Shown here: positions 1-64,000 of the stretch, one piece after another
Layout of the letters: every line of letters starts with the position of its first letter
Numbering within the stretch: position 1 is the stretch's first letter
Position numbers and translations under genes: made by a program
The notes under the pieces: model-generated
What the model was told of the DNA's origin: nothing
The model's database searches: none
What the model saw: only the letters and a program-made list of their open reading frames with translations
Assembly: GCA_030426085.1 (NCBI GenBank)
Contig: JAUHYW010000012.1
Span: 2,425 to 66,424 of the forward strand
Reading direction: 5' to 3'
Source of the DNA: a bacterium
GTDB lineage: Bacteria > Myxococcota_A > Bradymonadia > UBA7976 > UBA1532
Length of the DNA stretch: 64,000 nt

Positions 1-810
1 GAGGGCCGAGCTCAGCTCGTGCTTGGCCTTCTCGGCGGCCTCCTTGAGCCGCTGGAGGGCCATCTTGTCGGCCCGCAGGTCGATGCCCTCGGCGCCCTCG
101 AACTCCTCGAGCAGGAACTCGATGATGCGGAAGTCGAAGTCCTCACCGCCGAGGTAGGTGTCGCCGCTCGTCGAGCACACCTCGAAGACGCCCTCGGTCA
201 GCTCGAGCACCGAGATGTCGAACGTGCCCCCGCCCAGATCGTAGACCGCGATGCGCTGGCCGGCGTCCTTGTCCAGGCCGTAGGCCAGGGCCGCCGCCGT
301 GGGCTCGTTGATGATGCGCTTGACCTCGAGCCCGGCGATGCGGCCGGCGTCCTTCGTCGCCTGGCGCTGGGCGTCGTTGAAGTACGCCGGCACCGTGATC
401 ACCGCCTCGTGCACGTCGACCCCGAGGTAGTCCTCGGCGGTCTGCTTCATCTTGCCGAGGATGAAGCTGGCGATCTCGGCCGGGCTGTAGTCCTTGTCCC
501 GCAGGTGCATCCAGGCGTCGCCGTTGGGGGCCTTCTGCACCGTGTACGGCAGGCGGCCGAGGTGCTCGGCGAGCTCGGGCGCCTCGAACTTGCGCCCGAT
601 GAGCCGCTTGCTGGCGAAGACGGTGTGCTCGGGGTTGGTGATGGCCTGCCGCTTGGCGATCTGGCCCACCAGACGCTCGCCGCCCTCGGTGATGGCCACG
701 ATGGACGGCGTCGTACGGCTGCCCTCTGCGTTGGGGATCACGACCGGCTCGCCGCCTTCGATGTAGGCGACACAGCTGTTCGTCGTCCCGAGGTCGATCC
801 CGATGATCAT
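1..810 (-). CDS. dnaK: Molecular chaperone DnaK (Hsp70). N-terminal 270 aa in the window; the C-terminus runs past the window start.
   Basis: Reverse-complement translation from ATG at 808-810 gives [36 protein letters not shown]...[12 protein letters not shown], the canonical Hsp70 ATPase-domain motifs. The gene continues off the window edge. Confidence 0.92.
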
Positions 811-934
811 GTCTCGAACCGCTCCCCCGCAGAGTGACCCTGCGGCCCCCGCGGCATGCGGAGCCCCCGTCAGAGTCCTCATACCTCAATATGCGGTCGA
901 ACGCGACCCCGCCGCGCGCCCGACACCCGCCCCC

Positions 935-1642
935 TCAGCCGTCGGCGTCCTCCGCCGGCGGCGCCGCGTCGGCCGGCGCCTCGTCGGCCGGCGCCGGATC
1001 GGGCGCCCGGGCCACGACGACCATCGCCGGCCGCACCAGACGACCGTTGAGGCGCCACCCCCGCTGGAACACGCTGGCGACGTGCCCCGGCGCGTAATCG
1101 GCCGTCGGCATCTCGGTCATCGCCTCGTGGACCTGCGGATCGAACGGCTGCCCCAGGGCGTCGAACGGCTCGGCGCCCTTGGTCTTGAGGGTGGTGTTGA
1201 ACTGCCGCAGCACCATCTTGACCCCGTCGGTCAGCCCGTCGGTGCCCTTGCTCTCGGCGTGCTCCACCGCCCGCTCGAGGTTGTCGATGATCGGCAGCAT
1301 GTCCCGCAGCAGGCCCTCGATGCCGAACTTGCGCATCTCCTCGCGCTCCTTGGCGAAGCGCTTGCGGGCGTTGTCCAGATCGGCCGAGATGCGATAGGCC
1401 CGCGACTTCCAGTCGGCGGCCTCGGCCATCGCCGCGTCGCGCTCGGCCATCACCTCGGCGAGCGGATCGGGCTCCGGCTCGGCGTCGCCTTCACCCTGGC
1501 CCTCGGGGGCCTCGTCGCCCACCGCCTGCCACTGGGTGGTCGGGGCCTCGTCGTCGAACGGCGCGGCGGCCGGGCGCTCTTCGGTGTCGCCGGCCTCGGG
1601 GGCCTCGGCGTCATCGGGCTGATTCGGCGTGGGATCCGACAT
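935..1642 (-). CDS. grpE: Nucleotide exchange factor GrpE
   Basis: 235-aa ORF with ATG start and a GGAGAA RBS. Acidic N-terminus followed by a conserved GrpE core (LRDMLPIIDNLERA...FDPQVHEAM). Sits between hrcA and dnaK on the same strand. Confidence 0.85.
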   Translation of the reverse strand: MSDPTPNQPDDAEAPEAGDTEERPAAAPFDDEAPTTQWQAVGDEAPEGQGEGDAEPEPDPLAEVMAERDAAMAEAADWKSRAYRISADLDNARKRFAKEREEMRKFGIEGLLRDMLPIIDNLERAVEHAESKGTDGLTDGVKMVLRQFNTTLKTKGAEPFDALGQPFDPQVHEAMTEMPTADYAPGHVASVFQRGWRLNGRLVRPAMVVVARAPDPAPADEAPADAAPPAEDADG

Positions 1643-1678
1643 GTTCTCCTCGACAGATTCTTCGGGTGTGTCCGTGCG

Positions 1679-2737
1679 TCAGGCAGCGCGCGTCGCGTGG
1701 AGGATACCGCTGATCGCGTCGGCGGTATACCCGACCCACGGGATGATGCGCGAGTAGTTCATACGCACCGGCCCGAGGATGGCAACCGCGCCCCGGGGCC
1801 GCTGCCCGTCGCCGTAGGCCGCGCACACGATCGTGCAATCGCGCAGGGCCGCCTCGCCGGTCTCGCCCCCGAAGATCACCAGCGGCCCGCCCTCGGCCAG
1901 CCCGTCGAGCAGGCGCAGCAGCAGCCGCTTGTCCTCCAGCACCCCCAGGGCCCGCAGCCGCTCGTCGTCCGCCGGCTCGAGCAGGTGGGCCCGCCCCTCG
2001 ACCACCACCGCCTCGTCGGGGCTCTCGGCCTCGGGCAGCGCCCGCTCGCCGAACTCCAGCAGCCGCCGCTCGGGATCCTGCCGCTCGGCCCGCTCGATCT
2101 GGGCCCGCAGCGCGTGGCGCACGGCCGTCAGCGCCTGCCCGCTCCACCGCTCGGCGAACAGGTCGCGGGCCCGGGCGAGCACCTCGGCCTCGACCGGCGC
2201 GTCCAACTCGACCAGCCGATCACAGACCTCGCCGCCCTCGAAGACGCACACCGCCAGCACCCGCCGGGCGCCGAGCGGCACCAGCTCGATGCGATCGACG
2301 ATCGCGTCCGCCCGCCGGGGCCGCCGCCCCACCGCCGCCATCGTGCACGCCCCGGCCAGGTGACGCGACGCCGCCCGGACCACCGCCCCCGGCCGACGCC
2401 CGGCGGCTTGCAGCTCGGCGTCCAGCGCGCTGCGGGCGGCCGGCGAGGGCCCCCGGGGGCGCAGCAGATGATCCACATAGACCCGCAGCCCGGCCTCGGT
2501 CGGCACCCGCCCGGCCGAAGTGTGCGGCTTGTCGAGCAGGCCGGCCGCCGTCAGCTCGCCCATGACCACCCGCACCGTGGCCGGGCTGACCGACAGCCGC
2601 CCGTGGCGCACCGCCGCGTCGCTGCCGACCGCGCCGCCGGTGCGCAGGTAGCCGGCGACGACCCCTCGCAGCACCCGCGCCGCCCGGGGGCTGAGGCCCC
2701 GGGGGCCGGTCCGGCGTGATGTGTCGAGAACGGTCAC
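1679..2737 (-). CDS. hrcA: Heat-inducible transcriptional repressor HrcA. Apparent GTG start.
   Basis: 352 aa with an N-terminal winged-helix region (LSPRAARVLRGVVAGYLRTGGAVGS) and HrcA-like body. First gene of the hrcA-grpE-dnaK arrangement. The start codon at 2735-2737 reads GTG on the minus strand. Confidence 0.8.
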   Translation of the reverse strand: MTVLDTSRRTGPRGLSPRAARVLRGVVAGYLRTGGAVGSDAAVRHGRLSVSPATVRVVMGELTAAGLLDKPHTSAGRVPTEAGLRVYVDHLLRPRGPSPAARSALDAELQAAGRRPGAVVRAASRHLAGACTMAAVGRRPRRADAIVDRIELVPLGARRVLAVCVFEGGEVCDRLVELDAPVEAEVLARARDLFAERWSGQALTAVRHALRAQIERAERQDPERRLLEFGERALPEAESPDEAVVVEGRAHLLEPADDERLRALGVLEDKRLLLRLLDGLAEGGPLVIFGGETGEAALRDCTIVCAAYGDGQRPRGAVAILGPVRMNYSRIIPWVGYTADAISGILHATRAA

Positions 2738-2745
2738 GGGGTCGG

Positions 2746-2775
2746 ATTCTATCGGCGGCTGCGCGGCGGGGTCAA
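2746..2775 (-). promoter_or_regulatory. Putative sigma70-like promoter for hrcA: TTGACC, 17-nt spacer, TAGAAT on the minus strand.
   Basis: The minus-strand sequence reads ttgaccCCGCCGCGCAGCCGCCGAtagaat. It ends about 9 nt before the GTG of hrcA, which would make the transcript leaderless. No CIRCE inverted repeat (TTAGCACTC-N9-GAGTGCTAA) was found. Confidence 0.25.
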
Positions 2776-2845
2776 TAGACGATAACCCATTGTATTCCAG
2801 TGTCTTGCGAGGCGACGCCCCGCTGACGTGCCCCCCGGCGCCGGC

Positions 2846-4969
2846 TCACTTCTGCTGCCACGCATAGGCCCCGTCCCAGCCCTCGGGCGGGGGGTCGACC
2901 TCGTAGCGCGCGCAGCGATCCCGCAGCAGCCGCGCCGCGCCGTCGCCCGGCGAGGCCTGCACGATCCGATCGAAGGCCGCCCGGGCGGCGGCGAAGTCCC
3001 CCGCCGTGTAGAGCCGCATCGCGGCGTCGTGGCGCTCGGCGCGGGCCCGCACCGCGGGATCGGCGCCCTCGACCGGCGCGAGCGGCTCGTAGATCGGGGT
3101 CGGGGTGAGCCGCCCCTTCACGATGATGGTGTCGACCCACCGATAGACCACCCGCCCGGCCGTCGCGCGCTGGACCTCACCGCTGACGAGGACCCGGGTG
3201 CCATACTGCTTGTTGATGCTCTCCAGGCGGGCGCAGAGGTTCATCATGTCGCCCAGGGCGGTGTACTTGAGGCGGGCGGGCGAGCCCAGGTTGCCCACCC
3301 GGGCCACGCCGACATGGACCCCGATCCGGGTCTCCAGCTCGGGCCAGCCCCGCGCCGCGAAGTCGGCGTTGAGCCGATCGAAGCGCGCCTGACACGCCAG
3401 CGTGGCGACCACCGCCCGGCGGGGGTGGTCCTCGAGCGGCACCGGGGCGTTCCAGAAGGCGATGACCGCGTCGCCGATGTACTCGATGACGGTGCCCCCG
3501 CTCTCCGCGATGCCGTCGGCGAACGCGTCGAAGTACATCCGCATCATCTCGATGAGCACATCGGGCGGGGTCGACTCGGAGAAGGTGGTGAAGCCGGCGA
3601 TGTCGGAGAACATCACCGTCAGCTCGGCCGGCTCGACGCCGAGCACCGCCTCGCCCCGGTCGAGCATGAGCCGGCGGACGACCGGCTTGGGCACGTAGCG
3701 CCCGAACGAGCGCAGGGCGCCGTTCATCGCGGCCATCGAGTCCTGCATGACCCGGATCTCAGAGAAGGCCGACGGGGGGGGCTTCTCCTCGGGGATGTCG
3801 AAGTCGGCCACCTGCCGCATGTAATCGCTGACCGCCCGGAGCGCGCCGCCCACCCGGCGGCTGAAGACGCTGATGGTGAGGCCGGTGAGCAGCATGAGGG
3901 CGGTGAAGAGCATCCAGGTGGTGCGGATGTTCTCATCGATCGGCCCGGTGAACTCCTTCTCGGGCACCGCGACCACCCCGAGCCAGTCGATGCCCCTCTG
4001 GCGGATGGAGATCGCCCGCACCAGGATGACCCGATCATCGAGCTCGAACTCGGACGTCAGCGGCCGATCGATGTCGCCGAACCCGCCCGGCCGAGCCGCG
4101 ATGTGGCGGGCGGTGGCCTGGATGAGCGGGTGCTCGAAGTCCACCGCCCGGAACAGCTCGGGCTTCGCGTTCGTCCCGCCGGCCACCCGACCCTCGACCG
4201 ACGTCGCGACCAGCTTGCCGTCCCGCTGCGCGATGAAGAGCACCCCCGCCTCGGCGTTGCCGATGCGGATGGTGCGCAGGTAGCTGGCGATGTCGGCGAG
4301 CAGCAGATCACTGGCGAGGACGCCGAGCACCGCCCCCTGCGCGTCGAAGAACGGCCGCACCGCCGTGATGGTCACCCGGGGCTCGGTCTCCTTCTTCTCA
4401 TCGAGGAAGAAAGCGTAGACCGGCGACCAGGTCGGCTTGCCCGCCTCGAGCGCCGCCCGGTACCACGGCCGCCCGCGGGTGTCGTAGTCGTCCCGGTGGG
4501 TCAGGTGGGTGCGGCTGCCGTCCCGGGCGATGATCGCGGTCATCAGGGGGCTCGGGGGCCCGGGCGCCTTGGTCACCTGATGGATGCTGCCGTCCTCGAC
4601 CTGCCGCTCCAGGCTCACCAGCTCGTTGGTCTCGAGCCCGACGAGCACCGTGCTGATGTCGGGGCGGGCGACGAGCTGCTGATAGAAGTAGTCGGCCGCG
4701 CGCAGGGGTTCGGTCAGCGGCAGCAGCCCGGCGCGGAAGGCCGCCGCGTTGAGCTCGTTGATGATGGCCGGCTCGTCGAGCAGCCGCCCGATCCGCAGCG
4801 CGACCCGCTGCCCGACCTGATCGAGCAGCGGCTCGCGGATGTCGCGCACCGCCTGGCTGCTGGCCCGGCTCCCCATCCACGCCGACAGGGACAGCACGAC
4901 CCAGATCTGGCCGAGCACCAGCACCAGCAGCAGCGCTCGGATCGAATAGGTGCGCCGGCGATTCCCCAT
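2846..4969 (-). CDS. Membrane-bound adenylate/guanylate cyclase. Signal/TM, periplasmic sensor, HAMP, class III cyclase domain, then a TPR-like tail.
   Basis: 707 aa. N-terminal TM segment, a second TM followed by a HAMP-like segment, then FSDIAGFTTFSE...IGVHVGVARVGNLGS...KYTALGDMMNLCARLE, which are class III nucleotidyl-cyclase motifs. ATG start at 4967-4969. Confidence 0.8.
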   Translation of the reverse strand: MGNRRRTYSIRALLLVLVLGQIWVVLSLSAWMGSRASSQAVRDIREPLLDQVGQRVALRIGRLLDEPAIINELNAAAFRAGLLPLTEPLRAADYFYQQLVARPDISTVLVGLETNELVSLERQVEDGSIHQVTKAPGPPSPLMTAIIARDGSRTHLTHRDDYDTRGRPWYRAALEAGKPTWSPVYAFFLDEKKETEPRVTITAVRPFFDAQGAVLGVLASDLLLADIASYLRTIRIGNAEAGVLFIAQRDGKLVATSVEGRVAGGTNAKPELFRAVDFEHPLIQATARHIAARPGGFGDIDRPLTSEFELDDRVILVRAISIRQRGIDWLGVVAVPEKEFTGPIDENIRTTWMLFTALMLLTGLTISVFSRRVGGALRAVSDYMRQVADFDIPEEKPPPSAFSEIRVMQDSMAAMNGALRSFGRYVPKPVVRRLMLDRGEAVLGVEPAELTVMFSDIAGFTTFSESTPPDVLIEMMRMYFDAFADGIAESGGTVIEYIGDAVIAFWNAPVPLEDHPRRAVVATLACQARFDRLNADFAARGWPELETRIGVHVGVARVGNLGSPARLKYTALGDMMNLCARLESINKQYGTRVLVSGEVQRATAGRVVYRWVDTIIVKGRLTPTPIYEPLAPVEGADPAVRARAERHDAAMRLYTAGDFAAARAAFDRIVQASPGDGAARLLRDRCARYEVDPPPEGWDGAYAWQQK

Positions 4970-5177
4970 GGGCGCGGCTCCTTCGACCGGATGCCGGGCC
5001 GCTGCGCGCGCGGCGGCCCGGCACCCGACGAGGATACCCCCCCGGGCGAAGAATCACACCATGAACGGAACGATACACTGATGGTGGAACCGGCGGGCGC
5101 CGGCCGACGGGGCGCGCCCGCGGCCGCCGCGGCCGTGATACCCTGCGCCGCCCGCAACCCCACCACGGAGGCGCGCG

Positions 5178-6275
5178 ATGGGCCGAGACACCGACGGCGC
5201 CCGGATCGGCGCGGCGCAGATCGAAGACTACCTGCGGCGGCACGGCTTCCCCGACGCCCGGATCACCGCCTTCGAGCCGCTGGGCGGCGACACCGCCTCG
5301 GGCATCAAGGGCTACGGCTACGGGCGCCCGCTGCGCATCCGCTTCGATGCCGGCGGCGCGACCCACGACCGGGTGCTGCGCACGATGTCGCCCGACCCCT
5401 TCGACCACGAGCGGCGGGCCGACCGGGCCGACGTGCTCCTGCTGGCCTACGACACCTTCAACCAGATCCCGCGCCACATCCGGGCCCTGGACGTGGGCGC
5501 CTTCACCGCCGACGGCCGCCTGATCTCGATGGCCGACGGCGAGGTCTTCCTGGTCACCGACTACGTCGAGGGGCGGCTCTACGCCGACGACCTCGGCGCG
5601 ATGCGGGGGCGGACCGAGGCGACATCGCTCGACCTGCTGCGGGCCCGGGCGCTGGCGGCCTACCTCGCCGAACTGCACCGGGTCGAGGCCGACCCCGGCG
5701 CCTGGACCCGTTGCCTGCGGGACACGGTGGGCAGCGGAGAGGGCATCTTCGGGCTGTGCGACAGCTACCCCGACGACCACCCGGTGGCCACCCGCGACCG
5801 GCTCGTGGCCATCGAGAAGGCGGCCATCGACTGGCGCTGGCGCCTGCGGAGCCGCACCGACCGCGCCCGGCGGACCCACGGCGACTTCCACCCGTTCAAC
5901 ATCCTCTTCCGCGAGGGCGACGACTTCTCGGTGCTCGACTGCAGCCGGGGCGCGGCGGGGGCCCCGGCCGACGACCTCGCCGCGCTGACGATCAACTACC
6001 TCTTCTTCGCGCTGAGCCACGACGGACACTTCGCCGGCGCCCTGAGAGACGCCTGGCGGGCCCTGTGGACGACCTACCTCGAGGCCGGCGACCGGGGCGT
6101 GCTCGAGACCATCGCCCCGTTCTTCGCCTGGCGGGGGCTGGTGGTCGCCAGCCCGGTCTGGTACCCGGCGGTCGACGACGGGGTGCGCGACCGGCTGCTG
6201 CGCTTTGTCGAGCGGCTGCTGGCCGGCGCCCCGTTCGACCCGTTCGACCTCGACCCGCTGCTGGGCGACCGATGA
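5178..6275 (+). CDS. Phosphotransferase-family kinase (APH / choline-kinase-like fold)
   Basis: 365 aa with a GGAG RBS. It carries the Brenner motif HGDFHPFNILF and a downstream D-x-S region typical of aminoglycoside/small-molecule phosphotransferases. Its stop overlaps the next start as ATGA. Confidence 0.6.
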   Translation: MGRDTDGARIGAAQIEDYLRRHGFPDARITAFEPLGGDTASGIKGYGYGRPLRIRFDAGGATHDRVLRTMSPDPFDHERRADRADVLLLAYDTFNQIPRHIRALDVGAFTADGRLISMADGEVFLVTDYVEGRLYADDLGAMRGRTEATSLDLLRARALAAYLAELHRVEADPGAWTRCLRDTVGSGEGIFGLCDSYPDDHPVATRDRLVAIEKAAIDWRWRLRSRTDRARRTHGDFHPFNILFREGDDFSVLDCSRGAAGAPADDLAALTINYLFFALSHDGHFAGALRDAWRALWTTYLEAGDRGVLETIAPFFAWRGLVVASPVWYPAVDDGVRDRLLRFVERLLAGAPFDPFDLDPLLGDR

Positions 6276-6832
6276 GCGAGCGAGCGCCCATCGCCGGGCT
6301 GCGCGGCGCGATCGTCTGGCTGTGCGGGGTGCCGGCGAGCGGCAAGACGACGCTCGCCGAGGGCTTGGTGGGGCGCCTGCGCGCGGCCGACGTGGACGTC
6401 CTGTGGCTCGACAGCGACGACCTGCGGGCGGTGATGACCCCCGACGGGGACTATGGCCCCCGCGACCGGGCGATCTTCTACGCCACCGTCGCCCACCTCG
6501 CGCTGCGGGCCAACCGGGGCGGCGTCACGGTGGTCATCAGCGCCACCGCGCCCCACAAGGCCCCCCGCGACGCGGTGCGGGCCGGGGCCCGGCGCTTCCA
6601 CGAGGTGTGGCTGACCTGCGACCGGGCGGCGCTGCGCGGGGCGCGGGACATCAAAGGCCTCTACGCCGCGGCCGACGCGGGCGCGATCACCCGGCTGCCG
6701 GGGGTCGGGGTGCCCTTCGAGCCGCCGACCGCGGCCGACGCGATCACGCTCGACACCACCGACACCCCGCCCGCGGCGGCGCTCGACGCGCTGCTGACGG
6801 CGCTGGGTGTGGAGGCCGGCGATCGAGGGTGA
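6272..6832 (+). CDS. Adenylyl-sulfate (APS) kinase-like P-loop kinase
   Basis: 186 aa. P-loop GVPASGKTT, then LTCDRAALRGARDIKGLYAAADAGAITRLPGVGVPFEPP, which matches the CysC C-terminal region (KGLY...G..G..FTGID.PYE.P). Translationally coupled to the upstream phosphotransferase. Confidence 0.6.
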   Translation: MSERAPIAGLRGAIVWLCGVPASGKTTLAEGLVGRLRAADVDVLWLDSDDLRAVMTPDGDYGPRDRAIFYATVAHLALRANRGGVTVVISATAPHKAPRDAVRAGARRFHEVWLTCDRAALRGARDIKGLYAAADAGAITRLPGVGVPFEPPTAADAITLDTTDTPPAAALDALLTALGVEAGDRG

Positions 6833-6865
6833 GCCCGCCGGGTCGGGGTGCCGGGCCCCTCGTCT

Positions 6866-7190
6866 GGGCGCAGCGGGCACGGCGGATGGGGGTGTCGGTC
6901 GCGCAGATTTCGAAGGGCCGACGGCGCGCCGCGCGACGCGGGTCGGGGCCGGGCCATGAGGGGCACGGCGGATCGGGGGTCGGGCAGGGCGATCGGGCGC
7001 AGCGGGCACGGCGGATGGGGGTGTCGGTCGCGCGAATTTCGAAGGGCCGACGGCGCGCCGCGCGACGCGGGTCGGGGGTGGGCCATGAGGGGCACGGCGG
7101 ATCGGGGGTCGCACAGGGCGATGGGGCGCAGCGGGCACGGCGAATCGGGGTGTCGGTCGCGCAGATTTCGAAGGGCCGACGGCGCGCCCG
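6866..7190. repeat. Tandem repeat, 129-bp unit, about 2.5 copies, in a convergent intergenic region
   Basis: Near-identical units begin at about 6866, 6995 and 7124 (GGCGCAGCGGGCACGGCGGATGGGGGTGTCGGTCGCGCAGATTTCGAAGGGCCGACGGCGCGCCGCGCGACGCGGGTCGGGG...). Each unit contains an internal sub-repeat GGCACGGCGGATSGGGGGTSGG. The third copy is truncated. Confidence 0.85.
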
Positions 7191-7201
7191 GCCGCGCTCG
7201 A

Positions 7202-8731
7202 TCAACCCCGGCCGACCCACGCCGACAGCCCGCCCGCCCGGCGGGCGGTGCCCAGCGCCCGGATCACGACGATCAGCGGCAGCACCATCACCGCCAGCTC
7301 GTGCAGCGGCGTCACCCACGGCGGGTGCAGCACCAGCGCCGCCAGCGCGCCCAGCGCCAGGAGGAAGGCCGGCCACAGCGCGGGCAGGATCAGGAACACC
7401 ACCATCCCGTTCATCGCCGTCACCAGCACCGCGTCGAACGCCTGGATGATCGGCGGGCCGACCCCGTAGACCAGCCCCACCACCGGCATCATCACCTTGG
7501 CCGGCATCATCACCAGCAGCCACAGCGCCGCCCGGCGGTGCAGCTCCGAGGCCCGCAGCACGCGGTGGAACGGCAGCAGGCAGGCCAGCAGGAACGCGCT
7601 GATCCACAGCTCGGAGACCACCAGATCGACCGCGGTGAGCGTCGCCTCCTCCGACCGCCGGACGAAGAGCGCCACCGCGATGACCACCCCGAACAGGCCG
7701 ATGACCGCCAGCCGGGCCCGCCAGCCGATCAGCTCGTCGTCCGACACCCGGGCCTCGAGCGCCGCGATGAGGGCCTCCATCGACCCGAAGCGCCGCGCCG
7801 GATCGGGCGCCAGCCCCCGCAGCACCACCTCGAGCAGCGCCCCGGGCACCGCGACGTCCGCCGGCGGGGGCAGCACCGCGCCCCGGGTGACCGCCAGCTT
7901 GAGCCCGATGAGCGAGTCCCGGGGGAACGGCGCCTGCCCGCACAGCGCCTCGTAGAACGCCACCGAGAACGCGAACTGGTCCGAGCGGGCGGTCGGCGGC
8001 TGGCGGGCCATCAGCTCGGGGGCCATGTAGGCCGGGGTGCCCATGACGTGCCCGGTGCGGGTGAGCCGGTCGACCAGCAGCCGGTCGGAGCGGGACATGT
8101 CGTCGCTGTCGGTGAAGCGGGCGTCCTGCCGCCGGGCCCGGGCGAGCAGCGCGTCGTCGTCCGCCGCGTCGTCGGCGTCGTCCGCGAGCGGGGGCGCGTC
8201 CACCGCCCGGGCGAGGCCGAAGTCGATGATGCGCGGCCGCCCGTCGCCGTCGACGAGCACGTTGTCCGGCTTGAAGTCCCGGTGCACCAGCCCCGCCGCG
8301 TGGGCCGCCGCCAGCCCCCGGGCCACCTCGCCGTACATCCGGGCCGTCTCGCGCCACGGCCGCGGCTCGGCCTGCCAGGCGCCGAGGGTCGGCCCGTCGA
8401 CGAACTCCATCGCGATGAACAGCCGCCCGTCGTGCTGCCCGACCTCGAAGATCTGGACCACGTTGGGGTGGTTCACCCGGGCCATCGCCAGGGCCTCCCG
8501 CCGGATGCGCTCCTGCTGGCGACCGGCGGTCGAGCTGCGCAGCACCTTCAGCGCCACCCGACGGTCGAGGGCCGGGTCGTAGGCCGCGTACACCGTGCCC
8601 ATCGCCCCCGCGCCGGCCTGCCCGATGAGCACGAAGCGGCCGAAGCGCGGCGCTTGCTCGGGCTCGTCGGTGGAGAGCGGGATGGGGGCGGACACGGCGG
8701 ACTCCGGCGTGATCGGGGGCCGGTCCAGCAT
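7202..8731 (-). CDS. Ser/Thr protein kinase with a C-terminal multi-pass membrane domain
   Basis: 509 aa. Kinase subdomains are present (GAMGTVYAAYD...ALKVL, HRDFKPDNVLV, DFGLAR, APE). The C-terminal approximately 180 aa hold several hydrophobic helices. Confidence 0.8.
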   Translation of the reverse strand: MLDRPPITPESAVSAPIPLSTDEPEQAPRFGRFVLIGQAGAGAMGTVYAAYDPALDRRVALKVLRSSTAGRQQERIRREALAMARVNHPNVVQIFEVGQHDGRLFIAMEFVDGPTLGAWQAEPRPWRETARMYGEVARGLAAAHAAGLVHRDFKPDNVLVDGDGRPRIIDFGLARAVDAPPLADDADDAADDDALLARARRQDARFTDSDDMSRSDRLLVDRLTRTGHVMGTPAYMAPELMARQPPTARSDQFAFSVAFYEALCGQAPFPRDSLIGLKLAVTRGAVLPPPADVAVPGALLEVVLRGLAPDPARRFGSMEALIAALEARVSDDELIGWRARLAVIGLFGVVIAVALFVRRSEEATLTAVDLVVSELWISAFLLACLLPFHRVLRASELHRRAALWLLVMMPAKVMMPVVGLVYGVGPPIIQAFDAVLVTAMNGMVVFLILPALWPAFLLALGALAALVLHPPWVTPLHELAVMVLPLIVVIRALGTARRAGGLSAWVGRG

Positions 8732-8878
8732 CGTCGAATCGACCCGATCACCGAAAGAAATGCGCGGGCGGCGGCGCCTGCCGATCTTGACGCTGCCCGG
8801 CGGCCCGCGTCAGATGACGACCACCAGTCGCGGCCGGGTCGGGCAGAACGGCCGCTCGAGACGGAGGACGCGCCCGAC

Positions 8879-9442
8879 ATGGACACCGAGACCGAGGTCA
8901 CCCGCCTGCTCCAGGACGCCACCCGGGGCGATCCCAAGGCCGAAGCGGCGCTCATCGACGCGGTCTACGCCGACCTGCGCCGGCGGGCCGGGGCGATGAT
9001 GAAGCGGGAGAACCCCGACCACACGCTCCAGCCGACGGCGCTGGTGCACGAGACCTGGATGCGGCTCATCCGCCAGGAGAACGTGGACTGGAAGGGCAAG
9101 GCCCACTTCCTCGCCGTCGCCTCGACCCTGATGCGGCGCATCCTCGTCGACCACGCCCGCAAGCGCAACGCGGCCCGGCGGGGCGGCGGGGCCCCCAAGA
9201 TCTCGCTGGAGGACGGCCTGGGGCTGACCACCGACAGCGACGCCGACGTGCTCGCGCTGCACGAGGCGCTCGAGCAGCTCGGCGCGCTCGACGCCCGCCA
9301 GGCCGACATCGTGGTGATGCGCTTCTTCGGCGGGCTGACCAACGCCGAGTGCGGGGTGGTGCTGGGGGTCTCGACCCGCACCGTCGAGGGCGACTGGGCC
9401 ATGGCCCGGGCCTGGCTGCGCCGCCGCCTCACCCGCGGCTGA
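8879..9442 (+). CDS. ECF-type RNA polymerase sigma factor (sigma-70 family, STK-associated ECF group)
   Basis: 187 aa. Region 2 (ALIDAVYADLRRRAGAMM...LVHETWMRL) and region 4 HTH (LTNAECGVVLGVSTRTVEGDWAMARAWL). The gene directly downstream, 4 bp away, is a Ser/Thr kinase, which is the typical ECF-STK pair. Confidence 0.8.
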   Translation: MDTETEVTRLLQDATRGDPKAEAALIDAVYADLRRRAGAMMKRENPDHTLQPTALVHETWMRLIRQENVDWKGKAHFLAVASTLMRRILVDHARKRNAARRGGGAPKISLEDGLGLTTDSDADVLALHEALEQLGALDARQADIVVMRFFGGLTNAECGVVLGVSTRTVEGDWAMARAWLRRRLTRG

Positions 9443-9446
9443 GCCC

Positions 9447-10685
9447 GTGGATCCCGACGCCTTCGCCCGGGTCAAGGCCGCCTTCCTCGCCGTGCGCGAC
9501 CTGCCCCGGGCCGAGCAGGGCCCGGCGATCGACGCCGCCTTCGACGACCCCGCGCTGCGGGCCGAGGTGCGCGAGCTGCTGGGCCACGACGACGACGAGG
9601 CCCCGTTCATCCGCCCGCCGGAGGGCGTCTCCCGCCCGCCGCTGCCGGTCGACCCCGCCCCGCCGCTCGTCGGCGAGACCCTCGACGGCCGGTTCGACGT
9701 CGAGACCGCCGTCGCCGAGGGCGGGTTCGGCTGGGTCTACCGGGGGCGCGACCGGCAGACCGGCGAGCCGATCGCGATCAAGCTGTTCAAGCCCATCGAC
9801 GACCCCGGGCTGCGCAGCGAGGTCGAGGCCGCGTTCGACCGCGAGGGCCGGGTGCTCGAGTCGCTCGCCCCCCGCTCGGCGCACATCGTCGCCTACCGGG
9901 ACATCGGCACCTGGGTCGACCCCGACGGCGCCCGCCGCTCGTTCATCGTCATGGAGTGGCTCGACGGGGTGACCCTCGCCGAGCACGTCAACGAGACCCT
10001 GGGCGAGGGCCCGCTGCCCCTGCGGGTGGTGCACGAGCTGCTGACCCCCATCGCCGACGCGCTGGCCATCGCCCACCGCCACGGGGTCGCCCACCGGGAC
10101 ATCAAGCCGAGCAACATCCTCGTCACCCGCACCGCCGACGGCGACGCGCTGCTCAAGCTCGTCGACTTCGGGGCCGCCAAGCGGGCCGCCGACCGGGCCC
10201 GGGGCTTCCAGAGCACCGGCGGCGAGATCGGGATGGTGACCTTCGACTACTCGGCCCCCGAGCAGGTCAACAAGGCCTACGGCTCGACGGGGCCGTGGTC
10301 CGACGTCTTCTCGCTGGCGGTGCTCGTCGTCGAGATGGTCGCCGGCCGCCACCCGTGGCGCCACCTCGACCTGCTCGCGGCGATGGATCTGGCCACCAGC
10401 CGCGAGGCCCGCCCGACCCCCCGCGCGCTGGGCGTCGAGCTCGCCGACCCCGCCGTCGCCGACGCGGTCGACGCGGTCTTCACCCGGGCGCTGGCGGTCG
10501 AGCCCGAGCGCCGTCAGCCGGACGTGGCCCGGCTCTGGGCCGAGCTGGGCGCGGCGCTCGACGGCCGGGCGCGGGACGCGCCGCCCGGTTCGGATCAGAG
10601 CAGCGCGACCGGTGGCATCTCGCTCATGTGGTATGCCATCCCGCTGGGTCTGATCGCGGCGCTCGCGTGGTGGCTGAGCCGGTGA
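9447..10685 (+). CDS. Ser/Thr protein kinase with C-terminal TM anchor, partner of the ECF sigma factor
   Basis: 412 aa with a GTG start. N-terminal approximately 70 aa could be an anti-sigma-like region. Kinase motifs GGFGWVYRGRD...AIKLF, HRDIKPSNILV, DFGAAK and SAPE, plus a C-terminal TM helix (WYAIPLGLIAALAWWL). Confidence 0.8.
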   Translation: MDPDAFARVKAAFLAVRDLPRAEQGPAIDAAFDDPALRAEVRELLGHDDDEAPFIRPPEGVSRPPLPVDPAPPLVGETLDGRFDVETAVAEGGFGWVYRGRDRQTGEPIAIKLFKPIDDPGLRSEVEAAFDREGRVLESLAPRSAHIVAYRDIGTWVDPDGARRSFIVMEWLDGVTLAEHVNETLGEGPLPLRVVHELLTPIADALAIAHRHGVAHRDIKPSNILVTRTADGDALLKLVDFGAAKRAADRARGFQSTGGEIGMVTFDYSAPEQVNKAYGSTGPWSDVFSLAVLVVEMVAGRHPWRHLDLLAAMDLATSREARPTPRALGVELADPAVADAVDAVFTRALAVEPERRQPDVARLWAELGAALDGRARDAPPGSDQSSATGGISLMWYAIPLGLIAALAWWLSR

Positions 10686-10695
10686 CTGCCCCTGA

Positions 10696-11913
10696 CTATC
10701 CCAGGTCGACCCGGACGTGCTCGATGATGTCCCGCAGCGCCTGCCGCACCACCGCGGTCTCGGGGTGCCTCACGATGACATAGCCCTCGCCCTCGTAGCT
10801 GCCGGTGGGGAACATGCCCACCCGGGGCATCTGCACCTCGACGACGAGCCCCGCCACCCGCTGCTGGGCCGCCTCGAGCCCGCGCACCGCCTTCACCCGG
10901 CCCCGCCCCTGACCCCGCAGGAAGGCCGCGCCCACCGCGTAGGTCCGGGGCGGCGGCTCGAAGGCGTCGTGCACCATCAGCCGGGCCCACTTCTGGTAGA
11001 AGTCCACCTCGCCGGCGAACGACATCAGCCGCATGATCTGGGCCCCCGGCGGGCGGGCGGCGATCTCGCTGATGGCCAGGGAGCCATCCGGCCGGCGGAA
11101 CCACTCCATGTGGCTCAGCCCGGTGCCCTGCCCCAGCGCCTTCAGCGCGGCGAAGCCCGAGCGGCGCACGTCGTCGAAGGCCGGGTCGTCCACCTCGCGG
11201 GGCAGGCACACCGTCCACTGGATCCAGGGGTTCTCCACCACCCGGATGGGCTGGGGGTCGTACATCGTCAGCGAGTGCCACACCGGCTCGCCGCCGACGC
11301 TGATGACCTCGAACGACCGCTCGAGCCCCTGCACGAACTCCTCGCACAGCACCGGCCGCCCCCCGCCGAGGCCGCCGGCCACCACCCGCTTCAGGGTCTC
11401 GATGTCATCCGCTCGATGGGTCGCCACCGAGCCGGCCCCGTCGGGCGGCTTGACGATCATCGGCAGCCCCACCTGCTCGGCGAAGGCCACCGCCGCCGCC
11501 ACCGACGACACCAGCGCGTGGCGGGCGCAGGGCAGCCCCGCGGCGCGCAGCGCGTCCTTCATGCGCGACTTGTCCCGGAAGTTGCGGGCCGCCGCCGCGC
11601 CCATGCCGGGGATGCCGAGCGCGTCGCGCACCTCGCCGAGCGGCACCTGGAGCTGCTCGAACATGCCCAGCAGCCGGTGGCATCCGCCGAGCTGCCCGGC
11701 CAGCCACCGGGTCCCATCGGCGATCTGCTGGGGGTCCATGCCGTCGGCGATGCCATAGTGGGCCGCGATGTGGGGCCGCAGGTCGGCCGGGATGGCTTCG
11801 GCGGGGCTCGCGGTGACCAGCCCCAGCTTCACCCCGGGCAGCGCGGCGGCGGCCCGGATGAAGCGCAGCGTATTGAACCCCAAGAACGGGGTCGCGAAGA
11901 CGACCGGTGTCAT
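10696..11913 (-). CDS. ATP-grasp ligase (L-amino-acid-ligase-like)
   Basis: ATG at 11911-11913. MTPVVFATPF...RNFRDKSRMKD...GLPMIVKPPDGAGSVATHRADD...LCEEFVQG...MEWFRRPDGSLAISEIAARPPGAQI, with typical ATP-grasp B- and C-domain motifs. Last gene of a 3-gene minus-strand operon. Confidence 0.65.
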   Translation of the reverse strand: MTPVVFATPFLGFNTLRFIRAAAALPGVKLGLVTASPAEAIPADLRPHIAAHYGIADGMDPQQIADGTRWLAGQLGGCHRLLGMFEQLQVPLGEVRDALGIPGMGAAAARNFRDKSRMKDALRAAGLPCARHALVSSVAAAVAFAEQVGLPMIVKPPDGAGSVATHRADDIETLKRVVAGGLGGGRPVLCEEFVQGLERSFEVISVGGEPVWHSLTMYDPQPIRVVENPWIQWTVCLPREVDDPAFDDVRRSGFAALKALGQGTGLSHMEWFRRPDGSLAISEIAARPPGAQIMRLMSFAGEVDFYQKWARLMVHDAFEPPPRTYAVGAAFLRGQGRGRVKAVRGLEAAQQRVAGLVVEVQMPRVGMFPTGSYEGEGYVIVRHPETAVVRQALRDIIEHVRVDLG

Positions 11914-11957
11914 GGCGTTGGCTCCGAATGAAGGGGGTCGGGCGTGCGCTGAGAGGC

Positions 11958-12695
11958 TCAGCGGGTCAGCGTGTCGAGGTATTGGGGCAGCATCGCCCGC
12001 CAGGTGACCCAGTCGTGGTCCCACTCGGGGCCCCAGTCGTCCACCCGGTTGGGCACGCCCCGGCCGCCGAGCGCGCGGGCCACCTGCCAGCTCTCGCCGG
12101 GGGCCTCCCACTTGCCCGAGCCGGTGGCCAGCAGCACGAAGCGCCGCCGCAAGAGCGCGAGCTGCCGGCTGTCTTCCTTCAGCTCGGGCACGAAGTGCAG
12201 CGGCGACGAGACGTGGAAGTCGAAGGTGTGCTCCCCGCCCATCCACCGGGTCAGGTCGTAGGTGCCCGACATGCACACCGCCGCCCGGAAGGCATCCGGG
12301 TGGCGGCACAGCATCGACAGCGCGTTGAACGCGCCGATGCTCGCCCCGGCGGTGACGATCTCGACGTCGCCCTGGCGGCAGTCGGTGCGGATGGCCGGCA
12401 CCAGCTCGTGGTAGACGAAGGCGTCAAACATGCTCTGCATCCACGCCCGGTGCCCGCCGCCGTGCCCGTCGCCGATCCAGTAGCGCCCCGAGACGCTGTC
12501 GACGCTGTAGATGCGCACCCGGCCGGCCTCGATCAGCGGGGCGAGCACCTTCAGCATCAGGAAGCGCTCGCACTCCTCGAAGTCGCCCCCCGCGGTGGGG
12601 AACAGCAGCACCGGCTGCCCGGCGTGGCCCCAGCGGGCCACGTTCACCACCTGCTTCACCCGCTCCGAGTACCAGCGGTCGACGAGTTTGTTCAC
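11958..12695 (-). CDS. Putative esterase (esterase D / enterochelin-esterase-like alpha/beta hydrolase)
   Basis: About 245 aa with a GTG start overlapping the upstream stop as GTGA. Nucleophile elbow GASIG; motifs such as LFPTAGGDFEE...YSVDSV...HGGGH; C-terminal His region. Confidence 0.6.
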   Translation of the reverse strand: MNKLVDRWYSERVKQVVNVARWGHAGQPVLLFPTAGGDFEECERFLMLKVLAPLIEAGRVRIYSVDSVSGRYWIGDGHGGGHRAWMQSMFDAFVYHELVPAIRTDCRQGDVEIVTAGASIGAFNALSMLCRHPDAFRAAVCMSGTYDLTRWMGGEHTFDFHVSSPLHFVPELKEDSRQLALLRRRFVLLATGSGKWEAPGESWQVARALGGRGVPNRVDDWGPEWDHDWVTWRAMLPQYLDTLTR

Positions 12696-14008
12696 GCCAC
12701 GTCCCCCGGCCCGAAGGCGCCGGGGGGGTCGCTCTCGGCAATGCTCGTCGACGGGGTGCGCCGCAGGCGGTCCTCTTCGGTCTTGCCCCAGAAGCGGATG
12801 AGCCCCCAGAAGTGCTCGGTGAACCGCTCCACCTCGTGGGCCGGGAACAGCGCCTCGACCTTCTGCCGCACCAGCGCCTTGCAGGTGTCGCTGGTGAAAA
12901 AGGCCAGGGCCACCTCGTCGAGGTGGCTCAGGTGGGTCTGGCAGAACTCGGTGAAGGCGTCGGCCTTCAGCCGCTCGCGGGTGATGTCGGCGTAGGCCGC
13001 CAGCCGCTCGCGGTAGGGCAGGTCGCGCTTCGCCACCTCGAAGTACGGCCGCCAGTCGAGCGTGGGCGGGTTGACGTGCCCGCTCGCCGCGCAGAACAGC
13101 GACCAGCGCACCATCTTCTTGACCATGCTGGGCCAGTGATAGTGCAGCGAGGTCACCTGGAAGTCGGGGCAGGCGTTGGCGAAGTCGATCGGGTGGAATA
13201 CACCCTCGCGGCGCAGGCTCTCGCAGGAGTTGAACTCCCAGCCGAAGAAGCCATTGATCGTCAGCATCTGGTCGGTCAGCAGCGACCACTCGTCGCCGTC
13301 GACGAAGAAGAAGTCGACCTTGTAGCGATCGTGCAGCGCCGCGCCGGGGTCGTAGCGCACGATCTCGACCTGGGGGCCGACGCCGATGGTGCGCACGAAG
13401 AGGTCGAACGGCTCGATGGCTTCCTGCAGGTGCATCACCCGCCGGCCGGACTGCTCGTAGGCCGCCTTGAGCTCGGCCTCGTTCTGGATGCGGGTCACCC
13501 CGACCCAGGCCCCGCCGTCGTAGGGCTTCATGAACAGCGGGTAGCCCAGCTTGCGCCCCACCTCGCCGAGGTCGAACAGCCGGGCGTAGCGGTCGAGGGT
13601 GGGGCCGACGTCGGGGGTGGCCACCGCGTCGTGCTCCTTGGGCGGGGCCATCCAGGTGCGGGGCACCGGCAGCCCGAGCTTCATCATGGCCGCGTAGCTG
13701 GTCTGCTTCTCCATCGACTGCACGGCCCACGGGTTGTTGAGCACATGCAGGCCGTCCATGATCACGGCCTTCTTGATCCACTCGCGGCTGGTGTGGAACC
13801 AGTGCGTCAGCCGGTCGAGCACCACGGCGTAGCTGCACGGCTGCTGCAAGTCGTAGGGCTCGACGGTGACCCGCTCGACGGCGAAGTCGACGGTCTGCCC
13901 GCCCAGCTCGCACTCCAGGTTCAGCCCGCGCACGATGGCCTCGAAGGCCCCGGGCCAGCAGATGTCGGCCCCCAGCGAGAGGCCGATCTTCTTGGTGACG
14001 CGACTCAT
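12692..14008 (-). CDS. ATP-grasp domain protein, 438 aa. First gene of the operon.
   Basis: ATG with a GGGAGAA RBS. Central LGYPLFMKPYDGGAWVGVTRIQNEAELKAAY is a classic ATP-grasp K-x-GS/GxG segment. Long N- and C-terminal extensions have no recognisable family. Confidence 0.55.
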   Translation of the reverse strand: MSRVTKKIGLSLGADICWPGAFEAIVRGLNLECELGGQTVDFAVERVTVEPYDLQQPCSYAVVLDRLTHWFHTSREWIKKAVIMDGLHVLNNPWAVQSMEKQTSYAAMMKLGLPVPRTWMAPPKEHDAVATPDVGPTLDRYARLFDLGEVGRKLGYPLFMKPYDGGAWVGVTRIQNEAELKAAYEQSGRRVMHLQEAIEPFDLFVRTIGVGPQVEIVRYDPGAALHDRYKVDFFFVDGDEWSLLTDQMLTINGFFGWEFNSCESLRREGVFHPIDFANACPDFQVTSLHYHWPSMVKKMVRWSLFCAASGHVNPPTLDWRPYFEVAKRDLPYRERLAAYADITRERLKADAFTEFCQTHLSHLDEVALAFFTSDTCKALVRQKVEALFPAHEVERFTEHFWGLIRFWGKTEEDRLRRTPSTSIAESDPPGAFGPGDVA

Positions 14009-14534
14009 CGGGTTCTCCCCCCACCGTCAGACGACGGCGATGCGCGCGCCCTATACGCCGGTGGGGTCGGGCGCGCAAGAGAATCGAGGGTCGCGTAGTG
14101 GGTTATTTTGATTTGGCCCCGTCCCTGGCCGTCAAGCCGCTGACGACACAGCCCCCTGTAGCAGCCGATAGATCGTCGTCCTCCCTGGCGTGAGCCTCCC
14201 GTCTCGCAGCCGTGATCTCGGCCGCTCGTCCTGCTCTGGCTCTGTCTGCGTATCCGAGTCCGAGATGCCGTGAGGATACCCCCGGCATGAATCGTCGGAA
14301 TACCTCGGCGGGTCAAGTGCGGCACCGCACTGCATACAGTACGATTTCGTTTCGAGTACGCCGCTCCGGTCGCCATGGTCGAGTTCGACCCGGCGGGGGA
14401 CCCCGAGGAAAGAGCCACTGAAGCCGGGATCGTCGGGCTGCGGAGCGGGCACCGCGCGGCCGGCGGACACGTTTTCTTCGCGATTCATGCGAAATTTGTG
14501 CATATTCGGCAATGAAACTGCATGAGGGGCGCGC

Positions 14535-15848
14535 ATGCTGCTCGAATTTCGGGTCGCCAACTTTCGGTCGTTCGCCGAGGAACAGGTTTTCTCGTTCGTG
14601 GCCGACAAGGACGACACGCACCTGGAGAACACCATGGAGTGTGAGCAGTCGCCCACTGGACGGGTGACTCGGCTTGCGGTGCTATACGGACCCAACGGCG
14701 GCGGAAAGAGCGCGCTGGTGCGGGCGATTGCCGCGATGCAGGGCATGGTCGTCAACTCCGCGCGGTGGCAGGAGGGCGATCGGCTGATGAGCCTCGAGCC
14801 GTTCAAGTTGGACGCTGCGCTCGCGCATGCGCCGTGCCGGTTTGAAGCGACGTTCGTGGCTGATTGGGCCGACCCCGAAGACCCAGAGACCGTCCGGCCT
14901 GTCCGCTACCAGTACGGCTTTTCGGCGGATGTCGAGCGCGTTGACGAGGAGTGGCTGCTGGCCTACCCCCACGGTCAGCCCCAGACTTGGTTCGAGCGCG
15001 ACCCGGACGGGTTCGACTTCGGTCGGCATTTGCGGGGCGAGAAGAAGCGGATCGCCGATGCGACGCGCAGCAACGCGCTCTTCTTGTCGGTGGCGGCGCA
15101 GCAGAACCAACAGCATCTCCTACCCGTCTTTCGTTGGTTGCGGACCCACCTCATGGCCATCGGTGTCGCCGGGGAGCAAGAACTCGGTGACCCGGTGATT
15201 CGGCGGAGGCCGCTCGCTTCGGCTCGCACCAACGTAGCCCTTGATAAGGGTCACGACGAAGCCAGGAAGTACATCGTCGACTTTCTGCGAGAGGCGGATG
15301 TCGGCATCGATGACATCCGCCTGGAACGCAGCCGCTTCGACGCCGCGTCGCTGCCCCCGGGGTTCCCACCTGAGCTGAAGGCGCTGGTGGTGGAGCAGCA
15401 AGAAGAGAGGGAGATGGTCGAGGTCCGCACTGTGCACCGGGGTCGCCATGGTGAGCCCGTCGAGTGGAATCTGTCCGACGAGTCCGAGGGCACCCAGAAC
15501 CTGTATTGCCTGCTGGGTCCCTGGCTGGAGACGGTGTTCTTCGAACGATCTGCGTTCTTCGACGAATTGTTCAGCGATCTGCACCCGGTCCTCGCCCGAC
15601 GGCTGCTGGAGCGCTTCTGCAAGGAAGGCAGCAAGGGTCAGGTGCTGCTGACCACCCACGATACGAACCTGCTCGACTCGAATCTGCTTCGGCGCGATCA
15701 GGTCTGGTTCGTCGAGAAGAACCCCGACGGCGCCTCGCGGCTCTACTCGATGCTCGAATACCGTCCGCGCAAGGGCGAGAACTTCGAAAAGGGCTACCTC
15801 GCCGGCCGCTATGGCGCGCTGCCGTTCATCGGCGACGTGAGGTTCTGA
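14535..15848 (+). CDS. AAA_21/ABC-type ATPase, AbiLi / AriA-like (the ATPase half of a split OLD-family system)
   Basis: 437 aa. N-terminal LEFRVANFRSFAEE, the SMC/RecF-like head beta-strand, then Walker A LYGPNGGGKSALVRAI. The C-terminus has QVLLTTHDTNLLD, a Walker B/D-loop-like H-loop. GC is about 60-63%, markedly lower than the flanking genes. Confidence 0.75.
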   Translation: MLLEFRVANFRSFAEEQVFSFVADKDDTHLENTMECEQSPTGRVTRLAVLYGPNGGGKSALVRAIAAMQGMVVNSARWQEGDRLMSLEPFKLDAALAHAPCRFEATFVADWADPEDPETVRPVRYQYGFSADVERVDEEWLLAYPHGQPQTWFERDPDGFDFGRHLRGEKKRIADATRSNALFLSVAAQQNQQHLLPVFRWLRTHLMAIGVAGEQELGDPVIRRRPLASARTNVALDKGHDEARKYIVDFLREADVGIDDIRLERSRFDAASLPPGFPPELKALVVEQQEEREMVEVRTVHRGRHGEPVEWNLSDESEGTQNLYCLLGPWLETVFFERSAFFDELFSDLHPVLARRLLERFCKEGSKGQVLLTTHDTNLLDSNLLRRDQVWFVEKNPDGASRLYSMLEYRPRKGENFEKGYLAGRYGALPFIGDVRF

Positions 15849-16471
15849 TGCCTCGGGGCAGACGGGCACGCGGCAAGGGCAACCTGGGCCGCAACAAGGG
15901 CAACCGCAGCGGCCGACGCATCTTGATCGTCTGCGAGGGCAGCGAGACCGAGCCCCGCTACTTCCGGGCGCTGCGCGCCGAGCTGAAGCTGGGGGCTGTC
16001 GATATCCAGGTCGAGGGCGAGAATTGCGAGAGCGCACCGATCTCGGTCGTGGACTACGCGCTGGAGTTGAAGGCACGCGCGCGCCGCCAGGTGCCCTACG
16101 ACGCGGTGTGGTGCGTCATCGACCGGGACAACCACGAGAGCTTCGATCGGGCGATCGACAAGGCCGCCGCCCATGGCATCGCGGTGGCCGCCTCGGTCCG
16201 CCAGTTCGAGGTCTGGCTCCTGCTGCATTTCGTCTACAGCACCCGGTCGTGGCCCGACGGCGACAGCCTGCTCAAAGCCCTGGCCGAGCACCTGCCGGAC
16301 TACGCCAAGAATACGGACGTCGCCGGGACACTGCAGCTGCGGCGGCCCACGGCGATGACTCACGCCGAGCGGCTGCGGACCCACAACGCCGAGGTGCACG
16401 ACGCGCGCCACCCCAACCCGATGACCGATGTGGACCTCCTCGTCGGCTTCCTCGTCCGCCTCAAGCCCTGA
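15848..16471 (+). CDS. RloB-like Toprim-domain protein, AbiLii / AriB-like (nuclease half of the split OLD-family system)
   Basis: 207 aa. Start overlaps the upstream stop as TGATG. N-terminus RILIVCEGSETEPRYFRAL is the RloB/OLD Toprim signature (catalytic Glu in CEG). Downstream acidic residues in VWCVIDRDNH. Confidence 0.7.
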   Translation: MPRGRRARGKGNLGRNKGNRSGRRILIVCEGSETEPRYFRALRAELKLGAVDIQVEGENCESAPISVVDYALELKARARRQVPYDAVWCVIDRDNHESFDRAIDKAAAHGIAVAASVRQFEVWLLLHFVYSTRSWPDGDSLLKALAEHLPDYAKNTDVAGTLQLRRPTAMTHAERLRTHNAEVHDARHPNPMTDVDLLVGFLVRLKP

Positions 16472-16649
16472 GAGCTTTCCCACAATCTCCGGCGCTTCGC
16501 CCAGCACGGTCCCGTTCGCCGAGCTCGGCGTTGACCCGTCAGAGGACTGGAGGGTTGAGGACCGCTCGGGCTGGCCCGGAATCGAAATGCCCCACCACCG
16601 AGGGTCGGGCCCGGTGAAATCGGGGTGACGGCCCGCGAGGGCGCCCCGG

Positions 16650-18536
16650 TCACTCCTGAGCGAAGTCCCACTTCGAGCGATCACAGGTCGCCGCGAAGCC
16701 ATAGCGATCGCCGGCCACCGCCGTGCCCTGGGCCTCGGAGCCTTCGAGGTAGTACACGAAGTCGAGCTGGCGGTCGGGGCGCTCCATCTCGGTGGCGAAG
16801 ACCCGGGCGATCTCGTTGGCCGGCAGGGTCTTGCGGCCGGCGACGACCACCGGGGGGATGCGCAGGCCGGGGGTGCCGTGGCGGGCGCGGTAGGCCCGCC
16901 AGACCAGCTCGGTGCACACCAGCGCGTGGTCGGTGGCGAAGTCGAAGTCGAAGTCGTAGGGCCGGCCGAGCTGGCGGAAGGCGAAGTCGATGGCCCGGGC
17001 CTTGGTCCAGGCCGGCAGGCGGGGGCGCAGGGCGACGAGGTAGTCCCCGGCGGCCGACTTCAGCGTGCTCTGCACCACGCCCTCGCTGATGGCTTCGATG
17101 ATGGGCAGCGATCCGCCGGACGCCTCGGCCTTCTCCATCGCCTGCCACGCGGCCGGGTAGCGCCGCTCGATATAGGCGGTGAAGCGCTCGGCGCGGCCGG
17201 TGCGGCGCTCGATCCAGGCGGTGACGGTGGGGTCGTCGTCGAAGGCGGCGGCCAGCTCGGCCCGGGTGCCGACCCACAGCAGCGCGTGGGGCCAGAAGCC
17301 GGGCAGGCCCACGTTGCTGAGGTACCAGTTCTTGCGGGCCAGCATGACGTCGCCCGGGGCCAGCGCGCCCCGCATCTCGTCCAGCGCCTCGGGGTCGATG
17401 AGGTAGCGCCCCTTGCGCTTGACCTTGAAGTCGCCGAGGAAGGCGGCCACCCCGGCCTGCACCGGGAAGGTCCGCGCCTTGACCTCGCGCATCAGCGGGC
17501 CCAGATCGGCCCCGACGCTGGTGGCCGCCATCTCGAGGGTGCCCTTGTCGTCGAGCCGCTCCAGCCGGGCCCGCACGTCGTCCCACAGCGCGCCGTAGCC
17601 CCGGGCCCGGGCGTCGACGTCCGACCCGTGGGCCATCGCCAGCCACTGCTGATAGCGCTTGCCGGCGGTCACCCGCGCCAGATCGGTCAGGCCCAGCAGC
17701 TCTTCGCGGACCCAGGTGACCGACCCCGCGCGCAGCCCCCGGTCGCGGCGGCCGAGCTCGAGCAGCTTGACGACGTTGGGGTTGCGGTCGAGCAGGCCGA
17801 TGATGGCGGCGGTGTGCGCGTAGAGGGCCAGCTCGGCGGCGAAGGTCAGCAGGAAGCTGCGGACGTGGCGGTCCCGCTCGGGCCGGGAGAGGTCGAAGGC
17901 GAAGTAGTCTTCGTAGAACGCCCGGATCTGGTCCAGGGCGAAGGCGGTGTCGACGAAGCCGGCCCAGACGTCGATGACGAAGCGCTCCTCGTCGGCGGTG
18001 GCCACCCGGGGCGGGGCGCCGTCGGCGGGGAAGAGGTCGACCCGGCCTTCGAGCGCCCGGTGCAGGCCGGCGAGGGTCGCCGAGAGCTGGGCCACCTGCG
18101 TCCGGTCGGCCTCGAACCCGGCGTGGAACGTGTGCTTCGACATCCGGGTGAGCGGCTTGGGCGCGCCGATCCAGTGCACCGTGACCCGCACCACGCCGCC
18201 GACGAGCAGCAGCGCGGTCAGCGCGACGATGCGCCGGCGACCGACCTCCCGGCCGGCGTAGGGCCCGATGAGGAAGAGCCCGGCGATCATCGCCACGAGG
18301 GCCAGCATGCCGACCCCGATCAGGCCGCCGAGCATCTGGGGCAGCCAGCGGGTGCCGGCGTCGGCCAGCCAGTAGCCGGCGATCGAGCCGATGCCCAGCA
18401 GGATGATGGCGGCGCCGAGGCCGAACAGGATCTGACCGGCGCGGTACGAGCGGCGGGGCGCGGGGCGGGGCCGCGGTTCGGGGGCGGACACCTCGGGCGG
18501 CAGCGAGACCGGTCGGGGGCGGCGCAGGCGCTTCAT
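16650..18536 (-). CDS. Membrane protein with a C-terminal YiiX/DUF830-like permuted papain-fold domain
   Basis: 628 aa. ATG start, N-terminal Arg/Pro-rich region, then three TM helices. The C-terminal region GDVMLARKNWYLSNV...GDYLVALRP...DHALVCTELVWRAYR resembles permuted NlpC/P60-type amidases. Confidence 0.45.
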   Translation of the reverse strand: MKRLRRPRPVSLPPEVSAPEPRPRPAPRRSYRAGQILFGLGAAIILLGIGSIAGYWLADAGTRWLPQMLGGLIGVGMLALVAMIAGLFLIGPYAGREVGRRRIVALTALLLVGGVVRVTVHWIGAPKPLTRMSKHTFHAGFEADRTQVAQLSATLAGLHRALEGRVDLFPADGAPPRVATADEERFVIDVWAGFVDTAFALDQIRAFYEDYFAFDLSRPERDRHVRSFLLTFAAELALYAHTAAIIGLLDRNPNVVKLLELGRRDRGLRAGSVTWVREELLGLTDLARVTAGKRYQQWLAMAHGSDVDARARGYGALWDDVRARLERLDDKGTLEMAATSVGADLGPLMREVKARTFPVQAGVAAFLGDFKVKRKGRYLIDPEALDEMRGALAPGDVMLARKNWYLSNVGLPGFWPHALLWVGTRAELAAAFDDDPTVTAWIERRTGRAERFTAYIERRYPAAWQAMEKAEASGGSLPIIEAISEGVVQSTLKSAAGDYLVALRPRLPAWTKARAIDFAFRQLGRPYDFDFDFATDHALVCTELVWRAYRARHGTPGLRIPPVVVAGRKTLPANEIARVFATEMERPDRQLDFVYYLEGSEAQGTAVAGDRYGFAATCDRSKWDFAQE

Positions 18537-18736
18537 GGGGGCTCCGTGGTCGCCGGGCGGGGGGCACGATAGCGCAGCCGGGCGCCTGGATCAGCCCCTC
18601 CCGGTCGGGGGCAGGGGGTGCCTCGATCTGCACCCCCCGCCCCCGCAGCGGGCTGCGCTTCTCGGCCGACGCGCGTTTCGAGAAGCTGGCTCCAGGGCTC
18701 ATAAAGCAATCACAGCCCACATTCCCAGGAGGTCCC

Positions 18737-19939
18737 ATGCGCTCTGCTCTGCTCACCCTCGCGCTCGCCGCCCCGCTGGCCGGCGCGCTCTCCAGCTGCA
18801 CCGGCGACCCCGCCGACTGCGCCGACTGCCTCACCCCCGACAGCGCACCCGATATCGGGCCCGACGGCGGCCCCGAGGTGCCCGGCGAGCCGGCCTGCCT
18901 CGACGCCCTCCCGCCGGTCGATCTGCTGCTGGTCATCGACGACAGCGGCTCGATGTGCGAGGAGCAGGCGGCGGTGGGCGGCGCGTTCGACGCCATGCAG
19001 ACGGCCCTCGATGGCTATGACTGGCGCCTGGCGGTCGTCACCACCGACATGCACCCCGACAACCGCTGGCGGGCGACGTTCGGCAAGCCCTCGGCGCTGC
19101 CGGTGCCCTCGCTCAACTGCGCCGACGCCGACGGCGAGCCGGCGGTGCCCGACACCGTCGACTGCGAGGCCGAGGCCCCGCCCGTGCTCGACCCGGGCCC
19201 GCTCGACAAGGCCACCGCCGCCCGCCGCTTCCGGTGCATGGTGAACGTGGGCACCCAGGGCGACGGCTTCGAGAAGCCGCTGGCCGCGGCGGCCCACGCC
19301 CTGGACTGCGAGGGGCCCAACGCCGATCTGCTCGGGCCGTGCGCCGGCGATGACGCGCCCTTCCTGCGGCCGGGGGCGGCGCTGGTGGTGGTCTACATGG
19401 GCGACGAGGACGACTGCTCCGACGGGGCGGTGCCCGAGGACGACCCCCAGATGGCCGACTGCGTCTACGACGACGCCCCGGGCGGCGCGCCGTGTCGGAT
19501 CCCGCGGTCCACCGGGGACGCCTGCGTCTGGATGGCCGACCAGCTCACCCCGGTGGGGCACTTCGTCGACGCGCTGCGCGGGGCCAACCCGACCGCGGCG
19601 GGGGTGACCGCGCTGACGCTGGCCGGGCCCCGCTTCGCGCCGGTCGACGGGCAGCCGGTGCGCTTCGTGCCCGGCGCGCGCGATCCGGCGTGCGAGGCCG
19701 AGCCGGTCAGCCCCGCGTGCTGCCCCGACGGGCTGTGCCGGGGCGAGACGGCGCCGGTGTGCGCCGGCCCGCTCGGCGAGGCGTTCGCCGGCAACCGGCT
19801 GCGGGCGATGGCCGAGGCGTTCCCCGGCGAGGGGCTGGGGGTCTCGATCTGCGAGGCCGACGCCCCGGCCGGGCTCGCCGACCGGCTCTCGCTCAAGCTC
19901 GAGCTGGCGCTGCCCCCGCCGTGCGACCCGGTGGACTGA
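18737..19939 (+). CDS. Lipoprotein with a vWA-like domain and Cys-rich C-terminal region
   Basis: AGGAGG RBS. Signal peptide plus lipobox (LAGALSSC). LLLVIDDSGSM is a vWA MIDAS-like motif. Many paired Cys in the C-terminal half. Confidence 0.55.
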   Translation: MRSALLTLALAAPLAGALSSCTGDPADCADCLTPDSAPDIGPDGGPEVPGEPACLDALPPVDLLLVIDDSGSMCEEQAAVGGAFDAMQTALDGYDWRLAVVTTDMHPDNRWRATFGKPSALPVPSLNCADADGEPAVPDTVDCEAEAPPVLDPGPLDKATAARRFRCMVNVGTQGDGFEKPLAAAAHALDCEGPNADLLGPCAGDDAPFLRPGAALVVVYMGDEDDCSDGAVPEDDPQMADCVYDDAPGGAPCRIPRSTGDACVWMADQLTPVGHFVDALRGANPTAAGVTALTLAGPRFAPVDGQPVRFVPGARDPACEAEPVSPACCPDGLCRGETAPVCAGPLGEAFAGNRLRAMAEAFPGEGLGVSICEADAPAGLADRLSLKLELALPPPCDPVD

Positions 19940-20063
19940 CGGCGCCTTCCGGCCGCCCCCCGGCTGGAGTACCCTGCGGCCGATCCGCCGATCGGAGCCC
20001 CGCATGCCGCGCTCTCGCCCGCCCGCCGACGATCCGCGCCCGACCGCGCGCGCGCGCCGTCCG

Positions 20064-21197
20064 ATGCCACCCCGATCCCACGCGGCGGGCCTCGCGCTGC
20101 TCGCGTTGGCGCTGTGCAGCCCGGCCCGGGCGGCGGACTATGCCTTCGCCCTGGCCGGCGAGGTGTGGCCCGACGATCACGTCCCGGGGCATGGCATCGC
20201 CCTGGCTGCCGTCGACTTCGAGCCATGGGTCGCCGAGGGCCGCCCGTCGATCGTGCTCAACACCGACACCCTGCGGTTGGGGCTGAGCGAGATGCGCCTG
20301 GGAGAGCGGTGGCGCCTGGGGGTCGGGCTGGCCGGGGAGTATGGCATCGCCGGGCTGCTGACCGACTACTACGTCGAGGGCGAGGCGGTGCCCGACCGGG
20401 GCTTTCTGGCGAGCTACGCCGAGGCCGAGGTCCGGGTGAAGCGGCTGTTCGACGGCGGCGCGTGGAGCGAGCTGGCCGTGACCGGGCGGCGGTGGTTCTT
20501 CGACCGGGCCGACAACACGGCCGACGACCTGGTCCTGCCGCCGGAGGCCTGGGTGCTCATGCCCCGGCTGCACCTGGGCTGGTGGGGGCTGGCCGACGAC
20601 GCCGGCTGGCGGGCCCGGCACCGGCTCTTCCCCCGGCTGCGGGGCTTCGCGGCGGGCGTCGATCTGGGGGTCGACCTGCGCAGCGACTCGAGCGCGTGGG
20701 GCGGCCTGGGCGCGGGCGACGGGCGGGCCGATCGCAACGACCCGATGGCGGTGATCCCCATCGCCCGCCAGTGGCTGCGGGCGGGGCTGCCGCTGGGCGG
20801 GCGGCTGCGGGTCGAGGTCGAGCAGCAGGCCGGCTTCGGGGTCGGCGAGGACGACCTCACCCGGGCCCGGGTGGGCGGGGCGAACCCCTACGTGGTGCAG
20901 GTGCCCGGCGCGCCGTGGGCCGCGTGGCTGGCCGATCGCTTCGTCGCCGGGCGGCTGGCGCTGCCGGTGCGGGCCTTCGCCGACGTCGAGATCGCGCCGA
21001 CCGCCGCCGCGGTGTGGCTGCGCGACCCCCAGCGAGAGGGCGGGGACGCGATGGGGCTGGTGTGGGGCGCCGGGGCGACGGTCGACGCTCGCTTCGGCCG
21101 GTGGCAGGTCGATCTGCGGGGCGGAGTGAGCCCGTCGCTGGCCGACGATCTGGCGTGGAGCGCCTACCTCGGGGTCGGCTGGGGCACCGGCGGCTGA
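20064..21197 (+). CDS. Secreted hypothetical protein, possibly an outer-membrane beta-barrel
   Basis: ATG at 20064. Signal peptide MPPRSHAAGLALLALALCSPARA. Alternating hydrophobic patterns, Trp/Gly-rich. An in-frame alternative upstream start lies at 20004. Confidence 0.4.
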   Translation: MPPRSHAAGLALLALALCSPARAADYAFALAGEVWPDDHVPGHGIALAAVDFEPWVAEGRPSIVLNTDTLRLGLSEMRLGERWRLGVGLAGEYGIAGLLTDYYVEGEAVPDRGFLASYAEAEVRVKRLFDGGAWSELAVTGRRWFFDRADNTADDLVLPPEAWVLMPRLHLGWWGLADDAGWRARHRLFPRLRGFAAGVDLGVDLRSDSSAWGGLGAGDGRADRNDPMAVIPIARQWLRAGLPLGGRLRVEVEQQAGFGVGEDDLTRARVGGANPYVVQVPGAPWAAWLADRFVAGRLALPVRAFADVEIAPTAAAVWLRDPQREGGDAMGLVWGAGATVDARFGRWQVDLRGGVSPSLADDLAWSAYLGVGWGTGG

Positions 21198-21200
21198 GGC

Positions 21201-22865
21201 TCAGCGTTCGAGGCGCGCGCCCGACCAGTCGAGGTGCAGCCGGCCGTCGCGGTAGATCCGGCCGGTGGCCGCCAGATCGGTGCTCTCGGCGTCGATCCGA
21301 CGGTGTACGTTCTCCGGCGGGGTCAGCACGGTGTCCCGGCCGAGGTCGAACCGCTGGGCGGGCAGCAGCGCCCGGTAGGCCCGGTTCAGCGCCAGCGCCC
21401 GGGCCCGCGACGGCAGGATCAGGTCGCCCATGTCACCCGGACCGCCCGGCGCGGCTCGGCGGACCCGGGCCTCGTCGAGCGCGCCGTCGGGCCAGAACCG
21501 GGCCCGCAGCTCAGCGTTGCTGCGGAACTCGTCGCCCCCGTCCACCCGGCGGAACCAGGTGAGCGTCTCGGGCTCGGCGTGGCCCGCCTGGGGCACGTCG
21601 GGCATGCCTTCGACGTCCTGCATCGCCCAGCCCGCCGCGCCGGGCACCTTGCGGGCGAACGAGAAGGTGCTGTCGACGGTGACCGAGAGCGCCGTATGGC
21701 ACCCCATGCAATAGAGCTGCTCTTCGGCGGTCTGCACCCGCAGGCGACCCTCGGCGTCTTCGATGAAGCCCTGGAGCTGCCAGCCGAAGTCATTGCGCAG
21801 CCCGACCTCGGCGTCGCCGGTGTAGCGGGGCAGGATGCCGCGCTCCTTGGCGTCCAGCTCTTCGGCGTAGGCCCGCTGCCGGCCCCAGCGATCGACCGCC
21901 TGCCGCTTGATGGCGTAGCGCAGCTCCTTCAGCCGGGTCGCGAGGTGCCCCGGCGCGTCGGGGTCGAGGTAGCGCACCGGGTGCAGGAACTCCACGCCCG
22001 GGGGGTACAGCAGCCGCTCGACCGGCACGTCGGCCGCCCCGCCGATGTAGTGGCTCGGCAGTGATCGGATGACATGCGCGACGCCGTAGGTGCCATCACC
22101 GTCGAGGTCGTGCCCCGCCCGCCGCTCGTCGACCGGCTCGACCCGGCGGGCGGGCACCTCGGCCTTCGGATCGGCCGCGATGGCCGCCTCGAGGATCGCG
22201 AGGTTGGCCCGATACACCGCCCGCGAGGCGTGCCCGTCGGCGTCGGCCCGGAAGGGCGCCGGCAGCCGCACGAAGACATCGCCGACGCTGCCGTTGCTGG
22301 GCCAGAACGTGCCGGGGAACGGCTTGAACCGCACCGCCCGCCAGCCGCTGCCGTCCCGGGCGAAGCCGTCGCCGTCCACCCCCCGGTGCAGGTCGAGGTC
22401 GGGCACGTAGCCCGGGTAGTCGCCCCGCCCGATCAGGGCCATCCGCAGCGGGGTGTAGTTGTCGGTCCGGATCCAGTCGAGGATGTCGGCCTCGCCCCGG
22501 TCGGGCGCCGGCCGCTCGGCGAACAGGTTGTGCCAGCGGTTGGTGCGGGCGAAGTCGGAGAACGCGTAGGCCGCCTGCAAGGGCCAGTCGACCTGCTCGT
22601 TGGGGCCGATGCCCTCGGCGTGGCAGGTCCAGCACGGGTTGGCGACGCCCGCGGTCCGGGTGTAGCAGGCCGGGGGCACCACCGCCTCGCCGTTGGCGAT
22701 CTCGAGCCCGGCGGCCCGGACCTGCGCCAGCGGGTCGTAGGCCGCCGGGGCCTCACCCGACGACGCGGCGCGCATCGGCGGCGGGGTGCGCGGCGTGGGG
22801 TCGCCGGGCAGGCAGCCGGCGAGCCCGGCGGCGATCAGCAGCAGCGTCTTCGGACCGCGGGTCAT
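21201..22865 (-). CDS. Di-haem c-type cytochrome lipoprotein
   Basis: 554 aa. Lipobox LAGC. Two CxxCH haem-binding motifs, CWTCH and CMGCH. Separated by only 4 bp from the upstream PhoX-like gene, so probably co-transcribed. Confidence 0.6.
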   Translation of the reverse strand: MTRGPKTLLLIAAGLAGCLPGDPTPRTPPPMRAASSGEAPAAYDPLAQVRAAGLEIANGEAVVPPACYTRTAGVANPCWTCHAEGIGPNEQVDWPLQAAYAFSDFARTNRWHNLFAERPAPDRGEADILDWIRTDNYTPLRMALIGRGDYPGYVPDLDLHRGVDGDGFARDGSGWRAVRFKPFPGTFWPSNGSVGDVFVRLPAPFRADADGHASRAVYRANLAILEAAIAADPKAEVPARRVEPVDERRAGHDLDGDGTYGVAHVIRSLPSHYIGGAADVPVERLLYPPGVEFLHPVRYLDPDAPGHLATRLKELRYAIKRQAVDRWGRQRAYAEELDAKERGILPRYTGDAEVGLRNDFGWQLQGFIEDAEGRLRVQTAEEQLYCMGCHTALSVTVDSTFSFARKVPGAAGWAMQDVEGMPDVPQAGHAEPETLTWFRRVDGGDEFRSNAELRARFWPDGALDEARVRRAAPGGPGDMGDLILPSRARALALNRAYRALLPAQRFDLGRDTVLTPPENVHRRIDAESTDLAATGRIYRDGRLHLDWSGARLER

Positions 22866-22869
22866 CGGC

Positions 22870-25272
22870 TCACCCCTCGAACGGCCAGCCGCTGAACACG
22901 CCCTCGCCGGGGTGCTGCACGCTGAAGAACAGCGTGCCCATGGCCGAGGTCAGCGCGGGCCCGGTGGCCTCGGCGTCGCTCGGCGCGGCGACCACCCGGA
23001 ACGGCCGCCCGTAGGTGGCCTCGACCACCCCCGGGGCGCCCTCCATGTGGGCCGGGTCGAGGTCGAGGTAGTAGATCGCGTCGGCGGTGCCGTTGCGCCC
23101 GAAGTTGCCGTCGGTGCCGAACCACAGCCCGCCGTCGCCGTCGACGAGCAGGTTGTCGGGGTTGGCGACGTCGTACAGCCCGGTGCCGGCGGTGCCGACC
23201 CACACCAGCCCGTAGCTGAAGGTGAGGCTGCTGGCCGGATCGGCCGGATCGGCCTCGGTGATCGCGAAGATCGAGCCGTCGGCGTCCTCCCGCACCGGGG
23301 CCTCCTCGGGCTGGGTCTCGGGGTCGTAGACCCGGCCCTCGGCGTCGAGCGCGGTCTGGCGCCCGTGCTTGGTGAAGGCCACGTACAGCCGGGGGGTGCC
23401 GCTGGGGTCGCGGGGGTTCCACTCGACGTCCTCGGGGCGGTTCTGCTCCATGACCCCGATCTTGTTGGCCGCGGTGTACAGCGCCCGGCGCACCATCGTG
23501 TCGTCGGGGAAGCCGCCGATGCGGTTGTAGTCCAGGTCGCGCAGCGCCTCGCCGACGGTGACGCCCGGCCGGCCGAGCGCCGCCCCGTTGGGGGCCTCGT
23601 CGGCGCTGTCGACGCTCATCTCGATCCACCGGCCCTGCGCCGCTTCGAAGCCGTAGGGCAGCGCGTCGCCGACGGTGAAGCCGGTGTGGTTGTCGAGCCC
23701 CTCGAGGTGGGCGACGTACAGCGTGCCGTCGGCCAGCAGGGCCCGGGTCTCGGCCTTGCTCATGCCCGCCCGCCACGGCTCGGCGGTGACGAACTTGTAG
23801 ATGCGGCCCCCGCGGCGGTCGTTGGCCGCGTAGAGCACGATCGGGCGCCCGTCGAGCAGGCCCCAGTCCTCGTCGACGACGAAGGTGGCGTTCTCCCAGC
23901 GGGCCCGGCCGACGGCGCCCAGCTTCTGGTGGCCGACGCCCGCCTCGGACTTGCCGAGCCACTCGCCGGGGGCCACGCCGGGGTCGATCTCGGTCAGGTA
24001 GCCGTAGGCGTCGCGGTCGTGGTGCTCCCAGGCGTCGGCGATGAGCCCGAAGGCCGAGGCGTCGCTGGTGCCATAGGTCGGGCTCACCTCGGATCCGGCG
24101 TCGAAGCCGGCCCCGGGCACGAAGCGCATGCGGCTGGTCCAGGCGGTCTCGAGGTCGCCGTAATAGTCCTGCACGTTCTCCTCGGCGGTGATGACCGTGC
24201 CCCACGGGGTCTGGGCCCCCGAGCAGTCCCCGGCGATGCCCGGGGCGATGCCCTCGGGCAGCAGGGTGCCCTCGTCGGTGTGCTGGCGGCCGGCGAGCGG
24301 CTGGCCGGTGACCGCGAGCAGGGTCTTGCTGGTGGCGTCGTAGCGCACCGCGCCGGCGCTGCGGTCGAGCTGCCACTCGCCGGTGGACGGGTCGCGCACC
24401 GCCCGCATCCACGAGCCGCCGATGCTGCGCTTGAACCACCGGAGCTGGGTGTCGACCGCCGCCTGGGGCCAGGTCATCGCGGTGACGTCGTTGTCGAGCA
24501 GGCCCACCGCCCGCAGCCAGCGGGCGAGGGTGAGCTGCTGGCCGGTCGGGGCCGAGGCCGGGGTCGGGATGTCGTTGCTGATGTACTCGTGGTTGACCCA
24601 CAGCCAGCCGATGTCATCGGCGCCGTTCCACTGGGGCGGCGCGCCCTCGACGGCGTCCCAACCGTCGCCGAACCACGCCACGTAGTCCGCGTTGGCCCCG
24701 AAGCGGGGGGCGAGCGGGTCGTCGTCGTAGGTCAGCGGGTCGAGCCAGCGCACCACGACGCTGGTCTGCGTGCCGGCGATGGCCCGCACGGCGTCGGTGC
24801 TGGCGTTGGCCAGGGGGAACCCGGCCGGGGCCTCGCCGGCCGCGACCCGCTCCACCCGCTCGCGGACCAGCGCGCCGAGGTCGTCGGCGCCCAGCGCGCT
24901 GACCGCCACCAGCGACGAGCGGGGCGGCGCGGTGGACAGGGGGTTGCTGGTCGGCCCGGCCGGGCCCCGGGCCCCGTCGGCGCCGTCGGCGCCGTCGGCC
25001 CCATCGACGCCGTCCAGCCCGTCGACCCCGTCCAGCCCGTCGGCCCCGTCCCGGCCGTCGCGCCCGTCCCGACCGTCGGCGCCGTCCACCCCGTCGGTCC
25101 CCTCCCGGCCGTCGCGCCCGTCGGCCCCGGTCGAGCCCTGAGCCCCGACCGGCCCGGTGGCGCCCTGGGGCCCGGCGACGCCCGGCGCGCCGTCGTCCCC
25201 GTCCGCGCCACATCCGGCCAGGCTCAGCGCCATCGCGAGCCCCGCCACGGTCCATGCAGCCATCCTCGGCAT
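22870..25272 (-). CDS. Lipoprotein carrying an N-terminal collagen-like GXY repeat fused to a PhoX/DUF839-like beta-propeller domain
   Basis: ATG at 25270-25272. Signal peptide MPRMAAWTVAGLAMALSLAGC. About 28 uninterrupted GXY triplets (GAPGVAGPQGATGPVGAQGSTGADGRDGREGTDGVDGADGRDG...). PhoX-like motifs follow (VITAEENVQDYYGD, DNLLVDGDGGLWFGTDGN). Confidence 0.7.
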   Translation of the reverse strand: MPRMAAWTVAGLAMALSLAGCGADGDDGAPGVAGPQGATGPVGAQGSTGADGRDGREGTDGVDGADGRDGRDGRDGADGLDGVDGLDGVDGADGADGADGARGPAGPTSNPLSTAPPRSSLVAVSALGADDLGALVRERVERVAAGEAPAGFPLANASTDAVRAIAGTQTSVVVRWLDPLTYDDDPLAPRFGANADYVAWFGDGWDAVEGAPPQWNGADDIGWLWVNHEYISNDIPTPASAPTGQQLTLARWLRAVGLLDNDVTAMTWPQAAVDTQLRWFKRSIGGSWMRAVRDPSTGEWQLDRSAGAVRYDATSKTLLAVTGQPLAGRQHTDEGTLLPEGIAPGIAGDCSGAQTPWGTVITAEENVQDYYGDLETAWTSRMRFVPGAGFDAGSEVSPTYGTSDASAFGLIADAWEHHDRDAYGYLTEIDPGVAPGEWLGKSEAGVGHQKLGAVGRARWENATFVVDEDWGLLDGRPIVLYAANDRRGGRIYKFVTAEPWRAGMSKAETRALLADGTLYVAHLEGLDNHTGFTVGDALPYGFEAAQGRWIEMSVDSADEAPNGAALGRPGVTVGEALRDLDYNRIGGFPDDTMVRRALYTAANKIGVMEQNRPEDVEWNPRDPSGTPRLYVAFTKHGRQTALDAEGRVYDPETQPEEAPVREDADGSIFAITEADPADPASSLTFSYGLVWVGTAGTGLYDVANPDNLLVDGDGGLWFGTDGNFGRNGTADAIYYLDLDPAHMEGAPGVVEATYGRPFRVVAAPSDAEATGPALTSAMGTLFFSVQHPGEGVFSGWPFEG

Positions 25273-25598
25273 GCCATCTCTCCCTGCTTCGGTCCGCGTC
25301 CATCGCGGCGCGCGCAGGGTGGGCCCGCTCGGTGACCGGGCGATGGGCGGGCGGTGAAAGATCACCGACCGATCGGTGCCCGGGCGGTGGCTGCGCGATG
25401 GCATCGGTGGCAGGCGGCGGTGACGGCCGGGCGACGCATCCGGATAGGGCACACCGGATGGCGTTCATGTCACCCCAGCATCACCCGGCTGTCATGCGTC
25501 CGGTGGATGGGTCTCATGGGAGACGGGCCGTCGTCGGGTGGGTGTCGCGGGCGTGGCCGGCGGATGACGGCGGGGGCGGGTTCGAGCGGGGCGGGGCC

Positions 25599-26051
25599 TC
25601 AGCCGTCGGCCCGCACCTTGCCCTTGGTCTCGGCGACGACGAGGTCCTTGCCGGCGGCCTTCCACCCGGCGACGCCCTCCTCGAAGACGTGCACGTCGGT
25701 GTAGCCCAGGTCGACCGCGGCCAGGGCGGCCTTCTTCGAGGCGCTGCACATGGTGTTGGCGCACAGGAAGGTCATCTTGGCGCCCTTGTCGGCCCCGAGG
25801 GTCTCGGCGCTCATCGCGGCGTAGTCGACCCGCACCGCGGTGGGCAGGGTGCCGGCGGCGTAGGTCTCCTCGCTCGCGGCGTGGAACACCTTGCTGGCCT
25901 TCTGATCGATCCACGACGCGAGGGTCGTCGTGTCGACCTTCTCGTACTTCTTGGCCTCCATCGACTTCTGGCCTTCGCAGGCCAGGGCGGCGGTGGCCCC
26001 GCCGAGCACGAGGCCGGCGGTGAGGAGGGCGGCGGAGAGCTTGCGGAACAT
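25599..26051 (-). CDS. Secreted rhodanese-like domain protein
   Basis: 150 aa, ATG at 26049-26051. Signal peptide MFRKLSAALLTAGLVLGGATAALA. Active-site-like loop FLCANTMCSASKKAA with a Cys. The much longer ORF in the track is an artefactual upstream extension. Confidence 0.6.
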   Translation of the reverse strand: MFRKLSAALLTAGLVLGGATAALACEGQKSMEAKKYEKVDTTTLASWIDQKASKVFHAASEETYAAGTLPTAVRVDYAAMSAETLGADKGAKMTFLCANTMCSASKKAALAAVDLGYTDVHVFEEGVAGWKAAGKDLVVAETKGKVRADG

Positions 26052-26369
26052 GGGGACTCCCACGGGTCGGTGTGCGGCGGGCCGCCGACGGCGGCCTGTC
26101 GGGACGATGCCGGCGGCTCCCGGCGGGTTGCGGCCCCCGAGGCCCGTCGACGGACGCCGATCAGCAGAGCAGATCCCGCCCGGCGAGCGCCAGCGGACCG
26201 GCGTATCGCGCCGTATCCTCCGTATCGATCGAGCGGGCTCCGGCGTCAGTCGCTCACTCTTGCGTGACGGTGTGCCCCGAGCCCCGGTTTTCTGGCATGA
26301 TGGCCCGGCGCGGATGCTCGGAGGCCGCCTGCCCTGGACGGCCTCGGCGGTGCGCGCGTCAGGAGACCC

Positions 26370-27488
26370 ATGTCTCGTCGCCGATGGTTCATCGCAGCGG
26401 GCGCGGCCCTCGGGCTGTCGCTGGCGTATCTGCTGGCGTGGCCGGTGCCGATCGATCCGGTCGCCTGGCAGGCCCCGCCGAACCCGGGCTACGCCGGGGA
26501 CTTCGCCACGAACCGGCGCCTGGCCGACCTCGAGCTGTTCGACCTGAGCCCGTCCCACGGGCCGGAGGATCTGGCGGTCGACCGGGCGGGGCGGGTCTAC
26601 GCCGCGGTGGAGGACGGCGGCATCCTGGCGCTGACTCCCGAGGGTGGATTCGAGCGCTGGGCCGAGACCGGCGGGCGCCCGCTGGGTATCGAGTTCGGCC
26701 CCGGGCCGGGCGGCGCCGACGGGGCCGAGGTGCTGTACGTCGCCGACGCCTTCCGGGGGCTCTTGGCCATCGGCCCCGACCGGCGGCCGCGGGTGCTCGT
26801 CGACGCGGTCGACGGGGTGCCGGTGCGCTACGCCGACGACCTCGACATCGCCGACGACGGCACGCTGTACTTCAGCGACGCCTCGACGAAGTTCGCCGCG
26901 GCGGACCATGGCGGGACCTACCCGGCGAGCGTGCTCGACCTCAACGAGCACGGGGGCCACGGTCGGCTGATCGCCTACGACATCCGCTCCGGGGCGGCGC
27001 GGGTGGTGCTCGACGGCCTGCAATTCGCCAACGGGGTCGCGCTGAGCCACGACCAGCGGGCGGTCCTGATCGCCGAGACCGGCATGTATCGGGTGATCCG
27101 CTGGTGGCGCTCGGGGCCGCGGGCGGGCGAGGTCGAGCCGGTGCTGGGGCCCCTGCCCGGCTTCCCCGACAACGTGGCCCGCGGCCGCGATGGGCGCTAC
27201 TGGGTCGGGCTGACCTCGCCCCGCAGCCCGGCGCTCGACTGGGGCTGCGATGTGCCCTGGCTGCGGCGGCTGTTCGAGCGGCTGCCGGCGGCGCTCAAGC
27301 CCAAGGCGACCGCCCGCCCCCATGTGATCGCGTTCGACGATCGAGGCGCGGTGGTGGCCGATCTCCAGGATCCGGGCGGGCCGCACGCCTTCGTCACCGG
27401 GGCGCTCGAGGCGGGGGGTCACATCTATCTGAGCAGTCTGCGCGCGGGCACGCTCGCCCGGCGGCCGGCGCTCGAGGAGGCGCGATGA
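26370..27488 (+). CDS. Strictosidine-synthase / SMP-30-like six-bladed beta-propeller protein
   Basis: 372 aa. N-terminal TM/signal. Motifs GPEDLAVDRAGRVYAA, LYFSDAST, FANGVALSHDQRAVLIAET and GFPDNV are typical of the strictosidine synthase-like (APMAP) family. Confidence 0.65.
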   Translation: MSRRRWFIAAGAALGLSLAYLLAWPVPIDPVAWQAPPNPGYAGDFATNRRLADLELFDLSPSHGPEDLAVDRAGRVYAAVEDGGILALTPEGGFERWAETGGRPLGIEFGPGPGGADGAEVLYVADAFRGLLAIGPDRRPRVLVDAVDGVPVRYADDLDIADDGTLYFSDASTKFAAADHGGTYPASVLDLNEHGGHGRLIAYDIRSGAARVVLDGLQFANGVALSHDQRAVLIAETGMYRVIRWWRSGPRAGEVEPVLGPLPGFPDNVARGRDGRYWVGLTSPRSPALDWGCDVPWLRRLFERLPAALKPKATARPHVIAFDDRGAVVADLQDPGGPHAFVTGALEAGGHIYLSSLRAGTLARRPALEEAR

Positions 27489-29764
27489 GATCGATGGGCA
27501 TGGCATGGCTCGGCGCGGCGCTGCTCGCGCTGCTGGTCGGCTGTCAGCCGGCGCCGGGCGATACGTCGGCAGACGGTGGGCCCGGCGGCGACGGCGGCAG
27601 CGGCGGTGTCGGCGGGTCGGGCGGCAGCGGCGGCGCGGGCGGCGTCGGTGGATCGGGCGGGGTCGGCGGCAGCGGAGGCGCGGGCGGGGTCGGCGGCAGC
27701 GGGGGCGCGGGCGGGTCGGGCGAGCTCGACGGCGCGGCCCTGTACGCCCGGCACTGCGCCCGGTGCCACGGCCCGGCCCGCCTGGGCGGCGTCGGCCCGG
27801 CGCTGGACGCGCTCGACGGCTTCGACCACCCGGCGCTGGTCACCCGCATCGCCGAGACGATGCCCCCCGGCGACGAGATGGCCTGCGCCGGCGGCTGCGC
27901 CGAGGCGGTGGCCGACTGGCTCATCGCGCAGGCGGCGCCCCCCGAGCCGGTGGACTGCGCCGCGGCGGCGCCCGATCTGCCGCCCCGCCGCCTGCGGCTG
28001 CTGACCCGCCGAGAGTACGACGCCGCGGTGACCGATCTGCTGTGGCCCGGCGCGGCCGACGGGGCGGTGTGCGGCGAGGTGACCTTCGAGTTCCCGGCCG
28101 ACGGCGAGCCGGGGGCCCGCACGGTGCACGTGGCCGGCACCTTCAACGACTGGGCCCCGACGCTGGCCGAGGGCGGGCTGGCGATGGACCGCGGCGCCGA
28201 CGGGATCTGGCGGCTGACGGCCCGGGTCGGCGAGGGCACCCACCGCTACAAGTTCGTGGTCGACGAGGCCCGCTGGTACCCCGACCCGGGCAACGACTGG
28301 CGGGAGAACGACGGCTTCGGCGGCCAGAACTCGGTGATCGAGCTGCGCTGCGACGGGGCCGGCGGGCCCGGCGGGCGGCCCTCCCGCGACCTGCCGCCCG
28401 AGACCCGCCCCGCCGAGTTCGCGTTCGACAACCACGCCGCCTCGGCCCAGGTGACCACGGTGCACCTCGAGGCGTACCTCGAGGCGGCCGAGGGGCTGGC
28501 CGACGACGCGCTGGACGCCCTGCCCTGTCGGGACTGCGCCGATCGGCTGGTCGATACGCTGGCCCCCCGGGCCTTCCGCCGGCCGCTGACCGCCGACGAG
28601 CGGGCCCGCTACCGGGCGCTCTTCGACGGGGTCGAGTGGGACGTCGGCGCCCGGCGCTTCCTGATCGCGGTGCTGGGCTCGCCGCACTTCCTGTATCGCA
28701 GCGAGCTGGGCGCGCCGGCCGGGGACGGCACCTGGCGCCTCACCGGGGCCGAGGCGGCGACCGCGCTGGCGTTCTTCGTGTGGGGCACGCTGCCCGACGC
28801 CGCGCTGGTGCAGGCCGCCGCGGCCGGCGAGTTGGACGACGCCGACGGCCTCGAGCGCCACGCCCGACGGCTGCTGGCCGACGACCGGGCCCGGGCCGTG
28901 GTGGGCAGCTTCGCCGAGCAGTGGCTGGGCATCGAGCCCTTGCCCGAGGCGGTGCGGGTCGACCCGGCGCTCGACGGCAACCTGCGGGGCGCGATGCTGG
29001 CCTCGACCCGGCGCTTCGTCTCGTCGGTGGTCTTCGACGGGCCCCACGACTTCGCCAGCCTGCTCACCGCCGATCACACGTTCGTCAACGCCGCGCTCGC
29101 GGCCCACTACGGCATCGACGGCGTCGACGGCGCCGCGCTGCGCCGGGTCGAGGCTCCGCCCGAGCGGCGGGGGGGCGTCCTGGGGCACGGCAGCGTGCTG
29201 GCGGTCCAGGCCCACGCCGACCAGTCGTCCCCCATCCGGCGGGGGCTCTTCGTGCGGCGCACGCTCTTGTGCCAGGAGCTGCCCCCGGCCCCGCCCAACG
29301 CGGGCGGGGTGCCCGACGTCGACCCCCAGGCGACGACCCGGGCGCGGTTCCGGCAGCACACCGACGACCCGTTCTGTCATAGCTGCCACCGCTACATCGA
29401 CGACGTGGGCTTCGGCTTCGAGCACTTCGACGCCGTCGGCCGCTGGCGGGCGACCGAGAACGGCCACCCGATCGACGCGCTGGGCGACATGAACGACGTC
29501 GAGGGGCTGGGCAGCGGCACCGCGGCGCCCTACGAGGGCCTCGACGCGCTGGGCGACATCCTCGCCGACAGCGCCGCGGCCCGGCTGTGCTTCGTGCGTC
29601 AGGTGCGCCGCTTCGCGCTGGGCGTGCTCGAGGGCGAGGCGGCGGCGTGCGACATCGAGCGGCTGGCGGACGACTGGGCCGCCACCGGAGACGACATCCG
29701 CGAGCTGATGGTGCTCGTCGTGCGCGATCCGGCGTTCACCCACCGCCGGGAGGAGGGCCCGTGA
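27485..29764 (+). CDS. DUF1592/DUF1588/DUF1595-family lipoprotein (PSCyt/PSD type) with a Gly-Ser repeat linker and a CBM48/AMPK-beta-like insert
   Basis: 759 aa. Start overlaps the upstream stop as ATGA. Lipobox LVGC, a (GGSGGXGG)n linker, and a cytochrome-like CxxCH (CARCH). VHVAGTFNDWAP...YKFVVDEARWYPDP is a glycogen-binding-domain-like segment. The conserved C-terminal DUF1588/1592 blocks FCHSCH and DDVGFGFEHFD are present. Confidence 0.7.
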   Translation: MRSMGMAWLGAALLALLVGCQPAPGDTSADGGPGGDGGSGGVGGSGGSGGAGGVGGSGGVGGSGGAGGVGGSGGAGGSGELDGAALYARHCARCHGPARLGGVGPALDALDGFDHPALVTRIAETMPPGDEMACAGGCAEAVADWLIAQAAPPEPVDCAAAAPDLPPRRLRLLTRREYDAAVTDLLWPGAADGAVCGEVTFEFPADGEPGARTVHVAGTFNDWAPTLAEGGLAMDRGADGIWRLTARVGEGTHRYKFVVDEARWYPDPGNDWRENDGFGGQNSVIELRCDGAGGPGGRPSRDLPPETRPAEFAFDNHAASAQVTTVHLEAYLEAAEGLADDALDALPCRDCADRLVDTLAPRAFRRPLTADERARYRALFDGVEWDVGARRFLIAVLGSPHFLYRSELGAPAGDGTWRLTGAEAATALAFFVWGTLPDAALVQAAAAGELDDADGLERHARRLLADDRARAVVGSFAEQWLGIEPLPEAVRVDPALDGNLRGAMLASTRRFVSSVVFDGPHDFASLLTADHTFVNAALAAHYGIDGVDGAALRRVEAPPERRGGVLGHGSVLAVQAHADQSSPIRRGLFVRRTLLCQELPPAPPNAGGVPDVDPQATTRARFRQHTDDPFCHSCHRYIDDVGFGFEHFDAVGRWRATENGHPIDALGDMNDVEGLGSGTAAPYEGLDALGDILADSAAARLCFVRQVRRFALGVLEGEAAACDIERLADDWAATGDDIRELMVLVVRDPAFTHRREEGP

Positions 29765-31158
29765 GCGACGTGAACCAGAAGACCCGCGGGCCGCGGATCT
29801 CCCGCCGCCGCTTCTTGCAGGCGGCCGCGGCCGGGGCGGCGCTGCCCGGCACGCTGGGGCTGCTGGGGGGCGAGGCCCGGGCCCAGGCCGGCGGGGCCCG
29901 GCGGTTCCTGGTGTTCTACTTCCCCGACGGGGTGCCCGGCGACAGCCAGGAGGGCGACCGCAGCCTGTGGCACATCCACGAGGGCGGCGAGGCCGACTTC
30001 GCCCTGCCCGACCTGCTCGCCCCGCTGGCGCCGTACCGCGATCGCTCGGTGTTCTTCCGGGGGCTGTCGATGGGCGACGCCGACAACGGCAGCCACCCCG
30101 GCGGGGCCCAGAAGCTGCTGACCGCGGTCGACCGGGGCAACGGGGAGAGCGTCGACCGGGTGCTCGCCCGCACCATCGGCGCCGAGGCGCCCCACCGCCA
30201 CGTCTACCTCGGGGTGCAGGCGGCGCCCGGCGGGGCCTCGGGCGACAAGGCGATCAGCTACGTGGCCCCGGGCAACACCGTCGCCGCCCAGGACGACCCG
30301 GTGCAGGCGTTCGGGCGGCTCTTCGGCGGCGGGCTGGCGGTCGAGCCGGGCGCGCCGCCGGTGGACGTGCGCCAGGCGACCCGGCGCAGCGTGCTCGACG
30401 TGATGCGGGCCGACCTCGAGAGCCTGCGGGGGCGGGTCGCCGGGCGGGCCCGCAGCCGGCTCGAGCTGCACCTCGACGCGGTGCGCGAGCTGGAGCTGCG
30501 GCTGGCCCCGATGGCCGACCCCGACCCGCCGCCGCAGATGGGCGACCGCTGCGCGCAGGTGCCGGCCCCGGTGGCGGCCATCGATCAGGGCGCGCTGTAC
30601 GACCCGGCGCGGTTCCCGGCCATCCTCGAGGCCCAGACCGAGGTGATGGTGCGGGCGATGGCCTGCGGGCTAACCCGGGTGGGCGTCATCCAGTGCAGCC
30701 ACCACACCACCGACCTGCTGATGAGCGCCTTCCCCGGCACGCCGATGGCCGCCGAGGGCATCTACATGCGCAGCCACGAGGCGTCGCACTACGGGGCCCG
30801 GCACGATCTCGGCGACCCCAAGTTCCGCTCGTTCGTGGCCCAGCGGCGGTGGTTCATCGAGCGCTACGCGGCCCTGCTCGGGCGGCTGGCCGAGATGCCC
30901 GAGGGCGACGGCACGATGCTCGATCACACGGTGGTGCTGTTGTGCACCGAGGTGTGCGACGGCAACACCCACCAGCACCACGACATGCCGTTCGTCGTCT
31001 CGGGCGGCGAGGCGGGCGGGGTGCGCACCGGGCGGCTGCTGCGCTTCGGGTTCCGGCGCCACGGCGACCTCTACGCCGGCCTGGGCCGCGCCCTGGGCGC
31101 CGACTTCGCCCGCTTCGGCGACGCCGGCGAAGGCCCCCTGCCCGGATTGGTGGCGTAA
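29761..31158 (+). CDS. DUF1552 domain protein with Tat signal, partner of the DUF1592 protein
   Basis: 465 aa with a GTG start overlapping the upstream stop as GTGA. Twin-arginine signal SRRRFLQAAAAGAALPG. Conserved DUF1552 blocks FYFPDGV and CSHHTTD...HEASHYG. Confidence 0.7.
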   Translation: MSDVNQKTRGPRISRRRFLQAAAAGAALPGTLGLLGGEARAQAGGARRFLVFYFPDGVPGDSQEGDRSLWHIHEGGEADFALPDLLAPLAPYRDRSVFFRGLSMGDADNGSHPGGAQKLLTAVDRGNGESVDRVLARTIGAEAPHRHVYLGVQAAPGGASGDKAISYVAPGNTVAAQDDPVQAFGRLFGGGLAVEPGAPPVDVRQATRRSVLDVMRADLESLRGRVAGRARSRLELHLDAVRELELRLAPMADPDPPPQMGDRCAQVPAPVAAIDQGALYDPARFPAILEAQTEVMVRAMACGLTRVGVIQCSHHTTDLLMSAFPGTPMAAEGIYMRSHEASHYGARHDLGDPKFRSFVAQRRWFIERYAALLGRLAEMPEGDGTMLDHTVVLLCTEVCDGNTHQHHDMPFVVSGGEAGGVRTGRLLRFGFRRHGDLYAGLGRALGADFARFGDAGEGPLPGLVA

Positions 31159-31189
31159 TCGGTCGTGATCGGGGCATGCTCTCAGGCAC

Positions 31190-34100
31190 ATGTCTGAGCA
31201 CGACACGGACATCCTCCGGGCGCTGCGGGGCGCGATCGACGCGCTGCCCGACGTGGTCTACTGCCTCGACGAGCACGGGGCGGTGCTGCACCTCGGGGCG
31301 GCCGCCGACCGGCTCTACGGCCAGCCGGTGCCCGAGCTGCTCGCCCGGGGCGGCGACTTCCGGCTGGCGCCCATCGACCCCGCCGACCGCCCCCGGGTCG
31401 AGGCCGCCTACCGCCGGCTCAAGGACGGTCGGCGCATCGAGCTGACCTACAACATCCGCCGGACCGACGGGGTCGTGGGCACCGTGCGGGAGCGGATCAG
31501 CCGCAAGGCCGGCCGCACGCAGGGCATCATCAGCGCGGTGCGGTCCGACAACCAACTCGCCCTGCCGCTGGTGGTGCGCGACGCGCTCGAGGGCAGCCCT
31601 CAGCTCTTCGCCATGTTCGACCTCGACGGCCGGGTGCGCTGGGCCAGCGGCGCGTTCGAAGCCGAGCTGGGGCTGCCCCGGGCGACGCTGATCGGATCAT
31701 CGAGCCTGGACGTCGTGCACCCCGAGGATCGGGCGGTCATCAGCGAGGCGTTCGCCGATCTCGACCGCGAGGGCGAGGTGGCGACCCGCTACATCGAGTG
31801 CCGGGTCGGGGCCGACGGCGACTGGCGGTGGGTCGCGTGGGTCGTGCTGCCCTGGCCCCAGCGGGGGCGGATCTACGCCGTGGGGATCGACATCCACGCC
31901 CAGCGCATGGCCGCCGCCGCGCTGGAGCGGGCCGAGGCCGCCCGGCTGGCGACCTACGATGGCTTGTGGGACGTCGACCTCATCACCGGCGAGATCCAGG
32001 GCAATGCCCGGCTGTACGGCATGCTGGGCTACGCCGAGGGCGAGATCGCGCTGCGCTACGACAACTGGCTCAACTTGGTGCACCCCGACGACCGGGAGCG
32101 GGTCGGCGCGGCGTTCGAAGAGCACCTGTGGGGCGACGCCCCGATGTATCACCTCGAGCACCGGCTGCTGCGCAAGGACGGCACCCCGCTGTGGGTGCTC
32201 GCCCGGGGTCAGGTGGTGCTGCGGGAGGGCGGCTTCACCCCGACCCGCATGGTCGGCTCGTACACCGACATCACCGAGCGCAAGCAGGTCGAGGGCGCGC
32301 TGTCCCGCAGCGAGGAGCGGGCCCGGTGCATCGTCGAGGCGGTCACCGTGCCGATGGTCATCACCCGCATGGCCGACGGCCGCGTGGTCTTCGCCAACGA
32401 CCACGCCCGGGCCCGATTCGGGGATCGGGTCGAGCAGCCGGGCGACTTCTACGCCGCCAGCCCCCAGCGGGCGGGCTTCGTCGAGGCGCTCGAGCGGGAC
32501 GGCCGGATCAGCGAGTACGAGGCGTGCTTCGCCGCCCCGGGGGGCGAGCAGGCGTGGCTGATCATCGCCGCCAGCCTCATCGAGTTCGACGGCGAGCCGG
32601 CGGCCCTGGCGACGTTCTCCGACATCACCGAGCGCCGCCGGGCCGAGGAGGCCATCCGCGACCGCAACCAGACCCTCCAGATCGTCCTGCGCACCACCAG
32701 CGATGGCATCTGGGACTGGGATCTGCGCACCGACGTGGTGCGGTACAGCGCCCGGTGGAAGGAGATGCTGGGCTACGCGCCCGACGAGCTGGCCGACACC
32801 GCCGAGACGTGGCGGGCCCTGATCCACCCCGAGGACCGCCCGGTCGCCGAGCAGCGGCTCACCGACCACCTGCAGCGGGGCATCCCCTTCGAGCACACCT
32901 CGCGCTACACCCACAAGGACGGCGCCCTGCGGTGGATCGTGGTGCGGGGGCACGCCCTGCGCGACGCGCACGGCCACCCGGTGCGCATGATGGGCAACCA
33001 CACCGACATCACCGAGCAGATGCGGGCCCGGGACGAGCGGCGGCGCATGCAGAGCCGGCTGCAGAACGCCCAGCGGCTCGAGAGCATGGGGGTGATGGCC
33101 AAGGGGGTGGCCCACGACTTCAACAATCTGCTGATGGCCATCCTCGGCAACGCCGAGCTGGGCATGCTCGACGCCCCCGGCGGCACCGAGCTGAGCCAGG
33201 CGCTCGACGAGATCTGCGCCGCCGCCCGCCAGGCGACCGACCTGTGCAACCAGCTCCTGGCCTACGCCGGCGAGGAGGACGTGACCCTCGCCCCGCTGGA
33301 CGTGGCGCGGGTGGTGCGCGACATGCGGCCGCTGCTCGAAGCCAGCATCACCCGCAAGGCCCACCTCGATCTGGACTGCGACCGCGAGCTGCCGGCGGTG
33401 CGGGGTGATGCGGCGCGGCTGCGGCAGGTGGTGGCCAACGTGGTGCTCAACGCCAGCGACGCGCTCGGCGGCCTGCCGGGCACCATCCGGGTCAGCACCG
33501 GCATGACCGACCTGAGCCTCGAAGGCCGGGACGACGGGCGGGACGACAGCCGCATCCTCGTCGACCCGCTGCCGGCAGAGCTGTACGTCTACGTCGAGAT
33601 CGAAGACGACGGAGCGGGCATCCCGCCCGAGCTGCGCAGCCGCATCTTCGACCCGTTCTTCACCACCCGCGAGGGCGCCGGGCGGGGCCTGGGGCTGGGG
33701 TCGGCGCTGGGCATCATGCGCAGCCACGGGGGCACCATCGAGGTCGAGAGCGCCGTCGGCGAGGGCTCGATCTTCCGGCTGCTGCTCCCCATCGTGCGCC
33801 AGTCCACCCCCTCGTTCCGCCCGGCCAACAGCCCGCCGCCGGGCCCGATCGACCCCGAGTTCAGCGGCGAGGGGCTGGTGCTCTTCGTCGACGACCGCTC
33901 CGCGCTGCGGGGGGTGGCGCTCAAGTGGCTCGAGTCGGCCGGCTTCGAGGTCGCGCTGGCCGAGGACGGCCGGGAGGCGGTGCAGCTCTTCGAGTCGGTC
34001 GCCGACCGGGCCCGGGCGGTGGTGCTCGACCTGACGATGCCCGAGCTGGACGGGCCCGAGGTGCTCGGCATCCTGCGCGCCCGCCGGCCCCAGATCCCGG

Positions 34101-34255
34101 CCCTGTTGATGAGCGGCTTCGGCCGCCCCGGCACGATGGACGCGCTGGCCACCGACGGGCCGGTGGAGTTCCTCGCCAAGCCGTTCGACCGGGCGCAGCT
34201 GCTGGGGGCCCTCGAACGCCTGCTCGAGGCCGGGGACATCGAGCAGACCCTGTGA
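31190..34255 (+). CDS. Hybrid sensor histidine kinase: multiple PAS domains, HisKA, HATPase_c, then a C-terminal receiver
   Basis: 1021 aa. At least four PAS-like segments with repeated YTDITERK motifs. HisKA H-box GVAHDFNNLLMAILG; HATPase G-boxes. C-terminal REC (VLFVDDRSALRG...VLDLTMPELDG...KPF). Confidence 0.8.
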   Translation: MSEHDTDILRALRGAIDALPDVVYCLDEHGAVLHLGAAADRLYGQPVPELLARGGDFRLAPIDPADRPRVEAAYRRLKDGRRIELTYNIRRTDGVVGTVRERISRKAGRTQGIISAVRSDNQLALPLVVRDALEGSPQLFAMFDLDGRVRWASGAFEAELGLPRATLIGSSSLDVVHPEDRAVISEAFADLDREGEVATRYIECRVGADGDWRWVAWVVLPWPQRGRIYAVGIDIHAQRMAAAALERAEAARLATYDGLWDVDLITGEIQGNARLYGMLGYAEGEIALRYDNWLNLVHPDDRERVGAAFEEHLWGDAPMYHLEHRLLRKDGTPLWVLARGQVVLREGGFTPTRMVGSYTDITERKQVEGALSRSEERARCIVEAVTVPMVITRMADGRVVFANDHARARFGDRVEQPGDFYAASPQRAGFVEALERDGRISEYEACFAAPGGEQAWLIIAASLIEFDGEPAALATFSDITERRRAEEAIRDRNQTLQIVLRTTSDGIWDWDLRTDVVRYSARWKEMLGYAPDELADTAETWRALIHPEDRPVAEQRLTDHLQRGIPFEHTSRYTHKDGALRWIVVRGHALRDAHGHPVRMMGNHTDITEQMRARDERRRMQSRLQNAQRLESMGVMAKGVAHDFNNLLMAILGNAELGMLDAPGGTELSQALDEICAAARQATDLCNQLLAYAGEEDVTLAPLDVARVVRDMRPLLEASITRKAHLDLDCDRELPAVRGDAARLRQVVANVVLNASDALGGLPGTIRVSTGMTDLSLEGRDDGRDDSRILVDPLPAELYVYVEIEDDGAGIPPELRSRIFDPFFTTREGAGRGLGLGSALGIMRSHGGTIEVESAVGEGSIFRLLLPIVRQSTPSFRPANSPPPGPIDPEFSGEGLVLFVDDRSALRGVALKWLESAGFEVALAEDGREAVQLFESVADRARAVVLDLTMPELDGPEVLGILRARRPQIPALLMSGFGRPGTMDALATDGPVEFLAKPFDRAQLLGALERLLEAGDIEQTL

Positions 34256-34578
34256 GCCGCCCCCGGCGCGCCGTCCACCCCGACCGGAGCCGGGCGCCAC
34301 GTCCGACGGAGCCATCGAGCGCCTGATCACCGCCCGGGCCCGCGACCTGGGCGGGAAGGTGCCGGGGGGCGAGGCGGACGTCATCCCGCTGCCCGCCGGG
34401 ATGGGGCCCTGAGCGAACCGTCATGCGCCTGACGGCTCACGCCCGACATGCGCCCGATGAGGCCGGATCCTCGTCAGGCGGCTGACGGTTTCCCGGCGCC
34501 CCCTCACCCCGGTCACCGCGGATTCGACGGCCGCGCGGCGCTGCACTATCCTGACCGGCGGCATCATCGAGGGACCCC

Positions 34579-36315
34579 ATGACCGCATCGCTGCGCTGTC
34601 CGGCATGCCAGACCGCGGTCGCGACGACCGCCCGGTTCTGCTCGAGTTGCGGCGCCCGCCAGCCGATGGACGCCGCCACCGCCCCCGGCGCGGCCCCCGA
34701 GCCGGACATGCCCCGCACCCCGTCCCGCTTCCTGCCCCCGGGGCTGGTGCTGGCCGACACCTACACGATCGAGGACGTCGTCGGCGAGGGCGGCATGGGC
34801 GTGGTCTACCGGGCCCGCGACCGGGCCCTCGAGCGGGTCGTCGCGCTCAAGTCGCTGCACCTCAACCTGCTCGGCGACGCCGAGGTCCGCCGCCGCTTCG
34901 TGCGCGAGGCCCGGGTGATGACCCGCTGGAGCCACCCCCACATCGCCGCGGTCTACGACTTCGTCGAGTCGGCCCACGTCCTGGCGCTGGTGATGGAGTA
35001 CATCGAGGGCGAGACGCTGCTCTATCACATCGAGCGCTGGCGGGGCGGCATGCCCCCGGGCGAGCTGCTGCCGCTGATGCTGCCGGTGCTCGACGCGATG
35101 GCCTGCGCCCACGCCGAGGGGGTCGTGCACCGCGACCTCAAGCCGGAGAACATCATCGTCGAGCGCCGCGGCGGGCGGCCGTGGCCCAAGGTCGTCGACT
35201 TCGGCATCGCCAAGATCCTCGAAGGCACCGCCTACACCGTCAGCGGCGCGCTGTTGGGCACCTGGCGCTACATCTCGCCCGAGCAGGCCCGCTCGCCGCA
35301 CCTGGTCGACCACCGGGCCGACATCTACAGCCTGGGCGTGACGTTGTATCACCTGATCGAAGGCCGGCTGCCGTTCGAGCACGACAACCCCTACGCGATG
35401 CTGATGGACCACGTCGGCACCCCGCCCCCGCCGCTGAGACGGACCGACGTGCCCCCGGCGCTGGGCCGGCTGGTGCTCGACTGCATGGCCAAGGATCCCG
35501 CCGCCCGGCCGCCGAGCTGCGAGGCGCTCGCCGAGCGGCTGCGGGACGCGCTGAGCGACGGGGCGTTCCCGATCGACGGCGGCGACGTCTCGGACGGGGT
35601 CGCGCCGACCCTGAGCATCGAGCCGGTGCGCCCCCGGGGCGACGACGGCGCGGCGCTGGTCGCGGTGCCGGCGGGCGAGTTCCTCATGGGCCGCGATCGG
35701 CGCCCGGTGTGGCTGGACGCGTTCTCCATCGACCGCACCCCGGTGACCAACCGCCGCTTCGCCCGCTTCGTCGAGGCCACCGGCTACCGCCCCGAAGACC
35801 GGCGGGGCTTCCTGCGCCACTGGCGGGGCGGGGTCTGTCCGAAGGCGCTGCTCGACCACCCGGTGGTGCACGTCTCGTGGCACGACGCCCGGGCCTACGC
35901 GGCCTGGGTCGGCCGGCGGCTGCCCACCGAGGCGCAGTGGGAGAAGGCCGCCCGGGGCAGCGACGGCCGCAGATACCCCTGGGGCCGCAACTCGCCGACC
36001 GCGGCCCACGCGCGGTTCGGCGGGCGGCGCTCGGGCACCGCCCCGGTGGGAGACCACCCGGCGGGGGCCTCGCCCTGCGGCGCGCTGGATATGGCGGGCA
36101 ACGTCTGGGAGTGGTGCCTCGACGTCGACGACCCCGACTTCTACCGCACCGGCCCGCCGCGCAACCCCTACCGCACCGGCCCCCCGAGCCGCGAGGCCTC
36201 GGTGGTGCGCGGGGGGAACTGGGCCTTCGGCGCCCGGGCGCTGCTCACCTGGGCCCGGCGGGGCTTCCCGCCCGACACCCGGCTCGACGGGGTCGGCTTC
36301 CGCTGCGTGGGGTGA
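34579..36315 (+). CDS. Ser/Thr protein kinase fused to a C-terminal FGE-sulfatase (SUMF1-like) domain, with an N-terminal zinc ribbon
   Basis: 578 aa. CPACQ...CSSCG zinc ribbon. Kinase motifs GGMGVVYRARD, HRDLKPENIIV, DFGIAK. C-terminal RTPVTNRRFARFVEATGY...VSWHDARAYAAWVG...GNVWEWC...GGNW are FGE-sulfatase family motifs. Confidence 0.75.
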   Translation: MTASLRCPACQTAVATTARFCSSCGARQPMDAATAPGAAPEPDMPRTPSRFLPPGLVLADTYTIEDVVGEGGMGVVYRARDRALERVVALKSLHLNLLGDAEVRRRFVREARVMTRWSHPHIAAVYDFVESAHVLALVMEYIEGETLLYHIERWRGGMPPGELLPLMLPVLDAMACAHAEGVVHRDLKPENIIVERRGGRPWPKVVDFGIAKILEGTAYTVSGALLGTWRYISPEQARSPHLVDHRADIYSLGVTLYHLIEGRLPFEHDNPYAMLMDHVGTPPPPLRRTDVPPALGRLVLDCMAKDPAARPPSCEALAERLRDALSDGAFPIDGGDVSDGVAPTLSIEPVRPRGDDGAALVAVPAGEFLMGRDRRPVWLDAFSIDRTPVTNRRFARFVEATGYRPEDRRGFLRHWRGGVCPKALLDHPVVHVSWHDARAYAAWVGRRLPTEAQWEKAARGSDGRRYPWGRNSPTAAHARFGGRRSGTAPVGDHPAGASPCGALDMAGNVWEWCLDVDDPDFYRTGPPRNPYRTGPPSREASVVRGGNWAFGARALLTWARRGFPPDTRLDGVGFRCVG

Positions 36316-36336
36316 GGGTCCGGGCGCTGCGGTCCG

Positions 36337-37143
36337 CTACCGGCCGTAGCTCGACAGGAACGCCCGCAGCGGCGGGATCACCTCGTCCGCCCGGGACAGC
36401 GCCGCGCTGTGGTGTCCGCCCTCGATGCGCACCAGCCCCCGGGCCCCGGGCAGGTGCTTCGCCAGGAAGGCGCCGTCCTCGAAGGGGATGCCGGCGTCGG
36501 CGGTGCCGTGCACGACGAGCGCCGGGGCCTCGATCTCACCCAGCCGGTCGGCGACGTCGTCCCGCTCGATCATCGCGTCGATGCCCGCCGCGATCGCCTT
36601 GGGATCGTAGCCCCGCCACCGGGGCAGCCAGTCCTTCCACAGCGCGCCCACCTCGGCCTCGGGCCCCAGGATGCCATTGGCGTTGCCGTGCACGATGGGA
36701 TCGACCGCCCCGTGCTCGCGCCACGTATCGCGCACCTGGCGATACACCGCGTGGATCTCGGGCGCGTCGACCGCCGCCCGGGTGCTCATCAGCACCAGCG
36801 CCCGCACCCGCGCGGGGAAGAGCAGCGCGAAGCGCAGCGCCATGTAGCCCCCGCGGGACATGCCGCCGATGACCGCCCGCTCGAGGCCCAGGTGATCCAG
36901 CAGGCCGGCGCAGTCCCGGGCGGCGTCGTAGAAGTCGAAGGGCCGCCCGTCCCACGGGGTCTGCCCGAAGCCCCGGGTGTCGTAGCGGATCACCCGGAAG
37001 TCCCGCCGCAGGGCGTCGGCGATGGGGTCGAACATCCGGTGGTCCATCAGGAAGCCGTGCACCAGCACCACCGGCGGGCGCTTCCCGTCGGGATCACTGT
37101 CGACGTAGTACACGCGTTGTCCGTTGGCATCGGCGAAAGGCAT
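36337..37143 (-). CDS. Alpha/beta hydrolase
   Basis: 268 aa from ATG at 37141-37143 (MPFADANGQRVYY). HG oxyanion motif VVLVHGF, nucleophile elbow GMSRGG, C-terminal His. The longer track ORF is an upstream extension. Confidence 0.7.
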   Translation of the reverse strand: MPFADANGQRVYYVDSDPDGKRPPVVLVHGFLMDHRMFDPIADALRRDFRVIRYDTRGFGQTPWDGRPFDFYDAARDCAGLLDHLGLERAVIGGMSRGGYMALRFALLFPARVRALVLMSTRAAVDAPEIHAVYRQVRDTWREHGAVDPIVHGNANGILGPEAEVGALWKDWLPRWRGYDPKAIAAGIDAMIERDDVADRLGEIEAPALVVHGTADAGIPFEDGAFLAKHLPGARGLVRIEGGHHSAALSRADEVIPPLRAFLSSYGR

Positions 37144-37448
37144 CGGCGGACTCCGTCCGAAGGTGGGCTGGGATAGGATGAACCCGAGCGGTGGCGGGTC
37201 GCGGCGCGGAGGGGAGAGGCGGGAGAGAGAGGCCGTTTTGGGGAGCCGGGCGTCTCTGCGCCGCCCGGCTCCCAGCGATCGTGGAATCGCCGCCCGAAGC
37301 GTAACAACATACACCAGCGCCTGCAAACAAAGCGTTTTATTTGTATCCAAAGCAGAGGGGTTCGTGCCGCTCCGCCGGCCCGGGCGATACGCCGCGGGCG
37401 GACACACCCACCTGATTTCCCGGTCGGGATCGCCTACCATCGGCGGCG

Positions 37449-38597
37449 ATGCAGCCCGATCCTCCGCCGACCATCGACCTCGACAACGGCGCCACCACGC
37501 GCCCCGACCCCGCGATCATGGCCGCCCTGCTCGATCGACAGGCGACCCTCTACGCCAACCCCAGCGCCCGCCACGCCCGGGGCCGGGCCGCCGCCGAGGC
37601 GCTGGAGACCGCCCGCGGCCGGCTGGCGGGGCTGATCGGGGGCGCGCCGGCCGGTCTGATCTTCACCGGCGGGGGCACCGAGGCGCTGGGGCTGGCGCTG
37701 CTCGGCGCGCCCGGCGGCTCCGGGCGGGTGGCGATCTCGGCGGTGGAGCACGCCAGCGTGCGCGAGGCGGCCGGGGCGCTGGTCGAGCGGCGGGGCTGGG
37801 CGCTGGACGTCATCCCGGTCGACGCCGCCGGCCGGGTGCAGCCGGAGGCCCTCACGGCCCACATCGGCCCCGAGACCCGGGCGGTGGCGATCATGCTCGG
37901 TCAGAACGAGGTCGGCGGCGTCAACGACATCGCCCGGCTGGCCCCCGTCGTCCGCCGCGCGGCTCCCCGGGCCCGGCTGGTGGTCGACGCGGTGCAGGCG
38001 CTGGGCAAGATCCCGATCGACGTGGCCGCGCTGGACGTCGACTGCCTCGCGATGACCGCCCACAAGCTGCACGGCCCCCGGGGCATCGGCGCGCTGTGGA
38101 GCCGGGCTCCGCTCGAGCCGCTGTTGCGGGGCGGCGGCCAGGAGGGCGGCCGGCGGGGCGGGACCCAGTCGGCGCCGCTGGCGCTGGCGTTCGCCGAGGC
38201 CGCCGAGCGGGCCCTGGCCGAGCGGGGGCACCTCGCCGCGATGCGCGATCGCTTGTGGGGCGGCATCCGGGCGGCGGTGCCCGGGGCCCGGCTCACCGGC
38301 CCGCCCTGCGGCCCCGGGCGCCTGCCGCACAACCTGCACCTGTGCGTGCCGGGGCTGCCCGGCGAGCCGCTGCTCAACCTGCTCGACGTGGCCGGGGTCT
38401 ACGCCTCGGCGGGCAGCGCCTGTCGCCGGGGGCGCTTCAGCCCGACGCTGGCTGCGATGGGGCACACCGCCGACGAGGGCGCCTGGATCCGGCTGACCAC
38501 CGGCCGCTTCACGACGCCGGCCGAGGTCGACGCCGCCGTCGAGCGCTTCGCCGACGCGGTGCGCCGCCTGCGCCGGCTGTGCGGCCCCGCCCGGTGA
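37449..38597 (+). CDS. Cysteine desulfurase (NifS/IscS-like, class V aminotransferase)
   Basis: 382 aa. LDNGATTRP N-terminus, PLP-lysine motif AHKLHGPRGIGAL, and a C-terminal active-site Cys loop (SAGSACR). Confidence 0.8.
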   Translation: MQPDPPPTIDLDNGATTRPDPAIMAALLDRQATLYANPSARHARGRAAAEALETARGRLAGLIGGAPAGLIFTGGGTEALGLALLGAPGGSGRVAISAVEHASVREAAGALVERRGWALDVIPVDAAGRVQPEALTAHIGPETRAVAIMLGQNEVGGVNDIARLAPVVRRAAPRARLVVDAVQALGKIPIDVAALDVDCLAMTAHKLHGPRGIGALWSRAPLEPLLRGGGQEGGRRGGTQSAPLALAFAEAAERALAERGHLAAMRDRLWGGIRAAVPGARLTGPPCGPGRLPHNLHLCVPGLPGEPLLNLLDVAGVYASAGSACRRGRFSPTLAAMGHTADEGAWIRLTTGRFTTPAEVDAAVERFADAVRRLRRLCGPAR

Positions 38598-38620
38598 GCG
38601 ACCCCGACGAGGCGCTGCTC

Positions 38621-39778
38621 ATGGCCCGGGTCGGCGAGCTATGGCTCAAGGGCCGCAACCGGGATCACTTCGTGCGCGCGCTGCACGACAACCTCCAGAC
38701 CGCGCTGTCGGCCGCGCTGAGCCATGTCCAGGTGATGGCCGGCCGGGGGCGGCTCTACGTCGGCGTGGGCCGGGCCGAGGACGTGCCCCGGGCGCTGGCC
38801 ATCTGCGCCGACGTGCCGGGGCTGGTCGACGTGGCCCGGGTCGAGCGCTGCCCGCCGACGCTCGACGCGATCGAGGCCGCCGCGCTGGCGCTGGTCGAGG
38901 CCCGCTGGGCGGGCGCGACGGGCAGCTTCGCCATCGACGGCCGGCGCACGCAGAAGACGCTGCCGTTCTCCTCGAGCGACCTCAACCGCCGCGTCGGCGC
39001 GGCGGTGCTCGCCGCCACCGGGCTGCGGGTCGACCTGAGCCGCCCCGACCGCACGCTGAGCGTCGAGGTCGGCCCCCGCCGGGCCCACCTGTGGACCGCC
39101 GCCTGCCCCGGCGCGGGCGGGCTGCCGGTGGGCACCGCGGGCGGCGCGCTGCTGATGCTCAGCGGGGGCATCGACTCGCCGGTGGCGGGCTATCTGGCCC
39201 AGAAGCGCGGCTGCCGGCTCGAGGCGGTCTACTTCCACTCGCCGCCCTTCGTCGGCGAGGCCACCCGGGCCAAGGTGCAGGCCCTCGCCCGCCGGCTGGC
39301 CGCCCGCCAGGGCCGGCTGACGCTGCACGTCGCGCCGTTCACCGACCCGCAGCTCGCCATCCGGGACCACTGCGACCGGCGGATGGCCGTGCTGCTGTAC
39401 CGGCGCATGATGTATCGCATCGCCGACCGGCTCGCCGGGCGCCGGGGCCTCGACGCGCTGTGCACCGGCGAGATGCTGGGGCAGGTGGCCAGCCAGACCA
39501 TGGCCAACCTGACCCTGGTCGACGCCGTCTGCGACCGGCTGGTGCTGCGCCCGCTGCTGACCCACGACAAGCAGGAGTCGGTCGCCCTCGCCCGACGCAT
39601 CGGCACCTACGAGACCTCGATCCTGCCCCACGACGACTGCTGCGCGCTCTTCCTGCCCGATCACCCGGTGACCCGGGGCACCGCGCCGCTGATGCGGGGT
39701 CAGGAGAGCCGGATCGACGTCGACGCGCTGGTCGAGCAGGCGGCGCAGGGCGTCGAGTCGGTCGAGATCGAACCGTGA
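38621..39778 (+). CDS. thiI: tRNA 4-thiouridine(8) synthase ThiI (THUMP + PP-loop)
   Basis: ATG at 38621 (MARVGELWLKGRNR is THUMP-like). PP-loop LSGGIDSPVAGY. An in-frame GTG at 38594 overlaps the nifS-like stop as GTGA and is an alternative start. The cysteine desulfurase plus ThiI pairing is classic. Confidence 0.75.
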   Translation: MARVGELWLKGRNRDHFVRALHDNLQTALSAALSHVQVMAGRGRLYVGVGRAEDVPRALAICADVPGLVDVARVERCPPTLDAIEAAALALVEARWAGATGSFAIDGRRTQKTLPFSSSDLNRRVGAAVLAATGLRVDLSRPDRTLSVEVGPRRAHLWTAACPGAGGLPVGTAGGALLMLSGGIDSPVAGYLAQKRGCRLEAVYFHSPPFVGEATRAKVQALARRLAARQGRLTLHVAPFTDPQLAIRDHCDRRMAVLLYRRMMYRIADRLAGRRGLDALCTGEMLGQVASQTMANLTLVDAVCDRLVLRPLLTHDKQESVALARRIGTYETSILPHDDCCALFLPDHPVTRGTAPLMRGQESRIDVDALVEQAAQGVESVEIEP

Positions 39779-39795
39779 GCCCCGGAGGCACCCCC

Positions 39796-40782
39796 ATGGC
39801 ATCGCTCCGCAGCCTGCTGGCCCTGCTCTTCGCCCTCGCCGGGTGCAGCTCGCCGCCCCCGCCTCAGCCCGAGGCGCCGGCTGCGGCGCCCGCCGTCGAG
39901 AGCCCGAAGACCCCGCCGGAGGCCGCGCCGGACGCGACTCCACCCGACGCTGCGCCGCCCGACGCCGCCGCCCCGCCGCCGCCGGTCGCGGTCGGCGACT
40001 ATCCCTGGCTGGACGCCATGGCCGACGCCGGGCCCCTGCCCTCGCTGATCCGGCTCGATACCCGCTTCCCGACCCCGGATGGCTTCACCCGGGTCCCGGT
40101 CGAGCCGGGCAGCTACGCCGCCTGGCTGCGCGGCCTGCCCGTGCGCACCGATCGGACCCATGTGCTGGCCTACGACGGCCGCCGCCTCTTCCGCCCCTCG
40201 GCGGCGATCGTCGCCCTCGACGTGGGCGACCGCGACCTCCAGCAGTGCGCCGACACCGTCATCCGGCTGCACGCCGAGCACCGCTGGCACCGGGGCGAGG
40301 CCGACCGGGTCGCCTATCACTTCACCAGCGGCGACCGCTCGGGCTGGCGCGACTGGCGGCGCGGCGAGCGATTCCGCATCCGGGGGGCGACGGTCGAGCG
40401 ATATCGAGGGCAGGCCCGGAGCAACACCTGGAAGAGCTGGCGTGGCTGGCTGACCCACCTGTTCCGCTACGCCGGCACCCAGTCGCTGAGGCTGGACAGC
40501 GACCCCCTCGGCGATCGCCCGTTCGCGGCGGGCGACTTCATGGTGCACCCCGGCGGTCCGGGGCACGCGGTGGTCGTGCTCGACGTCGCCGCGCACCCCG
40601 ACGGGCGCCGGGTCGCCTTGATCGGGCAGGGCTTCATGCCCGCCGAAGACCTGCACGTCCTCCAGATGCCCGGCGCGCTGAACGACGTGTGGTTCAGCCT
40701 GCCCGCGCCGGGTGAGGGCCCCATCCAGACCCCGTCGTGGCCCCAGCCCTTCGGGCGGGCCCAGGCCCGCCGCTTCCGATGA
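39796..40782 (+). CDS. Lipoprotein, DUF4846-like
   Basis: 328 aa. Lipobox LAGC followed by a Pro/Ala-rich linker. Conserved region FRIRGATVERYRGQARSNTWKSW...HAVVVLDVA. Confidence 0.45.
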   Translation: MASLRSLLALLFALAGCSSPPPPQPEAPAAAPAVESPKTPPEAAPDATPPDAAPPDAAAPPPPVAVGDYPWLDAMADAGPLPSLIRLDTRFPTPDGFTRVPVEPGSYAAWLRGLPVRTDRTHVLAYDGRRLFRPSAAIVALDVGDRDLQQCADTVIRLHAEHRWHRGEADRVAYHFTSGDRSGWRDWRRGERFRIRGATVERYRGQARSNTWKSWRGWLTHLFRYAGTQSLRLDSDPLGDRPFAAGDFMVHPGGPGHAVVVLDVAAHPDGRRVALIGQGFMPAEDLHVLQMPGALNDVWFSLPAPGEGPIQTPSWPQPFGRAQARRFR

Positions 40783-41480
40783 GCGATGTGGACGCCATGA
40801 GCCGCGACGCCCAGTGCGCGCTGGCAGCGCGGCTGATCGCCGAGCGGCTGAACGAGACGGTGGGTCACTGGCGGACGGCCGGATCGACCGTCGCCGGCCC
40901 GGGCAGCACCGGCCTGGGCGTCGTGGAGCACGTCGGCACCCCGGACGGGCACGTCGACGTCGGCTTCCTGCTCGACCGGGCCCGCCCCGACGCCCCTGTG
41001 CTGTGGGACTGCGCGGCGGGCGCGGGCGACGACCCCGCCGAGCGCATCGGGCGGGCGGTCGAGCACTGGTACACCGGCACCTGGCCGGTCATCCGGGAGC
41101 TCTTGAGCGGCCGGCGCACCTTCGCCACCCACTGCCCCGGCGACCACCCGCTCGGTCTGCCGGGGTGGCACGTCATCCGGGGCCCGGTGCTGGCCTTCGG
41201 CGCGCCCGAGGCGGCGCGGGTGCTCCAGGCGTGGGCGGTGCGGGCGCCGCTGCTGCGCGCGATCGGGCCGGCGGTGACGGCCGCGTTCGACCGCCCGGCG
41301 CTCAACGGGATCAAGCTGGTGGTCGGGCCCGACGTGGCCGAGGTCCGGATCAACGGGCGGGTGGACGCCGCGGCGTCGGCGGCGCTGGGCGCGGTGTCGA
41401 TGCCGGCGTTCGAAGGCTTCGGCTTCGTGCGCTGCTTCTCGCTGGCGGTCAGCCCCGAGGGCGCGAGCGGCTCGGCCTGA
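40779..41480 (+). CDS. Hypothetical protein
   Basis: 233 aa from an ATG overlapping the upstream stop as ATGA. GC3-rich codon usage consistent with coding. No recognisable motif. Confidence 0.4.
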   Translation: MSDVDAMSRDAQCALAARLIAERLNETVGHWRTAGSTVAGPGSTGLGVVEHVGTPDGHVDVGFLLDRARPDAPVLWDCAAGAGDDPAERIGRAVEHWYTGTWPVIRELLSGRRTFATHCPGDHPLGLPGWHVIRGPVLAFGAPEAARVLQAWAVRAPLLRAIGPAVTAAFDRPALNGIKLVVGPDVAEVRINGRVDAAASAALGAVSMPAFEGFGFVRCFSLAVSPEGASGSA

Positions 41481-42861
41481 TCCGGGCCAGCGCGGCGAGA
41501 ACCAGCAGGATCAGCCCCGCCGGCGCCCCCCCGCCGGGGCGCACGCCGCAGCTCCCGGGATCGGTCGTCGGCCCGGCGTCGGGTGGCGTGGCGTCGCCCG
41601 GCCCCCCATCGAGCGGGCCGGGCCCGTCATCGGGCTCACCCCCATCCGCCCCACCGTCGACCGCCCCGTCCACCCCGCCGTCGAGCGGCGTCAGCTCGAA
41701 CGTCGGCGGCTGGGTGCACATCTCGACCAGATCAGCGGGTGGCGGCATCTGCCCGCAGTCCTCCGGCGGCACGAGCTGCCCCGGGCACAGCCCCCGGCAG
41801 CAGAGACGGGCGCGGCTGTCGGCGGGGCAGTCCCAGCGCTGGTCGACCACCTCGTAGCGCTGGATCGCGACGTCCCACGTCCGCCCGAAGTCGCCGCTCG
41901 ACGCGATGGCCCAGGGGTCGGTGAAGTACGGGTCGCGGCAGCCCCACAGCCGCCCGTCGGGGGCGGCGACGAGGCACCGGGGCACCGGATCTTCGTCGAC
42001 CTCGACCCAGGTCAGGCCCCCGTCGTCGCTGCGCTGGGGCGAGGCGATGGGCCCCCCGACCAGCCCCTCGCCGGTGACCGGGTCGAAGAGCATCTGCAAG
42101 CCGAAGTCGCTGATGGTGCCCACCCGGCTCCAGCTCGCGCCGGCGTCCGCCGAGCGGATCAGAGCCGTGCCCCGGATGTTCTCCACCGCCGCGAAGACGA
42201 CGTCGCCGTCGCCCGGATCGAGCGCCAGCAGGCGGAAGTCTTCGACGCGGCCGATCTCGGGGTCGTCGAGCGGCACGTCGACGAAGGTCTCGCCGCCGTC
42301 GTCGCTGCGCATCAGCCCGTCGGCGTGGCTCAGATAGACCCGCGAGGGGTCGTCGGCCGGGCGCAGGAACACCCGCAGCAGGCCCGGCAGGCGCAGGCCG
42401 GCGGGGCTCCAGGTGCGGCCGAAGTCGTCCGAGCGGAACAGGTCGTTGGCCACCCCCGGGGTGGCGCTGGCGGTCCACAGGGTCGGGTCGAGCGGGTGGC
42501 CCCACAAGCCGATGAGCCGGTGCACGCCGACCGGGCCGTCGATCCGGGCGAAGCTGCACCCGCCGTCGTCGGTGACGAAGCCGCCGTTGGTGCTCACCGC
42601 GACCCAGCGCGAGGCGTCGGCGGGGTCGATGGCCAGCCCCCGCAAGCCGGCGGTGGGCGACAGCGCGTCCTCGCACAGCCACTGGAAGTCGCCCTTGGGG
42701 TCGGCGAAGAGCCCCTGCCCGTCGGTGAGCACGTAGGCCGTGTCGGGGGCGGCGGCGGTGAAGACGATGCGGATGGCCCGGGGCTGGTCGGCGTGGGCCG
42801 CCGCGAGCCGGGGCGCCAGGGCGGCGAAGGCCACGGCGAGGGCGATGGAGAGATGCTTCAT
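41449..42861 (-). CDS. Secreted BNR/sortilin-like repeat beta-propeller protein with a Cys-Gly-TM-Arg C-terminal sorting tail
   Basis: ATG at 42859-42861. Signal peptide MKHLSIALAVAFAALAPRLAAAHA. Repeated S-x-D-x-G-x-T-W/F motifs (SDDFGRTW, SDDGGETF, SDDGGLTW, SGDFGRTW). The C-terminus is GSCGVRPGGGAPAGLILLVLAALARIRPSRSRPRG. Confidence 0.55.
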   Translation of the reverse strand: MKHLSIALAVAFAALAPRLAAAHADQPRAIRIVFTAAAPDTAYVLTDGQGLFADPKGDFQWLCEDALSPTAGLRGLAIDPADASRWVAVSTNGGFVTDDGGCSFARIDGPVGVHRLIGLWGHPLDPTLWTASATPGVANDLFRSDDFGRTWSPAGLRLPGLLRVFLRPADDPSRVYLSHADGLMRSDDGGETFVDVPLDDPEIGRVEDFRLLALDPGDGDVVFAAVENIRGTALIRSADAGASWSRVGTISDFGLQMLFDPVTGEGLVGGPIASPQRSDDGGLTWVEVDEDPVPRCLVAAPDGRLWGCRDPYFTDPWAIASSGDFGRTWDVAIQRYEVVDQRWDCPADSRARLCCRGLCPGQLVPPEDCGQMPPPADLVEMCTQPPTFELTPLDGGVDGAVDGGADGGEPDDGPGPLDGGPGDATPPDAGPTTDPGSCGVRPGGGAPAGLILLVLAALARIRPSRSRPRG

Positions 42862-42911
42862 GCTTCGGAGATGGCCCGGCGGGGGCCCGGGTCGCCGCAC
42901 GACGATCGACG

Positions 42912-43151
42912 TCAGCCGGCGCCGCGCACCCCGAGTACCGCCAGGGCCCCGCCGACGGCCACCGCCAGCGACAGGGCCCCGCCGACGATGCTCGGCACCG
43001 GGCTCAGGCCGGCCTCTTTGTAGGCCCGGGCGTCGCGCCCGTTGATCACGACCCCGGCCACGGCGATCGCCGCCGCGGCGCCGTAGCCCAGGGCCGGCGC
43101 GACCCACAATGTCAGGGTGATGACGGTGGCCCCCAGCGCGGGCACCGCCAT
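42912..43151 (-). CDS. Small hydrophobic membrane protein, hypothetical
   Basis: About 80 aa from an internal Met (MAVPALGATVITLTLWVAPALGYG...). Two predicted TM helices. Lies directly upstream of the BNR-repeat gene on the same strand. Weak. Confidence 0.25.
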   Translation of the reverse strand: MAVPALGATVITLTLWVAPALGYGAAAAIAVAGVVINGRDARAYKEAGLSPVPSIVGGALSLAVAVGGALAVLGVRGAG

Positions 43152-43200
43152 CGCGCGGGGCCAGGGCGAGGGCCCGGTCGGAGCAGGCGGGCGCACGGCG

Positions 43201-44469
43201 CTATTCGAGCACGATGCGGCCGTCGTCGGTCAGCCGGAGGGCCTTGGTGACGGTCGCGTCCTCGCCGACCCGCACCTTGAACTTCGCCTTGGTCTTCGTC
43301 TCGGGCTCGACGACCACCAGATCGTGCTCCCCGGCGAGCAGGTTCTTCAGCTCGATCGGCAGCGCGTCCTGCTCCTCGGCGTCGACGTAGACGGTGAGGC
43401 TCTTCGGCCCGGTGATCTTGAGGCCGCCGTAGACCTTCTTCGGCGGGGGCAGCCGCATCAGCACGGTGTAGTTGGGGTCGACCACGTCGATGGCCACCCG
43501 ATCCTTGCCGTAATCCCGGGCGCTGGCCTCGAGCACCAGCGGGTAGCCGATGCGGGCGAACACCTGCACCGGGCGGCTGCCGGTGCTGCCCTCGCGGTCG
43601 CTCTTGCCCCCCGCCACCCGGTCGATGCGGGCCACGAGCGGGTCGGACTCGACGGTGACGGTGGCCATCGCGCGGGCGTTGTCCGGGTCGACCGGCACCA
43701 TGCGCACCCCGATGCGCCGCTCGGCCCCGGCCCCGACCTCGTAGCGCACCGTGTGCGGCTCGTGGCCCTCCTTCTGCAACCGGAAGAAGACCGGGTGCCC
43801 CGCGGGCAGCCCCTCGAGCTTGAACGGCGTCTCGCCGACCACCACCCCGCCGTAGGTGATGAACGCGCCCGGCGGGTCGCTGTTGACCTCCAGGCTGCCG
43901 GTCTCGACCTTGCCCTTCTCGAGCGCCAGCTTCAGCGTCTCCTCGCTGCCGGTGATGGTCAGCGCCTTCATGAGCGGGGCGTGGCCGTCGAGGTACATGT
44001 GCACCCGCACCGGCTGCCCGACGAAGGTCTGCACCGCGGTGGGGGTCGGCGAGCCGTGGGGGTTGCCGTTGACCACCACCCGGGCCCCCGGGGGGTCGCT
44101 CTCGAGCCGCAGCAGCGCCTTCTTGGGCGGCGGCGCGATCTCGATCTCTTCGGGGGCGGCCCCGGCGGCGGTGATCGACTGCGGGGTGCCGAGCTGGATG
44201 CCCTCGGGGTTGCCCCGCACCCGGTCGCTCTCCAGATCGCGGCTCATCACGAAGTACAGCCCGACGCCGCCGAGCGCGATCACCACCAGGAACACCAGCC
44301 CGGCGTAGCTCCGGTGGCTCTTGATCGGCACGTCGACCAGCATGTCGGGGTCGGGCAGCAGGCTGTTGGGGGGGGGCTGCTCCGGCGCGCGGGGGCGGCT
44401 GCGGGGGGCCAGATCGATCTCCTCGGGCGGCGGCTCGGGCACCGCGTTGAGGACGCCCCAGTCTTCCAT
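43201..44469 (-). CDS. PEGA-domain membrane-anchored protein
   Basis: First ATG at 44467-44469 (MEDWGV...). The track ORF starts at a TTG at 44502. One TM helix (YAGLVFLVVIALGGVGLYFV). At least two PEGA-like motifs (SDPPGARVVVNG, SDPPGAFITYGG). Confidence 0.6.
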   Translation of the reverse strand: MEDWGVLNAVPEPPPEEIDLAPRSRPRAPEQPPPNSLLPDPDMLVDVPIKSHRSYAGLVFLVVIALGGVGLYFVMSRDLESDRVRGNPEGIQLGTPQSITAAGAAPEEIEIAPPPKKALLRLESDPPGARVVVNGNPHGSPTPTAVQTFVGQPVRVHMYLDGHAPLMKALTITGSEETLKLALEKGKVETGSLEVNSDPPGAFITYGGVVVGETPFKLEGLPAGHPVFFRLQKEGHEPHTVRYEVGAGAERRIGVRMVPVDPDNARAMATVTVESDPLVARIDRVAGGKSDREGSTGSRPVQVFARIGYPLVLEASARDYGKDRVAIDVVDPNYTVLMRLPPPKKVYGGLKITGPKSLTVYVDAEEQDALPIELKNLLAGEHDLVVVEPETKTKAKFKVRVGEDATVTKALRLTDDGRIVLE

Positions 44470-44709
44470 GCGCGGCTTTCGGTGGTCGTCGTCGTGAGCC
44501 AACGCGCGTCTCCTCGGTTTTGTGCTCGCCGTATCGTACTCCGACGGCGCGCGGTGTCCAGCCCGGCGTCAGGAGCGCGGCGGGGTCGTCGTGCACAGGA
44601 TGCCCCGGACCCCCGTCGACGTTTCGCCCGAGGCCCGATTGCGCGCCCCGGGCCGACATTGGTGGTTGACAGGGGGCCCGCGAATTGAAAGTCTGCGCCG
44701 GCCGGACCA

Positions 44710-44725
44710 CTGAACGGAGTATCAG
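44710..44725. promoter_or_regulatory. Deltaproteobacterial-type LexA (SOS) box upstream of cinA-thpR-recA
   Basis: Minus-strand reading CTGATACTCCGTTCAG fits CTR-N7-GTTCAG of the Myxococcus-type SOS box CTRHAMRYBYGTTCAGS, with mismatches at three degenerate positions (5, 7 and the final S). It ends 4 nt before the GTG of cinA and overlaps the RBS. Confidence 0.5.
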
Positions 44726-44728
44726 CAG

Positions 44729-46009
44729 GTGTCGGGGCGGATCGAGGTCCTCACAATCGGCGACGAGCTGCTCGACGGGGCGGTGCTCGACGGCAACGCG
44801 GCCCACATCGGGGCGGCGCTGGCGGGGCACGGCCGGGCGGTGACCCGCGGCGAGCGGCTGCCCGACCGGCTCGACGTGCTGGTGCCCGCGCTGAAGGCGA
44901 TCGCCGCCCGGGCCGACGTCTGCATCTGCACCGGCGGGTTGGGGCCGACCGACGACGACCTGACCCTGGCCGCGCTGGCTGCGGCGGCCGGCGTCGAGCG
45001 GGCCTTCGACCCCGCCGCCTGGGCCCGCGTCGAGCAGGTCTACGGCGCGCGCACCCCGCCCGCCCGCAACCGGAGTCAGGCGACCCTGCCGGTCGGCGCC
45101 CGCCCGCTCCACACCGAGGTCGGCACCGCACCGGGGGTCGAGATCACCATCGGCGGCTGCCGGTTCTTCGCTCTGCCCGGCGTGCCCCGCGAGATGCGGT
45201 GGTTCCTCACCCGCTACGTGCTGCCCGCGCTCGAGCGGGGCCCCCGCCGGGTCCGGCTGCTGCGCCACGTCGGCGTCGGCGAGAGCACCCTGGCCGAGCG
45301 CCTCGACGGGGTCGCGCTGCCCGCGGGGGTCGAGATCGCGTGGCTCACCCCGCTGCCCGAGGTGCACATCAAGCTGATCGGCGACGACCCCGAGGCCCTC
45401 GACCGGGCCGCGGCCGCGATCAAAGCCGCGACGGGGCCGGCGTTCGTCGGCGAGGGCGACATCGGGCTGGCGGCGGCAACCCTCCGGGCGTGCGAGGCCG
45501 TCGGCTGGCGCATCGGCGCCGCCGAGAGCTGCACCGGGGGGCTCGTGGGCGCCGCGCTGACCGACATCTCGGGCGCGTCGGCGGTGTTCGACGGCTCGAT
45601 CGTCAGCTACGCCAACGCGGTCAAGCACCGGGCGCTCGGCGTGCCCCGCTGGATCCTGGACAGCCCGCGCTACGGCGCGGTCAGCGAAGAGTGCGCCCGG
45701 GCGATGGCGCTCGGCGCCCGGCAGGCCCTGGCGGTGGACGTGGCGGTGGCCATCACCGGCATCGCCGGGCCCGGCGGGGGCAGCCCCGACAAGCCGGTGG
45801 GCACCGTGTGGTTCGCCTGGGCCGGCCTGCCGACGGCGCCCGGCCCCGACGGGGTCGTCGAGCCCACCGTCGCCGAGATCCGCCGGTTCTCCGGCGGCCG
45901 GGACGCCATCCGGGCCCGGGCGGTGGCCCACGCCCTCGACCGCATCCGCCGGGCCGCGCTGCGCCGGGCCACGCCGGGCCCCGCGCCCACCACCGGGAGC
46001 AGCCGATGA
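44729..46009 (+). CDS. cinA: CinA-family competence/damage-inducible protein (MoCF-binding domain plus C-terminal PncC-like deamidase)
   Basis: 426 aa with a GTG start. N-terminus [13 protein letters not shown]...[18 protein letters not shown] is a molybdopterin-binding fold. C-terminus [15 protein letters not shown]...[10 protein letters not shown] matches the CinA C-terminal domain. Confidence 0.8.
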
Positions 46010-46707
46010 CCGCCGGACACGCCTTCATCGGGGTCGAGGTGCCCCGCAAGACCGCGCTGGCCCTCGACGGCCTGCAGCACACGATCGAGCAGCAGGTGCG
46101 GGCCGCGGGGGGCACGGCCGAGCGCATCCCCCGGCGCATCCTGGCGCTGCCGCTCGACGACCTCGGCGTGGTCGAGGCCCCGGCCATCGAGGCCGCCGAG
46201 CTGGCGATGCAGCGGGTCGCCCGGCGCCACCCGCCGTTCTCGGTGCCCCTGCGCGGGGTGCGGGGGCTGCCCGAAGCCAACCCCCGGGTGGCCCGCATCG
46301 AGGCCCGGGACGACAAAGAGCGCCTGAGCCGGCTGCGGGCCGAGCTGCACGCCGCGCTCGAACGCTACGGGTTCCCGGTGCCCACCGGGGATTGGCGGCC
46401 GCACGTCCCGCTGTGCCGGATCGACGGCGTCGAGCGGCTGCCGGCGGTGGACGACCGGGGCGGACCGGGCGTGGTGCGGGTGCGGCGGTTGGTGCTCTTC
46501 CAGCGCACGCCGGGCGTCGCCCCCGGCCGATTCCGGGCGGCGGCGCTGGTGCCGCTGGTGCCGGCCCACGCCGCCGACGTCGAGGCCGCCCCCGACGAGG
46601 ACGCCGCCCGGGCCGGGATCGCCGCCGAGCTCGATGCCCGGCTCGACCGACGCATGCAACAGATCAAGACCACCCGTGCCCGGCGCAAGCGGCGCCGGGC
46701 CGGCTGA
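46006..46707 (+). CDS. thpR: 2H-phosphoesterase family protein (RNA 2',3'-cyclic phosphodiesterase ThpR/LigT-like)
   Basis: 233 aa. Start overlaps the cinA stop as ATGA. First H-x-T motif (LQHTIEQ); a second His region PHVPLCRI. The cinA-ligT-recA gene order is widely conserved. Confidence 0.5.
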
Positions 46708-46743
46708 CGGGCCCCCCGAGGCCCCCCCAGGAGAAGGCACATC

Positions 46744-47805
<1,062 letters not shown>

Positions 47806-47845
47806 GCCGCCCGACCTCGGGGCGCGCGCCGGCCGACGACCGGAG

Positions 47846-47877
47846 CACCCGCCGATGACAGTGGCCCCCGGCGGGTG
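47846..47877 (+). terminator. Stem-loop after recA: 9-bp GC-rich stem CACCCGCCG / CGGCGGGTG with a 14-nt loop. Candidate terminator or RNA-stabilising hairpin; no U-tract.
   Basis: Perfect inverted repeat 47846-47854 / 47869-47877, located 40 nt past the recA stop. Confidence 0.3.
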
Positions 47878-47918
47878 AGGCATGTACCTTCCCCCGGATC
47901 TGCCACCCGGGAGGCCCC

Positions 47919-49697
47919 GTGCCCCAGAAGCCACTCGACGTCACCCCCATCGACCCGCCCGAGCGCCGCCCCCAGCGGGGCGCCCGATTCGCCGCGCCCG
48001 GCGAGCGCAAGACCCGCTACACGCTGCCCGATGCGCTGCGCTCGACCTCGCCGGTGGGCTACCGCACCCGGGTCCCGCTGACCCGGGACGAGGCGGCGCA
48101 GGCGCTGCATTTGCTGTCGATGCCCCGCCCCACCGGCTTCGGCGAACCCCGCCCGATCAGCGAAGGCGCGCTCTTCGAAGAGTGCAGCCTGGGCGTGCTC
48201 TCGGCCCGGCAGTCGACCAACTACCGCGGCTTCCGCCAGATCACGCTCGGCCCCGACCGTCAGGCCGAGGTCGCCGGGCTGCTGCGCCGGCTGGACGGCG
48301 TCGAGGCCCCGCCGCTCGACGGCGCGAGCCACTGCCACCTCGTGCTGGGGCGGCCCTATCGCAACCCGTTCACGCTGCTGCTGACGCTGGTGGGGCACCG
48401 CCCGCTGACCAGCCTCGCCACGGTCGCACTGCGCGCGATCCGCAAGCGCACGCAGTTCATCGACGACATCCCGACCATCGGCTACCTGCCCCACCTGCAC
48501 GTCGGCATCCTGGCCGACGCGATGGAGCGGGCGGCGGTCATTGCCTCGGCCGGCGAGCGGCGGGCGGTGGCCTACATGCGGCCGTTCGTCGACGGGGCGG
48601 CGAAGCGCAACGCCAAAGCCATCCGGGCGCTGGAGGCGCTGTGCGGGCTGAGCCTGCGCGACCGGCTCGCCGGCTGGCGGCTGGTGCTGGTGACCCAGAC
48701 CGGGGCCGCCCTGCCCGCGGAGCGCATCGACCTGCCCGCGCCGACCGCGCGCAAGCTGGGCGCCAACCTGCTCGCGTTCCGCAGCGAGCGCATCCAGCCG
48801 GGGGTCAACCAGGAGGAGTCCGCGCCGGCCCCCTACCAGCTCCGCCAGGGCATGGACGTGCCCGAGAAGCTGGTCGAGATGGCCGGGCGGGCGGCGTACA
48901 ACGCGTTCGAGCACTGGACCGGCCTCGACCGCGAGCTGGCCCGGCGGCTGCTGATGCTCGACCGGGTCGACGTGCTGACCCCCGGGGGCAAAGCCCGGCT
49001 GCGGGCCATCCGGGGCGAGCTCAACGCCATCACCGACCGGGTCGTCGCCGAGATGCCGACCTGGGCCGACCTGCCCACCGGGCGCGCGTTCAGCCGCAAT
49101 GCCGAGCGGGGGCGCAAGGCGTTCGCGCTCGTCGGCCAGCGGATCTACATCGGCGGGCTGTCGAAGGCCGAGATGGCCGACAACGGCCTCGACTGGCACG
49201 CCGCCGTCCGGGCCTTCGGCGCCGCTGCGGCCCGGGGTGCGCTCGTCGCCGAGCTCATGGGCGTCGTCGATCTGCCCGACGACTGCGACCTGCTCGCCGG
49301 GATCTGCCTCATGGCCGGCCCGGTGAACCAGAACGACATCGGCAAACAGTACTACGGCTACGCCGACCTGCTCGGGGGCACCTTCCCCGAGCGCGACCCG
49401 ACCTCGCTGCTGGTGTGGACCCTCAAGGCCAAGACGGTCGCCGATCCCATCGGCAACGAGGAGCAGCTCCTCAACCCCGAGCGCAAGGGCGCCCTGGTCG
49501 ACCTGCGCCCCGGGCCGCACGAGGTGATCGAGGTCGAGCGCGGCGGCGGGCGTCAGCCCATGCGGCAGGCGGGCGAGCGGACCAATACCGAGCGGGCGTT
49601 CGGCGACGTGGGCAACTTCGTCACCGACCCCGAGGGCCGCCCGATCGACGGCAACGACGGCGCCCCGTGGCCCGAGCGGGACACGACGGTCTGGTAG
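47919..49697 (+). CDS. Hypothetical protein, 592 aa, no recognisable domain
   Basis: GTG start with a GGGAGG RBS 5 nt upstream. Strong GC3 bias throughout. The long antisense ORF 47712-49520 is its shadow. Confidence 0.5.
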
Positions 49698-49718
49698 CCC
49701 GGGCAGCGCGGGCGGCCG

Positions 49719-50363
49719 TCAGAAGCGGACCACCGCCGACAGGCCGGTGTACAGCCCGATCCAGCCCAGGTCGCTCTCCTGGTCGGTGCCGAAGCTGGCG
49801 TTGAAGTAGTTCAGCCCCAGCTCGCCCTGCAAGCCGAAGTGCCGCCCGAACATCACCTCGCCCGAGGTGAAGAGCGACAGGTTGACCACCAGCCCGTCGT
49901 AGTCGTCGTCGACGGTCTCCGAGAAGCTGTCCTCCTCGAAGGTGCTCTCCGACCCACCGGTCCCGGTGCCGATCCGGGCGCCGATGCGCAGCGCGGTCAC
50001 GTCGTCGGCCAGCAGCGCGTGGGCGTAGCCCACCGTCGCGCCGAAGGCGTAGGCGCTGTCCGAGGAGCTGCCGAACTCGCTCTCCCGCCCCCGGCTCGAC
50101 CGGTGAAAGGTCAGCCCGACCAGGATCTCCCCCGCCGCGCCGACCGGGATGAGCCCCTCGATCAGCGGCAGCGCCAGCATCTGCCGGTTGAACGTGGCCA
50201 GCACCGGGCCCTCGTTCTGGGGGAAGGACCACGTCTCGATGCCCTGCCCGACGAGGGTGGCCCTCAGCCCCGCCGACTGCCGGGCCGGCTCGGCGAGCGC
50301 GGGCGCGGCGAGCAGGCCGACGAGGCACGCAGCGAGGGAGAGACGAGTGATGAGCGATGGCAT
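49719..50363 (-). CDS. Small outer-membrane beta-barrel protein (OmpA/OmpW-like porin family)
   Basis: 214 aa from ATG at 50361-50363. Signal peptide MPSLITRLSLAACLVGLLAAPALA. Alternating amphipathic strands. C-terminal aromatic residue (...LSAVVRF), typical of OMP signatures. Confidence 0.5.
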   Translation of the reverse strand: MPSLITRLSLAACLVGLLAAPALAEPARQSAGLRATLVGQGIETWSFPQNEGPVLATFNRQMLALPLIEGLIPVGAAGEILVGLTFHRSSRGRESEFGSSSDSAYAFGATVGYAHALLADDVTALRIGARIGTGTGGSESTFEEDSFSETVDDDYDGLVVNLSLFTSGEVMFGRHFGLQGELGLNYFNASFGTDQESDLGWIGLYTGLSAVVRF

Positions 50364-50699
50364 ATCGATGGCTCCCGATGGTTGAGCCGGCAGGCTATCA
50401 CCGAGCCGCCGGCCGCGCCAGAATCCGGGGTGCGGCGCCGAGGCCGGGGCGCGATTCCGGCCGGCGCCTGCGGGCGGGGCGTGGATGGGTCCGCCGCTGT
50501 GCATGGCCCCCGGCATCGGGCGGAAGGGCGCCATCATCAGATATGGGTATGCCATCCGAGATGGCATCTCGCTGCCTTCCGGAGCCCGATTCCGAGCCTC
50601 ACCCCGTGCGGTGTTTCGCCGGTTCATCTCACGATTCTGCGCAACAACCGCTCCGGCTGATCGATGAGCCCTTCGAGACCACTTCTCTCGGAGGCGCCG

Positions 50700-51644
50700 A
50701 TGCCCCGCCCGCTGATGTTCGTCCCCCGGCCCTGGACCCCGTTCGAAATCACGATGCGCTGCATGCACAGCCGCCTGCTGATGCGGCCGGGCGACGAATG
50801 CAGCCGGCGGGTGCTGGGCGTGATCGGGCGGGCGCTGGAGCTGTACGGCGCGCATGTGCACCTGTACTTCGCGGGGGGCACGAGCAACCACCTGCATATC
50901 GTGGCGGCGTTCGAGAGCGCCGAGTGGAAGGCGCGGTTCAAGTGCCACATCAAGGCCAACATCTCGAAGGAGCTGGGCGAGCTGTTCGACTGGCCGGGCT
51001 GCTATTGGGACCGGCGCACGCGGGACATCGCGATCCTGGACGACGGCGCCTTGGCGGATCGGCTGGCTTACCTGGCTGCGCACGGGGTGAAAGAGGGTTT
51101 GGTCGAGACTCCGGGTTGCTGGCCCGGGATCCAGTGGGTGCGGGCGGTGACGGAGGGCCGGCCGCTGGTGGGGGTGTGGTACGACCGCAGCCGGCTATGT
51201 GCGTTGCGGCAGCGGTGGACGCAGGGCGGACGGCGCGGTCCGAAGCCGACGCTGGGCGACGTGGCGCTGCGCAAGGTGGTCCGGTTGACGCCGCCGCCGA
51301 TGTGGGCCGGGTTGGGAGAGGACGTGCTGCGGGCGAAGTGGGTCGAGCTGGTGGAGCTGGCGGTGGAGCGGCATCCGGCGCCGTGGCCGACGCGGGTGGT
51401 GGGGGCGGCGGCGCTGGTGGAGATGGACCCGCATACCCGGCCGCCGCAGACGAAGAAGTCGCCGGCGCCGCGGGTGCACACGCGGTGCAAGACACTGCGG
51501 AGGGCGTGGGGCGAGGCGTACGATGCGTTCGTGGCGGCGTACCGGGCGGCGCTGCACGCGCTGCGGGAGGGGTGGGAGGCGGTGGGGTTCCCGGAGGAGG
51601 GTTGCCGGCCGGCGGTGCTGCTGCCGGAGGCGGGCGGGGGGTAG
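50700..51644 (+). CDS. HUH/Y1 transposase-like protein (IS200/RAYT-like superfamily, long form)
   Basis: NHLHIVAAFESAEWKARFKCHIKANISKE parallels the IS200 TnpA block DHVHLLISIPPKYSISKLVQYLKGKSS, including the HuH motif. FDWPGCYWDRR parallels HLWGGHFWARGYF. An alternative start is at 50664. Probably domesticated or longer than canonical TnpA. Confidence 0.4.
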   Translation: MPRPLMFVPRPWTPFEITMRCMHSRLLMRPGDECSRRVLGVIGRALELYGAHVHLYFAGGTSNHLHIVAAFESAEWKARFKCHIKANISKELGELFDWPGCYWDRRTRDIAILDDGALADRLAYLAAHGVKEGLVETPGCWPGIQWVRAVTEGRPLVGVWYDRSRLCALRQRWTQGGRRGPKPTLGDVALRKVVRLTPPPMWAGLGEDVLRAKWVELVELAVERHPAPWPTRVVGAAALVEMDPHTRPPQTKKSPAPRVHTRCKTLRRAWGEAYDAFVAAYRAALHALREGWEAVGFPEEGCRPAVLLPEAGGG

Positions 51645-51837
51645 CGCGCGGCGGGCTCGCGCAAGCGTGAGCAGGATTCGGGTTGGCGGGGCGCCGGGGT
51701 CGGGCGTGTGGGGGAGGTGCGCTCTGTCACGGGCGCGGTCGCCGTCGGGCAGCGGAGGCGGTGTCTCGGTGTGGCCGGGAAGGGCTCGGGAGGGGGACAG
51801 ATATCCGAGTTCGACACTCGGCTACCCCTCCGCTCGG

Positions 51838-51934
51838 TACCGCGTCCTCTACCTTCATCAGATGGTTGGCACCTTATCCAGTACCAGTACAGTACCGCGT
51901 CCTCTACCTTCATCAGATGGTTGGCACCTTATCC
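51838..51934. repeat. Two tandem copies of a 43-bp direct repeat (GTACCGCGTCCTCTACCTTCATCAGATGGTTGGCACCTTATCC) separated by 11 nt, immediately 3' of asnS
   Basis: Copies at 51838-51880 and 51892-51934 are identical. About 50% GC, well below the genome average. Non-coding; lies between asnS and the HUH transposase-like gene. Confidence 0.8.
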
Positions 51935-51948
51935 GCACCCTTTCCCGC

Positions 51949-53352
<1,404 letters not shown>

Positions 53353-53419
53353 CGGCAACCTCCTCGGCGGGACGGGGCGGCCGGGAGTATGGCCCGGGGG
53401 CCGGGCGGGGGCAACCGGA

Positions 53420-53605
53420 TCAGCCCGCCCCGGTCTCTGCCTCGTCGTGAGCCGACGCCCCGCGCCGGAGCACCGCGGCGACGGCGAGCCAGGCCACGGT
53501 GAAGACGACGAGGGCGGCGGCGATGTTGGCCGGCTCGGGGGCGAGGACTTCTTCGAGGCCGGCGACGGCGCCGATGGCGGCGGGCAGGGGCAGAAGCTGG
53601 TTCAT
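53420..53605 (-). CDS. Small membrane protein, hypothetical (61 aa)
   Basis: ATG preceded by GGAGTG 6 nt upstream. One TM helix ([19 protein letters not shown]). GC3-rich. Lies upstream of asnS on the same strand. Confidence 0.3.
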
Positions 53606-53804
53606 GAGTCACTCCGAAAGAAAATCAGGGGATGCCCGCATAGCCCAGCAATTCCCGGGCCAGGGGCCGCCGGGCCAGATCTGCTGACAGACGGTGTCAG
53701 TAGATCCGCCCGATGGTCCCCGACGGGTGTCGATCCTGGCCATCATTGAACGTCGGTTCAGTCACAGGGCCGCGAACGGCGGCCCGCTGCGGAGGAGGTG
53801 CCCC

Positions 53805-55253
53805 ATGAAGCGGTGGATCGACGAGCGATCCGAAGTGCGCGGTCCGGTCCGGGTCGCGGTCGCCAGGAGCCGGCTCTGGCCCTGGCTGGCGGTCGGCCTC
53901 GTCGGCCTCGGCGGCTGCATCGACGTGCCGTCCCGGCCGATGGAGGGTGAGGCCGCCGGGGACCTCGACCCGCCCGACGTGGGGGTGGTGTCCGACGGGG
54001 CGCTGCCCGAGCAGCCCGATCCCGAGGACATCGACGACCCCGAGGCGCTCGTACGGGACGGCGCGGTCGAGGGCGTGGCGGACGTGCGCGATGGCCGTCC
54101 GGACGGCGCGGCGGCGGGCCCCGGTGAGCAGCCGCCGCCGGTGCGATTCGCCACACCCGACCCCGCCCGCTGCCCCGATGGGGGGGCGCTGGTCCCCGGC
54201 GTCGAGCAGTGCCTGTCGATCGAGTCGGCGCCCGAGCTGCCCGCCCCGCGCAGCCGGATCGCGGGCGTGGCTCTGCCCGACGGGCGGGTGCTGGTGGCCG
54301 GCGGCGCCGGGCCGGACGGCGGGCCGCACGCCGAGACGTGGATCCTGGAGGACGGCGCGTGGGTCGACGGCCCGCCGCTGCCGGTGGCGGTGGCCGGGGC
54401 CCGGGCGGTGGCGGTGGACGGCGGGGCGTGGCTGGTCGGCGGCCGCGGTGAAGCCCGGGGCGCGACCGTGCTGGCGGTCGAGCCCGACGGGGACGCGATG
54501 CGGGTCGGCGAGCTGGCCGCGCCCCGGGAGTCGGGCTTCTCGGTGCATCGCCTGGGCGACGGCCGGGTGGTGGCGGTCGGCGGCGGTCGGGAGGGCTTCC
54601 CGCCGGTCGGGGCCGAGCTGCTGGGGCCGGTGGCCGAGGCCCCGGGCCGCCTGGGGCTGCCCCGGCGGTCGCACGCCGCGGCGGTGGCGCCCGACGGGTC
54701 GCTGTGGGTGATCGGCGGGGTCGACGAAGACGGGCTGGTGCGGTTCGCGCCCGAGGTGCTCGCCCCCGATGAGCCGGTGTGGCGCTCGGTGCCGGGGCCG
54801 GCGGGCTGGTCGATGGCCCGGGGGGCGGCGGCGGCGAGCGGGGCGACGGTGCTCTTCGCCGGGGGGGTCGATCCCGAGGGTCGATCGCTGCGCCGGGCGG
54901 GCACCTACGACCCCGACGAGGGCCATTGGGTGGCGGTCGGCGGGCTCAACCTGCCCCAGTCCGACCTGGCGCTGGCGCCCATCGGCGACGGGGGCGCGGT
55001 GCTGGCGGTGGGGGCGGCGGCGATCGAGGTCTACGATCCGGTCGACGGCGGCTTCTTCGTGGTGACCGACGCGAGCCCGCTGCTGCGCGGCGAGGCGGCG
55101 GTCGTGGCGGTGGACGGCGGGGTGCTGGTGGTCGGCGGCACGGGCGCGGGGCGGGTGCTGAGCCGCGGGTTCATGGTCCGGCTCGAGCCGGCGCTGCCCC
55201 CGGCGGACGATCCGCCGCCCGAGGAGGAGGACGGCGAGGCGGCCGACCGCTGA
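53805..55253 (+). CDS. Kelch-repeat beta-propeller lipoprotein
   Basis: ATG at 53805 with a GGAGGAGG RBS. Signal plus lipobox LVGLGGC. Repeated Kelch-like blades (ALPDGRVLVAGG, GAWLVGG, DGRVVAVGG, DGSLWVIGG, ATVLFAGG, GGVLVVGG). Confidence 0.6.
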   Translation: MKRWIDERSEVRGPVRVAVARSRLWPWLAVGLVGLGGCIDVPSRPMEGEAAGDLDPPDVGVVSDGALPEQPDPEDIDDPEALVRDGAVEGVADVRDGRPDGAAAGPGEQPPPVRFATPDPARCPDGGALVPGVEQCLSIESAPELPAPRSRIAGVALPDGRVLVAGGAGPDGGPHAETWILEDGAWVDGPPLPVAVAGARAVAVDGGAWLVGGRGEARGATVLAVEPDGDAMRVGELAAPRESGFSVHRLGDGRVVAVGGGREGFPPVGAELLGPVAEAPGRLGLPRRSHAAAVAPDGSLWVIGGVDEDGLVRFAPEVLAPDEPVWRSVPGPAGWSMARGAAAASGATVLFAGGVDPEGRSLRRAGTYDPDEGHWVAVGGLNLPQSDLALAPIGDGGAVLAVGAAAIEVYDPVDGGFFVVTDASPLLRGEAAVVAVDGGVLVVGGTGAGRVLSRGFMVRLEPALPPADDPPPEEEDGEAADR

Positions 55254-55281
55254 GCGGCCGGGGCGTTGCGGTGGCGCGCGC

Positions 55282-55965
55282 TCAGCGGGCCCCGTCCGGC
55301 GCCCGCAGCAGGCCGATGTTGATGTCCGGCGAGCCGGTCGCCTGCCACAGCCGCAGCCACAACAGCAGGTAGGCTTCGGTGCCCCGGGCGGTCGACAGGT
55401 CGCCGAGGTCGACGATCTGCCGCCAGCCGAAGCCCTCGAGCATCGCCTTCACCGTGGCCTTGGCCTCGGCGTCGTCTCCGCTGACGAAGACCGCGCCCTG
55501 GCCCGCCACCCGGTCGGGGTCGACCATCACCGAGGCGTTGACCGTGTTCAGCGTCTTGACCACCCGGGCCTTCGGCGCCGCCCGCTGGAGGCGCTCGGCG
55601 AGCGAGTCGTGGCCGAAGACGAAGAGCGACGGCGGCATGCCCTGGCTGAAGTCGAGGGGGTTGGTGATATCGACGAGCACCTTGCCGTCGAGCGCCGCCC
55701 CGTCGGCCCCCTTGCGCGCGGCGTCGACCACCGCCTCGGCGTGCTCGCCCTTGACCGCGAGCAGCACCAGCTCGGCCCCGGCGGCGGCGGTGGCGAAGTC
55801 GGACTGCCCGGCGCGCTCGCCGTGGGCCTCGGCCCAGGCGGTCGCGCCGTCGTGGCGGGCGCTGCGCGATCCGAGGGTCACCCGGTGGCCCAGCCCGACC
55901 AGCTTCGTGGCCAGCGCCTTGCCCACCATGCCGGTGCCCAGGACGGCGATCGATGTCGGCTTCAT
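55282..55965 (-). CDS. NADP oxidoreductase, coenzyme F420-dependent family (Rossmann, Fno/NPD-like)
   Basis: 227 aa from ATG at 55963-55965. [17 protein letters not shown] is the dinucleotide-binding motif. The remainder matches the PF03807-type small reductases. Confidence 0.6.
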
Positions 55966-56125
55966 GTGTCTGCTCCTGCGGGTGTGCGCGACCGCGGCCG
56001 CGGTGGTCGTCCGGTGCGTGCAGCGACGATAGCGCGCCTCGGCGATGCACGGTGGAATTCCCTGTGACCCGAGGGCGATTCGGGTATCCTTCGCCCCCTT
56101 CTGGAACACCGCCGGAGGCTTCGAG

Positions 56126-59011
<2,886 letters not shown>

Positions 59012-59089
59012 GCCGACGATCGACCCTCGATCGCCGCCGAGCGGCGGGTTGCACTTGACCTCCCGGCGTGCGCGGGGCTCGATGGTGCA

Positions 59090-61558
59090 GTGCACGACGA
59101 CTCCGATGAAGGCGCCAGCAGGGACGGGGCATCCCCGCTGAGCGGCCCGCCGGCGGGGCAGGACGGCTGGAGCCCTCATCAGCTCGAGCAGCTCCGGACC
59201 CTCGCCGACTCCGTCACCCGGCCCCGGTGGGCGGCCGAGTTCGGGGCCCTCGTCGAGCCCCCGGTCACCGACGACCCCCGCTACGACTGGCTCGAGCCGA
59301 TCGCCGGCGGAGGCCAGGGCGACATCTGGCGGGTCTTCGACCGCCGGCTCGACCGCCAGCTCGCGATCAAGGTGCTGCGCCCGGGGGCCAGCGAGCGGGC
59401 GTGCGCCGCGATGCGCCTGGAGTGCGCGATCACCGTCTCACTGTCCCACCCGGGCATCGTGCCGGTCTTCGACCGGGGCGAGACCGACGACGGCCGCCCG
59501 TGGTTCGCGATGAAGGTGGTCGAGGGCGAGGCGCTCGCCGCGATCTTCGAGCGGGTGCACAAGGGCCCGCCGGGCGGGGGCGGGGCCCGGTGGACGACCC
59601 GCCGGCTGATCGACCTGCTCGGCCGCATCTGCGACGCGGTGGCCTACGCCCACCAGCGGGGGGTGGTGCACGGCGACCTCAAGCCGGCCAACATCATGGT
59701 CGGCCCCTTCGGCGAGGCGCTGGTGATGGACTGGGGGCTCGCCCGGCGCATCGGTGATCCGGCGCCGACGACCGGCAGCGGCCGCCCGGCGGGCACCGCT
59801 GGCTACCTGCCCCCCGAGCGCTATCGGCACCCCCGCCGGCTCTCGCCGGCCACCGATATCTACGCCCTCGGCGCGATCCTGTACCGCATCCTGACCACGC
59901 GCCGGCTGCCGCTGGCCGACGGCGCGCTGGCCGACGACCCGTGGCCCGCCGGCCTCGACGCCTCCCAGATCCGGGCCCCGGCCGAGCTCGTCGACCTGTG
60001 CCGGGCGGCGATGCACCCCGACCCCGGGCGTCGGCTGGAGGGGGCCGGCGAGCTCGGCGCGGCCCTCGTCGGCTGGCTCGACGGCGCCCGCCAGCGGGAG
60101 CAGGCTCTGAAGCTGGTCGCCGAGGCCCGGGTCATCCGCCAGCACATCGAGACCGTGCGGGGCGAGGTCGCCGACCTCGAGCGGCGGGCCCGCATCGCGC
60201 TCGAAGGCGTGCGCCCCTCGGACCCGGTCACCTACAAGCGGGACGGCTGGCGGCTGGCCGATGCCGCCCGGTTCAAGGCCGAGGCGCTCGCGCTCGAGGA
60301 GCTCTCGTTCGAGCAGACCCTGCGGGCGGCGCTCACCCGGGTGCCCGACCTGCCCGAAGCCAACGCCGCCCTCGCTGAGCACTACCGGGTGGCCCTGATC
60401 CGGGCCGAGGCCCGGCGGGATACGCCCGCCGCCCGGCGCCATGCCGAGCTGCTGCGGACCTACGATGACGGGCGCCACGCCCGGTGGCTGGCCGGCGACG
60501 GCGCCTTGACCCTGATCTGCGACCCGGTCGACGCCCGGGTCACGCTCTTCCGCTACGCCGAGCGCGATCGGCGGCTGCTGCCGGTCGACCCCCAGGCGCT
60601 GGGGCAGGGGCCCATCTTCCGCCGGGAGATGCCCCGGGGCAGTTATCTGGCGGTGCTCGAGGCGCCGGGGCACGAGGCGGTGCGCTACCCGATCCACATC
60701 GGCCGGGGCGAGCACTGGCACGGCCGGCCGCCGGGCGGTGACCGGGCCCGCCCCATCCGCCTGCCCCGGGCGGGGGCCATCGGCCCCGACGAGATCTACG
60801 TGCCCGCCGGCTGGACCCGGATCGGGGGCGACCCCGAGGCCCCCGACCCGCTCGACGCCCGCCGGCTGTGGGTCGACGGCTTCGTCATCGGGCGCACCTC
60901 GGTCACCCACCGGGCGTGGCTGGCCTGCATGCAGCGGCTGCTCGATGACGGATTCGAAGACGCCGCGGGGGCGCTCATGCCCCGCAGCCGGGGCGCGCGG
61001 GGGGGCGGGCTGTACCTGCGCGAGGGGTCGACCTGGATCCCGGGCGTCACCGAAGACGACGACCCGATCCGGCTCGACGGGCCGGTCGTGCTCGTCGACT
61101 GGTATCAGGCCGACCGGTTCGCCGACCTCGAATCCGAGCGCACCGGGCTGCCCTGGCGGCTGCCGCACGACGTCGAGTGGGAGAAGGCGGCCCGGGGCGT
61201 CGACGGCCGCCACCTGCCGTGGGGCGACCACTTCGACCCCAGCCGGGCGGTGGTGCTGGAGAGCTTCGCCGACCGACCCCGCCCCACCGCGGTCGCCGCC
61301 GCCGACGACGACGAGAGCCCCTACGGGGTGCGGGACACCGTCGGCTGCATCCGCAACTGGTGCGCCTCGGGCTACGCCCAGGCCGGGCCCGAGGGCGACC
61401 GGCTGCTGCTCGAGGGCGGCGAGGGCCAGTTTCGCGCGGTGCGCGGCGGGCACTGGGCCAGCAAGTCGGTGCACTGCCGGCCGGCGGGCCGCTTCGCCAA
61501 CCGGCCCGAGCAGCGGTTCCGGGTCATCGGGGTCCGCCTCGTGCGCAGCTTCGGCTGA
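59090..61558 (+). CDS. Ser/Thr protein kinase fused to a C-terminal FGE-sulfatase (SUMF1-like) domain. Second copy in the window.
   Basis: 822 aa with a GTG start. Kinase motifs GGQGDIWRVFD, HGDLKPANIMV, DWGLAR. A long helical linker. C-terminal FGE-like motifs RTSVTHRAWLACM...WRLPHDVEWEKAARG...GGHWASK. Confidence 0.75.
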   Translation: MHDDSDEGASRDGASPLSGPPAGQDGWSPHQLEQLRTLADSVTRPRWAAEFGALVEPPVTDDPRYDWLEPIAGGGQGDIWRVFDRRLDRQLAIKVLRPGASERACAAMRLECAITVSLSHPGIVPVFDRGETDDGRPWFAMKVVEGEALAAIFERVHKGPPGGGGARWTTRRLIDLLGRICDAVAYAHQRGVVHGDLKPANIMVGPFGEALVMDWGLARRIGDPAPTTGSGRPAGTAGYLPPERYRHPRRLSPATDIYALGAILYRILTTRRLPLADGALADDPWPAGLDASQIRAPAELVDLCRAAMHPDPGRRLEGAGELGAALVGWLDGARQREQALKLVAEARVIRQHIETVRGEVADLERRARIALEGVRPSDPVTYKRDGWRLADAARFKAEALALEELSFEQTLRAALTRVPDLPEANAALAEHYRVALIRAEARRDTPAARRHAELLRTYDDGRHARWLAGDGALTLICDPVDARVTLFRYAERDRRLLPVDPQALGQGPIFRREMPRGSYLAVLEAPGHEAVRYPIHIGRGEHWHGRPPGGDRARPIRLPRAGAIGPDEIYVPAGWTRIGGDPEAPDPLDARRLWVDGFVIGRTSVTHRAWLACMQRLLDDGFEDAAGALMPRSRGARGGGLYLREGSTWIPGVTEDDDPIRLDGPVVLVDWYQADRFADLESERTGLPWRLPHDVEWEKAARGVDGRHLPWGDHFDPSRAVVLESFADRPRPTAVAAADDDESPYGVRDTVGCIRNWCASGYAQAGPEGDRLLLEGGEGQFRAVRGGHWASKSVHCRPAGRFANRPEQRFRVIGVRLVRSFG

Positions 61559-61576
61559 GCCCGCCCGCTGCGGGGC

Positions 61577-62122
61577 TCAGCGGGGGGCGTAGACCGTGCG
61601 CCGATCACCCGCCTCGAGGGGCCAGCGGTCGACCCCTACAAACGTGTCGGGGCCCGCCGCCGGCCCGACGCCCCCGACCACCCGGTAGTGCTCGATGGCG
61701 AGCACCGCGCACTTGGCGGTGCACTTGGGGTCGATGACGAGCTTCAGGGCGCTGTCGGCGACCCCGTCCGAGGGTCGGGACCAGATGTGCCCCCGCTTGA
61801 GCCAGTGTGGCCCGTCGAGGAGCTCGGTGCTCGGCCACAGGGCGCGGGCGTCGAGCGGCGGCAGACCCTGGTAGACCGTCGAGCGCATCGTGAGCGACCC
61901 GCCGAGCGCCGCCGGGGAGATCGTGCCCCGTACGTAGAGCGCGCCCGTCTTCGTCACCGACCACACCTCGGCGACGACCTCACGCTCGTCACATGGGCCG
62001 TCGGTCTCGATGACGTGGCGCAGCACCATGCCCTCCAGACCCCCGGTGAGCTGAGCCGAAGCCGGCGCCGCCAGGCTACAGATGCCGATGATGATGCTGA
62101 TACAAATGGTGAAATAGGTCAT
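61577..62122 (-). CDS. Secreted hypothetical protein
   Basis: 181 aa from ATG at 62120-62122. Signal peptide MTYFTICISIIIGICSLAAPASA encoded by unusually AT-rich codons. No recognisable domain. Confidence 0.4.
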   Translation of the reverse strand: MTYFTICISIIIGICSLAAPASAQLTGGLEGMVLRHVIETDGPCDEREVVAEVWSVTKTGALYVRGTISPAALGGSLTMRSTVYQGLPPLDARALWPSTELLDGPHWLKRGHIWSRPSDGVADSALKLVIDPKCTAKCAVLAIEHYRVVGGVGPAAGPDTFVGVDRWPLEAGDRRTVYAPR

Positions 62123-62210
62123 TACTCTGTCTCCTGCGGCGCACATAGCTCTAGTAACGCAATTGACGTTACGACCGTCACTTTTTATGGTGTTGGAAAA
62201 TTTCTCCACT

Positions 62211-62226
62211 ACTTGTCATGACAAGT
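62211..62226. promoter_or_regulatory. Perfect 16-bp palindrome ACTTGTCATGACAAGT in the AT-rich divergent promoter region; candidate operator
   Basis: Self-complementary sequence 40 nt upstream of the FHA-gene ATG. About 95 nt upstream of the divergent secreted-protein gene. Embedded in roughly 100 bp of about 40% GC sequence (TTGACGTTACGACCGTCACTTTTTATGGTGTTGGAAAATTTC). Confidence 0.4.
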
Positions 62227-62265
62227 GGTCTTTCCCGTCGCGGGATCCGAGCCCCGGAGGCCCCC

Positions 62266-63219
62266 ATGGCTGTGCTCCTCCACCCGGTGAGCGGCCGCCG
62301 CTTCACCCTGGCCGCGCGCACCCTCGTGGGGCGCTCGGTGGCCTGCACCCTGTCGCTGAAGAACCCCCGGGTCTCGGGGGAGCACGCCGCGCTGTTCTAC
62401 GGCGGCGGGGTCTGGAGCCTGCGCGACCTCGGCAGCCGCAACGGCACCCGGCTCGACGGACGCGCCCTGCGCATCGGCGAGCGGCGGGCGGTCGAGGTGG
62501 GGGCCGAGCTGCTCTTCGCCGACGAGCGGTGGGTGCTCGACGACGACGGCCCCCCGGTGGCCACCGGTCGGTCGGCCGACGGCCGGCGCTGCCGGGCCGA
62601 GGACGGCATCCTCGCCCTGCCCGGCCCCGATGACCCCGAGCTGCTGGTCTATCCCGCCGCCGAGGGCCGGTGGGTCGTCGAGCGGGGGCACTCGCTGCAC
62701 TTCGCCGCCGACGGGGACGTCTTCGATCTGCCCGGCGGGCGGTGGACCCTCGAGCTGCCCTTGATCACCGACGGGGGCGGCACCGCCCACACGCTCGAGG
62801 ACGACGAGCTGCTCCGGTTCGACATGATCGAGCGGCTGCACGTCGCCCTGAGCCGCGACGGGGAGACGGTGGAGGTGACGGTCTTCGTCGGCGGGCGGGC
62901 GCTCCTGCTCGCCCACCGGGCGCACCACTGCATCATCGCCGCGCTCGCCCGGGTCGCCGTCGCCGACATCGACGCCCGGCTGCCCCCGGCCGAGCAGGGG
63001 TGGATGTGCCTCGACCGCCTCAGCCGGGAGACCGGCATCGGGCAGGAGCGGATGTACGTGGAGGTCTACCGGGCCCGCAAGCAGCTCGGCGGGGCCGGGG
63101 TGGAGGGGGCCGGCGGGCTCTTCGAGCGGCGCTCGCACGCCCGCCAGATCCGGCTCGGGGTGCGGGCCGTCACCCTCGGCGCCCTGCGGGACACCGCCGA
63201 GGGCGACGTCGCCGCGTGA
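62266..63219 (+). CDS. FHA-domain protein
   Basis: 317 aa with a GGAGG RBS. N-terminal FHA core (RFTLAARTLVGRSVACTLSLKNPRVSGEHAALFYGGGVWSLRDLGSRNGTRLDG). The C-terminal region has no recognisable family. Confidence 0.7.
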   Translation: MAVLLHPVSGRRFTLAARTLVGRSVACTLSLKNPRVSGEHAALFYGGGVWSLRDLGSRNGTRLDGRALRIGERRAVEVGAELLFADERWVLDDDGPPVATGRSADGRRCRAEDGILALPGPDDPELLVYPAAEGRWVVERGHSLHFAADGDVFDLPGGRWTLELPLITDGGGTAHTLEDDELLRFDMIERLHVALSRDGETVEVTVFVGGRALLLAHRAHHCIIAALARVAVADIDARLPPAEQGWMCLDRLSRETGIGQERMYVEVYRARKQLGGAGVEGAGGLFERRSHARQIRLGVRAVTLGALRDTAEGDVAA

Positions 63220-63251
63220 ACACAAAGATAGGTAGCCTCTTATTGTGTTCA
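63217..63251. other. 9-bp inverted repeat TGAACACAA-N17-TTGTGTTCA overlapping the FHA-gene stop codon
   Basis: Perfect stem 63217-63225 / 63243-63251 with an AT-rich 17-nt loop. Sits between the FHA gene and the TetR-family gene. Could be a terminator-like hairpin or a regulator binding site. Confidence 0.3.
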
Positions 63252-63293
63252 TAAGCGCTTGACGCGGCCGTGAACGCCCGGCACCCTGGCGCC

Positions 63294-64000
63294 ATGGATG
63301 CGCAAGACGATCCCATCCTCGAGGCGGCCTGGGCCCTGCTGCGCGCGCAGGGGCACTTCACCATGGCCGCGGTGGCCCGGCGGGCCGGCGTCTCCCGGGG
63401 CACGGTCTATCGGCGCTACGCCGATCGGGATCGACTGCTGGCCCGGCTGGCCGAGGTCCGCGGGGCGCCGGTCGCGGTGCAGGGCCCTCGCGAGCGGGCG
63501 CTCGACGCGGTGGGCGCGCTGCTCGACGAGGGCGGGCCGGCGGCGCTCTCGGTCGAGGCCGTCGCCCGCCGGGCGGGCCTGGGGCCGGCGACGATCTACC
63601 GTCACTTCGACGGCCGCGACGGCCTGCTGGCGGCCTTCGTCGACGAGCGCAGCCCCCGGCGGCTGGTGGCCGCCCTCGACGCCAGCCCGGGGGACGACGT
63701 CGAGGGCGACCTGTCCCGGCTGGCCGAGGCCGGGCTGCGCTTCACCCGGGCCCAGCCGGGGCTGGTGCGGTTGATGCTGACCGAGGGCGGGGGGGCCATC
63801 CGCCGGGCGGCGCAGGGCAGCCGGCGCTTGCAGCACGCGCTGACCGACTACTTCGAGCGGCAGGTCGCCAGCGGCCGGCTGGTGGGTGATCCCGACACCC
63901 TGGCGGTGGCCTTCGTGGGCATGATCCTGACGATCGGGGGGGAGAGCCGCGCCGAGCCGACCGAGGCGGCGGCCCTCATCGCTCGGATGTTCGCCCGCGG
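63294..64000 (+). CDS. TetR/AcrR-family transcriptional regulator(s), runs off the window end
   Basis: MDAQDDPILEAAWALLRAQGHFTMAAVARRAGVSRGTVYRRYADRDRLL is a TetR HTH. A second HTH-like block (LSVEAVARRAGLGPATIYRHFDGRDGLL) follows about 60 aa later in the same frame. No stop before position 64000. Confidence 0.7.
   Translation, partial: MDAQDDPILEAAWALLRAQGHFTMAAVARRAGVSRGTVYRRYADRDRLLARLAEVRGAPVAVQGPRERALDAVGALLDEGGPAALSVEAVARRAGLGPATIYRHFDGRDGLLAAFVDERSPRRLVAALDASPGDDVEGDLSRLAEAGLRFTRAQPGLVRLMLTEGGGAIRRAAQGSRRLQHALTDYFERQVASGRLVGDPDTLAVAFVGMILTIGGESRAEPTEAAALIARMFAR

Follow-up and report, generated by a model that had tools for sequence, protein, structure and literature searches.

A predicted ATP-grasp–esterase–ATP-grasp operon as the smallest version of an uncharacterised but widely conserved gene cluster

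Glutathionylspermidine synthetase/amidase is an example of a ligase and a hydrolase of the same bond being encoded together, in order that a metabolite pool can be both built and dismantled. In the cyanophycin system, ATP-dependent, non-ribosomal ligation is performed by the ATP-grasp module of the synthetase CphA, and the partner cyanophycinase, CphB, is a serine peptidase of the S51 family. L-amino acid ligases (LALs) such as RizA, BacD/YwfE, BL00235 and TabS, and the ligases RimK and LysX/ArgX, Ddl and VanA, provide further points of comparison. Precedents for the modification of proteins are RimK acting on S6, LysX acting on LysW, and tubulin tyrosine ligase, and the ATP-grasp enzymes known to form esters include VanA and the graspetide ligases. 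Here we compare these systems with three adjacent genes in a stretch of 64,000 nucleotides (the window) from a bacterium of the Bradymonadia. By analogy with established knowledge, their arrangement would follow the ligase-plus-hydrolase logic of glutathionylspermidine synthetase/amidase, although the protein families are different ones, no Pfam or NCBIfam match to that enzyme is listed, and the activities reside in separate proteins.

The three genes had been read from the sequence as an operon of an ATP-grasp protein, an esterase and an LAL-like ATP-grasp protein that could not be assigned to a known pathway. All three were present on the minus strand at the predicted positions, with the quoted motifs, the GASIG nucleophile elbow and the GTGA overlap:

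12692-14008, minus strand: gene A, 438 aa, predicted divergent ATP-grasp ligase
11958-12695, minus strand: gene B, 245 aa, predicted PF00756/CE1/esterase-D serine hydrolase
10696-11913, minus strand: gene C, 405 aa, ATP-grasp protein resembling L-amino-acid ligases
12692-12695, minus strand: GTGA overlap of the A stop and the B start, read from the sequence
14009-14534: non-coding spacer of 526 bp between A and a divergent AbiLi gene

Gene A starts at the ATG at 14008, with GGGGAG 6 nt upstream, and its TGA stop shares the GTGA with the GTG start of gene B; the ATG of gene C lies 44 nt past the gene B stop, with GGAG 8 nt upstream. The GC content by codon position (1/2/3) was 0.64/0.43/0.97 for gene A, 0.68/0.48/0.98 for gene B and 0.74/0.49/0.97 for gene C. 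Since genes of this 73% GC genome carry just such a strong coding signature, all three were taken as coding, and since homologue alignments begin at residue 1, their start codons were taken as fixed. Longer ORFs at 10696-12309 and 11958-14078 were rejected as high-GC open-frame artefacts. The GTGA overlap indicates translational coupling of A and B, and at other loci too (e.g., L016, L029, L038, L056, L058 and L074) the tblastn match to B starts before the match to A ends. Judged by these sequence features, A, B and C are real genes forming one predicted operon, in agreement with the initial reading.

The spacer, which has a GC content of 0.644, presumably holds the operon promoter; it gave no Rfam match at E≤1, and no sigma-70-type consensus was seen in it. 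The original prediction had suggested that a small ORF upstream of A, for example 14103-14288, might encode a substrate peptide, and that a conserved counterpart be looked for. This ORF is present, but its GC content is flat across codon positions (0.66/0.63/0.61) and no counterpart was found in 83 related loci, so it was rejected as a gene. The small ORFs of the spacer as a whole lack codon-position GC bias and have no homologues in these loci, and a systematic scan of all clusters for conserved ORFs of 25-130 aa found none.

Gene A, which carries the motif LGYPLFMKPYDGGAWVGV, is built of three parts: a pre-ATP-grasp domain at the N-terminus, the ATP-grasp core, and a helical C-terminal domain of ~130 aa that is specific to the family. 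Its sole Pfam match, to Dala_Dala_lig_C (PF07478), scores 24.5 bits (cut-off 24) and covers only 40 of 204 profile positions. In Foldseek searches, the AlphaFold model (pLDDT 78, pTM 0.79) matched Ddl, ArgX/LysX and VanA with a probability of 1.0 and E-values of 1e-8 to 1e-7, at TM-scores that are low (0.35-0.54) because of the domain placement and a low-confidence segment at residues 49-94. Alignment of the gene A and gene C families by hhalign, at 96% probability, pairs K161, Q195/E196, E263 and D275 of A with K155, E191/E192, E270 and E283 of C, i.e., with the ATP-binding lysine, the hinge and the Mg-binding acids of C. Among relatives down to 26% identity, E263, D275 and N278 never vary, and K161, Q195 and the Gly-rich-loop residues G165/G166 reach a conservation of 90% or more; the second metal-site motif reads D-F-A-N, the usual form being E-x-N. 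The predicted fold and the catalytic residues together place gene A in the ATP-grasp superfamily, as a member unclassified by family.

Gene A scored 15-25 bits against the NCBIfam Ddl/Van models (cut-offs 243-750), 21.2 against 143.4 for the RimK/LysX model TIGR00768 and 24.4 against 275.6 for TIGR02144, each far from membership, and no GshB model was among the Pfam/NCBIfam matches at E≤0.01, so that glutathione synthetase membership is not indicated either. A PDB chain named 'glutathione synthase' (7ta5) was matched only at E 0.48. Gene A finds its best matches, in sequence as in structure, in Ddl and VanA, and a fold that in VanA can form ester bonds would fit esterase partners; however, the similarity is confined to an ATP-binding strand and loop of ~40 residues, and cell-wall gene context is absent here. 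Gene A is laid out in three domains much like RimK and LysX/ArgX, ArgX is among the matches of its model, and its profile weakly reaches RimK and ArgX over ~150-200 residues, whereas the helical C-terminal domain is unique to it and no conserved S6-like or LysW-like partner gene is found.

Gene C, with the motif MEWFRRPDGSLAISEIAARPPG, matches Pfam ATP-grasp at 33.3 bits (cut-off 27), and LAL_C2 below threshold (19.9 against 29.4). Among solved structures, the L-amino acid ligase 4wd3 is its closest relative (E 1e-14, residues 43-315); BacD and BL00235 come next, at E 3e-9 to 6e-8. Curated models score far lower than their cut-offs: the NCBIfam model PRK02186, an ATP-grasp fused to argininosuccinate lyase, reached E 6.5e-24 but only 84 bits against 625, and the BacD equivalog model 30 bits against 850. 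Orthologues of gene C are 50-60% identical across phyla. It thus resembles the LALs in its architecture, in its similarity to 4wd3 and in the weak match to the LAL C-terminal domain, and differs from them in that its context is not an antibiotic cluster, it is conserved across phyla, and it has paralogues, G1 and G2. These sequence comparisons assign to gene C an LAL-like predicted architecture, and make it an orthologue of no characterised LAL.

Gene B has its predicted nucleophile, Ser119, within GASIG and a conserved catalytic histidine, H227, within DHDW, both invariant in 26 homologues. It scored 38.5 bits against Pfam Esterase (PF00756; cut-off 22), and its AlphaFold model (pLDDT 93.6) gave as top Foldseek matches feruloyl esterases, S-formylglutathione hydrolases, CBM48-CE1 esterases, antigen 85 and Fes, with E-values of 1e-14 to 1e-9 for the top CE1, S-formylglutathione hydrolase and Fes matches; identity to the solved members is only 12-22%. 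Score, modelled fold and Ser-His pair all mark gene B as a predicted cytoplasmic serine hydrolase of the PF00756/CE1/esterase-D group. It shares the fold, the GxSxG nucleophile and the C-terminal histidine motif of this group, and is unlike CE1, esterase D and Fes in being short, cytoplasmic and linked to an ATP-grasp ligase by translational coupling. A peptide could still be its substrate, since Peptidase_S9 likewise exceeds its threshold (25.1 against 22.6), though only around the nucleophile. The domain calls for all three genes were therefore borne out by Pfam, NCBIfam, PDB and Foldseek, and the proposed classification of the two ATP-grasp proteins returned ATP-grasp for both; none of the three proteins scored above a curated functional-family cut-off.

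Gene A homologues fall into more than 6,700 clusters at 90% identity. Gene A itself was found in the genomes of at least 580 species of Myxococcota, Acidobacteriota, Acidimicrobiia and other groups, at 58-72% identity, and the carriers of the cluster comprise hundreds of soil and sediment bacteria. Gene neighbourhoods were compared at 83 loci, which were drawn from the 80 closest genome matches only and are phylogenetically non-independent. The full cluster has up to seven genes: four ATP-grasp ligases, of which up to three are LAL-like (C, G1 and G2), two PF00756 esterases, one of them Fes-like, and an S51 cyanophycinase/PepE-like peptidase. An esterase adjoins A at 62 of 71 loci; gene B lies directly behind A at 48 of 77, and the Fes-like esterase (Est378) is present at 56 of 77. 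The S51-like gene was found at 43 of 69 loci, and G2, C and G1 at 28, 23 and 17 of 68, respectively. Beyond the loss of such modules, gene content shows almost no variation. The A-B-C form occurs at eight loci, i.e., the window and seven others, and is the minimal form of a widely and strongly conserved, uncharacterised cluster. Since the window has no S51 peptidase, no Fes-like esterase and neither of the two extra ligases, its reduced operon may make a simpler product than the full cluster. The arrangement had been thought peculiar to myxobacteria, and a neighbourhood census had been proposed; the census showed that A-B-C recurs, but as a reduced form of a cluster that extends over several phyla and is often linked to glycogen genes.

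The S51-like protein retains the SAGA nucleophile and PHA histidine motifs when aligned to peptidase E. At the N-terminus of the Fes-like esterase lies a beta-sandwich domain, scoring up to 36 bits as Enterochelin_N; the matches of this protein to CBM_20 and CBM_48 are sub-threshold. The partnership of ligase and hydrolase is ancient, as paralogous A-like clades also adjoin hydrolases: one clade (37-38% identity) lies directly behind a bona fide Peptidase_S51 gene (44 bits) at L088, L089 and L091, and 4 kb from another A paralogue lies a PF00756 esterase. At a single locus, a relative 46% identical to A lies two genes from a member of the MATCAP family (PF08014), the family of the tubulin tyrosine carboxypeptidase. 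No conserved riboswitch, carrier or precursor ORF, exporter or regulator was found in the clusters, no signal peptide in the cluster proteins, and no Mur-ligase gene in the window operon or in those related loci whose genes were examined. We found no description of the cluster in the published literature, and the curated family models scored far below their cut-offs, in line with its original placement outside known pathways; a confident match of the ATP-grasp proteins to a primary-metabolism family in a characterised context was looked for and not found.

A glycogen synthase gene (GlgA) lies in or beside the cluster at approximately 19 of the 83 loci, in three different arrangements and in lineages that include Acidobacteriota, Kofleriaceae and Binatia. 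At L087, the cluster is interspersed with glgP, an amylase gene, glgC and glgA, and at L061, L065 and L067, GlgA stands directly in front of it in the same orientation. The linkage, which is absent in the window and at most Myxococcota loci, could stem from direct action on an alpha-glucan instead of co-regulated storage.

The explanation that we favour, and hold to be reasonably probable, is that the A-B-C operon encodes an intracellular, non-ribosomal cassette of ATP-dependent ligases and a hydrolase, the minimal form of the conserved cluster. The product of gene A would turn a carboxylate into an acyl-phosphate and couple it to an amine or hydroxyl, creating the core bond of the product. 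Like RimK, LysX or the ATP-grasp domain of cyanophycin synthetase, the gene A enzyme would probably work by lengthening a carboxyl end. The product of gene C would add a further L-amino acid in another step that uses ATP, and that of gene B would cleave the product, or an ester or thioester form of it, allowing the cell to turn the compound over. The product would be retained inside the cell; the likeliest candidates are small peptides or depsipeptides and a poly(amino acid) of the cyanophycin type that serves as a reserve or stress compound. Because the closest structural relatives of B hydrolyse esters and thioesters, not peptides, a depsipeptide or thioester would fit better than a pure polyamide.

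The strong form of this explanation, a cyanophycin-like reserve polymer that stores nitrogen or carbon and is managed alongside glycogen, is possible but doubtful. Gene A would polymerise an amino acid, possibly aspartate, at the growing carboxyl end, C, G1 and G2 would attach side-chain residues, and B, the Fes-like esterase and the S51 peptidase would depolymerise the product. As in the CphA/CphB system, ligation would be ATP-dependent and non-ribosomal through an ATP-grasp module, a ligase is paired with an S51-family peptidase (in the full cluster and in the paralogous clade, i.e., in two deeply diverged clades of A-type ligases), and the site of action would be intracellular, with no need of an exporter; several ligases and hydrolases occur together in the absence of exporter, carrier or precursor, and the interleaving with glgA, glgC and glgP suits a storage context. 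The weak, longer-range similarity of A is also to carboxyl-terminus extenders, RimK and LysX/ArgX. The CphA models, including TIGR02068, do match C (24.7-27.7 bits) and G1 and G2 (28-37 bits), but in the ATP-grasp part only and against cut-offs of 850-877. The ligases here are separate proteins from other ATP-grasp families, the Mur-ligase-like M domain and the N domain of CphA are absent, and the two PF00756 esterases point to ester bonds, which cyanophycin does not have; furthermore, the window holds two ligases and one hydrolase, with no S51 gene, and processivity is not indicated by any result. The initial dismissal of cyanophycin on grounds of layout thus holds for family membership, but in the logic of ligases combined with an S51 hydrolase this system is the closest functional analogy. 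A bioactive di- or tripeptide like bacilysin, rhizocticin or tabtoxin, assembled by the two ligases with the esterase acting in maturation or self-protection, appears rather unlikely. It is established that such peptides can be made by two ATP-grasp ligases acting in sequence, which is echoed in PMC4431377, and the best characterised relatives of C (4wd3, BacD and BL00235) are antibiotic-pathway enzymes; yet strong conservation that spans phyla and at least 580 species, near-constant gene content, the lack of conserved exporter, tailoring or unusual-precursor genes, and neighbours that are housekeeping or glycogen genes are untypical of secondary metabolite clusters.

Reversible protein modification, in which A would add amino acids to a protein C-terminus or side-chain carboxylate and the hydrolases would strip them off, we consider unlikely. 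A protein partner would be in keeping with the very strong conservation of A, whose model matches the structure of the ArgX-LysW complex and whose profile reaches RimK weakly, and a relative lies near a MATCAP-family gene; that last link is a single locus, however, a conserved small carrier or target gene is absent in or near the clusters, and four ligases with CE1-type esterases are hard to reconcile with a single protein tail. Decoration of glycogen, with the ATP-grasp enzymes esterifying sugar hydroxyls with amino acids or other acids and the CE1-type esterases removing them, is quite improbable. It would account for the PF00756/CE1 membership of both esterases, for carbohydrate esterases (CBM48-CE1 included) being the best structural matches, for the beta-sandwich and CBM matches of the Fes-like esterase and for the co-oriented GlgA directly before the cluster at three loci, but the CBM matches are sub-threshold, the S51 peptidase and the LAL-like ligases indicate peptide bonds, and at most loci, the window among them, glycogen genes are not close by; we also know of no description of aminoacylated glycogen. 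A graspetide or other RiPP system with a small upstream precursor peptide is effectively refuted, because the small ORFs that do exist in the spacer lack the codon-position GC signature of the genome and have no homologues upstream of A at the 83 loci, conserved ORFs of 25-130 aa were found in none of the clusters, and neither A nor C has a significant graspetide-type match in Pfam or NCBIfam. PADLOC likewise gave no match to A, B or C; the only genes that it matched nearby were the AbiLi and AbiLii genes.

Genes A, B and C, which encode a divergent ATP-grasp ligase, a PF00756 esterase and an ATP-grasp enzyme resembling L-amino-acid ligases (LAL), lie together on the minus strand. The GC content of the window is ~73%, so that mechanical ORF lists are crowded with artefacts, and real genes were told apart by their codon-position GC. 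The GC3 of A, B and C is 0.97-0.98; the three genes of the original prediction are thus real, with exact coordinates and strand, and the motifs quoted for their proteins are present. The unit and its two boundaries are as follows.

9447-10685, plus strand: Ser/Thr kinase gene, the convergent boundary
10696-11913, minus strand: gene C, 405 aa
11958-12695, minus strand: gene B, 245 aa
12692-14008, minus strand: gene A, 438 aa
14535-15848, plus strand: AbiLi gene, the divergent boundary

Gene A starts at the ATG at 14008, with the ribosome-binding site GGGGAG upstream, and the GTG start codon of B overlaps the TGA of A as GTGA, bearing out the coupled start that had been predicted. Gene C starts 44 nt past B, with GGAG ahead of its start. 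These gene boundaries indicate that A-B-C is a single operon. Homologues of all three have equal lengths and align from the first residues.

The product of gene A is a genuine ATP-grasp enzyme that lies outside every curated class. In Pfam it matches only the Ddl C-terminal model, over 40 residues and with a score just at the threshold, and the NCBIfam models for Ddl, VanG, LysX and RimK score it at 15-25 bits against cut-offs of 143-750. Searches of the PDB with the single sequence or the family profile recovered Ddl and biotin carboxylases over the ATP-binding strand and loop alone, along with weak longer matches to RimK and ArgX. For the AlphaFold model (pLDDT 78), Foldseek gave Ddl, ArgX-LysW and VanA as matches at a probability of 1.0, and profile-profile comparison of the A and C families gave a probability of 96%. 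In that comparison, K161, Q195/E196, E263 and D275 of A align with the ATP-binding lysine, the hinge and the metal-binding acids of C, and these positions of A stay conserved or invariant even among relatives with only 26% identity. Since these residues are aligned and kept, A looks catalytically competent from its sequence, despite a second metal motif that reads D-F-A-N rather than E-x-N. The protein ends in a family-specific helical domain of ~130 residues. Residues 49-94 (window ~13727-13864) include many invariant positions, e.g., in DRLTHW and TSREW-KK, and are the only internal part of the model with pLDDT <50; this segment may fold only upon binding of a partner or substrate.

The product of gene B is a PF00756 hydrolase. 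The structures nearest to its model (pLDDT 93.6) are feruloyl esterases, S-formylglutathione hydrolases, CBM48-CE1 esterases, antigen 85 and the enterobactin esterase Fes; Ser119 (in GASIG) and His227 (in DHDW) are invariant, and no signal peptide was found in B. The LAL-like label first given to C holds: it matched 4wd3 at E 1e-14, and further matches were to BacD and BL00235, with LAL_C2 below threshold. C is not orthologous to any of the characterised enzymes.

Homologues of A fill >6,700 clusters at 90% identity in a large protein collection, nearly all of them nameless or called 'ATP-grasp domain-containing protein', and the family has neither a curated model nor a functional name. The family is compact, because a library clustered at 50% holds only 192 representatives at E 1e-30. 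When a single genome was scanned for each species, A was present in at least 580 species. The best 80 of these carriers have 58-72% identity to the window protein and, by their record titles, include Nannocystis and other Myxococcota, Acidobacteriota (mainly Thermoanaerobaculia, complete chromosomes included), Acidimicrobiia, Eisenbacteria, Binatia and Planctomycetota. The B and C families are similar in size and conservation. Four apparent ligase-esterase fusions or long forms of A in public collections (P0013, P0162, P0177 and P0248) were rejected as mis-called starts, over-extended or frameshifted translations of high-GC DNA; these false long forms would mislead domain-fusion analysis.

In relatives, the neighbourhood of A holds a larger cluster than the A-B-C trio. 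In its fullest form, two additional LAL-like ATP-grasp genes, G1 and G2 (~31% identity with C), are followed by an S51-like gene for a cyanophycinase/PepE-type peptidase, by Est378, which encodes a Fes-like PF00756 esterase of 378 aa, and by A and B. Where C occurs, G1 is usually nearby.

Genes beside A in related loci, from a tblastn census of 83 loci; counts cover loci with enough flanking sequence.
Any PF00756 esterase: 62/71 loci
Est378: 56/77 loci
B: 48/77 loci
S51-like gene: 43/69 loci
G2: 28/68 loci
C: 23/68 loci
G1: 17/68 loci

The A-B-C form of the window recurs in 7 other loci, and the typical form in Acidimicrobiia is Est378-A-B. Homologues of the S51-like gene, Est378 and G1/G2 were not found in the 64-kb window. 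Genes absent from a locus can occur elsewhere in the same genome or contig: in Paraliomyxa a B homologue shares the contig with A, and in Acidobacteria bacterium Mor1 a C homologue is not close to A. Est378 has an Enterochelin_N-type beta-sandwich at its N-terminus (up to 36 bits), with sub-threshold matches of this domain to CBM_20 and CBM_48, and its match to the enterochelin esterase model (E 1e-28) falls under the cut-off. The S51-like protein of Nannocystis punicea exceeds the Pfam threshold (31 bits), and the S51-like protein retains W-S-A-G-A and P-H-A, two motifs that fall on the nucleophile and histidine regions when aligned to peptidase E structures. Around the cluster there is no further broadly conserved gene family, and in particular neither transporters nor regulators, carrier proteins, NRPS/PKS or tailoring enzymes are conserved; the flanks of the Acidimicrobiia and A-B-C-type loci likewise gave no additional conserved partner.

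The association of these hydrolases with A-type ligases is ancient. On independent contigs, members of a paralogous clade of A-like genes (37-38% identity) come immediately after a gene for a bona fide Peptidase_S51 of 464 aa (44 bits; L088 6540-9230 and L091 2-1641), a protein homologous to the S51-like protein of the cluster, and another A paralogue has a PF00756 esterase 4 kb off. HEAT-repeat and Ser/Thr kinase genes surround the pair in L088. The contexts of two distant A-like relatives, P0168 and P0245, are unrelated neighbourhoods, and a diverse alignment (A2) was too divergent for a locus search. At one further locus (L090 4118-7837), an A-like gene (46% identity) has a MATCAP-family (PF08014) gene two genes off on the opposite strand. 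The MATCAP family includes tubulin tyrosine carboxypeptidase, and this single locus hints at a theme of C-terminal addition and removal.

The cluster is also tied to glycogen genes. On an Acidobacteriota chromosome (L087, identical to L077; 1-14774) it is interleaved with glgP, an amylase gene, glgC and glgA. GlgA is encoded inside or beside the cluster in ~19/83 loci and in at least three arrangements: glgA separates B from C, forms a pair with glgC on the downstream side, or stands immediately ahead of the cluster and co-oriented with it (the last in genomes of a Kofleriaceae, a Baikal Myxococcales and a Binatia member). Further glycogen-linked loci are L031, L035, L036, L046, L049, L061, L065, L067, L074, L079 and L080, and the linked loci span Acidobacteriota, Myxococcota and Binatia. 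This linkage is far above chance for a gene that occurs about once per genome, with a count inflated by shared ancestry.

The operon thus combines two distinct and, by their sequences, apparently active ATP-grasp enzymes, A and C, with a tightly coupled cytoplasmic CE1-type serine hydrolase, B, in a set that elsewhere adds more ligases and hydrolases. We infer that A-B-C is a non-ribosomal cassette for making and unmaking an intracellular compound. In such a pathway, A would create the core bond by way of an acyl-phosphate, C would add an L-amino acid, and B would hydrolyse the product, or its ester or thioester form. A cyanophycin-like reserve material is the most attractive specific model, because the S51 partner recurs, export functions are absent and the neighbourhood is one of glycogen genes. 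We hold it tentatively: the esterases argue for ester bonds, which are absent from cyanophycin, and polymerisation is itself a proposal. In a broader and more speculative form, unlikely as it stands, A-type ligases, together with the CE1/Fes-type esterases and the S51 peptidase dedicated to them, would define an unrecognised intracellular reserve, a poly(amino acid) or poly(ester-amide), built wholly by stand-alone ATP-grasp enzymes and made and mobilised alongside glycogen in abundant bacteria of soils and sediments, among them Myxococcota, Acidobacteriota and Acidimicrobiia, and the window would hold a minimal set of synthase, side-chain ligase and depolymerase.

Of the alternatives, a small bioactive peptide as the product ranks first and is disfavoured by the conservation across phyla and the plain gene context. 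Next comes reversible modification of a protein, disfavoured by the lack of a conserved target gene, and then decoration of alpha-glucan, for which the CE1 relatives and the glgA linkage are weak evidence. A RiPP system ranks last and is in effect excluded. Upstream of A, the 526-bp spacer contains no coding ORF; the ORF at 14103-14288, proposed in the original prediction as a possible substrate peptide, has flat codon-position GC and no counterpart upstream of A elsewhere, and was rejected. None of the six-frame spacer ORFs has a counterpart upstream of A in related loci, and a search across every cluster for conserved ORFs (25-130 aa) gave nothing beyond low-complexity noise and frames that shadow known genes. 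No Rfam family matched the leader or the operon beyond chance (a gntR-DTE match inside gene B, at E 0.66, was at chance level), and a scan for sigma-70 promoters and intrinsic terminators gave nothing informative.

We classify the cassette as an uncharacterised ATP-grasp ligase/hydrolase pathway. Its logic is like that of CphA/CphB; C is of the kind seen in LAL pathways, A has a fold like that of RimK/LysX/Ddl, and B resembles CE1/Fes/esterase D. The proteins scored below the cut-offs of the curated functional families against which they were tested. Full-text literature searches found no paper describing the arrangement, a prior in silico mention being possible (e.g., the amidoligase survey of Iyer et al., 2009), and nothing relevant on PDB code 9BD4. 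Conservation of A at ~60-70% identity between phyla is a constraint unusual for an enzyme with no assigned function, and the fixed esterase, S51 and ligase partners, together with the recurrent position amid glycogen genes, point to a common physiology, which could involve a reserve or stress compound or a modification. Carriers dominate soils, sediments and wastewater. Identification of the product would in one step assign functions to as many as seven conserved 'hypothetical' families and could reveal a new biopolymer or metabolite built by ATP-grasp enzymes. Since carriers include the cultured Nannocystis punicea, N. pusilla and Paraliomyxa miuraensis, the question is directly testable, and this testability, with the breadth and conservation of the cassette, makes it of moderate-to-high interest.

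Directly upstream of A and divergent from it is an AbiL-type abortive-infection pair (14535-15848 and 15845-16471, both plus strand), i.e., AbiLi, an AAA_21 ATPase (PADLOC E 1e-84), and the RloB-like AbiLii (E 3e-23), in an island of lower GC (0.64-0.65 vs ~0.73). A pair with 38%/35% identity lies near the cluster in Paraliomyxa (L001) and in no other related locus; because it recurs there alone, the adjacency to A looks coincidental. A defence-system reading of A, B and C, prompted by the neighbouring AbiL pair, was rejected, as the three have no PADLOC match. Further along, a minus-strand gene (16650-18536) encodes a 628-aa protein with 390 N-terminal residues free of assigned domains and a C-terminal Peptidase_C92 domain (YaeF/YiiX permuted papain-like amidase, E 6e-10). 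On the downstream side of the operon, a second Ser/Thr kinase gene (7202-8731, minus strand) accompanies the one at 9447-10685. In L086 and L088, too, A-type genes have kinase genes as neighbours, probably by chance, because kinases are very common in Myxococcota.

Follow-up and report, generated by a model that had tools for sequence, protein, structure and literature searches.

Two genes that overlap by a single base lie in an intergenic slot of a Myxococcota chromosome, between a Peptidase_C92 gene and an ATP-grasp operon, and raise the questions of what kind of module they encode and how that module came to lie there. The window, i.e. the whole stretch of DNA analysed, is 64 kb long and was assigned to Myxococcota from homologues of the flanking gene. 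Judged from profile matches, the pair is an AbiL-type two-gene module, a member of a known and very common family and not a new system. It is carried on a 2,505-bp transposase-less IS1-type unit (14094-16598), which, with its flanking duplication, is laid out as follows.

14085..14093, unstranded: left copy of the target-site duplication, CGAGGGTCG, single in the related contig L093 and present twice in the window, flanking the insert
14094..14113, plus strand: left terminal inverted repeat, (C)GTAGTGGGTTATTTTGATT, a match to GTRGTGGGNNATTTYGATT
14114..14534, plus strand: leader within the cassette, 421 nt, 64% GC
14132-14489, minus strand: orphan ORF, 118 aa, weak coding signal (codon-position GC 0.68/0.57/0.72)
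14535..15848, plus strand: abiLi, ATG start, 437 aa, SMC/Rad50-type ABC ATPase
15848..16471, plus strand: abiLii, 207 aa, RloB-family protein, predicted Toprim-like nuclease
16472..16579, plus strand: 3' spacer within the cassette, 108 nt, read from the sequence
16580..16598, minus strand: right terminal inverted repeat, GTGGTGGGGCATTTCGATT in minus-strand reading, 15 of 19 bases as in the left repeat
16599..16607, unstranded: right copy of the target-site duplication, CGAGGGTCG, followed by GGCCCGGTGAAATCGGGGTGACGG

The gene pair and its family

The first-pass annotation had described two translationally coupled genes sharing TGATG, and the ORF coordinates agree: the abiLi stop and the abiLii start overlap by one base at 15846-15850. 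The abiLii frame is open from 15464, and the ATG at 15848 yields the 207-aa protein. Purine runs (GAGG/AGG) are found 5' of both starts, and both ORFs are intact and full length with all catalytic residues present. Of 59 homologous pairs in other genomes, 48 have this one-base overlap (TGATG or TAATG), which is therefore not a product of chance.

The AbiL identity proposed from the letters was recovered in profile searches. AbiLi was matched by the PADLOC AbiLi profile (1.2e-84) and by Pfam AAA_21 (1.2e-23), and AbiLii by Pfam RloB (1.5e-41, profile positions 1-193 of 195) and, as its sole PADLOC match, by AbiLii (3.4e-23); NCBIfam gave no informative family for either protein. The two genes adjoin each other in one orientation, the ATPase gene leading, as in AbiL of Lactococcus lactis pND861, where two co-oriented genes likewise encode an AAA_21-type ABC ATPase and then an RloB-family protein. 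This likeness is at the level of the PADLOC AbiL profiles, which both proteins match; the lactococcal system is on a plasmid, whereas the pair described here is chromosomal, in a 74% GC Myxococcota genome and on an IS1-type cassette.

Members of the RloB family amount to 14,029 cluster representatives, and RloB is encoded directly downstream of AbiLi in 75 of 80 AbiLi loci. Relatives of the module were found in 149 plasmid records and a few phages, as well as in other Myxococcota (e.g. a Haliangium protein); homology with three clade relatives (L001, L084 and L094) ends at the ORF boundaries. AbiL is already counted among the defence systems that combine an ABC ATPase with a TOPRIM protein (PMC11464382, PMC13064643).

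An earlier comparison with PARIS (AriA/AriB) stood in part. Both systems have an ABC ATPase and a small Toprim-type effector as separate proteins, and AbiLi is matched by the AriA profile at 1.6e-22, far more weakly than by AbiLi and as a domain-level likeness only. The effector of PARIS is DUF4435 (AriB), whereas that encoded here is RloB (PF13707). Identity with PARIS was rejected, since AbiLii has no DUF4435 or AriB match and none of 40 family members matches DUF4435. A 2026 review likewise reports no significant sequence similarity and poor structural superposition between AbiLii and AriB (PMC13064643). In the OLD nucleases (P2 Old, Ts OLD, Bp OLD) and Gabija GajA, unlike in the pair studied here, a single fused polypeptide carries the domains; the helical domain that bears the catalytic lysine in OLD is absent from RloB, and the two showed no profile-level match.

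The RloB family was named from hsd loci (PMC10440598), and the pair could be read as an accessory of a type I restriction-modification system, like RloA/RloB in Campylobacter hsd loci. Among 109 neighbouring genes in other genomes, Methylase_S occurs twice and Eco57I or ResIII a few times, but no such family is common across these neighbours, and no hsd gene adjoins the pair here, which is surrounded by ATP-grasp, esterase and Peptidase_C92 genes. At this locus the reading is very improbable and close to refuted.

The GC content of abiLi is 63.9%, in keeping with the low-GC islet described at first, but abiLii has 68.9% instead of the claimed 60-63% and the upstream flanking gene 68.2% instead of 70% or more. 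Third-codon-position GC is the clearer compositional signal, at 0.813 for abiLi and 0.913 for abiLii against 0.964 +/- 0.008 in host genes (n=14). Of all 1-kb bins in the window, the two covering 14-16 kb have the lowest GC (0.645 and 0.646).

AbiLi and AbiLii

All motifs quoted in the first-pass annotation were found. In AbiLi these are MLLEFRVANFRSF, YGPNGGGKS (K58; Walker A G52-S59) and LLTTHD, which contains the H-loop H375. Q126, the signature E316-S317-x-G319-T320, Walker B D343-E344 and H350 were also located, so that the first protein is an AbiLi-type AAA_21/AAA_15 ABC ATPase with intact Walker A, Walker B, signature and H-loop. The AF2 model (pLDDT 87.4) was matched by Foldseek to the heads of SMC, Rad50, PtuA and Ts OLD with E values of 1e-11 to 1e-9. 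In an alignment of 36 sequences, from which the invariant columns were read, the C-terminal tail Y421...P430 is invariant; it is predicted to be disordered.

In AbiLii the quoted motif RILIVCEGSETEPRYF corresponds to residues 24-39 and follows a basic, disordered N-terminus (residues 1-23). Key residues are E30, E35, D85, D92-x-D94, S116, E121 and H127. The Toprim reading had been made to depend on an RloB match and on conserved acidic residues; besides the RloB match given above, the acidic residues E30, E35, D92, D94 and E121 of RloB are kept. A Toprim nuclease is defined by a Glu after beta-1 and a DxD after beta-3 (PMC6755086). AbiLii has strands at 24-29, 52-56, 86-93 and 112-117 with intervening helices, forming a four-stranded parallel beta/alpha core; E30 follows strand 24-29 and D92-R-D94 lies at the end of strand 86-93. 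In the OLD Toprim site two metals are bound through E, E, DxD and T/E residues (PMC6755086), and the RloB residues run in the same order as these. E35, kept in 90% or more of the sequences, and the invariant S116 and E121 correspond, in sequence order only, to the extra metal-B ligands (E404-like and T506/E508-like).

Profile-level searches gave no independent Toprim link. Alignment of RloB to P2 Old with hhalign had a probability of 0.2, no Toprim family came up when 40 RloB members were scanned against Pfam at E <= 10, Foldseek against PDB gave nothing significant for an RloB/Toprim relationship, and PDB sequence searches with both proteins and the RloB profile recovered only spurious de novo helical proteins. 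AbiLii is a predicted Toprim-like nuclease.

Where at least 90% of the family members have a conserved glycine after beta-2, AbiLii has Glu61. This substitution, the partial drift of abiLii GC3 toward host values and an empty promoter scan of the leader would suit a decaying or inactive copy, a passenger in a dead cassette. This is rather unlikely: neither ORF is truncated and no catalytic residue is missing, identical sequences were found in three further metagenome contigs, and the homologue P0019 also has Glu at the Glu61 position.

The cassette and its insertion site

The target-site duplication measures 8-9 bp, being the 8 bp GAGGGTCG if the first base of the element is 14094. The inverted repeats at 14095-14113 and 16580-16598 agree at 15 of 19 positions (binomial P of at least 15/19 at a fixed position ~1.5e-5). 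In the window GTRGTGGGNNATTTYGATT was matched only at the two cassette ends, with 0 matches expected (100 shuffles). The left repeat is one base off GTAGTGGGTCATTTTGATT, the commonest metagenome variant among the matches listed, and its terminal base deviates from the consensus of the repeat family. A generic repeat finder missed the cassette ends, the arms being imperfect and the direct repeat shorter than 12 nt.

The interior of the cassette was scanned for further features. No sigma-70-like promoter site or Rfam match was found in the leader, no Pfam match for the orphan ORF, no terminator-like site on the plus strand of the 3' spacer, and no transposase ORF inside the cassette. The islet has no integrase, and the only tRNA, tRNA-His at 51735, is far off. 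The leader region is not conserved in L001, L084 and L094, and the cassette repeats are absent around the AbiL pairs of these three relatives.

The first-pass annotation had proposed a presence/absence comparison with relatives, and its outcome was decisive. In the metagenome contig L093 both flanks are 98.6-99.4% identical, the cassette with its gene pair is absent, and a single copy of CGAGGGTCG is directly followed by GGCCCGGTGAAATCGGGGTGACGG. The duplication and the inverted repeats are located exactly at the junctions where homology with L093 breaks off. In L092 and L093 the same slot is occupied by a TIR_2 and SLOG gene, in L091 by a CN_hydrolase-like gene with a 255-aa gene; the TIR-SLOG insertion point in L093 is 24 nt from that of the cassette, so the AbiL and TIR-SLOG cargos are not alleles of one exchange.

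The earlier statement that no other defence genes lie nearby holds for the window, where the PADLOC matches among the 35 other ORFs are kinase domains only. Matches to PD-T4-6, mad6 and MkoA were rejected as defence genes, all of them coming from four Ser/Thr kinase domains.

The cassette repeat, GGTAGTGGGYYATTTTGATT, defines an element family that is widespread in metagenomes, although no named insertion sequence matched this lineage. The metagenome scan by repeat pattern was noisy and its figures cover the matches listed, among which inverted pairs of the repeat span 410-3329 bp and are accompanied by 8-bp duplications. A full-length member (L189), with these repeats and a duplication of 8 bp, encodes a 276-aa protein whose matches to NF033558 (IS1 family, 1.4e-16) and IS1595 (1.5e-8) do not reach the curated cut-offs. 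Fragments that match DDE_Tnp_IS1 at ~1e-3 occur in L128 and L210. The cassette has inverted repeats at both ends, an 8-9-bp duplication with an empty site in a relative, and ends of a family in which the autonomous member has a gene for an IS1-family transposase. No IS1-family transposase was found in the window or in the related loci, and mobilisation in trans is a candidate route, as is thought for mobile insertion cassettes of the MIC231 type (PMC3129680). Those and passenger-carrying IS1595/IS1 relatives share with the present unit IS-type ends, a target duplication, passengers and the lack of a transposase; the ends here belong instead to the IS1-family lineage with GGTAGTGGGYYATTTTGATT, and the passenger is a defence module.

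Homologous recombination between the flanks could also have brought the segment, the repeats being coincidental or relics without a role in its arrival. In its favour, the cargo of the slot differs among four related genomes, as would be expected where recombination drives a hotspot, the vicinity has no transposase and the repeats are imperfect. We consider this improbable, since the inverted repeats abut a duplication that coincides with the homology break against the 99%-identical L093, and elsewhere this repeat family comes with an IS1-family transposase and 8-bp duplications. Neither the inverted repeats and target duplication nor the hotspot context appear in the first-pass annotation; the vehicle is the new part.

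Proposed mode of action

The probable explanation is that an intact AbiL module was transposed to this site on a non-autonomous IS1-family cassette, and that its products act as an ATPase-restrained nuclease that aborts infection. Counted against it are Glu61 in place of a near-invariant glycine, the missing promoter, repeats that agree at only 15 of 19 bases, a left terminal base off consensus, and the lack of an IS1-family transposase in the window or related loci. The defence role of this pair, as read from sequence, is a candidate function.

From PARIS and an RloB toxin-antitoxin pair we infer the following course. AbiLi, an SMC/Rad50-like ABC ATPase, would bind AbiLii, presumably a Toprim-like two-metal nuclease of the RloB type, and hold it inactive; the one-base overlap may help to fix the AbiLi:AbiLii ratio, and the invariant, predicted-disordered tail of AbiLi is a candidate docking peptide for AbiLii. 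AbiLi would respond to a cue from the phage, in concert with binding or hydrolysis of ATP, by freeing or activating AbiLii, which would then cut nucleic acid and so abort the infection. Its best-guess substrate, by analogy with PARIS, is RNA of the translation machinery, with DNA nearly as likely. PARIS, in which an ABC ATPase releases a Toprim tRNase, is the best-understood model of a sensor ATPase releasing a nuclease (PMC11464382). In Lactococcus, AbiL acts by abortive infection after phage transcription, and abortive-infection phage resistance by AbiL is known only for the lactococcal system (PMC13064643).

Alternatively, the AbiLi-AbiLii complex might work in an OLD/Gabija-like manner, as an ATP-regulated nuclease on phage (or host) DNA with no free RNase. 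This is possible but doubtful: the action of AbiL after phage transcription in Ceduovirus is a better fit to a translation target (PMC13064643), RNase M5 and AriB cut RNA with the same Toprim site (PMC6755086, PMC11464382), and a separate small effector is closer to PARIS than to fused OLD or GajA.

The pair might also be a toxin-antitoxin (addiction) module, one that secures its own maintenance or that of its carrier and plays no part in defence against phages. The C. algidicarnis TOPRIM_OLD(D44, RloB-like):AAA(D29) pair (NetFlax) has the same two domains, and its RloB-type toxin was experimentally neutralised by its AAA ATPase; it belongs to a different phylum and no phage phenotype was reported (PMC10440598). 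Tight translational coupling suits stoichiometric neutralisation, and AbiL-type modules occur on many small mobilisable plasmids (3.5-5.3 kb), where addiction would pay. Toxicity in this family varies: F. nucleatum AbiLii was toxic in E. coli, but Dy et al. found lactococcal AbiLii non-toxic in E. coli and F. nucleatum AbiLi unable to neutralise its AbiLii (PMC3985639), so that the toxin-antitoxin logic is not universal. Moreover, lactococcal AbiL confers phage resistance (Deng 1999, as cited in PMC13064643), sister strains hold TIR-SLOG, a conflict-system type of gene, in the slot, and a single-copy chromosomal cassette needs no plasmid-style addiction. Addiction as the sole function is therefore unlikely, and toxin-antitoxin behaviour can in any case coexist with the abortive infection preferred here.

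Significance

Taken alone, the module is one more AbiL homologue among thousands and changes little. The mechanism of AbiL is still undetermined (PMC13064643), and any tractable homologue could help to clarify it, the present copy having no special advantage. Its value is as a clean natural example, with an intact pair, exact junctions, a 99%-identical strain whose site is empty, and a TIR-SLOG insertion a few bases away, in which the turnover of defence genes is seen at single-nucleotide resolution in Myxococcota. It points to IS-derived cassettes as carriers of minimal defence systems. As a bolder and distinctly speculative extension, transposase-less IS1-family cassettes with GGTAGTGGGYYATTTTGATT might be a general shuttle of minimal defence modules into short intergenic hotspots, with the AbiLi tail as the latch that holds the RloB nuclease. 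If so, near-identical strains would vary in the small immune gene found between one and the same pair of core genes.

Identification and composition of the gene pair

Both open reading frames were confirmed at the positions assigned in the first-pass annotation, as were the motifs quoted there (NFRSF, YGPNGGGKS and LLTTHD in the first, RILIVCEGSETEPRYF in the second).

14535-15848 (+), abiLi, AbiLi-type ABC ATPase gene, ATG start, 437 aa
15848-16471 (+), abiLii, RloB-family gene in the next frame, ATG at 15848, 207 aa

The one-base stop/start overlap is visible in gtgaggttcTGATGcct. Searches with PADLOC assigned protein 1 to AbiLi (1.2e-84), with AriA as a distant runner-up (1.6e-22), and gave AbiLii (3.4e-23) as the sole match of protein 2. 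In Pfam, the proteins matched AAA_21 (1.2e-23) and RloB (1.5e-41, nearly the full model covered), respectively. The AbiL identity proposed earlier was thus borne out; the module is not PARIS, and protein 2 matched neither DUF4435 nor AriB.

The pair had also been described as a low-GC islet. That was partly right. GC reaches its minimum for the window in the pair of 1-kb bins covering 14-16 kb, and abiLi has 63.9% GC, but abiLii has 68.9% rather than 60-63%, and the upstream host gene 68.2% rather than 70% or more. Third-position GC is the better separator: 0.813 for abiLi and 0.913 for abiLii versus 0.964 ± 0.008 in host genes (n = 14).

Conservation and structure models

Conservation of AbiLi was read from an alignment of 36 sequences. 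Invariant or near-invariant residues, all kept in the window copy, comprise Walker A G52, N54, G57, K58 and S59, Q126, the ABC signature E316, S317, G319 and T320, Walker B D343 and E344, H350, and the H-loop T374 and H375. The AlphaFold model (pLDDT 87.4) matched the heads of SMC, Rad50, Septu/retron PtuA and Thermus OLD at E-values of 1e-11 to 1e-9. In the C-terminal tail (residues 413-437, window 15771-15845; PRK...YLxGRYGALPF, unchanged across phyla), Y421, L422, G424, Y426, G427 and P430 are invariant despite a pLDDT below 50, as expected if the peptide became ordered only when bound to a partner. The tail is a candidate partner-binding peptide throughout the AbiLi family.

For RloB, 40 sequences were aligned. 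E30, D92, S116, E121 and H127 are invariant, E35, D85 and the glycine following the second strand are near-invariant, and most sequences have an acidic residue at the end of the D92-x-D/E motif. In the AbiLii model (pLDDT 90.3), strands 24-29, 52-56, 86-93 and 112-117 alternate with helices, E30 directly follows strand 1 and D92-R-D94 ends strand 3; this predicted layout is the Toprim one by the definition given in PMC6755086. By their order in the sequence, E35, S116 and E121 fall at the places of the Bp OLD metal-B residues E404, T506 and E508. The first-pass annotation had named an RloB/Toprim protein; the ATPase and RloB profile matches stood, but none of 40 RloB members matched a Toprim family in Pfam, hhalign of RloB against P2 Old was negative and Foldseek with the AbiLii model gave no significant match. 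The Toprim relationship could not be confirmed independently at the profile level.

Junctions of the cassette

Close relatives (contigs L091, L092 and L093) were reached via the 90% cluster of the flanking ATP-grasp gene. Orthologues of this gene in Nannocystis, Haliangium, Paraliomyxa and other Myxococcales share ~70% identity with it, which places the host in the Myxococcota. Elsewhere the window encodes housekeeping functions (GrpE, HrcA, RecA, CinA, GcvP and tRNA-synt_2, a class II tRNA synthetase). L093 is 98.6% identical to the window over 5.4 kb on one side and 99.4% over 5.9 kb on the other, and lacks the AbiL segment, so that the presence/absence polymorphism envisaged earlier was found. 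The window junctions read ...GAGAAT CGAGGGTCG c GTAGTGGGTTATTTTGATT ... AbiL ... AATCGAAATGCCCCACCAC CGAGGGTCG GGCCCGGTGAAATCG..., against ...GAGAAT CGAGGGTCG GGGCCGGTGAAATCG... in L093. This comparison delimits a 2,505-bp unit bounded by inverted repeats.

14094-16598, cassette carrying the AbiL pair
14132-14489 (-), orphan ORF in the cassette leader, 118 aa, ending ...GRTTIYRLLQGAVSSAA, HTH-like tail

The 19-nt repeats agree at 15 positions (chance at a fixed position ~1.5e-5); the two cassette ends are their only matches in the window, against an expectation of none. CGAGGGTCG is duplicated, one copy on each side. No transposase lies within the unit, and no cognate one was found in the window or related loci. 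The orphan ORF, with weak coding signal and no Pfam match, may be what is left of a transposase or regulator that the element once encoded.

Element family

Metagenome contigs were scanned with the degenerate repeat. Although noisy, the scan showed that the repeat is not random: among the matches listed, two variants, GTAGTGGGTCATTTTGATT and GTAGTGGGCTATTTTGATT, made up 30 of 109 distinct-context hits, and of the 43 hits with the form GTAGTGGGnnATTTTGATT, counting all variants, 36 had a G in front. Also among the matches listed, inverted repeat pairs 410-3,329 bp apart occurred with 8-bp duplications in several contigs (CTCTGGAG in L128, CAATTTCG in L189; 7/8 bases agreeing in L158 and L184). 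Elements ending in the repeat GGTAGTGGGYYATTTTGATT and flanked by target duplications of 8 bp are widespread, from MITE-sized to 3.3 kb, and could not be linked to a named insertion sequence.

L189:9527-12855, 3.3-kb element copy
L128:268-2823, element copy
L210:335-1928, element copy
L154, L158 and L184, element copies of 410-618 bp

The 3.3-kb element carries an IS1-family transposase, a HARE-HTH and two ORFs without assigned function. Its 276-aa protein scored 1.4e-16 against the model for IS1-family transposases and 1.5e-8 against IS1595, neither match reaching the curated cut-off; fragments in L128 and L210 matched DDE_Tnp_IS1 weakly. Since it shares its repeat family with a member bearing an IS1-type transposase, the window unit is, judged from sequence, derived from an IS1-family element and carries passenger genes but no transposase, as in the 'mobile insertion cassette' type (PMC3129680).

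Occupancy of the slot in relatives

The slot between the Peptidase_C92 gene and the ATP-grasp operon holds other genes in the relatives.

L093:5803-7818 (-), TIR_2 + SLOG-cluster-2 gene, 671 aa, window site 16608-16649
L092:5656-7851 (-), TIR_2 + SLOG-cluster-2 gene, 731 aa, same window site
L091:4940-7770 (-), 695-aa CN_hydrolase-like gene and 255-aa gene

The TIR-SLOG gene of L093 and of L092 (~88% nucleotide identity) is absent from the window slot; its start lies 24 nt away from the point where AbiL inserted. The two proteins are only 49% identical while the flanks agree at ~88% at the DNA level, which suggests fast turnover or diversifying selection. Neither L091 slot protein matched PADLOC, and the 255-aa protein matched no family. 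The slot is thus a small intergenic hotspot, and near-identical strains differ in the immune-type gene held there. A motif, GTGAAATCGNGGTGACGG (window 16608-16631 and equivalent sites in L091-L093), is conserved ahead of the ATP-grasp operon in each of the four relatives; by our reading the cassette now parts it from the operon, with 85 nt left before the start codon, and may alter regulation of the operon.

L091 and L001 belong to one MAG, which carries its AbiL genes (77% and 75% identical) at a different locus, abutting the orthologue of window gene 47919-49697, as in L084; L094, a fourth relative, has its pair in yet another context. In L001, L084 and L094, window homology ends at the AbiL ORF boundaries and abiLi GC3 is likewise depressed (0.71-0.83). 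Further features were recorded.

47919-49697 (+), 592 aa, no Pfam match; orthologue convergent with the AbiL pair, 6-19 nt away, in L001 and L084; followed in the window by a gene for a predicted beta-barrel outer-membrane protein in place of the pair
L001:9080-9892 (+), WYL + HTH_11 regulator (PADLOC WYL 5.9e-46) in the closest relative, preceding its AbiL pair by 108 nt, GC3 0.96, host-like; none beside the window's pair
50664-51644 (+), 326-aa ORF adjoining tRNA-His at 51735, no Pfam match
61577-62209 (-), 210-aa ORF, GC3 0.83, compositionally atypical, no Pfam match

Distribution of AbiL

With clustering at 50%, the RloB profile retrieved 14,029 representatives, and for 9,639 the E-value was below 1e-10. 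AbiLi relatives are encoded in 479 stretches of species-representative genomes, from hosts including Desulfobacterota, Gamma- and Betaproteobacteria, Nitrospinota, Verrucomicrobiota, Chlamydiae and one archaeon. Among the best 80 loci, an RloB ORF is next downstream on the same strand in 75, and the identical single-base overlap (TGATG or TAATG) is present in 48 of 59 evaluable pairs. Relatives also occur on 149 plasmid records, many small and mobilisable, and on a few phage records. Neighbours are mixed, with scattered integrases, helicases, ParE and restriction components; no third gene recurs beside the pairs in other genomes. Five Methylotenera MAGs (L009, L019, L021, L046 and L055) carry the pair between ispG (GcpE) and hisS, reflecting either insertion at a conserved site or descent by vertical inheritance in the genus; in L009, L019, L021 and L046 the overlap is 11 bases instead of 1. 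AbiL is already counted among the ABC-ATPase + TOPRIM defence systems (PMC11464382), its mechanism being still open (PMC13064643). The pair is a very common, known and abundant system, to which the window copy adds a member.

Proposed mechanism and significance

Both AbiL proteins are intact, obligately paired, translationally coupled and borne on accessory DNA. By analogy, AbiLi would restrain AbiLii and sense infection, and AbiLii, once released or activated, would cleave nucleic acid, with RNA slightly ahead of DNA as substrate. This model draws on how PARIS works (PMC11464382) and on other published findings: an RloB-type toxin was shown by experiment to be neutralised by its AAA ATPase (PMC10440598), AbiLii from F. 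nucleatum is toxic (PMC3985639), and AbiL of Lactococcus acts at a stage later than phage transcription (PMC13064643). Two results speak against its generality: the lactococcal AbiLii was non-toxic in E. coli, and the AbiLi of F. nucleatum failed to neutralise its partner (PMC3985639).

With the module taken as AbiL rather than PARIS, the earlier observation and its reading as candidate anti-phage defence were judged right overall. Worth recording are the carrier, an apparent IS1-type cassette with exact junctions, and the site, a small intergenic hotspot.

What the first reader, a model, noticed from the sequence alone, without database searches (positions are those of the whole stretch)
24927..25272. 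Bacterial collagen-like triple-helix repeat fused to a PhoX/DUF839-like lipoprotein
After a lipoprotein signal (LSLAGC), about 28 uninterrupted Gly-X-Y triplets (GAPGVAGPQGATGPVGAQGSTGADGRDGREGTDGVDGADGRDGRDGRDGADGLDGVDGLDGVDGADGADGADGARGPAGP) precede a PhoX-like beta-propeller domain. The X-Y positions are dominated by Asp/Arg rather than Pro, as in streptococcal Scl proteins.

This implies a trimeric stalk presenting three PhoX-like heads at the cell surface. The repeat is also a nucleotide-level repeat prone to length variation.
Basis: partly seen in the sequence, partly recalled or inferred. Interest (0 to 1): 0.55.

Follow-up and report, generated by a model that had tools for sequence, protein, structure and literature searches.

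The report
Collagen-stalked PhoX-like lipoprotein with haem partner
A soil-type (myxobacterial) gene encodes a phosphatase-like enzyme tethered to a lipid anchor by a 29-triplet collagen-like stalk, and it always travels with an uncharacterised two-haem protein. The design recurs in many public genomes but no searchable paper describes it.

Summary
Window 22870-25272 (minus strand) encodes an 800-aa protein with four parts:
- a lipoprotein signal (lipobox LAGC, Cys21);
- 29 uninterrupted Gly-X-Y triplets starting at the residue after the Cys (aa 22-108, nt 24949-25209);
- an 11-residue linker;
- a PhoX-fold beta-propeller (Pfam PF05787 1e-51; Foldseek to P. fluorescens PhoX E 1e-30, TM 0.74) that keeps every motif shared with that enzyme.

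The design is not unique. About half of the close homologues carry a lipobox Cys followed by 6-33 GXY triplets; one has 91. They come from Sorangium, Polyangium, Nannocystis, Myxococcus, Sandaracinaceae, Planctomycetota and Alteromonas. Sequence and length vary freely but Gly periodicity is kept, which argues for a real triple helix.

- This PhoX lineage lacks the Tat signal that 49 of 50 actinobacterial PhoX genes carry.
- It is followed, in 29 of 33 loci, by a 554-aa lipoprotein with two invariant CxxCH haem motifs and no known fold.

Trimer formation, surface exposure and phosphatase activity remain inferences. I rate it a new variant of known kinds, of moderate interest.

The parts
22870..25272 (-). 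Whole gene: 800-aa collagen-stalked PhoX-like lipoprotein (stop codon 22870-22872).
   Evidence: ORF list. Pfam PhoX and Collagen matches. Identical 800-aa gene call on Logan contig L083.
25280..25284 (-). Shine-Dalgarno-like GGGAG, 7 nt upstream of the ATG.
   Evidence: Read directly from the sequence.
25213..25272 (-). Signal peptide aa 1-20 (MPRMAAWTVAGLAMALSLAG): n-region with Arg3, a 14-residue hydrophobic core, and lipobox L-A-G preceding Cys. No twin-arginine motif.
   Evidence: Sequence. Homologous N-termini align on the lipobox Cys.
25210..25212 (-). Cys21, the predicted lipidated +1 residue of the mature protein. The +2 residue is Gly.
   Evidence: Lipobox pattern [LVI][ASTVI][GAS]C. 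The Cys column is conserved in the stalked homologues.
24949..25209 (-). Collagen-like region: 29 uninterrupted Gly-X-Y triplets (aa 22-108). If triple-helical it would be about 25 nm long.
   Evidence: Pfam PF01391 match. Matches to collagen chains in PDB sequences.
24970..25138 (.). Degenerate DNA tandem repeat underlying the GxD triplets. Periods: 9 nt (14 copies, 68% matches), 18 nt (8.5 copies, 75%), 54 nt (2.1 copies, 88%).
   Evidence: Tandem Repeats Finder. The repeat finder. The longest exact repeat is 20 nt.
24916..24948 (-). Linker aa 109-119 (SNPLSTAPPRS) between the last triplet and the first propeller strand (SLVAVS).
   Evidence: Alignment A1. AF2 model strand 120-126.
22873..24915 (-). 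PhoX-fold beta-propeller head, aa 120-800, with the conserved motifs DCSGxQTPWGT..EEN, EIDP, GRARWEN, DDRR..IYKF, NRPED, TDGN and QHPGE.
   Evidence: Pfam match 1.2e-51. Alignment to 3zwu. AF2 pLDDT above 90. Foldseek to 4a9v E 1.3e-30, target-normalised TM 0.74. Invariant columns in A1.
24223..24225 (-). Cys350, aligned with Cys179 of P. fluorescens PhoX. Cys179 is the iron-ligating Cys by my recollection of Yong et al. 2014.
   Evidence: HMMER alignment. Invariant in 34 family sequences.
21201..22865 (-). Co-oriented downstream partner gene, 4 nt after the stop codon. It encodes a 554-aa lipoprotein (lipobox LAGC) with two invariant c-type haem motifs, CWTCH (78-82) and CMGCH (386-390). Precomputed Pfam family PF27085 Aq_1262.
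   Evidence: No PDB sequence or fold match.

Best explanation
The gene encodes a Sec-exported, lipid-anchored enzyme built as anchor, stalk and head.

Shown from sequence:
- A type-II (lipoprotein) signal peptide ends in LAGC.
- The residue after the Cys begins 29 uninterrupted Gly-X-Y triplets.
- Eleven residues after the last triplet, a PhoX-fold propeller begins. It keeps all motifs shared with the Fe/Ca alkaline phosphatase PhoX.

Inferred:
- After lipidation of Cys21, three chains zip their GXY regions into an acidic, hydroxyproline-free collagen triple helix of about 25 nm. It would be stabilised as in streptococcal Scl2, by polar and charged residues.
- The product would be a nine-acyl-chain anchor, a rigid rod, and three splayed phosphoesterase heads held away from the membrane. 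This would be a bacterial counterpart of collagen-tailed acetylcholinesterase or the collectins.
- The heads hydrolyse phosphate esters to scavenge phosphate.
- The protein is exported unfolded (there is no Tat signal), so its Fe/Ca cofactor must be assembled outside the cytoplasm. The co-transcribed di-haem c-type lipoprotein is proposed to serve that assembly or the redox upkeep of the iron site. This is the weakest step.
- Stalk length drifts quickly by gain and loss of whole triplets.
For: Anchor and stalk:
- Lipobox followed by 29 GXY triplets.
- Pfam Collagen match above threshold.
- The shuffle control never exceeds 12 triplets.

Selection on Gly periodicity rather than on sequence:
- 68 of the 120 closest homologues have 6-31 triplets right after a lipobox Cys.
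- All but two of those 68 runs are a single uninterrupted run.
- X/Y content ranges from GPx-rich to GxD-rich.
- The same design occurs in Myxococcia, Polyangia, Sandaracinaceae, Planctomycetota and Alteromonas.
- It also occurs in about half of the full-length 50%-identity cluster representatives, with up to 64+27 triplets.

Length changes in whole triplets: 12 versus 31 triplets between heads that are about 90% identical.

Head:
- PF05787 match at 1e-51.
- AF2 pLDDT above 90.
- The only strong PDB fold match is PhoX.
- Residues aligned to PhoX C179, E193/E194, E251/D253, E273, D292, R385, D494 and H551/E554 are identical and invariant in the family.

Export route: Tat motifs occur in 49 of 50 actinobacterial PhoX loci but are essentially absent from this lineage.

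Partner:
- It is adjacent in 29 of 33 lineage loci and in 0 of 50 actinobacterial PhoX loci.
- Both CxxCH motifs are invariant.
- The gap between the two genes is 4 nt.
Against: - No trimerisation or nucleation domain was detected next to the GXY run. Published bacterial collagens usually have one (PMC8968730).
- P. fluorescens PhoX is monomeric, by my recollection.
- The run carries a net charge of -14 per chain, and Asp in the Y position is a low-propensity residue in host-guest studies (my recollection of Persikov et al. 2000).
- Some lineage members have no stalk. Others carry a different spacer at the same place: a G/A/S-rich linker in L018, poly-Gly in P0263, PKD domains in P0115. So any spacer may be enough.
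- The monomer AF2 model cannot report on a triple helix; pLDDT is below 50 there.
- No phosphate-regulon genes lie nearby in the window.
- Nothing shows what the partner does.
- The side of the membrane on which the protein sits is unknown.
Confidence: 0.55

Rival explanations
1. The GXY run is a monomeric, extended, highly acidic spacer (polyproline-II-like or disordered), not a triple helix. Its job would only be to distance the head from the membrane or to help lipoprotein sorting. The Gly periodicity would be a by-product of expanding 9-nt units.
For: - Other spacers occupy the same position in relatives: a G/A/S-rich linker in L018, poly-Gly in P0263, PKD domains in P0115. Many relatives have none.
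- A neighbouring lipoprotein in this window has a (GGX)17 tether.
- No trimerisation domain was found.
- Net charge is -14 per chain.
- The DNA shows 9-, 18- and 54-nt periodicity.
- Disordered N-terminal linkers are common in outer-membrane lipoproteins (bioRxiv 10.1101/2021.01.05.425367, listed; I saw only the start of its abstract).
Against: - A disordered spacer does not need Gly at every third residue. Yet over a thousand triplets in 68 homologues are essentially uninterrupted, while X/Y identities, codons and lengths diverge.
- Gly codons in the window copy are mixed (GGG 16, GGC 12) and the DNA repeat is only 68-88% self-identical. The periodicity is therefore maintained, not freshly duplicated.
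- Pro-rich GPx variants typical of true collagens occur in orthologues such as P0022 and L016.
Confidence: 0.25
2. The head is not a phosphate-scavenging phosphatase. Together with the di-haem cytochrome it would form a two-component redox enzyme, for example oxidising a reduced phosphorus compound or another substrate at the Fe site and passing electrons to the haems. The stalk would behave as in the main explanation.
For: - The head is strictly coupled to a di-haem c-type protein, which is never seen beside the actinobacterial Tat-type PhoX genes.
- It is only 22% identical to characterised PhoX and about 140 aa longer.
- Published work warns that PF05787 contains many paralogues that are not true PhoX (PMC12594817).
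- Weak phosphite oxidation by P. fluorescens PhoX has been reported (PMC12704751).
- No Pho-regulon genes lie nearby.
Against: - Every motif shared with PhoX, including the Cys aligned to C179, is invariant. The simplest reading is therefore the same Fe/Ca phosphotransfer chemistry.
- In Polyangium jinanense the pair sits within 8 kb of glycerophosphodiester phosphodiesterase and metallophosphoesterase genes.
- The partner has no recognisable oxidoreductase fold.
Confidence: 0.2
3. The repeat is a neutral low-complexity expansion or an assembly or annotation artefact in a 74% G+C genome, with no structural role.
For: - The genome is very GC-rich (73.8%) and has long spurious antisense ORFs.
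- This exact protein is absent from the 15-billion-sequence collection.
Against: - The sequence is identical in an independent assembly.
- The run is in frame with a strong Pfam domain.
- The same architecture recurs across several phyla.
Confidence: 0.03

Closest known systems
Pseudomonas fluorescens alkaline phosphatase PhoX (PDB 3ZWU/4A9V; Pfam PF05787)
   Same: - Same beta-propeller fold (Foldseek E 1e-30, target-normalised TM 0.74).
- All shared motifs are conserved, including the Cys aligned to C179.
- Both are exported enzymes.
   Different: - Only 22% identical, with a head about 140 aa longer.
- No Tat signal (Sec/lipoprotein signal instead).
- Has an N-terminal lipid anchor and a collagen stalk.
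- Has an obligate-looking di-haem partner gene.
- Activity is untested.
Streptococcus pyogenes Scl1/Scl2 collagen-like surface proteins
   Same: - Uninterrupted GXY run without hydroxyproline.
- Few Pro and many charged residues; GxD triplets are frequent.
- Triplet number varies between strains.
- 'Lollipop' logic of a stalk plus a head.
   Different: - Scl proteins belong to a Gram-positive organism and are anchored at the C-terminus by LPXTG, with an N-terminal V domain that nucleates the trimer.
- The Scl head is an adhesin, not an enzyme.
- NCBIfam SclB scores 52.7 bits against a cut-off of 325, so this protein is not a member.
Burkholderia Bucl8 (collagen-like region in an outer-membrane efflux lipoprotein)
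   Same: A Gram-negative envelope protein in which a collagen-like run is grafted onto a non-adhesin functional module (PMC8968730).
   Different: - Bucl8's trimeric state is set by its efflux-channel fold.
- By my recollection, its collagen run is (GAS)n and extracellular at the other end of the protein.
- It has no enzyme head.
Collagen-tailed acetylcholinesterase (ColQ), collectins and C1q (animals)
   Same: It would work like these: catalytic or binding heads held on a collagen triple-helical stalk that fixes them at a distance from an anchoring surface.
   Different: - No homology to these proteins.
- Animal stalks use hydroxyproline and dedicated trimerisation or attachment domains.
- Anchoring here is by lipid.
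Braun's lipoprotein Lpp
   Same: A lipid-anchored trimeric rod in the Gram-negative envelope whose length sets a distance.
   Different: - Lpp is an alpha-helical coiled coil of about 8 nm with no enzyme head.
- Stalk length here varies about three-fold among close relatives, which argues against a fixed 'ruler' role.
Bacillus BclA exosporium protein
   Same: - A collagen-like region with a C-terminal globular head.
- Triplet-number polymorphism sets filament length.
- Weak sequence match to PDB 1wck.
   Different: - The BclA head is a C1q-like trimer that nucleates folding.
- BclA has GPT repeats that are glycosylated.
- It has no lipid anchor and no enzyme.

Membership tests
Collagen triple-helix repeat (Pfam PF01391) / bacterial collagen-like proteins | Profile match above the curated threshold | tested here: met
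   48.5 bits against a cut-off of 27.2, aa 22-78 plus a second stretch.
Collagen triple-helix repeat (Pfam PF01391) / bacterial collagen-like proteins | Long uninterrupted (Gly-X-Y)n run | tested here: met
   29 triplets with no interruption. Shuffles reach 12 at most.
Collagen triple-helix repeat (Pfam PF01391) / bacterial collagen-like proteins | Gly periodicity conserved in orthologues despite divergence at X and Y | tested here: met
   68 of 120 homologues have 6-31 triplets, and 66 of those are single uninterrupted runs. Loci from several phyla show the same design.
Collagen triple-helix repeat (Pfam PF01391) / bacterial collagen-like proteins | Adjacent trimerisation or nucleation domain | tested here: not met
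   No coiled-coil, V-like or C1q-like domain was found by Pfam or NCBIfam. The head's closest relative is reported as a monomer. Clustering through the lipid anchor is only a hypothesis.
Collagen triple-helix repeat (Pfam PF01391) / bacterial collagen-like proteins | Actual trimeric triple helix (CD band near 220 nm, cooperative melting, trypsin resistance) | not testable with these tools
   Only single-chain prediction was available, and pLDDT is below 50 in the run.
PhoX alkaline phosphatase family (Pfam PF05787 / COG3211) | Profile match above the curated threshold | tested here: met
   176.9 bits against a cut-off of 24, profile positions 5-515 of 515.
PhoX alkaline phosphatase family (Pfam PF05787 / COG3211) | PhoX beta-propeller fold | tested here: met
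   AF2 model with pLDDT above 90 over aa 120-790. Foldseek to 4a9v and 3zwu gives E 1e-30, TM 0.74. The next hits have E above 1e-3.
PhoX alkaline phosphatase family (Pfam PF05787 / COG3211) | Active-site and metal-site residues conserved | tested here: met
   Residues aligned to PhoX C179, E193/E194, E251/D253, E273, D292, R385, D494 and H551/E554 are identical and invariant in 34 sequences. Which of these are metal ligands rests on my recollection of Yong et al. 2014; that paper could not be opened.
PhoX alkaline phosphatase family (Pfam PF05787 / COG3211) | Twin-arginine (Tat) export signal, typical of characterised PhoX | tested here: not met
   There is no RR motif; a lipoprotein Sec signal is present instead. 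By contrast 49 of 50 actinobacterial PhoX loci have [ST]RRxxL.
PhoX alkaline phosphatase family (Pfam PF05787 / COG3211) | Fe/Ca-dependent phosphomonoesterase activity | not testable with these tools
   This needs an enzyme assay and metal analysis.
Bacterial lipoproteins (signal peptidase II substrates) | Positively charged n-region, hydrophobic core, and lipobox [LVI][ASTVI][GAS]C | tested here: met
   MPR / MAAWTVAGLAMALS / LAG-C21. The Cys aligns with the lipobox Cys of homologues.
Bacterial lipoproteins (signal peptidase II substrates) | Final location (inner membrane, outer membrane or cell surface) | tested here: inconclusive
   The +2 residue is Gly, not the Lys associated with inner-membrane retention in M. 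xanthus (PMC3222651). No rule is known that separates periplasm-facing from surface-exposed proteins.
Streptococcal Scl1/Scl2 adhesins (NCBIfam NF038329 / NF038330) | Equivalog profile score and LPXTG anchor | tested here: not met
   52.7 bits against a cut-off of 325, and 33.7 against 400. The match covers only the GXY part, and there is no LPXTG.

The most novel reading that the evidence does not exclude
The pair would be a distinct, Sec-exported branch of the PhoX family. Its iron-calcium cofactor would be built or kept oxidised outside the cytoplasm by a dedicated di-haem cytochrome of a new fold. In many lineages the enzyme would be displayed as a trimer on a lipid-anchored, hydroxyproline-free collagen rod whose length (about 5 to 78 nm) is tuned by triplet gain and loss. 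That would be a prokaryotic equivalent of collagen-tailed enzymes.
Probability: 0.25. Interest if true: 0.7.

Novelty: new variant of a known kind. Interest (0 to 1): 0.5.

Why it matters
Published bacterial collagens are mostly adhesins, spore filaments or phage fibres. An enzyme hung on a lipid-anchored collagen stalk would extend what prokaryotic collagen is used for. It would also offer a natural, Pro-poor, very acidic triple-helix scaffold with a tunable length.

For phosphorus cycling, PhoX is regarded as a Tat-exported iron enzyme. A widespread Sec-exported lineage with a haem-protein partner raises a testable question: how is the Fe/Ca cofactor assembled outside the cell? It also means that PF05787-based counts of 'phoX' in metagenomes mix at least two biologically different systems.

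Tried and rejected
- **Literature.** Searches for PhoX + collagen-like, collagen + DUF839, bacterial collagen + lipoprotein + myxobacteria, and Aq_1262 found nothing relevant.
- **PhoX structure paper.** Yong et al. 2014 could not be opened. Other PhoX papers did not list the ligands. Ligand identity is therefore from memory plus motif conservation.
- **Partner protein.** There was no hit in local Pfam, NCBIfam, PDB sequences (single sequence and profile) or Foldseek-PDB. The weak cytochrome c'-beta resemblance (E 1.4) is not significant.
- **Third conserved gene.** All-against-all clustering of ORFs in 33 loci found only the pair. The rhodanese gene upstream is not conserved elsewhere.
- **Promoter and terminator scan.** Nothing was found.
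- **Longer ORF.** The ORF from the GTG at 25452 (860 aa) was rejected. The extra 60 residues have no counterpart in homologues, and an independent gene call gives 800 aa.
- **Antisense ORF.** The 849-aa ORF at 22786-25335 (+) was rejected as a high-GC artefact.
- **OMV lead.** The M. xanthus OMV proteome lists a 'putative alkaline phosphatase', MXAN_1389. I could not check whether it is an orthologue, so it is only a lead.
Full report
**1. What is in the sequence**

The finding lies on the minus strand. The ORF 22870-25272 encodes 800 aa beginning MPRMAAWTVAGLAMALSLAGC. A longer reading from a GTG at 25452 adds 60 residues with no counterpart in any homologue. An independent gene call on an identical Logan contig also gives 800 aa. 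An SD-like GGGAG sits 7 nt upstream of the ATG.

The N-terminus has one Arg, a 14-residue hydrophobic core and the lipobox L-A-G-C, with Cys21 as the +1 residue. Gly22 opens 29 consecutive Gly-X-Y triplets (aa 22-108, nt 24949-25209). Pfam Collagen scores 48.5 bits (cut-off 27.2) and Pfam PhoX scores 176.9 bits (cut-off 24) over aa 153-789.

Shuffling the 87 residues 20,000 times never gave more than 12 in-frame triplets. The only other long run in the six-frame translation of the window is a (GGX)17 tether in a different lipoprotein.

The Y position is Asp in 18 of 29 triplets. The X position is mostly Ala (11), then Arg (5), Val (4) and Pro (4). Net charge is -14 per chain.

The underlying DNA is a degenerate repeat:
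- period 9 nt, 68% matches;
- period 18 nt, 75% matches;
- period 54 nt, 2.1 copies, 88% matches;
- the longest exact repeat is 20 nt;
- Gly codons are mixed, GGG 16 and GGC 12.

The whole stretch 16935-27807 is 100% identical to an independently assembled contig.

**2. The head**

PDB sequence search finds P. fluorescens PhoX at E about 1e-14. An AlphaFold2 model built on 34 family sequences has pLDDT above 90 across aa 120-790. Foldseek finds only PhoX as a strong match (E 1.3e-30, target-normalised TM 0.74, 22% identity). The next hits are integrin propellers at E above 1e-3.

In the HMMER alignment the PDB chain numbering reproduces the published numbering, with the Cys at 179. The window protein has identical residues at the positions aligned with C179, E193/E194, E251/D253, E273, D292, R385, D494 and H551/E554. 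All are invariant in alignment A1. That C179 ligates iron is my recollection of Yong et al. 2014, which could not be opened.

**3. It is one member of a large, unnamed family**

Searching with the head alone returned 612 proteins. The best 120 are 54-74% identical, and about half carry PF01391 together with PF05787. Sixty-eight of the 120 have at least 6 GXY triplets (6-31, median 18) starting 0-13 residues after a lipobox Cys. Sixty-six of these are single uninterrupted runs.

Family-wide, the Y position is Asp in 36% and Pro in 27% of triplets, and the X position is mostly Ala, Gln, Glu or Pro. Genome loci show the same design in these groups:
- Sorangium (12-33 triplets);
- Polyangium (25);
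- Nannocystis (19);
- Myxococcus and Pyxidicoccus (14-23);
- Anaeromyxobacter (16);
- Sandaracinaceae (20);
- a planctomycete (11);
- Alteromonas and Pseudoalteromonadaceae (9-11).

Among representatives of 50%-identity clusters, about half of the full-length members have it. One has 64+27 triplets. Sorangium proteins with heads about 90% identical carry 12, 18, 24 or 31 triplets.

Gly periodicity is therefore preserved while sequence and length change. This is the signature expected of a triple helix, and it is the main argument for one.

Against it:
- Relatives exist with no stalk (Caldilineaceae and others).
- Some relatives carry other spacers: a G/A/S-rich linker in L018, poly-Gly in P0263, PKD domains in P0115.
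- No trimerisation domain is detectable.

**4.

(a) This lineage lacks Tat motifs. By contrast, 49 of 50 actinobacterial PhoX loci recovered in the same scan have [ST]RRxxL.

(b) Four nucleotides downstream lies a 554-aa lipoprotein gene (21201-22865). A homologue of it is adjacent in 29 of 33 lineage loci and in 0 of 50 actinobacterial PhoX loci. No third gene is conserved.

The partner has two invariant CxxCH motifs and belongs to precomputed Pfam family PF27085 'Aq_1262'. It has no match in NCBIfam, PDB sequences or PDB folds. It is best described as an uncharacterised di-haem c-type lipoprotein.

**5. Mechanism**

Shown: signal, lipobox, GXY run, PhoX fold and motifs, and gene coupling.

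Inferred:
- Cys21 is lipidated.
- Three chains form a rod of about 25 nm (87 residues at 0.286 nm rise per residue).
- Three heads are held off the membrane and hydrolyse phosphate esters.
- Sec export requires cofactor assembly outside the cytoplasm, in which the haem partner may act.

The side of the envelope is unknown. The +2 residue is Gly rather than the Lys linked to inner-membrane retention in M. xanthus (PMC3222651). The roughly three-fold variation in stalk length among close relatives fits a surface spacer better than a fixed periplasmic ruler, but this is inference.

**6. Comparison and novelty**

The protein works like collagen-tailed enzymes and collectins. It shares sequence character with Scl2 but fails the Scl family test. 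It passes the PhoX profile, fold and motif tests but not the Tat feature.

No searchable paper describes a collagen-PhoX fusion or the partner family. Databases label these proteins simply 'alkaline phosphatase PhoX' or 'DUF839'. A recent paper notes that PF05787 lumps paralogues with true PhoX (PMC12594817).

It is a new variant of known kinds, and the conserved di-haem partner is the most intriguing loose end.

Noticed in passing
window 21201-22865 (-): A 554-aa lipoprotein with two invariant CxxCH haem motifs lies immediately downstream of the PhoX-like gene. The pairing is conserved from Myxococcota to Chloroflexota, Planctomycetota and Alteromonas. It has no known fold or function (precomputed Pfam family PF27085 Aq_1262).
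   Followed up: partly
window 27575-27727 (+): A (GGX)17 Gly-rich tether lies right after the lipobox of a DUF1592/DUF1588/PSCyt-type protein. This is a second lipoprotein in the window with a long low-complexity N-terminal linker.
   Followed up: no
alignment A1: P0002, P0008, P0020, P0026, P0033, P0036, P0085 (Sorangium and relatives): These orthologues lack the N-terminal 'PLSSxVA' strand and carry a similar 'ALSSVIAxTF' segment at the extreme C-terminus instead. This looks like a circular permutation of one propeller strand.
   Followed up: no
loci L033-L082 (actinobacterial PhoX genes): In most of the 50 loci a conserved Cys-rich segment (GRSAxTCxFRCGNACAH...) lies in frame upstream of the Tat motif; whether it is translated was not checked. 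None of these loci has the di-haem partner.
   Followed up: no
L018 (Polyangiaceae MAG); L023-L025 (Alteromonas, Pseudoalteromonadaceae): L018 has a G/A/S-rich linker of about 55 residues where relatives have GXY. The gammaproteobacterial members have 9-11 triplets plus an extra module of about 55 aa containing Cys, ahead of the head.
   Followed up: no
P0265 (representative of a 50%-identity cluster): A family member has 64 + 27 GXY triplets after its lipobox. If helical, the stalk would be about 78 nm.
   Followed up: no
window 22786-25335 (+): An 849-aa antisense ORF overlaps the whole gene. This is a typical spurious ORF in DNA of 74% G+C.
   Followed up: yes
window 22873-25272 (-): The exact 800-aa protein is not in the 15-billion-sequence collection. 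Its neighbour is present at 100% identity, and the 800-aa gene is called on a Logan contig. The closest listed homologue is 74% identical. No reason was found.
   Followed up: partly
window 25599-26063 (-), 26370-27488 (+), 27500-31158 (+): The neighbouring genes are a small exported rhodanese-like protein, a strictosidine-synthase-like propeller, and a DUF1592/DUF1588 + DUF1552 pair. None is conserved next to the PhoX-like gene in other genomes.
   Followed up: partly
L001 (Polyangium jinanense), 1-1600: Glycerophosphodiester phosphodiesterase and metallophosphoesterase genes lie within 8 kb of the orthologous pair. This is a weak hint of a phosphorus-scavenging context.
   Followed up: no
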